A stretch of 27,544 bases of DNA from a virus (lineage: Duplodnaviria > Caudoviricetes), in the IMG/VR virus record IMGVR_UViG_3300005512_003411, positions 1 through 27,544 of that record; one strand, 5' to 3'. The position numbers and the translations under genes were made by a program. Positions 1 to 27,544 of the stretch are shown here, in pieces; within the stretch, counting starts at the first letter, position 1, and each line of letters begins with the position of its first letter. Below the pieces are notes generated by a model. It was not told where the DNA came from, made no database searches, and saw nothing but the letters and a program-made list of their open reading frames with translations.

Positions 1-2
1 GC

Positions 3-353
3 CAGCAAGAGCATAAGAGAAAACAGTTCATTACTGAATGGAAGCAGGGTTTAGTTTCAGGTGGATCTTCTTATCACTTATCACAGTATGTAAGAAACCA
101 TCTTTTGGAGGAAGCCGATTACAAGTGTTCTAAGTGTGGTTGGACGGGCACTAACATTCATACTGGTAGAGTTCCTTTGGAAATCGATCATATAGATGAC
201 GACCCATACAATCATTCTCCTGACAATTTGCAAGTTCTTTGTCCTAATTGTCACGCTTGTAAAACTCAAGCACCTCAAAAAAGTAAGGGTGGGAGATACC
301 AAAATAGATCTCATCCAAAATTCAGGGTGAATGGCGCAGCGGTAGCGCAGTAG
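3..353 (+). CDS. HNH endonuclease (5' partial; frame open from window start)
   Basis: Frame open from nt 3 (QQEHKRKQF...); CSKCGW, LEIDHIDDDPYNH, NLQVLCPNCH are HNH/Zn-finger motifs; stop lies inside tRNA-Val. Confidence 0.9.
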   Translation, partial: QQEHKRKQFITEWKQGLVSGGSSYHLSQYVRNHLLEEADYKCSKCGWTGTNIHTGRVPLEIDHIDDDPYNHSPDNLQVLCPNCHACKTQAPQKSKGGRYQNRSHPKFRVNGAAVAQ

Positions 354-396
354 ATTTACATTCTATTGGTCGGGGGTTCGATCCCCTCTTCACCCA
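325..396 (+). tRNA. tRNA-Val(TAC)
   Basis: Acceptor GGGTGAA/TTCACCC, D stem GCGC/GCGC, anticodon arm GTAGA-TTTACAT-TCTAT, T arm GGGGG-TTCGATC-CCCTC, discriminator A. Confidence 0.95.
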
Positions 397-421
397 TTAT
401 CAATTTACCATAGGTACTAAA

Positions 422-670
422 ATGATTACAGTAAGATGCAAAGAGTGTAAAACAGAATTGACTAGCACAAGTAAGTTGCAGGTTTGTGGATGTCCAAACC
501 AGATGACTTTGATCGAAAATAAAGTTGGTGCCAAGGACCTTGAGAAGGTTGTTATGGTTACTAATAATGTAGAAAGAAAAATTAATAGTCATTTTTCTAG
601 AGAAGAACTTGTATACCAAGAAGAAAGACGTAGACGTAAGGTAAAGCGATTGGACTTTGAAGTCCGATAG
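422..670 (+). CDS. Small Cys-rich (Zn-ribbon-like) phage hypothetical protein
   Basis: CKEC...CGC motifs, basic C-terminus; fills the gap between two tRNAs. Confidence 0.75.
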   Translation: MITVRCKECKTELTSTSKLQVCGCPNQMTLIENKVGAKDLEKVVMVTNNVERKINSHFSREELVYQEERRRRKVKRLDFEVR

Positions 671-753
671 GGAGAGAGTCCGGTTGGTCGAGGACACCGC
701 CTTGAAAGCGGCTGGAGGTAACACTTTCGCAGGTTCGATTCCTGTTCTCTCCG
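671..753 (+). tRNA. tRNA-Ser(TGA), atypical acceptor/D-arm junction
   Basis: Acceptor GGAGAGA/TCTCTCC, G discriminator, loop CTTGAAA, long variable arm, T arm GCAGG-TTCGATT-CCTGT; U8 appears absent. Confidence 0.85.
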
Positions 754-772
754 TTAGAGAATGAACACATAC

Positions 773-806
773 TTGACAGCACTGTAGCAAGTTGCTACAG
801 TAAATA
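773..806 (+). promoter_or_regulatory. sigma70-type promoter with overlapping 21-bp palindrome and late-promoter-like TAAATA
   Basis: TTGACA(773)-N17-TACAGT(796) with TG extension; ACTGTAGCAA-G-TTGCTACAGT at 781-801. Confidence 0.6.
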
Positions 807-832
807 GTATTGTAGACAATTCTTCTACTATT

Positions 833-994
833 ATGCACCCTGATGAATTACAAAACTGGAAAAAAATCAAAGACAAGTTTGAGGAAAACGGAACAACGGA
901 CAACTACTTTTATAAGCGAGCATGTGCTATAATAAGAGGGTTGCCGGACCCGATGAGTAATTTGCCAAATGTCTCACAGGATGAACAAAATTAA
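833..994 (+). CDS. Small phage hypothetical protein (53 aa, not in ORF track)
   Basis: Manual translation MHPDELQNWKKIKDKFEENGTTDNYFYKRACAIIRGLPDP...; lies directly after a promoter. Confidence 0.7.
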   Translation: MHPDELQNWKKIKDKFEENGTTDNYFYKRACAIIRGLPDPMSNLPNVSQDEQN

Positions 995-1151
995 ACCTGA
1001 GCACTATATCACTGAAGAACAATGTCAAAAAATGATTGATAAAGCAATTGACAAACACAATAAAACTGCTGCAATCATAAGTGCCATCCTTGGAATTATC
1101 CTTCTAGCGTTTTATTCGCATGGGGTGATTTCTTTGGTAAGTAGATTTTGA
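969..1151 (+). CDS. Small membrane protein
   Basis: One hydrophobic segment AAIISAILGIILLAFY; stop abuts the tRNA remnant. Confidence 0.7.
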   Translation: MSHRMNKIKPEHYITEEQCQKMIDKAIDKHNKTAAIISAILGIILLAFYSHGVISLVSRF

Positions 1152-1199
<48 letters not shown>

Positions 1200-1205
1200 T
1201 CGTCA

Positions 1206-1234
1206 CTGACACTCCTTGATTTTTATGGTATAAT
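1206..1234 (+). promoter_or_regulatory. sigma70-type promoter for the Phd-like ORF and talC
   Basis: CTGACA-N17-TATAAT with TG extended -10. Confidence 0.65.
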
Positions 1235-1255
1235 ATTCATATACATAATGCAACT

Positions 1256-1429
1256 ATGGAATTTTATTCAGTGGAACACTGGGAAGAAAACTTTGATGAC
1301 CTATTAGGTAGGGTTGAAAATGGTGAGACCATCGGTATAATAGGTGAAGACGGGAACAAAGCAGTTATGGTTCCTGCTAATGAAGAAATTACTAAACTTT
1401 ACACTGAATTGAACAACGAAGCACAATGA
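1256..1429 (+). CDS. Phd/YefM antitoxin-like small protein (57 aa, not in ORF track)
   Basis: MEFYSVEHWEENFDDLLGRVENGETIGIIGEDGNKAVMVP fits the Phd/YefM N-terminal pattern; ATGA overlap with talC. Confidence 0.6.
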   Translation: MEFYSVEHWEENFDDLLGRVENGETIGIIGEDGNKAVMVPANEEITKLYTELNNEAQ

Positions 1430-2079
1430 AAATTTTTCTTGATACCGCAGATACAGAAATCATTAGAGACCGTTTTGATACAGGATTGATTGATGGGGTT
1501 ACTACTAACCCCTCATTGATTCGTAAGTCTGGTAGAGACCCAGAAGCGGTTTACCAGGAGATTAAAGATATGGGTGTGCAGGACATCAGCATGGAAGTTG
1601 TTGGTGACGCACAAGTTATGCTGGATGAAGGACTTCGTCTTGTAGATAAGTTTGGTAGTGTTGCAACAATTAAACTGCCTATGACCAAGGAAGGTTTGAT
1701 GGTATGTAAGGAATTGACAAAGGAGAAGGTCCGTACTAATGTAACCCTGATCTTCTGTGCCGCACAAGCAGTTCTAGCAGCAAAGGCAGGTGCTACATAT
1801 GTTTCGCCTTTTGTAGGACGACTGGATGATCAATCTGTTGCTGGTTTGGAAGTGGTAAGATCTATTTCGGAACTGTATCGAATACATGGAGTTCCGACTC
1901 AGGTGCTTGCTGCTTCAATCAGAAGTGTACAAAGAGCAATTCGTTCTTGGTACAATGGTGCAGAGATCTGTACTATGCCCCCAAAGGTTTTTGATCAAAT
2001 GTATGATCACATTCTTACTGATAAAGGTTTGGAAATCTTTGATGCTGATTGGAAGGCAGTTCAAGGGACTGTCGCATAA
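1426..2079 (+). CDS. talC: Transaldolase (TalC/Fsa family), cyanophage auxiliary metabolic gene
   Basis: MKIFLDTAD, GVTTNPSLI, IKLP Schiff-base Lys, NVTLIF, YVSPFVGRLDD, LAASIR. Confidence 0.97.
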   Translation: MKIFLDTADTEIIRDRFDTGLIDGVTTNPSLIRKSGRDPEAVYQEIKDMGVQDISMEVVGDAQVMLDEGLRLVDKFGSVATIKLPMTKEGLMVCKELTKEKVRTNVTLIFCAAQAVLAAKAGATYVSPFVGRLDDQSVAGLEVVRSISELYRIHGVPTQVLAASIRSVQRAIRSWYNGAEICTMPPKVFDQMYDHILTDKGLEIFDADWKAVQGTVA

Positions 2080-2139
2080 CGGTCAATGCCCACTGCTTAT
2101 AACGGTGTGACCTGGGTTCAACTCCCAGCAGTCCTACCA
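2065..2139 (+). tRNA. tRNA-Ile(TAT) with encoded CCA
   Basis: Acceptor GGGACTG/CAGTCCT, D stem GCAT/ATGC, anticodon arm CACTG-CTTATAA-CGGTG, T arm CTGGG-TTCAACT-CCCAG, ACCA end. Confidence 0.92.
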
Positions 2140-2212
2140 GGGGGTCTAGCAATCTGGTGAATGCACCAAACTCATAATTTGGCTAAGGCGAGTTCGATCC
2201 TCGCGACCCCCA
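2140..2212 (+). tRNA. tRNA with CAT anticodon (elongator Met or Ile2)
   Basis: Acceptor GGGGGTC/GACCCCC, anticodon arm CCAAA-CTCATAA-TTTGG, T arm GCGAG-TTCGATC-CTCGC; lacks initiator features. Confidence 0.92.
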
Positions 2213-2213
2213 C

Positions 2214-2242
2214 TTGACGGTTTGCCGTCAATCCCTTATAAT
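2214..2242 (+). promoter_or_regulatory. sigma70-type promoter, -35 within an inverted repeat
   Basis: TTGACG-N17-TATAAT; TTGACGG-TTTG-CCGTCAA at 2214-2231. Confidence 0.8.
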
Positions 2243-2264
2243 ACTAAGGTCAACAAACGAGACA

Positions 2265-2480
2265 ATGACACTGATTAGCAAGTTCAAGAAAGACATTCAA
2301 ACCCTTCGTGGTGCTGTAAATGGTGAGTTCTTCCTGGATGTGAAGAATCCGAAACTTCTCAAAAAGGTTCGCCGTTATTACGAAAACGAAGGTATTGTAT
2401 TTTCTGGCGATCCTCTTGATGATTATGATATTTTGATGGAGCAAATTGCTATTGATCTTGAAACTGTGGAAGTAGCATGA
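2265..2480 (+). CDS. Phage hypothetical protein
   Basis: ATG 2265 downstream of the promoter (the track's TTG start is the -35 box); ATGA-coupled to next ORF. Confidence 0.8.
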   Translation: MTLISKFKKDIQTLRGAVNGEFFLDVKNPKLLKKVRRYYENEGIVFSGDPLDDYDILMEQIAIDLETVEVA

Positions 2481-2758
2481 ACGATTTAGATCCTAAATCT
2501 GTTGCATCAACAAAAACCATTATTGTTCATGAACGGTTTCCATATCGTTTTGTTCAAAGAGGTCATATTCAATTGAACGGAAACCCGGATTTCCGTATGC
2601 AAAAAGCAAATGAGTATACTAGAAAATACTCTGATGTTTATTTGTTTGATAATGGGGATCAAATGCTTCTTGCAATTGAAGACCATGAATATGCTAAATG
2701 GTTAGATCCTGATGGTGTTCCTTGCTATATAAAAGACACGGTAACCCGAGTCTCTTAA
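2477..2758 (+). CDS. Phage hypothetical protein
   Basis: 93-aa ORF coupled on both sides (ATGA, TAATG). Confidence 0.8.
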   Translation: MNDLDPKSVASTKTIIVHERFPYRFVQRGHIQLNGNPDFRMQKANEYTRKYSDVYLFDNGDQMLLAIEDHEYAKWLDPDGVPCYIKDTVTRVS

Positions 2759-3012
2759 TGTTTGAGAAAGATGCCATTAACTTGACATTTGTTCATCCTT
2801 GGATGACTGTCTCTGATGCATTACTTTTGTTTGAAGATGCTTACGAAAAATTCAAAAATCAAAAAAAGTATCACGGACAAAAGACTGTATCTACCCTGAT
2901 GAATATCAGTTATGGCATTTGGCAAAGGGAACCAGAAAATTACGTGAGAGCTAGATTAGATCTCATAAAGTCACGGATGGACTATAACAGCACTGGTCGG
3001 GATACCCCCTAA
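2758..3012 (+). CDS. Phage hypothetical protein
   Basis: TAATG-coupled ATG at 2758; 3' end overlaps the structured RNA. Confidence 0.65.
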   Translation: MFEKDAINLTFVHPWMTVSDALLLFEDAYEKFKNQKKYHGQKTVSTLMNISYGIWQREPENYVRARLDLIKSRMDYNSTGRDTP

Positions 3013-3058
3013 GTTTCCTAGTTCTTTCAAAACTAGGTGGTGGAGTCATAAAGACCCT
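2968..3058 (+). ncRNA. Structured RNA, 5' part (manA-motif-like, unverified)
   Basis: Module AAG-TTT-CCTAGTT-CTT-TCAA-AACTAGG-TGG followed by hairpin GGAGTC-ATAAA-GACCC; same architecture as the modules at 3360-3447. Confidence 0.55.
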
Positions 3059-3064
3059 CAAAAA

Positions 3065-3071
3065 CTAAATA
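3065..3071 (+). promoter_or_regulatory. T4-like late promoter candidate
   Basis: CTAAATA about 25 nt before ATG 3097. Confidence 0.5.
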
Positions 3072-3096
3072 AAAACATAGAGTTTATAAGAGTAAA

Positions 3097-3360
3097 ATGG
3101 CAACAAGAGGAACGGCGGCAAAATCCGCAAGTGGCGCAGCGATGTCTAAGTATGATGTTGAAGTTGAAGCACGTTTGCAGGCACTGGAAGCAAAAGCACA
3201 CGAACAGTGTGAAGGTGGTTCTGGCGCTGGCGCAGATAGTGATAAACTTGCAGCACTCGAAACAAAAGTCGATAAACTTATCGAAATTTTAAATACTATG
3301 CCTTCAGTTCAAGAACAATGTCCTAAGGCAGATGATGGAAAACGTCGCCTTCCTGTTTGA
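3097..3360 (+). CDS. Small coiled-coil phage hypothetical protein
   Basis: EVEARLQALEAKAH and KLAALETKVDKLIEIL heptads joined by a Gly-rich linker. Confidence 0.8.
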   Translation: MATRGTAAKSASGAAMSKYDVEVEARLQALEAKAHEQCEGGSGAGADSDKLAALETKVDKLIEILNTMPSVQEQCPKADDGKRRLPV

Positions 3361-3462
3361 GGTTTCTTGCTTTACCTAAGAGCAAGTGGTGCGGATGGGG
3401 TTTATACTCCCGCCCTGTTTCTTGCTTCAGGTAAAAAGAGCAAGTGGCGTGCATGAAGTGAC
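3360..3462 (+). ncRNA. Structured RNA, 3' part with two pseudoknot-like repeats (manA-motif-like, unverified)
   Basis: Direct repeats GTTTCTTGCTT...AAGAGCAAGTGG at 3362-3389 and 3417-3447, separated by hairpin GCGGATGGGG-TTTATA-CTCCCGC. Confidence 0.65.
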
Positions 3463-3468
3463 CTTTCA

Positions 3469-3504
3469 GGGGTGGTTGTATAACCATCCCTTTTTTGCTA
3501 TAAT
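3469..3504 (+). terminator. Intrinsic terminator overlapping a sigma70 promoter for the glycan cluster
   Basis: GGGGTGGTT-GTAT-AACCATCCC-T6; TTGTAT(3476)-N17-TATAAT(3499) with TG extension. Confidence 0.8.
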
Positions 3505-3531
3505 ATATAATAATAACATGTATTGGAACTA

Positions 3532-4578
3532 ATGAGTGAATACAAGAAAACAGCACTTGTTCTTGGTGCTGGTGGGTTTATTGGAAGTCACATGGTCAAA
3601 CGACTACGTGAAGAAGGATACTGGGTGCGTGGTGTTGACCTGAAGACACCTGAGTTTTCTTCTACACAGGCACATGAATTTATTACTGGCGACCTTCGTG
3701 ATGTGACTTTTGTTCGTCGGTGTATTCAGTTCAAAGGATATCAAGGTAACTTCTACAACTCTGTACCAGAACGCTATCTACTTCCCTTTGATGAAATCTA
3801 TCAGTTTGCTGCTGATATGGGTGGTGCTGGATTCGTTTTTACTGGCGAGAACGATGCAGATATTATGCACAATTCTGTATCCATCAACTTGAACGTGCTT
3901 GAGGAGCAGCGTAAGTTTAATGAAAAAGTTGGCAATAAAACAAAGATTTTCTATTCTGGATCTGCTTGCATGTATCCAGAGCACAATCAACTAGATCCTG
4001 ATAACCCTGATTGCCGTGAAGAATCCGCATACCCCGCAGACCCAGATTCAGAATATGGTTGGGAAAAACTATTTTCGGAAAGGTTATACTTTGCTTACAA
4101 TCGTAATCATGGTATTCCTGTTCGCGTGGCTAGATACCACAATATATTCGGACCAGAAGGAACCTGGCAAGGGGGTAGAGAGAAAGCACCAGCAGCAATC
4201 TGCCGCAAGATCGCTTACCTCCCAGAACAGGGTGGTGCTATTGAGGTGTGGGGTGATGGAGAACAAACAAGATCCTTCCTGTACATCGATGAATGTATTG
4301 AAGCAACCCGTAGACTGATGGACAGTGACTTCATGGGTCCTGTGAACATCGGTTCAGAAGAGATGGTTACTATCAATGAACTGGTACATACTGCAGGTCG
4401 TGTTGCTGATAAGTGGGTAGAGAAAATTCATATTGATGGTCCTCTTGGTGTTCGTGGACGCAACTCAAATAATGATTTGATTCGCGAGAAACTTAATTGG
4501 GATTATTCTCAATCACTTGAGGAAGGTATTCGTAAGACATACACCTGGATTTCTGAACAAATTGCCGCATCTATCTAA
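3532..4578 (+). CDS. NAD-dependent epimerase, GDP-mannose 3,5-epimerase-like
   Basis: GAGGFIG, FAADMGGAGF, SACMYP, YGWEK, GGREKAPAAICRK are hallmarks of the GME-like SDR subfamily. Confidence 0.88.
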   Translation: MSEYKKTALVLGAGGFIGSHMVKRLREEGYWVRGVDLKTPEFSSTQAHEFITGDLRDVTFVRRCIQFKGYQGNFYNSVPERYLLPFDEIYQFAADMGGAGFVFTGENDADIMHNSVSINLNVLEEQRKFNEKVGNKTKIFYSGSACMYPEHNQLDPDNPDCREESAYPADPDSEYGWEKLFSERLYFAYNRNHGIPVRVARYHNIFGPEGTWQGGREKAPAAICRKIAYLPEQGGAIEVWGDGEQTRSFLYIDECIEATRRLMDSDFMGPVNIGSEEMVTINELVHTAGRVADKWVEKIHIDGPLGVRGRNSNNDLIREKLNWDYSQSLEEGIRKTYTWISEQIAASI

Positions 4579-5351
4579 TGATTTACGACTGCTTTATTTT
4601 CAACAATGAAGTTGAAATGCTTGAACTGCGACTCAATATTCTTGGTGAAGTCGTAGATAAGTTTATTATTATTGAAGGTGACACTACTTTCTCTGGTACA
4701 AGTAAGGAGAGTGTCTATCTACAGAACAAAGATAGGTTTTCTCAGTGGGAAGATAAGATTGAGCATCACTTTATTACAGTACCCAATCTTCCTAGGTCTT
4801 GGGACAGAGAGATCTATTCTAGAAACTATCCTCTGACTCTTCCTGGTTTCAATGATGAAGATATTATCATCACTAGTGATGTTGATGAGATTCCTAACCC
4901 AGAAGCAATTGAAAGTGTGTCTGAGTGGATCAATGATGATGAACACTTTACATTTCAGATGAACTTTTACATGTACTATCTGAATAATCTGTTCACTACT
5001 AACTGGTTTGGAACCAGAGTTGCTACTTATAAGTATCTGAAGACAAGAACTTTAGACAAACTGCGTGAAGCAACAGAGGATAAGTCTAAAATCACTGGAC
5101 CTGTGATTGATGGTGGTGGTTGGCACTTTAGTTACTGTGGTGGCGCAGAGATGATCAAGAGTAAGATTAAATCTTTCTCTCACACTGAACATAACAACGA
5201 TCGTGTGCTCAACAGTGTAGAAAGCAATGTAAAAGAGGGCAAAGACCTGTTCAATAGAGACATTTCTTTCCATACAATTGCTGTAACAGAGGATGAATTT
5301 CCTGAATATGTGGTAAATAACAAGGAAAAATACGCCGATTGGATTATTTGA
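4578..5351 (+). CDS. Glycosyltransferase family 17 (beta-1,4-GlcNAc transferase-like)
   Basis: MIYDCFIFNNEVEMLELRL, SDVDEIP, GGWHFSY. Confidence 0.85.
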   Translation: MIYDCFIFNNEVEMLELRLNILGEVVDKFIIIEGDTTFSGTSKESVYLQNKDRFSQWEDKIEHHFITVPNLPRSWDREIYSRNYPLTLPGFNDEDIIITSDVDEIPNPEAIESVSEWINDDEHFTFQMNFYMYYLNNLFTTNWFGTRVATYKYLKTRTLDKLREATEDKSKITGPVIDGGGWHFSYCGGAEMIKSKIKSFSHTEHNNDRVLNSVESNVKEGKDLFNRDISFHTIAVTEDEFPEYVVNNKEKYADWII

Positions 5352-5352
5352 T

Positions 5353-6285
5353 ATGATTGTAACTGAAATTTATCCAAAGACCGCACTGGGTAACCAACTG
5401 TGGTTCATGGTTGTACTCCGAATTCTTGCTGAAAAGTATGGATATGAGTGGGGTGTAGCAACTCCACAGTATTTCAGAGGCAGAAACTTTATGATTGGGT
5501 ATAACTTTGGTAAGACTGTGACTGGTGGACACTCACCCCGTCCTGGTCAACCACCAGCATCATTGCATGATGGGTTGGTTCATTATTACCAAGAACCTAA
5601 CGAACCAATGCCTCAATGTGGACATACTGCTATCAGATTTGATGAAAATCTGTGGAATAAACTCCCAGATAATACCAAGATTGATGGATTGTTTCAGTGT
5701 ATGGGGTATATTGAAGACAGAAAAGATGATATTCGTGAGTGGTTGAGTCACGATGTGAACGTAACAGAGTATTCTGATGATGATATCTGTGTCATTCACT
5801 TCCGTGGTGGTGAATATTTGATCACTGCATCGTGGTGTCCCCCTGAATATTATGCAAATGCAAGGGATAGGATGCTTGAAATGAATCCAAACATGAAGTT
5901 TGTAGTGGTGACTGATGACCCAGCAAATGCCAATAAGTTCATCCCATGGGCACCTGTTGTAGGTGCAACCACACTAAAAGAGCAGGAAACTATCGAACAA
6001 GGCACTGGATTCTTCAAGTATAAGGGTGGAAACATTGGTATTGACTACTCAATCCTTCATAATGCGAAGAACGTTATCATGTCTGCCTCTACTTTTTCTT
6101 TCTGGCCTGTCTGGACTAGTCCATTTGATAACAATGTTATTGCACCAAAACACTGGTTTGACTATAAAACATCAGATGGATGGTGGAGAGGTGTAGATAG
6201 TATCGTGAATGGGTGGAAATATATTGATAGGAGTGGTAAACTATTCACATCTGACCAATGTAAAAGGGAGTGGAACAATGTATAG
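5353..6285 (+). CDS. Glycosyltransferase family 11 (alpha-1,2-fucosyltransferase-like), divergent
   Basis: LGNQLW, IHFRGGEY, VVTDD, SASTFSFW. Confidence 0.8.
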   Translation: MIVTEIYPKTALGNQLWFMVVLRILAEKYGYEWGVATPQYFRGRNFMIGYNFGKTVTGGHSPRPGQPPASLHDGLVHYYQEPNEPMPQCGHTAIRFDENLWNKLPDNTKIDGLFQCMGYIEDRKDDIREWLSHDVNVTEYSDDDICVIHFRGGEYLITASWCPPEYYANARDRMLEMNPNMKFVVVTDDPANANKFIPWAPVVGATTLKEQETIEQGTGFFKYKGGNIGIDYSILHNAKNVIMSASTFSFWPVWTSPFDNNVIAPKHWFDYKTSDGWWRGVDSIVNGWKYIDRSGKLFTSDQCKREWNNV

Positions 6286-7117
6286 TGTTTTTGGTGCGAC
6301 TGGTTATGTGGGTAGCACCTTTTGTAGTATGTACGATAATGAGGTTGTGAGGCAGGGTAGAGAGAATAGAGTTCCGAGAACAAATGATATTCTCTATCTC
6401 ATTTCTACCACAGACAACTATAATGTTCATTCAAATATCACTCTTGATGTAGAAACAAACCTCAAAGTGCTGTGTGAAGTGCTTGAATACTGCAAAAAAG
6501 AGGACATTGTGTTTAACTTTGTGAGTTCTTGGTTCGTATATGGTAAAACAAAACTCCCTGCAACAGAGGAATCACCTTGTAATCCTACTGGTTTCTACTC
6601 AATTACCAAGAAAGCAGCAGAAGATCTAATCATTTCTTTCTGCAATACCTTTGGGTGTAAGTATCGTATCATGAGACTATGTAATGTTGTTGGTGGTATT
6701 GATCATAATGGTGGTGTTGTTGAAAGTGATGTATCCCGTAAGAAGAATGCTATCACATACATGATCAATAAACTGAAGAATGATCAAGACATTTATTTGT
6801 ATGATAACGGCACACCAATTAGAGACATTATGCACGTTGGTGACGTATGCCGTGCTATTCATCTGGTCATGGAAGAGGGAAACCTCAATGAAATCTACAA
6901 TATTGGTAGTGGACAACCAACACAGATTGGTGATATAATGAAACTGGCTAAAGAATTTCTAGATTCTAAAGGCAATATATACGGCAGAGAGGCTGCGGAC
7001 TTTCATAAAGTTGTACAAGCAAAAGATTTTTGGTATGATACAACTAAACTAAAGAACCTTGGGTTCAAGCAAACCATTCCAACTGAAGCGATTATCAAAG
7101 AACTATGTACCAACTGA
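6278..7117 (+). CDS. NAD-dependent epimerase/dehydratase (SDR)
   Basis: GATGYVG, SSWFVYG, YSITK, RDIMHV, YNIGSG; start moved to ATG 6278. Confidence 0.88.
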   Translation: MYSVFGATGYVGSTFCSMYDNEVVRQGRENRVPRTNDILYLISTTDNYNVHSNITLDVETNLKVLCEVLEYCKKEDIVFNFVSSWFVYGKTKLPATEESPCNPTGFYSITKKAAEDLIISFCNTFGCKYRIMRLCNVVGGIDHNGGVVESDVSRKKNAITYMINKLKNDQDIYLYDNGTPIRDIMHVGDVCRAIHLVMEEGNLNEIYNIGSGQPTQIGDIMKLAKEFLDSKGNIYGREAADFHKVVQAKDFWYDTTKLKNLGFKQTIPTEAIIKELCTN

Positions 7118-8394
7118 TTGATAAGTTTATTCAAGACGCAAAGGAATCTGATGATAACATCTTTCCTTTCATGGCGAATAAAGACTGGAAACCTGGTAAA
7201 CCAGTGTACTACTCTGGTCCATATTGGAATGACCTAGAAGCACAAGAACTTATCTACGCTATTATGAAGGGTAAGTGGTTGTCTTCTGGCGAGAAAGTGA
7301 ATAAGTTTGAGCGTGAGTTCTCTAATCGCTTTGGTTTTGAGAGCTCTGTGATGGTGAACTCTGGTTCATCAGCAAACTTGGTGATGGTTGCAGCACTGAA
7401 GAAGTATTTTGGTTGGGAAGATGGTGATGAAATCATTGTTTGTGCATGTGGTTTTGCTACTACGATTGCACCTATTGTTCAGAATGGATTGAAACCTGTC
7501 TTTGTTGATATCACTTGGAATGATCTCAACTGGGATATGGATCAGGTAGAAGCAAAGATCACTGAACGTACACGGGCAGTGTTCTCTTCTCCTGTGCTGG
7601 GTAATGCATACGATATGGATCGTATTGTAGACCTGTGTGAACGTAAAGGTATCAAACTGATTGCTGATAACTGCGATAGTCTTGGTAGTAAGTACAAGGG
7701 TGATTATCTGACCAAACATGCTGTTGCGGCATCGTGTTCTTTCTACCCTGCACACCATCTCTGCACCATTGAAGGTGGTATGGTATCATCCAACATCAAA
7801 GAGATTGTAGACCTAGCACGTAGTTATGCCTGGTGGGGTCGTGGATGTTATTGTGTGGGTCAACAGAACCTGCTTCCTAATGGTGTCTGTGGTCGTCGAT
7901 TTGATAAGTGGTTAGAAGGGTATGATGATATCGTTGACCATAAGTATGTGTTTGGTCAGATGGGTTATAACCTGAAACCACTTGATCTCCAGGGTGCTGT
8001 TGGTTCAGTTCAACTGTTGAAGTTTGATGAGATTCATCAACTGCGCCGTAAGAACAAGGAAGCAATCCATAAGATGATTGAAACTATTCCTGGTTGTCGT
8101 GTTGTGACTGAGAGAGAAGACTCTGAAACCAGTTGGTTTGGTGTGCCTATCGTATGTGATACACCACAACTAAAGCATGGTCTGGTCAAGCACCTTGAAG
8201 CAAACAAAGTTCAGACTCGTAACTACTTTGCTGGTAACATCTTGCTTCATCCTGGATATGTTGATCTTGATGATGCCTCTAAATATCCAGAAGCAAACCA
8301 AGTATTGAATAAGGTCTTCTTCCTTGGTTGCTCACCTACTATCAACGATGATATGCTCAAACACGTAGATGAGGTTATTAGCAAGTATGCTTGA
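7105..8394 (+). CDS. DegT/DnrJ family, RfbH/DdhC-like NDP-4-keto-6-deoxyhexose 3-dehydratase
   Basis: VNSGSSANL; SFYPAHH with His in place of the PLP Lys; WGRGCYC...C...DHKY Fe-S ligand pattern; TRNYFAGN. Confidence 0.85.
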   Translation: MYQLIDKFIQDAKESDDNIFPFMANKDWKPGKPVYYSGPYWNDLEAQELIYAIMKGKWLSSGEKVNKFEREFSNRFGFESSVMVNSGSSANLVMVAALKKYFGWEDGDEIIVCACGFATTIAPIVQNGLKPVFVDITWNDLNWDMDQVEAKITERTRAVFSSPVLGNAYDMDRIVDLCERKGIKLIADNCDSLGSKYKGDYLTKHAVAASCSFYPAHHLCTIEGGMVSSNIKEIVDLARSYAWWGRGCYCVGQQNLLPNGVCGRRFDKWLEGYDDIVDHKYVFGQMGYNLKPLDLQGAVGSVQLLKFDEIHQLRRKNKEAIHKMIETIPGCRVVTEREDSETSWFGVPIVCDTPQLKHGLVKHLEANKVQTRNYFAGNILLHPGYVDLDDASKYPEANQVLNKVFFLGCSPTINDDMLKHVDEVISKYA

Positions 8395-9091
8395 TCTTTC
8401 AAGAGTTACATGTTTTGCCATTGACAATACAAATCGTATTGAAGATACTATCAAAGGCATCCATACTTGTATGGGTGTCGCTTCTTTTGGTGAAGTAAAA
8501 CTAGTTACGACTGCTGAGTATGTTGAGAAGTACAAAGACAGTTTGGCGAAGGATGGTATAATTGTAGAGGAACAGGTCAGACCATTAACTAATATCGATG
8601 AATATAATGAATACATCTTGTATCATATGTACAAGCATGTGAATATGGAGTTTGGGTTGATTGTTCAAGATCATGGATTTATTATCAACCCTTCTGCTTG
8701 GACCGATGAGTTCCTTGAATATGATTATATTGGTGCTCCCTGGCAATATAGAGATAGGGCATATGTAACACCATTTGGTGACCATGTGAGGGTTGGTAAT
8801 GGAGGATTCTCTCTACGTTCTAAAAAACTAATGGAGGTTCCTACGAAAGTTGAAGTGCCATATCGTGTTGCTGACAAACCAGACTTCTACAAGATGTTTG
8901 GATCAAAGAATACAAATGAAGATGGCAATATCTGTGTTCATAACAGACACATTTATGAAGCACAGGGATGTAAGATTGCTCCATTAGAACTGGCAAAGTA
9001 CTTTTCTTATGAAGCTCCAGTTCCAGAAAATCAAGGTATCATTCCATTTGGATACCACAGGAATCTACCACCTGGTGTAACGGTAGAATAA
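8387..9091 (+). CDS. DUF5672-like glycosyltransferase-associated protein
   Basis: QDHGFI, DEFLEYDYIGAPW, VGNGGFSLRS, ED, PFGYH. Confidence 0.75.
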   Translation: MLDLSRVTCFAIDNTNRIEDTIKGIHTCMGVASFGEVKLVTTAEYVEKYKDSLAKDGIIVEEQVRPLTNIDEYNEYILYHMYKHVNMEFGLIVQDHGFIINPSAWTDEFLEYDYIGAPWQYRDRAYVTPFGDHVRVGNGGFSLRSKKLMEVPTKVEVPYRVADKPDFYKMFGSKNTNEDGNICVHNRHIYEAQGCKIAPLELAKYFSYEAPVPENQGIIPFGYHRNLPPGVTVE

Positions 9092-9094
9092 ATA
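9088..9094 (+). promoter_or_regulatory. T4-like late promoter candidate internal to the glycan cluster
   Basis: ATAAATA followed by AAGGA RBS in the only sizeable intergenic gap of the cluster. Confidence 0.5.
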
Positions 9095-9114
9095 CAACGC
9101 AAGGAAAACATACT

Positions 9115-9792
9115 ATGTCATTCGTTTATAGAGCACCAACATTTGTTGAATTGGATAACGTGTTCCCTGGAACAAAGAGAACAGATAACAATACAGCAGC
9201 ATACACACTTGATCATCGTGACTATGCAAAGAAGATCAAAGACCTAGCAGGCGAAGGAGATATTCTTGAGTTTGGTGTATGCTCTGGTGGAACTATTGCA
9301 CCCATTGCAAAAGAGAATCCAGACCGTAGAGTGTTTGGTTTCGATCACTTTGAAGGACTAGAACAGACTCAACAACCTACACCAGACTATGCTGGTTGGG
9401 TTCCTGGTGCGTTCCGTGTAGGTGATCCGCAGTACACCTGGATTCCTGGAACAGTACAGGGTGTGATTGATAGAATTAAGGACAATGAAAACATCACTCT
9501 GATCATTGAAGATGTTCATAAACTGAAAGATCCATCTGAATATGAGATCACCAAGATTGGTGCTGTTCATATTGACCTGGACATCTATGAACCTACAGTA
9601 TCAGCATTCAAGTTCATTGATAAATGTGAGTGGGATGAAATCTATTTCCGATTTGATGATTGGCACGGTCACGAACCTGACTATGATCATCATGAGAGAA
9701 AAGCATTTCGTGAGTGGTTGGACAAGCATGGTTATCGTTTTGAAATCCTTGAGGATGGTCTAAACGGAGGCGCGAAAGTATGGAAAAACTGA
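9115..9792 (+). CDS. TylF/MycF-like SAM-dependent O-methyltransferase
   Basis: ILEFGVCSGGT, FGFDHFEGL, VHIDLDIYEPT, FDDW. Confidence 0.82.
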   Translation: MSFVYRAPTFVELDNVFPGTKRTDNNTAAYTLDHRDYAKKIKDLAGEGDILEFGVCSGGTIAPIAKENPDRRVFGFDHFEGLEQTQQPTPDYAGWVPGAFRVGDPQYTWIPGTVQGVIDRIKDNENITLIIEDVHKLKDPSEYEITKIGAVHIDLDIYEPTVSAFKFIDKCEWDEIYFRFDDWHGHEPDYDHHERKAFREWLDKHGYRFEILEDGLNGGAKVWKN

Positions 9793-10466
9793 ACTTCAAT
9801 CTTGAAGTCACAGAACATGGTAACAACCCATTTGATTACTGGATCATTGATGACTTCCTTGACCTAAATGTAGCGAAGGACATCAGTCAACAGTTTCTCA
9901 ACTATGATGAGAGTGAATGGGTTGGTTATGATGGTTGGATTGCTAAGAAGAAGATCTGTAATAAGTGGGACAGGTTCCCACCTCTGACCTATAAGACATT
10001 CTTTAACCTTTTGTCGGTTGAATTTACCGAAAGAGTCTCTAAAATGACAGGGTGCGAACCATTGTATCCTGATGTCGGTCTCCACGGTGGTGGATGGCAT
10101 ATGCATACAGAAGGTGGTAATCTTTCTGTTCACCTTGACTATTCAATTCATCCTAAGATGAATCTTCAAAGGAAGATCAATCTGATTTTATATCTTGAAG
10201 AGGGATATGAATCTTCCTGGGGTGGTGATCTGGAACTCTGGTCACATAATCCAGAGAAAAACAAACCTGGACACTGTGTCAAATCAATTGAAGCAAAGTT
10301 CAATAGAGCAGTCTTCTTCGATACCACACAGAACTCTTGGCATGGAGTTCCTAATAAACTTAGTTGTCCGCCAGGTAAGGCAAGAAAGAGTTTTGCAGTA
10401 TACTATCTGACAGAACTTTCTAACACTGCTGTCGATAGATTCAGAGCACATTATGTAGAGACCTGA
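9780..10466 (+). CDS. 2OG-Fe(II) oxygenase
   Basis: LHGGGWH, HLD, WGGDLELW, FNRAVFF, SWHG, RKS (HxD...H...RxS). Confidence 0.9.
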   Translation: MEKLNFNLEVTEHGNNPFDYWIIDDFLDLNVAKDISQQFLNYDESEWVGYDGWIAKKKICNKWDRFPPLTYKTFFNLLSVEFTERVSKMTGCEPLYPDVGLHGGGWHMHTEGGNLSVHLDYSIHPKMNLQRKINLILYLEEGYESSWGGDLELWSHNPEKNKPGHCVKSIEAKFNRAVFFDTTQNSWHGVPNKLSCPPGKARKSFAVYYLTELSNTAVDRFRAHYVET

Positions 10467-10467
10467 A

Positions 10468-11178
10468 ATGAAAATGTCTATTGCTATCCCTTGCTATGAA
10501 TACAATGGCAGGGGTGTTCGTTATTTGAGTGAATTGTTTCATTCAATTCAACATCAAACCTTGAAAGATGTTGAGGTAGTTGTATCAGATCAAAGCAAAG
10601 ATGATGAAATACAGAATTTTTGTTTTGATAATATCTTTGATCTGAACATTGTATACTTCAGAAACAAAAATGGTAGAGGCAATGCTGCCCTTAACACTAA
10701 CGCGGCAATGGAAATCTGTACAGGTGAGGTAGTCAAACTCATCTATATGGATGATTTCTTTTATGTAGATGAAGCATTACAGAAGACTTATGATGCTCTG
10801 ATGAATTCTGATAAGATGTGGTTAGTCTGTGGTACTAATCATACAAGAGATGAAGGAAAAACATTTGACCATCCAATCTATCCACGATGGAATGATCGAA
10901 TGCTCAAGGCAAGAGGTAATAATACTATGAGTGGTACATCTGTCATCTCATATCGTAATAAAGATATGGATGTGAGGTGGGATGCTAGTACATTTGGTCT
11001 ACTTGATATTGATTTCTATCATAGTATGATGGGTAAGTATGGTATGTGTGTGTTCCTTGATGAGATACTTGTATCCCAGAGAGTCAACAACACAGACAAC
11101 ATTATTTCAACTAGATCAGCAGAACAAATAGAGAAAGAGTTTGAGTATTGTAGAAAGAAACACGGTATCACATTATGA
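10468..11178 (+). CDS. Glycosyltransferase family 2
   Basis: SIAIPCY, VVVSDQS, NxNAA, YMDDFF. Confidence 0.85.
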   Translation: MKMSIAIPCYEYNGRGVRYLSELFHSIQHQTLKDVEVVVSDQSKDDEIQNFCFDNIFDLNIVYFRNKNGRGNAALNTNAAMEICTGEVVKLIYMDDFFYVDEALQKTYDALMNSDKMWLVCGTNHTRDEGKTFDHPIYPRWNDRMLKARGNNTMSGTSVISYRNKDMDVRWDASTFGLLDIDFYHSMMGKYGMCVFLDEILVSQRVNNTDNIISTRSAEQIEKEFEYCRKKHGITL

Positions 11179-12002
11179 AACATTACCTATCAGTAGCATC
11201 AGTTTTCAAGAATGAGAGTTGGAATATAAAGGAGTGGGTGCTCCACTACAAACATCATGGTGTTGACCACATCTATTTGGTTAATGACTTTAGTGATGAT
11301 GACTACCTGCCTATTTTACAACCTTTCATTGATGAGGGCTTTGTTACTCTGTTCCAGAACAACATTACAGAGAAATATACTGGTAGGCAGACAGACGTGA
11401 ACAATAGGTTCTTCCTTCCTATTTGTAATGAAACTCAATGGATCGCTCAAGTTGATCTTGATGAGTTCTTATATAGTCCTAAGACAGTAGATCTAAAAGA
11501 AATTCTACGCAAGTATGAGAACTATGGCACGGTCGAAACGAATTGGGTATGGTTCAATAGCAACGATCATCTTGATCATCCTGCTGGTGGTCTGGTTCAG
11601 AATTTTACTAGTCGCGCTGAATTTGGTGACCAGGTATGGATGACTCACCGTTCTAGGTGTGCTGGTGGTGGTCAAGAAGAACCAGAATGGTTTCATCTGT
11701 GGGCACCAAAGCAGATAGCAAACACTAGATTTGGTGTGCAATCATTCAACATACACAAGATACTGACTGGTGGAAAGACAATCAATCTATCATTTGTAGG
11801 AAGACCCGATGATCCAGAGATTCTAAATAACCACTACCAGATCCAATCCAGAGAATTCTGGAAGAAGATTAAGATGACCCGTGGGGCATTGAACAACTGG
11901 TATGCTGCTAATGCTAGAGGATGGCACACCTTCTACTCACTAGATGTGGGAGACATTACAGATACAGTTCTTGCCGAACAAAATAAGGAGATTGAATTAT
12001 GA
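11175..12002 (+). CDS. Glycosyltransferase (GT92/GT2-like)
   Basis: FKNESWNIKEWVLHY, GVDHIYLVND, VDLDEFL, NHY. Confidence 0.8.
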   Translation: MKHYLSVASVFKNESWNIKEWVLHYKHHGVDHIYLVNDFSDDDYLPILQPFIDEGFVTLFQNNITEKYTGRQTDVNNRFFLPICNETQWIAQVDLDEFLYSPKTVDLKEILRKYENYGTVETNWVWFNSNDHLDHPAGGLVQNFTSRAEFGDQVWMTHRSRCAGGGQEEPEWFHLWAPKQIANTRFGVQSFNIHKILTGGKTINLSFVGRPDDPEILNNHYQIQSREFWKKIKMTRGALNNWYAANARGWHTFYSLDVGDITDTVLAEQNKEIEL

Positions 12003-12802
12003 CTATTGGAATGAATAACTTGGGTAGGAATGGAAGGATTGGTAATCAACTCTTTCAGTATGCTGCTCTTGTAGGTATTGCTAAGAATCGTGGATTTGAC
12101 TTCCGTATTCCTGAACATCAGGAACTCAGTAAGTGCTTTGAGATGCTGCACTGTGGTAACAGGTATGGATATATTGAAGGTAGTGAAGTAGAACTTCATG
12201 ATTCTCATGAATTCTGTGAAGAACTTTATAATGAATGTCCTAATCATATTCATTTGAATGGATATTTTCAAAGTTATAAATACTTTGACCACGCACAGAG
12301 ACTTCTAAAGTGGGACTTCCGATTCAAGAAAGAGATACTTGAGGAAGTTGAGGAACGATATGGTGACGTTCTAAAAGAAAAACCAGTAGCAATTATTGTA
12401 AGAGAATACAACGACCACTTCGATTATCCCGGCAGTAGTAATAATCACCGCAATCTGCCCTGGGAATATTTTGAACGTGGTATCCAAATGCTAGGGTCAG
12501 ATAGACCTTATATTATCTGTTCAAACAATCTAGAACTCTGCAAGAAGCAGAAAGTATTTCAAGGTGATAACTTTATCTTCAATGATATTGCTACAACGGT
12601 TGATAAGTCTCACTTCGATTTGTGTCTCATTTCAAAATGTACAGATTACATTATCTCTAACAGTACCTTTGCCTGGTGGGGAGCATATCTGAATAAGAAT
12701 GAGAAGAGAGTGATTGCTCCTGATACTTGGTACGGTCCTGGTTTAGCACACATCAGTACACAAGATCTTTTACCTGAAGAATGGGAGGTTATCAAGTCAT
12801 GA
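11999..12802 (+). CDS. Glycosyltransferase family 11
   Basis: GRIGNQLFQYA, GYFQSYKYF, SNSTFAWWGAYL, VIAP. Confidence 0.88.
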   Translation: MTIGMNNLGRNGRIGNQLFQYAALVGIAKNRGFDFRIPEHQELSKCFEMLHCGNRYGYIEGSEVELHDSHEFCEELYNECPNHIHLNGYFQSYKYFDHAQRLLKWDFRFKKEILEEVEERYGDVLKEKPVAIIVREYNDHFDYPGSSNNHRNLPWEYFERGIQMLGSDRPYIICSNNLELCKKQKVFQGDNFIFNDIATTVDKSHFDLCLISKCTDYIISNSTFAWWGAYLNKNEKRVIAPDTWYGPGLAHISTQDLLPEEWEVIKS

Positions 12803-13581
12803 CTGTCGCAATCAATCTAGCAAAACCTGGATTAGCAAACAGAATGAAGACATATCTGTCTTGTCTAACACGTTACGATGAAGTCAGAACACTCAAAGAA
12901 CCCGATGCATTTTTATTCTCTTCTGTTGAAGTTGCTACTGCCGAAGAGAAGAAAACACTTCCAAGTTACGACAACTGGAGGTTCCATATTGAGGAAGATG
13001 AGCAGCAGTATCTAAAAGAATATGCTCATATTGATTTGCTCTATGATGAGACACCAGAATATTTCAAAGAAAAGTATCTTAATGCTATCAAAAGATTGAA
13101 GATCAATCCTGAGATATTAGAATATGTAAGAGACTATGATAAGCATAATGATTTGAGCAATGTGATTGGATTGCATATTCGGTCTTGGTACTGCTCCAGA
13201 AATCTATGGCATAACAATAAATTATTTGAGGATGCTATTGACCAACTAGATAGTGATAAGAAGATTTTCTTATGTGGTGATAATGAGGATGTCCTCAAAG
13301 ACTTCCGTGATAGATATGGTAGTAGGATTATTGTTCATACACAAGAAAGATACAATCATCCACATCAGGCAGAGTCTGGGCATACAGATTCTTTTCAAAC
13401 AAATGCAGATGCACTCTGTGACTTGTTGATTTTATCTAAGTGTGCTACTATTGTAGGGACGTATGCTTCTACATTTACAGAGGTTGCCTGGTGGTTAGGT
13501 GAATGTAAACCACAGGTTATTGTACCTGAACCCCCAAATGTTCCGCAAGAATTTAGAGAGAGGATTTTTAAGAGACTATGA
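12799..13581 (+). CDS. Fucosyltransferase-like GT-B protein (O-FucT/NodZ-like)
   Basis: GLANRM, GLHIRS, IFLCGD, DLLILSKC, STF; ATGA-coupled start 12799. Confidence 0.7.
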   Translation: MTVAINLAKPGLANRMKTYLSCLTRYDEVRTLKEPDAFLFSSVEVATAEEKKTLPSYDNWRFHIEEDEQQYLKEYAHIDLLYDETPEYFKEKYLNAIKRLKINPEILEYVRDYDKHNDLSNVIGLHIRSWYCSRNLWHNNKLFEDAIDQLDSDKKIFLCGDNEDVLKDFRDRYGSRIIVHTQERYNHPHQAESGHTDSFQTNADALCDLLILSKCATIVGTYASTFTEVAWWLGECKPQVIVPEPPNVPQEFRERIFKRL

Positions 13582-14471
13582 AATCGTTAGTTACTGGTGG
13601 TGCTGGTTTTATCGGCAGTCATATTGTTGATAAACTTTTACAACTTGGTCATCAAGTTGTTGTTATTGATAATGAAAGTTCTGATGGTCATGATGAATAC
13701 TATTGGAATGATGGTGCGACTAATTATTATTTTGATATTCGCGACTATGATGCTATTGCTTCTTGTTTTGCTGGAGTAAACAATGTGTATCATCTTGCTG
13801 CAAAGGCAAGTGTTCAGGCATCGATTGATGATCCACTGTCTACTATGTCTACGCAGGTGATGGGAACTGCTAATGTATTGGAAGCTGCTAGGCATCATGG
13901 TGTAGAGAAGTTTATCTATTCTTCCACATCTGCCTGCTATGGTAACAACAACCCTATTCCTAACAATGAAACAATGCGTGAGGATCCTCTCAACGCATAT
14001 GCTATTGGTAAACTGTCTGGTGAACAACTAGTCAAGGCATACTATAATCTGTATGGTATGAAGACCGTAGCATTTAGATATACCAATGTGTATGGTGAAC
14101 GTGCTCGTCACGTAGGAACATATGCTCCTGCTGTGAGTAAGTTCTTGAAGATGAGAGCAGAGGGTGATGCCTTGACTATCTTTGGTGATGGTAAGCAACG
14201 TCGTGACTTCATTCATGTATCTGATGTAGTCAATGCGAATGCCGTTATTAGTTTTGAAGAGCTTGATAACTGGGGTGAAGTATACAACATTGGTTATGGT
14301 CAGAACTGGAGCATTCAAGAGATTGCTGATTCTATTTCTGAAGAACAGATTCATCTCTCTGGTAGACCTGGTGAGATGAGAGAAACCCTTGCTGATATTG
14401 GTAAAGCAAAAGCAGAACTAACCTGGAAACCTAAAGTAAATATTCTAGATTGGATTAAGAAGCAACCATGA
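13578..14471 (+). CDS. NAD-dependent epimerase (UDP-hexose 4-epimerase-like SDR)
   Basis: VTGGAGFIGSH, HLAA, YAIGK, GDGKQRRDFIHV. Confidence 0.92.
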   Translation: MKSLVTGGAGFIGSHIVDKLLQLGHQVVVIDNESSDGHDEYYWNDGATNYYFDIRDYDAIASCFAGVNNVYHLAAKASVQASIDDPLSTMSTQVMGTANVLEAARHHGVEKFIYSSTSACYGNNNPIPNNETMREDPLNAYAIGKLSGEQLVKAYYNLYGMKTVAFRYTNVYGERARHVGTYAPAVSKFLKMRAEGDALTIFGDGKQRRDFIHVSDVVNANAVISFEELDNWGEVYNIGYGQNWSIQEIADSISEEQIHLSGRPGEMRETLADIGKAKAELTWKPKVNILDWIKKQP

Positions 14472-15274
14472 TTGACCTGAGTGAAGCAACCTTCATCATT
14501 CCTATCAGAATTGAATCACCTGATAGACTTCGTAATGTAATCACAACGACAGCATTCCTTTTAGAGAACTTCAAGACTAATATCATCATCAAAGAAGTTG
14601 ATAGTCAGAATGTTTGGACAAGGGATGCTGTTCCTATTCTCAAGGACATTTTGAGTGTTCCTCTTGATGTAAATGTGATATTTGAATTGAGTCACGAACC
14701 TCTGTTTCATAGACAGAAAGTTCTGAATGAAATGATTTATAATTCAAAGACTGAGATTGTAGTCAACTATGACTGCGATGCTATCTTACCTATCGAATCA
14801 TACAAAGAAGCGTATGATATGATTATGAATCGACAGGCAGATGTTGTTTATCCATATGGTCAAGGACAGTATCAGTACAGAGTATTTGCTGATGATGATA
14901 CTGTATCTAAGTTTCTAGAAACGTATGACTATCAGCATCTGATTGATAAGTCAAAGAGACATGATTCTGACTTTGGTTGGGTACAGTTCTTCCGACGTGA
15001 TGTATACATAGAGGGAGGCATGGAGAATGAAAACTTCAAAGCATATGCCCCAGAAGATAAAGAAAGATTTTACAGATACAATACCTTAGGTTATAATGTA
15101 GGTAGGATCAATAGTGACATCTACCATCTGGAACATGCTAGGGGTGAAAACTCTTGGTTTAGTAATCCTCATATGCAAGCCAATATGGCATTGTGGGATG
15201 TACTTAGTAAAATGAACAAAGATCAACTGAAAGAATATTATTCTAGACAACCCTATTTGAAAAAGTATAAATGA
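14468..15274 (+). CDS. Glycosyltransferase (GT2/GT7 C-terminal-like)
   Basis: FIIPIRI, YDCD (DxD), GGMENENFKAYAPED, YHLEH. Confidence 0.8.
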   Translation: MIDLSEATFIIPIRIESPDRLRNVITTTAFLLENFKTNIIIKEVDSQNVWTRDAVPILKDILSVPLDVNVIFELSHEPLFHRQKVLNEMIYNSKTEIVVNYDCDAILPIESYKEAYDMIMNRQADVVYPYGQGQYQYRVFADDDTVSKFLETYDYQHLIDKSKRHDSDFGWVQFFRRDVYIEGGMENENFKAYAPEDKERFYRYNTLGYNVGRINSDIYHLEHARGENSWFSNPHMQANMALWDVLSKMNKDQLKEYYSRQPYLKKYK

Positions 15275-16131
15275 AAATTGCAGTTCTTGGTGCAGCAGGA
15301 CAGATTGGTGCTTATCTAACAGAGTATCTGGAGAAGAAAGGGCATACTGTCCATGCTATTGATAAGGTGATTGACCCTCATTGGCATGACCTTACTATGC
15401 CTAACAATGCTTATCTTACAGAGAAGATTATTGATTGTGACTTTGTATTCTTTCTTGCATTTGCTGTTGGTGGGTCTAGGTATCTGAAGAAGTATCAGCA
15501 TACGTATGATTTCATCGCAGAGAATACAAAGATGATGGCACAAGTCTTTCAGGTGCTGAAAGATTTCAATAAGAAATTTATCTTTGCTTCATCACAGATG
15601 AGTAATATGAGTTACTCTCCCTATGGTGTTACTAAAAGGATGGGTGAACTGTATACCAAAGCATTGAATGGACGCATCGTCAAGTTCTGGAACGTATATG
15701 GTGTAGAGAAAGATCCAGAGAAGTCACATGTCATCACTGACCTTATCCGTAAGGGGTTTGAAGAGACCAAAGTCACTATGTTGACTGACGGCACAGAAGA
15801 ACGTCAATTCTTGTATGCAGAGGACTGCTGTGAGGCACTAGAGACCGTCATGGAATGCTATGATGACTTTAGTGTTGATGATCCATTGCACATCACATCC
15901 TTCCATTCAAATACTATCAAAGAGATTGCTGCTATCATTCAGGGGCAGTTCCATATTCATGGAATGTATGATGTAGAGATTCTGCCTGGTGAAGGTAAGG
16001 ATACTGTACAGATGGATAAGAAGAACCAAGCAGATACTTACATCACCAAGTGGTGGGTTCCAACTACCACTCCTGATGTCGGAATTAAAAAAGTATTCGA
16101 TGAAATGAAGAAGGAGTATATGGATGATTGA
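15271..16131 (+). CDS. NAD-dependent epimerase/dehydratase (SDR)
   Basis: GAAGQIG, FASS, YGVTK, NVYG, RQFLYAED. Confidence 0.88.
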   Translation: MKIAVLGAAGQIGAYLTEYLEKKGHTVHAIDKVIDPHWHDLTMPNNAYLTEKIIDCDFVFFLAFAVGGSRYLKKYQHTYDFIAENTKMMAQVFQVLKDFNKKFIFASSQMSNMSYSPYGVTKRMGELYTKALNGRIVKFWNVYGVEKDPEKSHVITDLIRKGFEETKVTMLTDGTEERQFLYAEDCCEALETVMECYDDFSVDDPLHITSFHSNTIKEIAAIIQGQFHIHGMYDVEILPGEGKDTVQMDKKNQADTYITKWWVPTTTPDVGIKKVFDEMKKEYMDD

Positions 16132-16714
16132 CGATATTATTTCTACATGTATGACAGGTCAGAAAGATTCTGATCGTCACTTGATTACACTATTTGCTAT
16201 TGCTCTTGCATCAAAGGGCAAGACCTATGTTGAACTTGGTGTAAGAGAAGGTAATACAACTAAACCACTCCTTGATGCTGCTACATTGAACTGCGGTGAA
16301 CTATGGTCTGTTGATATTCAAGACCCTGTGTACACTCCACCACTGGCACATAACCATCACTTTCATAAGCAAGATGCGTTAGAATTCTTGAGCAAGTGGC
16401 CTGCTGATAAGAAAATGGATGTTGTCTTTGTAGACGACTGGCATTCTTATGAGCATGTAAAACAGGAACTTGAATATCTTGATAGATATGTTGGACCTGG
16501 TAGTGTGATTCTTCTACATGATTTGATGTATGGAAACACTGAACCTTTCTATCACTGTGACCTTGCAAATGCAGGAGCACAGTGGGATAATGGAGGACCA
16601 TATCGTGCTGTGGCAGAACTCAATCCACAGTTCTGGGAATGGTCTACACTTCCTTGGAATAATGGTCTGACTATTCTACGGAAAAAATACAGCAACCGAT
16701 ACTTCACACGATGA
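16124..16714 (+). CDS. Class I SAM methyltransferase (Methyltransf_24-like)
   Basis: VELGVREG, WSVDI, VFVDDWHSYE, GSVILLHD. Confidence 0.85.
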   Translation: MIDDIISTCMTGQKDSDRHLITLFAIALASKGKTYVELGVREGNTTKPLLDAATLNCGELWSVDIQDPVYTPPLAHNHHFHKQDALEFLSKWPADKKMDVVFVDDWHSYEHVKQELEYLDRYVGPGSVILLHDLMYGNTEPFYHCDLANAGAQWDNGGPYRAVAELNPQFWEWSTLPWNNGLTILRKKYSNRYFTR

Positions 16715-17514
16715 TTACATTTGACTACCTTGGTAAGATGGGACAACTGGGCAACCAGATGTTCCAGTATGCTGCTCTAAAGGGCATTGCAAAACATAAG
16801 GGTTATGACTATGGTATTCCAAACCATAGTGAAGTCTTTGATGATGGTATTGGAAACAGACTTCGTATTGAACTATTTGAGTGTTTTGACCTAAATGTAC
16901 CTACATTCAACGCAAGACAATCACAGGTAGTACAGGAGTCTGGGTTTGAATTTGATGAGAACTTATTCAATAACTGTCCAGACAGTGTAAGTCTTGCTGG
17001 TTATTTTCAGACTGATAGATACTTTGATCACATTGCTGATGAAATTAGGAAGGACTTCACCTTCAAGAAATCAATCAGAGATGAGTGTCAACCAATTGTT
17101 GATGAGGTTCTGGATGAAAAACCTATTGCACTTCATATTCGCAGAGGAGATTTTTTAATCAACTCTGGTAATCATCATAATCTTGGTCTAGATTATTATG
17201 AAGAAGCACTGAGTAAGTTTGATTCCGATAGAGAGGTTGCTATTTTTAGTGATGACCCATTCTGGGTTGCTAGTCAAGAACTATTCAAACCAGACAGGTT
17301 CCTTCTGTCTGAGACAGGTAGGTCACATCATGACTTGTACTTGATGACTCAGTGCAGTGACTTTATTATTGCCAATTCTACATTCTCCTGGTGGGGTGCT
17401 TGGTTAGCAAATAAAGGTAGAGTCATTGCACCATCGACTTGGTTTGGACCTAATAACGCACATCTAAACATCAAAGATTTATACTGTAATCACTGGGAGA
17501 TTTGTAATGGATAA
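16711..17514 (+). CDS. Glycosyltransferase family 11, canonical motifs
   Basis: GQLGNQMFQYA, LHIRRGDF, FSDD, ANSTFSWWGAWL. Confidence 0.92.
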   Translation: MITFDYLGKMGQLGNQMFQYAALKGIAKHKGYDYGIPNHSEVFDDGIGNRLRIELFECFDLNVPTFNARQSQVVQESGFEFDENLFNNCPDSVSLAGYFQTDRYFDHIADEIRKDFTFKKSIRDECQPIVDEVLDEKPIALHIRRGDFLINSGNHHNLGLDYYEEALSKFDSDREVAIFSDDPFWVASQELFKPDRFLLSETGRSHHDLYLMTQCSDFIIANSTFSWWGAWLANKGRVIAPSTWFGPNNAHLNIKDLYCNHWEICNG

Positions 17515-18334
17515 GAACAAGTCAGCATTTAAACTTAAAGGTATTGGTCCTATCTATTATCTCAATCTCGATGGTCAACCAGAGAGGCGTGAGTATATGG
17601 AGAACCAATTTGAGTATTGGGAGGTTGAGAACTATGAACGTATCTCTGCTTATGACGGTCGGGATTCTGATCTCAGTGAAATTATCAAGGGTCGTTATCC
17701 TTCCATGATGTCTGGGGGAGAGATTGGTTGCACTACATCTCACTTGAAAGCACTCAAGCATTATCTTGAAACTTCTGATAGCCCCTATGCTGTCATTATG
17801 GAAGATGATTGTAGTCTTGATTTGGTTAGATTTTGGAACTTTACGTGGCTTGACTTTTATGGTCTTTTCCCTTATGATTGGGACTTGGTGCAGATTTCAA
17901 TTATCTGCACTGGAGACATTCACGTTAAACTGCATCGTAGATTTGTGAATGATTTCTCTACTGCTTGTTATGTTATCAACAGACACTATGCAGAAAAGTT
18001 AGTGCGATTCCACTGTAGAGATGGTAAGTATAAATTGGATAATGGTGTCAAACCACGTCCAGTTGCTGATGATCTCATTTATAATGCTGGGGTTTCTTAC
18101 GCTATCCCTTTGTTATTGTATAGAACCGAGTTGGGATCTAGTATTCATCCTGAACATGTTGATGTATTTCATGTCAAAAACTTTGAAGCACAGTCAAATT
18201 ACTGGCAACAAATGGGTGCTACGATTGACATTCGAGAATGGATGAACTATGATCCCTATTTGGGCAGGGTAACTGAACCTTCTCAACAACAACCGCCACC
18301 ACCAACTTATGAGGCGGAAACCCCTAAAGACTAG
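17507..18334 (+). CDS. Glycosyltransferase family 25
   Basis: YYLNLD..PERR, RISAYDG, GEIGCTTSH, IMEDD. Confidence 0.9.
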   Translation: MDKNKSAFKLKGIGPIYYLNLDGQPERREYMENQFEYWEVENYERISAYDGRDSDLSEIIKGRYPSMMSGGEIGCTTSHLKALKHYLETSDSPYAVIMEDDCSLDLVRFWNFTWLDFYGLFPYDWDLVQISIICTGDIHVKLHRRFVNDFSTACYVINRHYAEKLVRFHCRDGKYKLDNGVKPRPVADDLIYNAGVSYAIPLLLYRTELGSSIHPEHVDVFHVKNFEAQSNYWQQMGATIDIREWMNYDPYLGRVTEPSQQQPPPPTYEAETPKD

Positions 18335-18339
18335 GGTTA

Positions 18340-18447
18340 CTAAATAATCAGGCAATTGGCACAGTGCCAGTTGTAACAAACGAAGACACGTCGAGTCTTC
18401 TTTCATCTGCGGGTGAAATTCCGCAAGTAAATAACGAGGTATCTAAA
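18340..18447 (+). promoter_or_regulatory. Late-promoter candidate plus structured 5' leader of the OMP-like gene
   Basis: CTAAATA; three hairpins at 18353-18373, 18382-18400 and 18408-18425; GAGGT RBS. Confidence 0.55.
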
Positions 18448-18816
18448 ATGTTTAAATCTGTATTCGCAGCAACTGCTGCTCTTTCCATGTCCGCTGGTGC
18501 TGCTTTTGCAGGTCCCTACGTCAATGTGGAAGCAAATTCTGGTTGGACTGGTTCCGATTATTCTGGAACAGCAACCGATTTCCATATTGGTTACGAAGGT
18601 GCTTCTGGTGATGTAGGTTACTATGTCCAAGCAGGTCCTACTCTGGTCAGCCCTGATGGTGCTGAGTCTGAGACCGTCTTCTCTGGCAAGGCAGGTGCTT
18701 CTGTTGCTGCTACCGATCGTCTCTCCCTGTATGGTGAAGTTTCTTTCGCAACTTCTCCTGAAGATGATGGTGACAATGGTTATGGTGGCAAATTGGGTGC
18801 CAAGTTCAACTTCTGA
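18448..18816 (+). CDS. Small outer-membrane beta-barrel/porin-like protein
   Basis: Signal peptide ending AFA-GPYV, alternating amphipathic strands, C-terminal LGAKFNF beta-signal; start set by RBS. Confidence 0.8.
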   Translation: MFKSVFAATAALSMSAGAAFAGPYVNVEANSGWTGSDYSGTATDFHIGYEGASGDVGYYVQAGPTLVSPDGAESETVFSGKAGASVAATDRLSLYGEVSFATSPEDDGDNGYGGKLGAKFNF

Positions 18817-18837
18817 TAACCCAATCATAAACTAATC

Positions 18838-18865
18838 AGGACCTCCGTTAGGAGGTCCTTTTTTT
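18838..18865 (+). terminator. Intrinsic terminator
   Basis: AGGACCTCC-GTTA-GGAGGTCCT followed by T tract. Confidence 0.9.
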
Positions 18866-18913
18866 ATGGTTAAATTTAAACTAAGAGACTCTATATAATT
18901 GGGTTTGTCTGAG

Positions 18914-18967
18914 TTTAGATAATCTTAATCGTGTCTTAGTGACAAGGATTAGACATTATGTTATAAT
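18914..18967 (+). promoter_or_regulatory. Candidate Pho box and sigma70 promoter
   Basis: TTTAGATA/CTTAATCG/CTTAGTGA at 10- and 11-bp spacing, abutting GTGACA(18939)-N17-TATAAT(18962). Confidence 0.55.
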
Positions 18968-19015
18968 TCATATGTCATGAAGACAAATCTGTAAACATTA
19001 CAAAAGGAATTACAA

Positions 19016-19381
19016 ATGAAAGCAATCGCTCTAGCCGCACTGGCAGTTTCGGCAACTGCACTGGCGACTCCTGCCCTTGCAGGACCCTATGTTGAGTCCA
19101 AGCATGAATTCAAAGGTACTGATGAGGACTACAGCAAGGCTGTTCATCAGGCTCGGGTTGGTTATGAGACCAAGATTGGTGCCTTCAAGCCTTATATCGA
19201 AGGTGGTTTTGGTGTAACTTCACCAGAGGATGGTGATCAAGAGAACTTTACTGCTCTCGAAGTTGGTACAAAGGTTAAGATTACCGATAAGTTTGGTGCT
19301 TATGGTAAGTTCGAGAACATCTTCCAAGAAGATGACACCCGTGACTGGAAAGTTGAACTCGGCACTAAGTACAAGTTCTGA
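19016..19381 (+). CDS. Second small outer-membrane beta-barrel/porin-like protein
   Basis: Signal peptide ending ALA-GPYV, C-terminal LGTKYKF; resembles 18448-18816. Confidence 0.8.
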   Translation: MKAIALAALAVSATALATPALAGPYVESKHEFKGTDEDYSKAVHQARVGYETKIGAFKPYIEGGFGVTSPEDGDQENFTALEVGTKVKITDKFGAYGKFENIFQEDDTRDWKVELGTKYKF

Positions 19382-19412
19382 TTTTTAAGATAAAAACGAC
19401 GAGGATATTCAA

Positions 19413-20378
19413 ATGAAACTCTCTGCTCTCGCAATGGGTGCTCTGGCACTCACCGCTACTACTCCTGCAATTGCTGGAGAAAGACTGAATGGTGCTGGTG
19501 CATCATTCCCTGCTCCACTTTATCAGCGTTGGTTCAAGGACTATGCTGCTAAGACTGGCAAAGAAGTTAACTATCAGGCAGTTGGATCTGGTGCTGGTGT
19601 TCGCCAGTACAAGGCAGGTACTACTGACTTTGGTGCTTCTGATAAGGCAGTTTCTGATAAGAAACTTGCTGGTATCTCCCGTCCTATGGTACAAATCCCT
19701 ATGACTGGTGGTGCAATTGCAGTTGCATACAACAAACCTGGATGTGACCTCAAACTGTCCCAAGTCGAACTCACTAAGGTCTTCTATGGACGTATTAGTG
19801 ACTGGTCGGAGTTGGGTTGTGCTGCAGGTCCTATCACTGTTGCTGTTCGCTCTGATGGTTCGGGCACGACCGCTGGTTTCACCAACTCTCTTTCTGCTTT
19901 CTCGCCTTATTGGGCACACAAAGTAGGACGTGGTAAGTCAGTTGCATGGCCTGCTGCTGGTACAGTTGCTGGCAAAGGTAACTCTGGTGTTGCTGGTATT
20001 ATCAAATCCCGTGTAGGTGCTATCGGTTATTTGAACTATGGTTATGTTGTTGGTGATAAGTTCCAACAGGCTGCGATTCAAAACCGTGCTGGTAACTATG
20101 TGAAGGCAAGTGGAGAAACCTCTGCTGCTGGTCTGTCACAGATCAAACTGGACAGCAAACTGCGTGGAACCGATGCTAATCCTGCTGGTGCTAACGCATT
20201 CCCCATCGTTTCTCTGACCTGGATCCTTGCTGAGCCTGGTCACAAGACCGATGATGTAAAAGCAGCACTTCGTTATATGCTGAGTGAAGAAGCACAAAGC
20301 AAGTCTGACTCACTGGGTTATGTTCCCCTCCCTGAGTCTCTTCGTCAGAAGTCCCTTGCTGCTGTCGATTCACTTTGA
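19413..20378 (+). CDS. pstS: Phosphate ABC transporter substrate-binding protein
   Basis: LNGAGASFPAPLY, YQAVGSGAG, DFGASD, RSDGSGTT, GKGNSGV, LGYVPLP. Confidence 0.97.
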   Translation: MKLSALAMGALALTATTPAIAGERLNGAGASFPAPLYQRWFKDYAAKTGKEVNYQAVGSGAGVRQYKAGTTDFGASDKAVSDKKLAGISRPMVQIPMTGGAIAVAYNKPGCDLKLSQVELTKVFYGRISDWSELGCAAGPITVAVRSDGSGTTAGFTNSLSAFSPYWAHKVGRGKSVAWPAAGTVAGKGNSGVAGIIKSRVGAIGYLNYGYVVGDKFQQAAIQNRAGNYVKASGETSAAGLSQIKLDSKLRGTDANPAGANAFPIVSLTWILAEPGHKTDDVKAALRYMLSEEAQSKSDSLGYVPLPESLRQKSLAAVDSL

Positions 20379-20402
20379 TTCCCATTTGGGTTTATTCAAT
20401 GG

Positions 20403-20437
20403 GCATAGGATTGTTTTTATTTACAATCCTATGCTTT
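20403..20437 (+). terminator. 12-bp stem-loop after pstS
   Basis: GCATAGGATTGT-N8-ACAATCCTATGC-TTT. Confidence 0.6.
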
Positions 20438-20462
20438 ATCTTACTAGTTCTAGGTAACGTAT

Positions 20463-20684
20463 ATGTCTAAAATGCCGCAGGGATGTAATCCTAAATGGAA
20501 ACGTTGGTGTATTGCCTGCTGTTCCTCACAACTATGGTTAGTCCCTGCTGCTTTTCTTGGGTTTCTCATTCTCATTGAGGGTGTTCACACTGCTGCTCAT
20601 CTTAAGATGGAGCAAGATGTTCATGGATACTGCAGTAAAAATGCCGAGCATCAAGAGAATTTGAAATTTGATGAAGAGTGGTGA
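20463..20684 (+). CDS. Small membrane protein
   Basis: Cys/Trp-rich N-terminus, one TM-like segment. Confidence 0.65.
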   Translation: MSKMPQGCNPKWKRWCIACCSSQLWLVPAAFLGFLILIEGVHTAAHLKMEQDVHGYCSKNAEHQENLKFDEEW

Positions 20685-20697
20685 CTTGAATATAATC

Positions 20698-20732
20698 GGG
20701 CTCTTGACAGGGTCCTTTTTTTACTATATAAT
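20698..20732 (+). promoter_or_regulatory. Terminator overlapping a consensus sigma70 promoter for hli
   Basis: GGGCTCT-TGAC-AGGGTCC-T7; TTGACA(20704)-N17-TATAAT(20727). Confidence 0.85.
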
Positions 20733-20758
20733 ATGTAAAGATTTACAACAATAAGTAA

Positions 20759-20977
20759 ATGACTGTTACAACAGAAGATGGCGGACGCCAAAATTTGTTC
20801 GCCCGTGAACCACAGATGTACATTTCCAAGAGTGACGCAGAGCGTTATGGTTATGAAACCTACGCTGAGAGAGCAGAGAAGTTAAATGGACGCACTGCTA
20901 TGCTTGGATTTGTTGCTGCTATCATCTCTTATGCTACTAGTGGTAGTGTATTTTTCTTTGGAGTTTTCGGATTCTGA
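20759..20977 (+). CDS. hli: High-light inducible protein
   Basis: AEKLNGRTAMLGF chlorophyll-binding motif; N-terminal TTEDGGRQNLFAREP. Confidence 0.95.
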   Translation: MTVTTEDGGRQNLFAREPQMYISKSDAERYGYETYAERAEKLNGRTAMLGFVAAIISYATSGSVFFFGVFGF

Positions 20978-21192
20978 TGATTGAACTTCTTACATATTAT
21001 GTGATTGTCTCCGTTGTATTCATCGGAGCACCCGGTGTATTTTTCTATATGGTATTCATGCCTGCTCTTCAAAATACGAAGGGTAGGATGGTTGGATACA
21101 AAGATCATAAAACATATGGCGATTCTTCAATCTATGAAAATTTGCCAAGTGACCAAACAAACTTTTATCTTACTTTAGGAGAACAGACATGA
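20977..21192 (+). CDS. Small membrane protein between hli genes
   Basis: Hydrophobic N-terminal half; TGATG and ATGA coupling. Confidence 0.7.
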   Translation: MIELLTYYVIVSVVFIGAPGVFFYMVFMPALQNTKGRMVGYKDHKTYGDSSIYENLPSDQTNFYLTLGEQT

Positions 21193-21296
21193 ACGAAAAC
21201 GCAGAACGTATTAATGGTTTAGCAGCAATGCTGGGTATCATTGCCGCAATGGGTGCATATGCAGTTACTGGGCAAATTATTCCTGGTGTATGGTGA
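21189..21296 (+). CDS. hli: High-light inducible protein, 35 aa (not in ORF track)
   Basis: MNENAERINGLAAMLGIIAAMGAYAVTGQIIPGVW; TGQIIPG tail; GGAG RBS. Confidence 0.93.
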   Translation: MNENAERINGLAAMLGIIAAMGAYAVTGQIIPGVW

Positions 21297-21297
21297 T

Positions 21298-21423
21298 ATG
21301 TTAGTTATTGCAGCAACACTAATTGCAGCATTTGTGCTTGGCACAATGTTCAATAATGATGTTGATGATGATGACAATGGACCAGATGGAGGTCTAATGA
21401 CTCCTGTTTATAACCCAATCTAA
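21298..21423 (+). CDS. Small membrane protein with acidic tail
   Basis: MLVIAATLIAAFVLG...DDDDNGPDGGLMTP; ATG 1 nt after the hli stop. Confidence 0.65.
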   Translation: MLVIAATLIAAFVLGTMFNNDVDDDDNGPDGGLMTPVYNPI

Positions 21424-21434
21424 TCATATATAAA

Positions 21435-21469
21435 GGAGGCTTGACGGTCTCCTTTTTGTATGTTAGCAT
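21435..21469 (+). promoter_or_regulatory. Terminator overlapping a sigma70 promoter
   Basis: GGAGGCT-TGAC-GGTCTCC-T5; TTGACG(21441)-N17-TAGCAT with TG extension. Confidence 0.75.
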
Positions 21470-21482
21470 CTGGATTACCTTT

Positions 21483-22097
21483 ATGAGGAATATGATTTTA
21501 AACACGATTAGTCTTGGTCTGCTTGCAGCAATTCCTGTAGCGTCTGGAATCAACTGGTTGAATAATAAACCAGTTGCAGTAGAGTTAGAACCAACACCAC
21601 CTTCCCCTGTAGTTGAGATAGCAGTTGAACCTCCAAAGACATGGACCTGCCCTGACTGCACACCGGAAGAACAATACGTTCTCAAAGAGTTACAAAGTGG
21701 TACAAAAATCACAGATAAAAATGCCCTTGCGACAATCATGGGTAACATTAAACAAGAAAGTAAATTCATTGCCAATATATGTGAGGGAGGTGCTAGAGTT
21801 CCTTACGATCGTTGCCTTCGGGGTGGTTACGGGATCATTCAGTGGACCTCTGAGAACCGTTATTTGGGGTTAGGTAGGTTTGCTAGTAAGTATGGATGTG
21901 ATCCTAGCACCCTAAAATGTCAGACACGTTATATGATTAACGAAGACATCTTTCAAAAATATCTTCCTGAGTTCGAAGGTAATGGTAGGTCAGTATCTCA
22001 ATACATGGTTGCTGCATATTATTGGTTAGGATGGGGAATTCGTGGACCACGCGATACATATTCATATAATTATACAAAAAGATTTGTACTATCATGA
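21483..22097 (+). CDS. Phage tail-type lysozyme-like cell-wall hydrolase with N-terminal hydrophobic leader
   Basis: ALATIMGNIKQES and GYGIIQWT lysozyme-like motifs; start at 21483 or 21492. Confidence 0.75.
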   Translation: MRNMILNTISLGLLAAIPVASGINWLNNKPVAVELEPTPPSPVVEIAVEPPKTWTCPDCTPEEQYVLKELQSGTKITDKNALATIMGNIKQESKFIANICEGGARVPYDRCLRGGYGIIQWTSENRYLGLGRFASKYGCDPSTLKCQTRYMINEDIFQKYLPEFEGNGRSVSQYMVAAYYWLGWGIRGPRDTYSYNYTKRFVLS

Positions 22098-22336
22098 CTT
22101 ATCCTGCACCTAAGTATTTGAAAGATGATCCGTGGTTTGGACCAGCAGTAATTTCTGATGCTAATCGTGATTATATGGAAAAAGAAACACAACTAAGGCT
22201 TGCATTGGAACCAGTGCAAAGTAAAGAACCAGATAATATTCATCAGTTGATGTATCAAATTGCTACAGAAAGTAGAAAGCACACACTGGCATGGTATGAT
22301 GTAGGCAATCTTGGAGGATCGGAGACCTTTCAATGA
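22094..22336 (+). CDS. Hypothetical protein
   Basis: ATGA-coupled on both sides. Confidence 0.7.
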   Translation: MTYPAPKYLKDDPWFGPAVISDANRDYMEKETQLRLALEPVQSKEPDNIHQLMYQIATESRKHTLAWYDVGNLGGSETFQ

Positions 22337-22554
22337 AAGATTGGAGATACAGTAAGGACAAACTCAAGATAAGGCAGCAAGCATTATCTATTCTTCTTTC
22401 AAAATATGGAGGAGAGTTAGATAAATCTAGAACTTCTAAATACACTTGTCAGTCCATTTATGAGTGTGCCCATGACTGGGTATCTCAAGGCAATATAAAT
22501 TGCAATGGAATCACAAAGTATTATGAGGCTTATTATCATGCAAAAAATAATTAA
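22333..22554 (+). CDS. Hypothetical protein
   Basis: ATGA-coupled; GGAG upstream. Confidence 0.7.
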   Translation: MKDWRYSKDKLKIRQQALSILLSKYGGELDKSRTSKYTCQSIYECAHDWVSQGNINCNGITKYYEAYYHAKNN

Positions 22555-22786
22555 TGTAATGGCAGTATTATCATTTTTAGTATCCGGCACAAGCGTAGCT
22601 GGTGCTTGGTATTTGTATAAGAATACAGATACCTTAATTGAAGAGGCAAGAGAAAATATTGTGAAGGAAATTGCAGAATCACTTCCTAAGATTGTGGAAG
22701 AATTAATGCCAGACATTCCAGAAGTTCCTACGATGACTGGTGATGCTGTTCCACAACTCCCCTCTGCTACTGGACTTCCTTTCTGA
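22538..22786 (+). CDS. Membrane-anchored protein with Pro-rich tail
   Basis: MQKIINVMAVLSFLVSG; GAGG RBS before ATG 22538. Confidence 0.7.
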   Translation: MQKIINVMAVLSFLVSGTSVAGAWYLYKNTDTLIEEARENIVKEIAESLPKIVEELMPDIPEVPTMTGDAVPQLPSATGLPF

Positions 22787-23454
22787 TGAAAAAATTATTA
22801 ATGACTTTGGCAGCAATAGTTTCAATTAGTTCTCCTGCTGTTGCTAATGATAAAATTACTCAAGGATACAAATCATACGATGCAATGGGTTGTATGTTAT
22901 TGAGGGAATGTACAGATGGAGTCAAAAAAATCACTAGTATTCTGGATATTTCTAGTGAGTATCCCAATACTCATGATTTTTATTCTGTTGCTGTTGAATT
23001 CAACAACATGCTCTCTGCTCTCAATCAGGTCGGAGTTAAAGTGTTTTTAGCAGATGATAAGTATTTTCCGTCAATGCATAGAGGTGTTTATCATACTGTA
23101 GGAAATAATTTCTTCCTGAATAGATCATTTATGGGAAGACCTAGTACACTGATGAGTGTAATGCGTCATGAAGGATGGCACGCTGCACAAGATTGTATGG
23201 CAGGAACTATTAAAAATTCTTTAGTTGCTATTATTCTTCCCGAAGATAGTGTTCCTCCTTATTGGAGAGAAATGACTGAAAGAAGTTATCCCAAAGCAGC
23301 AGTTCCTTGGGAAGCAGAAGCAACTTGGGCAGGTAAAACTGAAGGAATGACATTGAAAGCACTACAAGCATGTGCTGCTGGTAATATGTGGGAAGTATAT
23401 GAACCAACACCATTGACCAGAAAGTTCTTAGTTGAAGAGGGATATATTAAATGA
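22786..23454 (+). CDS. Secreted zincin-like (HExxH) protein
   Basis: Signal peptide; MRHEGWHAAQ with downstream WEAEA. Confidence 0.72.
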   Translation: MKKLLMTLAAIVSISSPAVANDKITQGYKSYDAMGCMLLRECTDGVKKITSILDISSEYPNTHDFYSVAVEFNNMLSALNQVGVKVFLADDKYFPSMHRGVYHTVGNNFFLNRSFMGRPSTLMSVMRHEGWHAAQDCMAGTIKNSLVAIILPEDSVPPYWREMTERSYPKAAVPWEAEATWAGKTEGMTLKALQACAAGNMWEVYEPTPLTRKFLVEEGYIK

Positions 23455-23633
23455 AAAATCCCATTAATAAGTGGTTATTTAAACATCGCAAAAGAATCCA
23501 ACTTACTGTTCTTTTGATGCAGTTTATAATCGTAACTGCAACTTTTATTAGGTTGACTGAAATAAACAAGAAACAATTTTTTGTTTGTCGTCCTGATTTA
23601 AATAGAATGACACTACTTTGTATAGAACAATAA
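23451..23633 (+). CDS. Small membrane protein
   Basis: Basic N-terminus, one TM-like segment, two Cys; ATGA-coupled. Confidence 0.5.
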   Translation: MKNPINKWLFKHRKRIQLTVLLMQFIIVTATFIRLTEINKKQFFVCRPDLNRMTLLCIEQ

Positions 23634-23666
23634 AAAATAAATAGAAGTGCCTTACCTTCTACTGTA

Positions 23667-23990
23667 ATGCTTGGAGATAAATCCAAAGAATCAAAAGTAG
23701 AAGAGAAGGACCAGAGTGAAGATAAAAGTGAAGTTCTCGGTAATCTAGTGAAAGTTGTTGTACTTATTTGGTCCGCATCTCTTCTCACGTTCTCATACGT
23801 CAGACTTCCAAACGGTCAGAAAATCCTTGATTTTGACCCTACCTTCATCGCATCAGTGTTCTCTGGATCGTTAGCTGCTTTCGGTCTTTCTCCTGCTAAA
23901 AATGGAGGAAACGGAAATGGAAACGGTCATTCAAAACCATCAAAGAGAGAAGAACCACCAGTTCAATCTGCCATTGAACCTAAAAAGTGA
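23667..23990 (+). CDS. Two-TM membrane protein
   Basis: Two hydrophobic segments, DPTFIAS motif; ATAAATA late-promoter candidate at 23637. Confidence 0.72.
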   Translation: MLGDKSKESKVEEKDQSEDKSEVLGNLVKVVVLIWSASLLTFSYVRLPNGQKILDFDPTFIASVFSGSLAAFGLSPAKNGGNGNGNGHSKPSKREEPPVQSAIEPKK

Positions 23991-23999
23991 TTGTAATAA

Positions 24000-24209
24000 A
24001 TGAATCTTTTACTTAGACCATTGAATAACGTTAACGATCCAACATGGAGTGTCATCATTAGTTTGATGATACTCCTTTTTGGCGTTTCATATTACATATA
24101 TACAATAATGAGATTAGCATTTCGGGAGATGAAAGATGGGAGCAATGACACCACCGAGCAGGAAGAGTTGTTACAACTTCCGAGTAGTGGAGATCAACAG
24201 AGTTCTTGA
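24000..24209 (+). CDS. Small membrane protein
   Basis: DPTWSVIISLMILLFGVSYYIY TM-like segment; tail overlaps next gene. Confidence 0.65.
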   Translation: MNLLLRPLNNVNDPTWSVIISLMILLFGVSYYIYTIMRLAFREMKDGSNDTTEQEELLQLPSSGDQQSS

Positions 24210-24597
24210 TGGAGATACAATTGATGTCACGATTGATCTAGGATTTGATCTTTACAAAAAAGAAAGAGTTAGAGTTGCAGGTGTAGATACTCCAGAAAAA
24301 CGCACTAGAGACTTGGAGGAAAAGGAACTTGGAATCGACGCAACCAACTGGCTCAAAGAGAAATTGGAAGGTGCTATATCTGGTGATGATGACCTTGTTA
24401 TTAGGACTGAACTTGTTGGTGGCGTCGGCAAGTATGGTCGTTTACTTGGCTGGTTATACATCGGGGATGGAGAGGTGTCGCTCAACGAACAAATGATTAC
24501 TGAAGGATACGCCTGGGAATATGATGGTGGTACAAAACAGAAGAACTTTGAAGAACTTAGAGAAATTCGTAGACAATACGGTACTTTAGTGGAGTAA
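24136..24597 (+). CDS. Thermonuclease (SNase) family protein
   Basis: RVLDGDTIDV, RVRVAGVDTPE, GKYGRLLG, LNEQMITEGYA. Confidence 0.92.
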   Translation: MGAMTPPSRKSCYNFRVVEINRVLDGDTIDVTIDLGFDLYKKERVRVAGVDTPEKRTRDLEEKELGIDATNWLKEKLEGAISGDDDLVIRTELVGGVGKYGRLLGWLYIGDGEVSLNEQMITEGYAWEYDGGTKQKNFEELREIRRQYGTLVE

Positions 24598-24600
24598 ATC

Positions 24601-25239
24601 ATGAGTGTATTCAACCACGAAAAGGAAGATTATATTCCTACCGAGCAAGTATCGAGCAAGTTTCCTATGAAAGGAATTGCACTTGGAGTGGGTATTTTGA
24701 TTGGTGTTTCACACATTGGATTACTTGGTTATGTTATAAACAAAGAGAAACCAGAACCAGTTCAACAACCTCCTACATTTAATCTTCCCCGTGGTCCTTA
24801 CTCATCATATAAAATTAGGGCTGGTAAAGAGGGATATGAAATTGAATATCGTGCAAATGATCCTAAGATTTTATCCTCAGAAAGAGGATTAGATCTTGAT
24901 AAATCAAAGAAAGGATTCTTTGGTGGATCATCTAGTGAAAAGAGAAATGAATATCGTCGTGATGAATATACAATGGAAGGCACACGCAATATGGGAGGTG
25001 CCGCAACGCAGGGTGAAGAGGGAAAGTCTGCAAAAGACATCGAGTGCATCGTGGCGGACGCTGGAGCACGGTCACAAGGTGCGATGGCAGGAACTAGTAT
25101 TGCTGCTGGTCTCGTCGTCCCAGCGGTCTCTAGCATCCCCTACGTTGGATGGTTAGCAGGTGGTTGGGCACTGCTCCTAGGACAACAAGCAGGTTCTGAA
25201 TTAGGATCACAAGTTGGTGAAGTAATTAACGATTGTTAA
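24601..25239 (+). CDS. Membrane protein with C-terminal glycine-zipper-like region
   Basis: N-terminal TM; GAMAGTSIAAG...GQQAGSELG flanked by two Cys. Confidence 0.75.
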   Translation: MSVFNHEKEDYIPTEQVSSKFPMKGIALGVGILIGVSHIGLLGYVINKEKPEPVQQPPTFNLPRGPYSSYKIRAGKEGYEIEYRANDPKILSSERGLDLDKSKKGFFGGSSSEKRNEYRRDEYTMEGTRNMGGAATQGEEGKSAKDIECIVADAGARSQGAMAGTSIAAGLVVPAVSSIPYVGWLAGGWALLLGQQAGSELGSQVGEVINDC

Positions 25240-25295
25240 TTGTAAAATTAAAATTGTATGAGTCTTGTTAAATAATAAAAACCTTGGAGGTTATC

Positions 25296-25409
25296 ATGGG
25301 TCAATCTGCTTATCGTAAGAGAATGAAGAAAGATGCATCAGATCAATTCTTTCTTTATGTTGCTTTTCATTCTGCTTGGACTGCTGTTATGAACTTTTTT
25401 AATGACTAA
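25296..25409 (+). CDS. Small hypothetical protein (37 aa, not in ORF track)
   Basis: GGAGG RBS; MGQSAYRKRMKKDASDQFFLYVAFHSAWTAVMNFFND; TAATG-coupled to next ORF. Confidence 0.65.
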   Translation: MGQSAYRKRMKKDASDQFFLYVAFHSAWTAVMNFFND

Positions 25410-26206
25410 TGGAAATACCTGAGATTAGAACTACAGATATTATGATATCTGATGTTGGAATACGTGAATTAAATATTCCACCAGTCAGAACTGTTTTTGA
25501 TGGAACTGCTCCATTAGTTCCAGCAGCACCTCCTGTAGTTCTAGAAGTTGGTTTACCTGTTGTTGATATTCCTGGTTGTGTAGAAGCACATGAGAAAAGT
25601 GATAAGAATGAGAATTTATTAGATGATGATCCAAAAGGAACAAAAACTTTTTGTGATGGACAAACACCCTCATTTGATCCTATTCAATATGAACCTGAAA
25701 GATTAGTTCCAACCAATCCAGCACCTGTTCCTAAAACAGAATCACCAGATAAACCTGCACCAGAAGTACCAAAAGCACCAGAAGTAAAACCACCACCAAT
25801 TAACACTGCAAAGATTGATTGCCCTACAAGAGAACAAGAACTAAAAAATCCTGTAGGGAAAATATTAAAAGGTAATGAAAAAATTACAGGATATGAATTG
25901 GTAGGAAAAGAATGTTTGATGGTAACAGAGAAACTTTCTATTCCTGATCAAATCATTGGTAACATACCCAATGCTGGTGCTATAACAACAACAGCATCAA
26001 TTGCTGTAGTCGCAACTACATCAGCACTTATGGCAAAACCGTTGGCAGATTTACTCTTACGAGTAGTCAAACCAACGGTTAAGAAAATTATTAAAAAGAT
26101 TGCTGCTATTCGTGGAAAGAAATCTCCTACTTTGTCTGTAAGGGACCGCCAAGATCAGCAGCGTTTGTACTCACACGCTTTGAGGAAGTTGAAGGGGAAG
26201 GAATAG
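25409..26206 (+). CDS. Pro-rich membrane-associated hypothetical protein
   Basis: 265 aa with four Cys, Pro-rich linker, hydrophobic segment and basic tail. Confidence 0.8.
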   Translation: MEIPEIRTTDIMISDVGIRELNIPPVRTVFDGTAPLVPAAPPVVLEVGLPVVDIPGCVEAHEKSDKNENLLDDDPKGTKTFCDGQTPSFDPIQYEPERLVPTNPAPVPKTESPDKPAPEVPKAPEVKPPPINTAKIDCPTREQELKNPVGKILKGNEKITGYELVGKECLMVTEKLSIPDQIIGNIPNAGAITTTASIAVVATTSALMAKPLADLLLRVVKPTVKKIIKKIAAIRGKKSPTLSVRDRQDQQRLYSHALRKLKGKE

Positions 26207-27011
26207 TATGACGATGTGGGGTAATATAATTTTTATCTCTTACTACTACATCAGCACATATTTTATAATAAGGGCTCTTGGGGTGAAACATGATACCATC
26301 TTTCATAAGTTGACCACAATTCTTGAGACGAGCAATCTCAAAGTCTAATCTCTTATTAGCAGTGAGTTGTTTCTGCAAATCAATATTTGTTTGTGCTGCT
26401 TCTTTACATTGATCTTGTAATTTTTTATCTAATGGTCGAGACCATGTAGCAGAAAAACCTAATGATAAATTATACGAATCTTTTTGTCCTGTTCTTGTTC
26501 TTTTTCTGAAAATAATATCTCCAGGATTATCTAATACACCATCTCCCATAGGATTTCCATCTGCGTCAAAAGCACCGAAATTGTCAGTAACATCATATAC
26601 TGGATCCATATAAAAAGGTTCATATGGTTTTTGTGCAGATACTGCACCAGTCACATATGGTGTTAGATTTAACGTAGGACCCTGACACTGGATCCCTGCC
26701 CCGTATGTATTCGTAATATACGGACCCTGGAGGACCTGGATTGCCTGGTTAGTAACAGACCCTGAAGAGTTAGCAACAGGAGAAGCGGTAGCACTGACGC
26801 CACCAACAGTTTCTGCATTTGCGGGGAGAGTAAAGAGTAAAGAAATTACTGCTGGAAGATACTTGTAGTGTCGGTTATACTTGTTACTTCTGTTTCTCTT
26901 TGAATGATTGTGTGATTCTGAAGTCCTGGTCCCGAATAAGTTTCTGTAAACTGGAACGCAGCTCCTGGTGTTGTTTGTACGAATTTTGGTGTTTCCGTTA
27001 CTCCTGTCCAT
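26127..27011 (-). CDS. Secreted-type hypothetical protein, start uncertain
   Basis: Signal-peptide-like KYLPAVISLLFTLPANA near 26865-26815; the only ATG is 166 nt inside the upstream gene. Confidence 0.7.
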   Translation of the reverse strand: MDRSNGNTKIRTNNTRSCVPVYRNLFGTRTSESHNHSKRNRSNKYNRHYKYLPAVISLLFTLPANAETVGGVSATASPVANSSGSVTNQAIQVLQGPYITNTYGAGIQCQGPTLNLTPYVTGAVSAQKPYEPFYMDPVYDVTDNFGAFDADGNPMGDGVLDNPGDIIFRKRTRTGQKDSYNLSLGFSATWSRPLDKKLQDQCKEAAQTNIDLQKQLTANKRLDFEIARLKNCGQLMKDGIMFHPKSPYYKICADVVVRDKNYITPHRHTIPSPSTSSKRVSTNAADLGGPLQTK

Positions 27012-27268
27012 GTCGAATTCACTCCGTTTATGGTTACATTTGAGGAACCTGTTGTAGGACTTAAGGTTCCGTTTACTGGTTCAACACCAGATCCTGTAGA
27101 TGAATATTGATATCCAGTGCTATAGTCCATCGAGTTGATGGTTTCTGTGATTTTTTGTGTTGTCTCTGTGTGGCTTGTCATTGATCCCTGTGTAAAGTTA
27201 GGGACCACTGGGACCGCCATCGCACTTGGAGATCCCAGCAACAATGCCACGAAAAGTAATCTTTTCAT
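26846..27268 (-). CDS. Secreted Thr-rich hypothetical protein
   Basis: Signal peptide MKRLLFVALLLGSPSAMA; T/S/G-rich beta-type composition. Confidence 0.8.
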   Translation of the reverse strand: MKRLLFVALLLGSPSAMAVPVVPNFTQGSMTSHTETTQKITETINSMDYSTGYQYSSTGSGVEPVNGTLSPTTGSSNVTINGVNSTWTGVTETPKFVQTTPGAAFQFTETYSGPGLQNHTIIQRETEVTSITDTTSIFQQ

Positions 27269-27279
27269 GATTATATGTA

Positions 27280-27543
27280 TCAGTCGATAACAGTGATTTC
27301 TGTAACAAATTGTCCTGTACCAACAGTACCAGCACCACCAGCTGTCAGTGACATTGTGTGAGCATTGTCAATGGTGCCTGCCAGTGATCCAGCAGTTCCA
27401 GCTGTATAAGCAGTAACATTGGAGAAGTTTGGTGTATCTCCTGTTGTTACAGCAGCAGAAGGAACAGCATCACCTTGAGTGTATGTAGCAGTGAAGGAGA
27501 ACGCATCACCGTCTGTTGCCTGTGTTGCTGTGATAGTGGATGT
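27280..27543 (-). CDS. Thr/Gly/Ala-rich hypothetical protein (5' end outside window)
   Basis: Open frame TSTITATQATDGDAFSFTATYTQGD...GQFVTEITVID*. Confidence 0.75.
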   Translation of the reverse strand, partial: TSTITATQATDGDAFSFTATYTQGDAVPSAAVTTGDTPNFSNVTAYTAGTAGSLAGTIDNAHTMSLTAGGAGTVGTGQFVTEITVID

Positions 27544-27544
27544 A

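Follow-up and report, generated by a model that had tools for sequence, protein, structure and literature searches.

Four RNA modules with tails complementary to tRNA 3' ends in the wcaG RNA locus of a T4-like cyanophage, a possible trap for host tRNAs

The window, i.e., the whole 27,544-nucleotide stretch of DNA that was analysed, is a fragment of a T4-like cyanophage, and its closest records are Synechococcus phages (the source record is about 13% complete). An array of small RNA modules is found in it, surrounded by tRNA genes, a transaldolase gene and sugar-modifying genes. The features of this locus are as follows.

1256-1429, Phd-like antitoxin gene (phrog_375), between the tRNA genes and the transaldolase gene
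2065-2213, neighbouring tRNA-Ile(UAU) and tRNA-Met genes, the former with an encoded CCA
2214-2242, plus strand, sigma70-type promoter candidate, TTGACG-17-TATAAT (11/12 matches)
2969-3009, plus strand, module 0: helix GTC (2970-2972)/GAC (2980-2982), weak second stem, UGGU at 2994-2997
3011-3059, plus strand, module 1: H-type pseudoknot at 3011-3037, UGGU at 3038-3041, then a tail
3066-3071, plus strand, TAAATA box, candidate T4-type late promoter of the ORF, conserved upstream of the ORF family
3097-3360, plus strand, ORF for an 87-aa protein (phrog_35121), lying between modules 1 and 2 as an independent cassette
3358-3458, plus strand, full-length Rfam wcaG RNA (RF01761), consisting of modules 2 and 3 (89.4 bits)
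3360-3415, plus strand, module 2: H-type pseudoknot at 3360-3386, UGGU at 3387-3390, then a tail
3414-3462, plus strand, module 3: H-type pseudoknot at 3414-3444, UGGC at 3445-3448, then a tail
3468-3497, plus strand, intrinsic terminator candidate closing the array, kept in relatives
3476-3504, plus strand, sigma70-type promoter candidate for the epimerase gene: -35 TTGTAT at 3476-3481, extended -10 TGcTATAAT at 3496-3504
3532-4578, plus strand, nucleotide-sugar epimerase gene (PF01370, phrog_540), outside the array

A sequence-only reading of this locus had proposed three modules at 3011-3040, 3360-3389 and 3414-3447, and all three were recovered with the same stems. Module 0 at 2969-3009 had been overlooked, so that its count of three was too low. 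A module descriptor, derived from these same module sequences, has four matches on the plus strand of the 27.5-kb window, all within 2970-3447, compared with a mean of 0.65 matches per window in 20 dinucleotide shuffles. The same reading held that the stem sequences vary while pairing is kept, as in H-type pseudoknots, and both stems indeed covary among relatives, which were chosen by fixed anchors only without demanding pairing. In the last module, 99.9% of 759 cells are paired (69 sequences), and two-sided changes are found in three of the four S1 pairs and five of the seven S2 pairs, a level equalled in 0 of 500 shuffles; the sequences are kin, and therefore these shuffle counts are not probabilities. 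In the middle module, 93.7% of 540 cells are paired (54 sequences), with 98.7% in S2 and 82.1% in S1, where pairing is lower because the register shifts. The three pseudoknot modules are thus real. The second stem of module 0 is clear in sister subtypes but weak in the subtype of the window, and module 0 is therefore called a hairpin with a probable knot; it also bears putative GGA loops of the CsrA type.

The array belongs to a known RNA family. The covariance-model check against Rfam that had been suggested returned wcaG (RF01761) for modules 2 and 3, at 89.4 bits against a gathering score of 42 and spanning model positions 1-98. These two modules show the wcaG layout, in which two similar hairpins flank a middle hairpin and the last one is pseudoknotted, and they precede, in a T4-like cyanophage, the nucleotide-sugar epimerase gene to which wcaG owes its name. 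Modules 0 and 1 also match wcaG weakly at 2966-3052 (29.4 bits, E 0.002), under the gathering score. wcaG has been described as a probable cis-regulatory RNA of T4-like cyanophages, located upstream of exopolysaccharide genes (Weinberg et al. 2010, PMC2864571), and this view was restated in 2023-2025 (PMC9964418, PMC10665884, PMC12197685). The published alignment marks a pseudoknot for the last module only (PMC2864571, supplement S5), whereas both modules are pseudoknots here. Furthermore, the wcaG model comprises two modules only, whereas the real chain has 2 to 5, and a terminator and a separate promoter set the chain apart from the next gene.

The manA motif, which the sequence-only reading had named, is a different RNA. 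The manA model (RF01745) has no match in the window at gathering or at E up to 10 (run without a positive control), none genome-wide (in a scan whose controls were silent too), and none in six relatives, including the ORF-free S-SZBM1, at E up to 0.5. We thus rejected a manA-type RNA both here and in the natural ORF-free arrays that were used in place of an ORF-deleted window. In S-CREM1, manA and wcaG are both present, 370 nt apart, and a descriptor search found none of these modules within that manA. The two families are alike as cyanophage RNAs near tRNA and sugar genes (PMC2864571), but manA RNA forms kissing-loop cages (bioRxiv 10.64898/2026.07.01.735769), and nothing in the window array points that way.

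The 87-aa ORF, its late-promoter candidate and the stop codon that overlaps module 2 were all confirmed. Module 2 begins with the last base of this stop codon, and TAAATA, presumably a T4-type late promoter by its consensus, occurs within 60 nt upstream of the ORF in all 80 related loci. The ORF product has more than 2000 relatives, but belongs to no Pfam family and to no named Atlas family above threshold. Among the 80 loci fetched by the ORF, 38 are without modules and 26 have the ORF between modules; in the rest the modules are only upstream (11, one of them cut by a contig end), only downstream (2) or farther off (3). In three module-free loci (L053, L060 and L077), the gene family and TAAATA are seemingly in a structural-gene region.

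We then compared array architectures. The array loci were collected partly with patterns containing TGGT, and looser patterns gave mostly chance matches (full arrays in 1 of 120 bacterial-genome loci, 0 of 3, and 1 of 120). Full flanks are available for 162 distinct arrays, of which 87 are contiguous and 75 have a gene-sized gap. The commonest order, named after the tRNA partners described below, is Pro-Ala-Leu-Arg; among its 45 arrays, 21 are contiguous and 20 have the layout of the window. The contiguous forms that had been anticipated in relatives therefore exist: S-SZBM1, for example, has four modules and no ORF inside. A different gene is located inside the array in S-SRM01, and the ORF lies behind the terminator in S-SCSM1. 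Arrays range from 2 to 5 modules, any middle module can be missing, and genes of at least six kinds, told apart by motif and by inspection, are found at various junctions. Forty-eight gene-to-module junctions are within 3 nt of a stop codon.

It had also been proposed that GTCACG (2970-2975) pairs with CGTG (3448) or GTGAC (3458) and closes one RNA around the ORF. The letters are present, but the pairing is unsupported. CACG is fixed, whereas its 3' partner is CGTG in 48 of 107 arrays and CGAG, which breaks the pairing, in 59; GTGAC is present in one of the 107. The minimum-energy fold of 2960-3500, in which pseudoknots are not modelled, lacks this helix, and the long-range helix was rejected. 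The local helix of module 0, on the other hand, is GTC/GAC in 96 sequences, GAC/GTC in 30 and mixed in none of the 126. The distant partner is often broken and the two strands of the local helix exchange in step in all 126 sequences, so that the gene must lie between units that are autonomous. The notion of a split RNA carrying an ORF thus holds as far as a real gene lies inside the chain, but the two-part fold does not. The array is a chain of self-contained units, and the ORF is an independent late-promoter cassette. Words of one related locus (L279) were found in marine metatranscriptome runs, and contigs from four runs (three studies), one of them at 1008-1341, cover modules and the ORF; these contigs carry no information on strand, ends or level and are possibly DNA-derived, and so are no evidence of co-transcription.

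The terminator that had been placed at the array end is present at 3468-3497. Behind the last module, 129 of 143 relatives have a terminator (5.7% in shuffles), and 101 of the 143 have a sigma70-type promoter pattern with at least 9/12 matches (8.4% in shuffles). The -35 box is within the terminator hairpin in 96 of the 143 arrays, and the hairpin together with this box (3468-3504) resembles T4-type promoter-stem-loop cassettes. A terminator hairpin holding a -35 box is also seen behind the ORF in some module-free loci. The promoter candidate at 2214-2242 would transcribe the upstream genes and all four modules. The next gene behind the arrays varies widely. It carries a short-chain dehydrogenase motif in 47 of 116 arrays, a search that missed further cases; tRNA genes are behind the array in S-CREM1, and no sugar gene is annotated near the arrays of S-H34, S-CREM2 and S-N03. 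The terminator and promoter patterns argue that the RNA is not in the leader of the next gene and favour action in trans over a 5' UTR switch, as had been suspected. In three loci (L105, L115 and L252) a different pseudoknot-like element is found directly behind the last module, followed by a tRNA gene in L105 and L115; in these two it has no Rfam match at gathering.

Chance matches to the wcaG core proved to be tRNA-Leu genes on the other strand, and therefore we compared the module tails with the tRNA sets of two Synechococcus genomes (41 and 43 genes), taken as putative hosts. Each module ends with UGGN and a tail complementary to the 3' end of a mature Synechococcus tRNA, including CCA. 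Significance was assessed by permuting the tail behind UGG. The tail of module 0 (2994-3003) has 10 nt complementary to tRNA-Pro(CGG), equalled in 49 of 20000 shuffles. That of module 1 (3038-3048) has 11 nt complementary to tRNA-Ala(GGC) with one G.U (3/4000 shuffles, G.U allowed) and 8 nt complementary to each of the three Ala tRNAs; counting only the 8 Watson-Crick pairs, 298/20000 shuffles are equal. The tail of module 2 (3387-3400) forms 14 Watson-Crick pairs with tRNA-Leu(CAG) (0/20000 shuffles) and has 12 nt complementary to tRNA-Leu(GAG). In module 3, 10 of 11 positions are paired with tRNA-Arg(CCG) and likewise with tRNA-Arg(ACG); this tail alone is non-significant (11/150 energy shuffles; 9516/20000 by Watson-Crick run). 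CCA is gene-encoded in only one of the 41 and one of the 43 host tRNAs, and the tails therefore match mature tRNA. A prophage attachment-site remnant or an inverted tRNA gene was rejected, since UGG complements a CCA that the host genes do not encode.

The same pattern is found across the family. With a descriptor that makes no demand on the bases that follow, UGG is directly behind the pseudoknot in 241 of 247 distinct matches, and the next base is U in 109 and C in 132. In the main array set this base is always U or C, as pairing with A73 or G73 of the partner demands; the TGGT in the collection patterns forces Leu tails, i.e., part of the U cases, and not the 132 UGGC cases. Among the Arg tails, 135 of 136 are one of two forms with one mismatch each to Arg(CCG) and Arg(ACG), and the Arg tRNA ends hardly vary across the host family (matches in 60 of 61 genomes, variant ends in two). 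In cofolding, each of the four tails had the expected amino acid at the top, and removal of CCA cost 7.5-8.2 kcal/mol. Among isoacceptors, Ala(UGC) was preferred over Ala(GGC) and Pro(CGG) tied with Pro(GGG), and some cofolded complexes unfold tRNA arms. With the tRNAs of two unrelated bacteria, the summed best energies were -74 and -70 compared with -85 kcal/mol, and single tails match equally well. The phage's own kind of tRNA is not exempt, as the Pro tail can pair over 8-10 nt with 47 of 52 phage tRNA-Pro(UGG) genes. Taken as sequence evidence, these results make it quite probable that the modules bind tRNA 3' ends.

Some tails have further structure. The Ala tail (3042-3057 and relatives) folds back and leaves unpaired the A that would face U70 of tRNA-Ala, and the fold-back of the Leu tail similarly bulges AUG. 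The 3' side of a tail could pair with the displaced tRNA 5' strand in a four-way exchange. A variant of the Pro tail (L002 1472-1500, L091, L096, L098 and L109) has an inner hairpin and a 6-nt complement of the 5' strand of tRNA-Pro(CGG).

We further investigated codon demand, based on 16,440 host codons (60 loci) and 6,566 codons of the window. In host-minus-phage demand, the six partners rank 1, 2, 3, 8, 9 and 10 of 40 tRNA types, and the chance that the four best partners, which were chosen post hoc, are all in the top ten is 0.002. Per 1000 codons, the window phage has 13.7 CUG and 3.5 GCC. GCU (24.5), CUU (18.6) and CGU (13.9) are common in it, and they are also read by Ala(GGC), Leu(GAG) and Arg(ACG). 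wcaG is present in GC-richer 'cluster C' phages (PMC10665884), which looked like a counter-example, and we therefore examined S-H34, S-CREM2 and S-N03. They have 47.5-50.6% GC and four modules each, in the following arrays with switched tails.

L731:11904-12110, S-H34
L865:8005-8200, S-CREM2
L866:8012-8200, S-N03

In these three phages CUG (22-27 per 1000 codons) and GCC (14-24) are common, and CCG (2-3), CGG (1-3.5) and, where counted, GGG (3.5-4.7) are rare. They retain the tails for Pro(CGG) and Arg(CCG). In place of the Leu tail, S-CREM2 and S-N03 have a 14-nt match to Gly(CCC) (7 and 85 of 20000 shuffles, respectively), in which base 4 has become G, opposite U73; the third tail of S-H34 has a weak 10-nt match (1728/20000). 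The Ala tail is replaced in all three by a 10-nt match to initiator tRNA-Met (741/20000). The switched middle tails can be listed as initiator Met and as Gly(CCC) or His, and a further pseudoknot subtype occurs in these arrays. The tail switch, which represents one lineage, supports tRNA ends as the selected property; it fits depletion for Gly and not for Met, as the phage itself also depends on initiator tRNA-Met. wcaG was not found in 10 of 10 author-chosen Prochlorococcus phage records, nor in 151 host-family genomes (the window served as positive control, and 25 candidates were scored for each listed genome). Most Prochlorococcus hosts are AT-rich. A full four-module array is found in a contig filed under Acidimicrobiaceae (L410, CAYVOK010000038.1), probably a mis-binned phage contig.

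How might such a chain work? We lean, by a little, towards the four modules acting in trans and trapping host tRNAs that are dispensable to the phage. The array would make up the 3' portion of an early transcript starting from 2214-2242, and modules 2 and 3 would also be on a late transcript from 3066, with the ORF within the chain as a passenger. UGGN would pair with the single-stranded NCCA of a tRNA, probably uncharged, because the new helix would stack on the pseudoknot as in T-boxes and because EF-Tu covers charged ends. The geometry shared with the T-box UGGN thus suggests that free NCCA ends are captured first and that the acceptor stem is then invaded, whereby the tail would displace the tRNA's own 5' acceptor strand. 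Withdrawal of tRNAs for GC-rich codons would tilt translation to the AT-rich phage mRNA. Depletion of host tRNAs as the purpose of the array has, in our judgement, slightly better than an even chance of being right. We are more tentative, at somewhat below even, on a general reading in which wcaG would be one half of a programmable RNA device. The pseudoknot would be its unchanging clamp and the tail an interchangeable guide, by which selected host tRNAs are caught at their 3' ends, and the guides would be retuned to phage codon usage in order to take over translation.

The entire complementarity evidence applies equally to modules that bind tRNA ends without starving the host, which might shield tRNAs from tRNA-attacking defences, absorb uncharged tRNA and so dampen the stringent response, act as sensors of charging, or carry out chemistry on the tRNA end lying against the pseudoknot. 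The initiator-Met tail, the common GCU, CUU and CGU codons of the phage and the tRNA-Pro(UGG) match suit depletion poorly, and binding of this kind would be in keeping with an array located among tRNA genes near a Phd-like antitoxin gene, and with UGGN abutting a helix as in T-boxes (PMC7583486). However, the high host-surplus rank of the partners and the loss of the Leu and Ala tails in phages that themselves use CUG and GCC are left unexplained, and a long duplex would presumably inactivate the tRNA, which goes beyond shielding; we consider this explanation rather unlikely, if the least so among the alternatives. The modules could instead be RNA-stability elements or protein decoys, like type III antitoxins or nuclease blocks, with an incidental tRNA match. 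Tandem H-type pseudoknots before a terminator, and modules that often start at a stop codon (the 48 junctions), are what such elements might look like. It is the tail that is conserved and not the knot, however, and between lineages tails change from one tRNA end to another; no antitoxin RNA family matches even at E up to 10, and behind the terminator lies an epimerase gene. Such a role is improbable.

A cis-regulatory element or riboswitch for downstream sugar genes is the published class of wcaG (Rfam; probably cis-regulatory in PMC2864571), and the epimerase gene here and the dehydrogenase motif in 47 of 116 next genes agree with it. The terminators and promoter patterns described above, a terminator hairpin that does not overlap the module, and a next gene that varies and is at times a tRNA gene or without annotated sugar genes nearby make it very improbable. 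Similarly doubtful is a working RNA on the minus strand, in which the tails would be tRNA-like minihelices ending in NCCA, decoys for synthetases or tRNA nucleases. The Leu tail forms five acceptor pairs in 108 of 115 cases, and folding energies, mixed by strand, favour minus for the knot part of the Leu and Arg modules; Pro and Arg tails mostly form 2 pairs and Ala tails 1-3, 69 G.U cells in the last-module stems would become A.C mismatches, and genes, promoters and terminator are all on the plus strand. A minus-strand tRNA mimic is thus unlikely. The least credible is the earlier idea of one bipartite manA-type RNA with a long-range helix and the ORF looped out. Contiguous four-module forms and the pairable CACG/CGTG of 48 arrays, with a full 6-nt complement in S-SZBM1, speak for it; they are outweighed by the missing manA match here and in ORF-free relatives, the broken pairing in 59 of 107 arrays beside a local helix that covaries in 126 of 126, the 2 to 5 modules per array with middle modules lost and varied genes at the junctions, and the ORF found without modules in 38 of 80 loci.

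The proposed trap can be compared with known systems. In T-boxes, UGGN is fixed beside a helix on which the tRNA duplex stacks, and charged ends are rejected (PMC7583486). wcaG modules likewise have UGGN directly 3' of a helix and complementary to NCCA. Unlike T-boxes, the array has no Stem I, specifier loop or anticodon reading, the terminator lies behind the tail and does not compete with it, the modules would recognise their tRNA by 6-10 extra nucleotides of the acceptor and T stem, and the chain would be directed at four different tRNAs; no T-box family matches in the window at gathering or at E up to 10. Primer-binding sites of retroviruses and LTR retrotransposons start with UGG and complement about 18 nt of a mature tRNA 3' end. 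The tails also complement this end including the non-encoded CCA, but are 10-14 nt long, four in tandem and in a DNA phage, and no reverse transcriptase is found by Pfam among the 17 window ORFs scanned (record about 13% complete).

T4 reportedly induces cleavage of the host tRNA-Leu for CUG, via a nuclease, which the literature searched, including PMC4810235, did not confirm. Both cases would involve a T4-type phage disabling the host's major CUG-reading tRNA, by a nuclease in T4 and by an RNA complement with several targets here. Type III antitoxin arrays (ToxI, abiF) have tandem short H-type pseudoknots before a terminator. The window modules are also tandem pseudoknots followed by a terminator, but they are not near-identical, their conserved element is a tRNA-complementary tail, and the gene behind the terminator is that of the epimerase and not of a toxin.

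These results give named putative tRNA partners to wcaG, since 2010 a riboswitch candidate for sugar genes, and a known RNA family thus gains a longer architecture and a concrete proposed function. tRNA complementarity of wcaG is unmentioned in the accessible text and supplements of PMC2864571, and no wcaG-tRNA link was found in the literature searched, which covers subscription journals partly. If the trap reading is true, it would be a new viral way to control translation. It would complement the known Synechococcus phage tRNAs for AT-rich codons, in that the phage would supply what it needs and remove what only the host needs, and would be an RNA-only route to what T4 reportedly does with a nuclease. 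Exchangeable tails would also be a simple tool to block chosen tRNAs. Rare tails are also present among the relatives: one array (L263) has a 14-nt match, with wobbles, to Ile(GAU), and another (L805) has a perfect Arg(CCG) tail.
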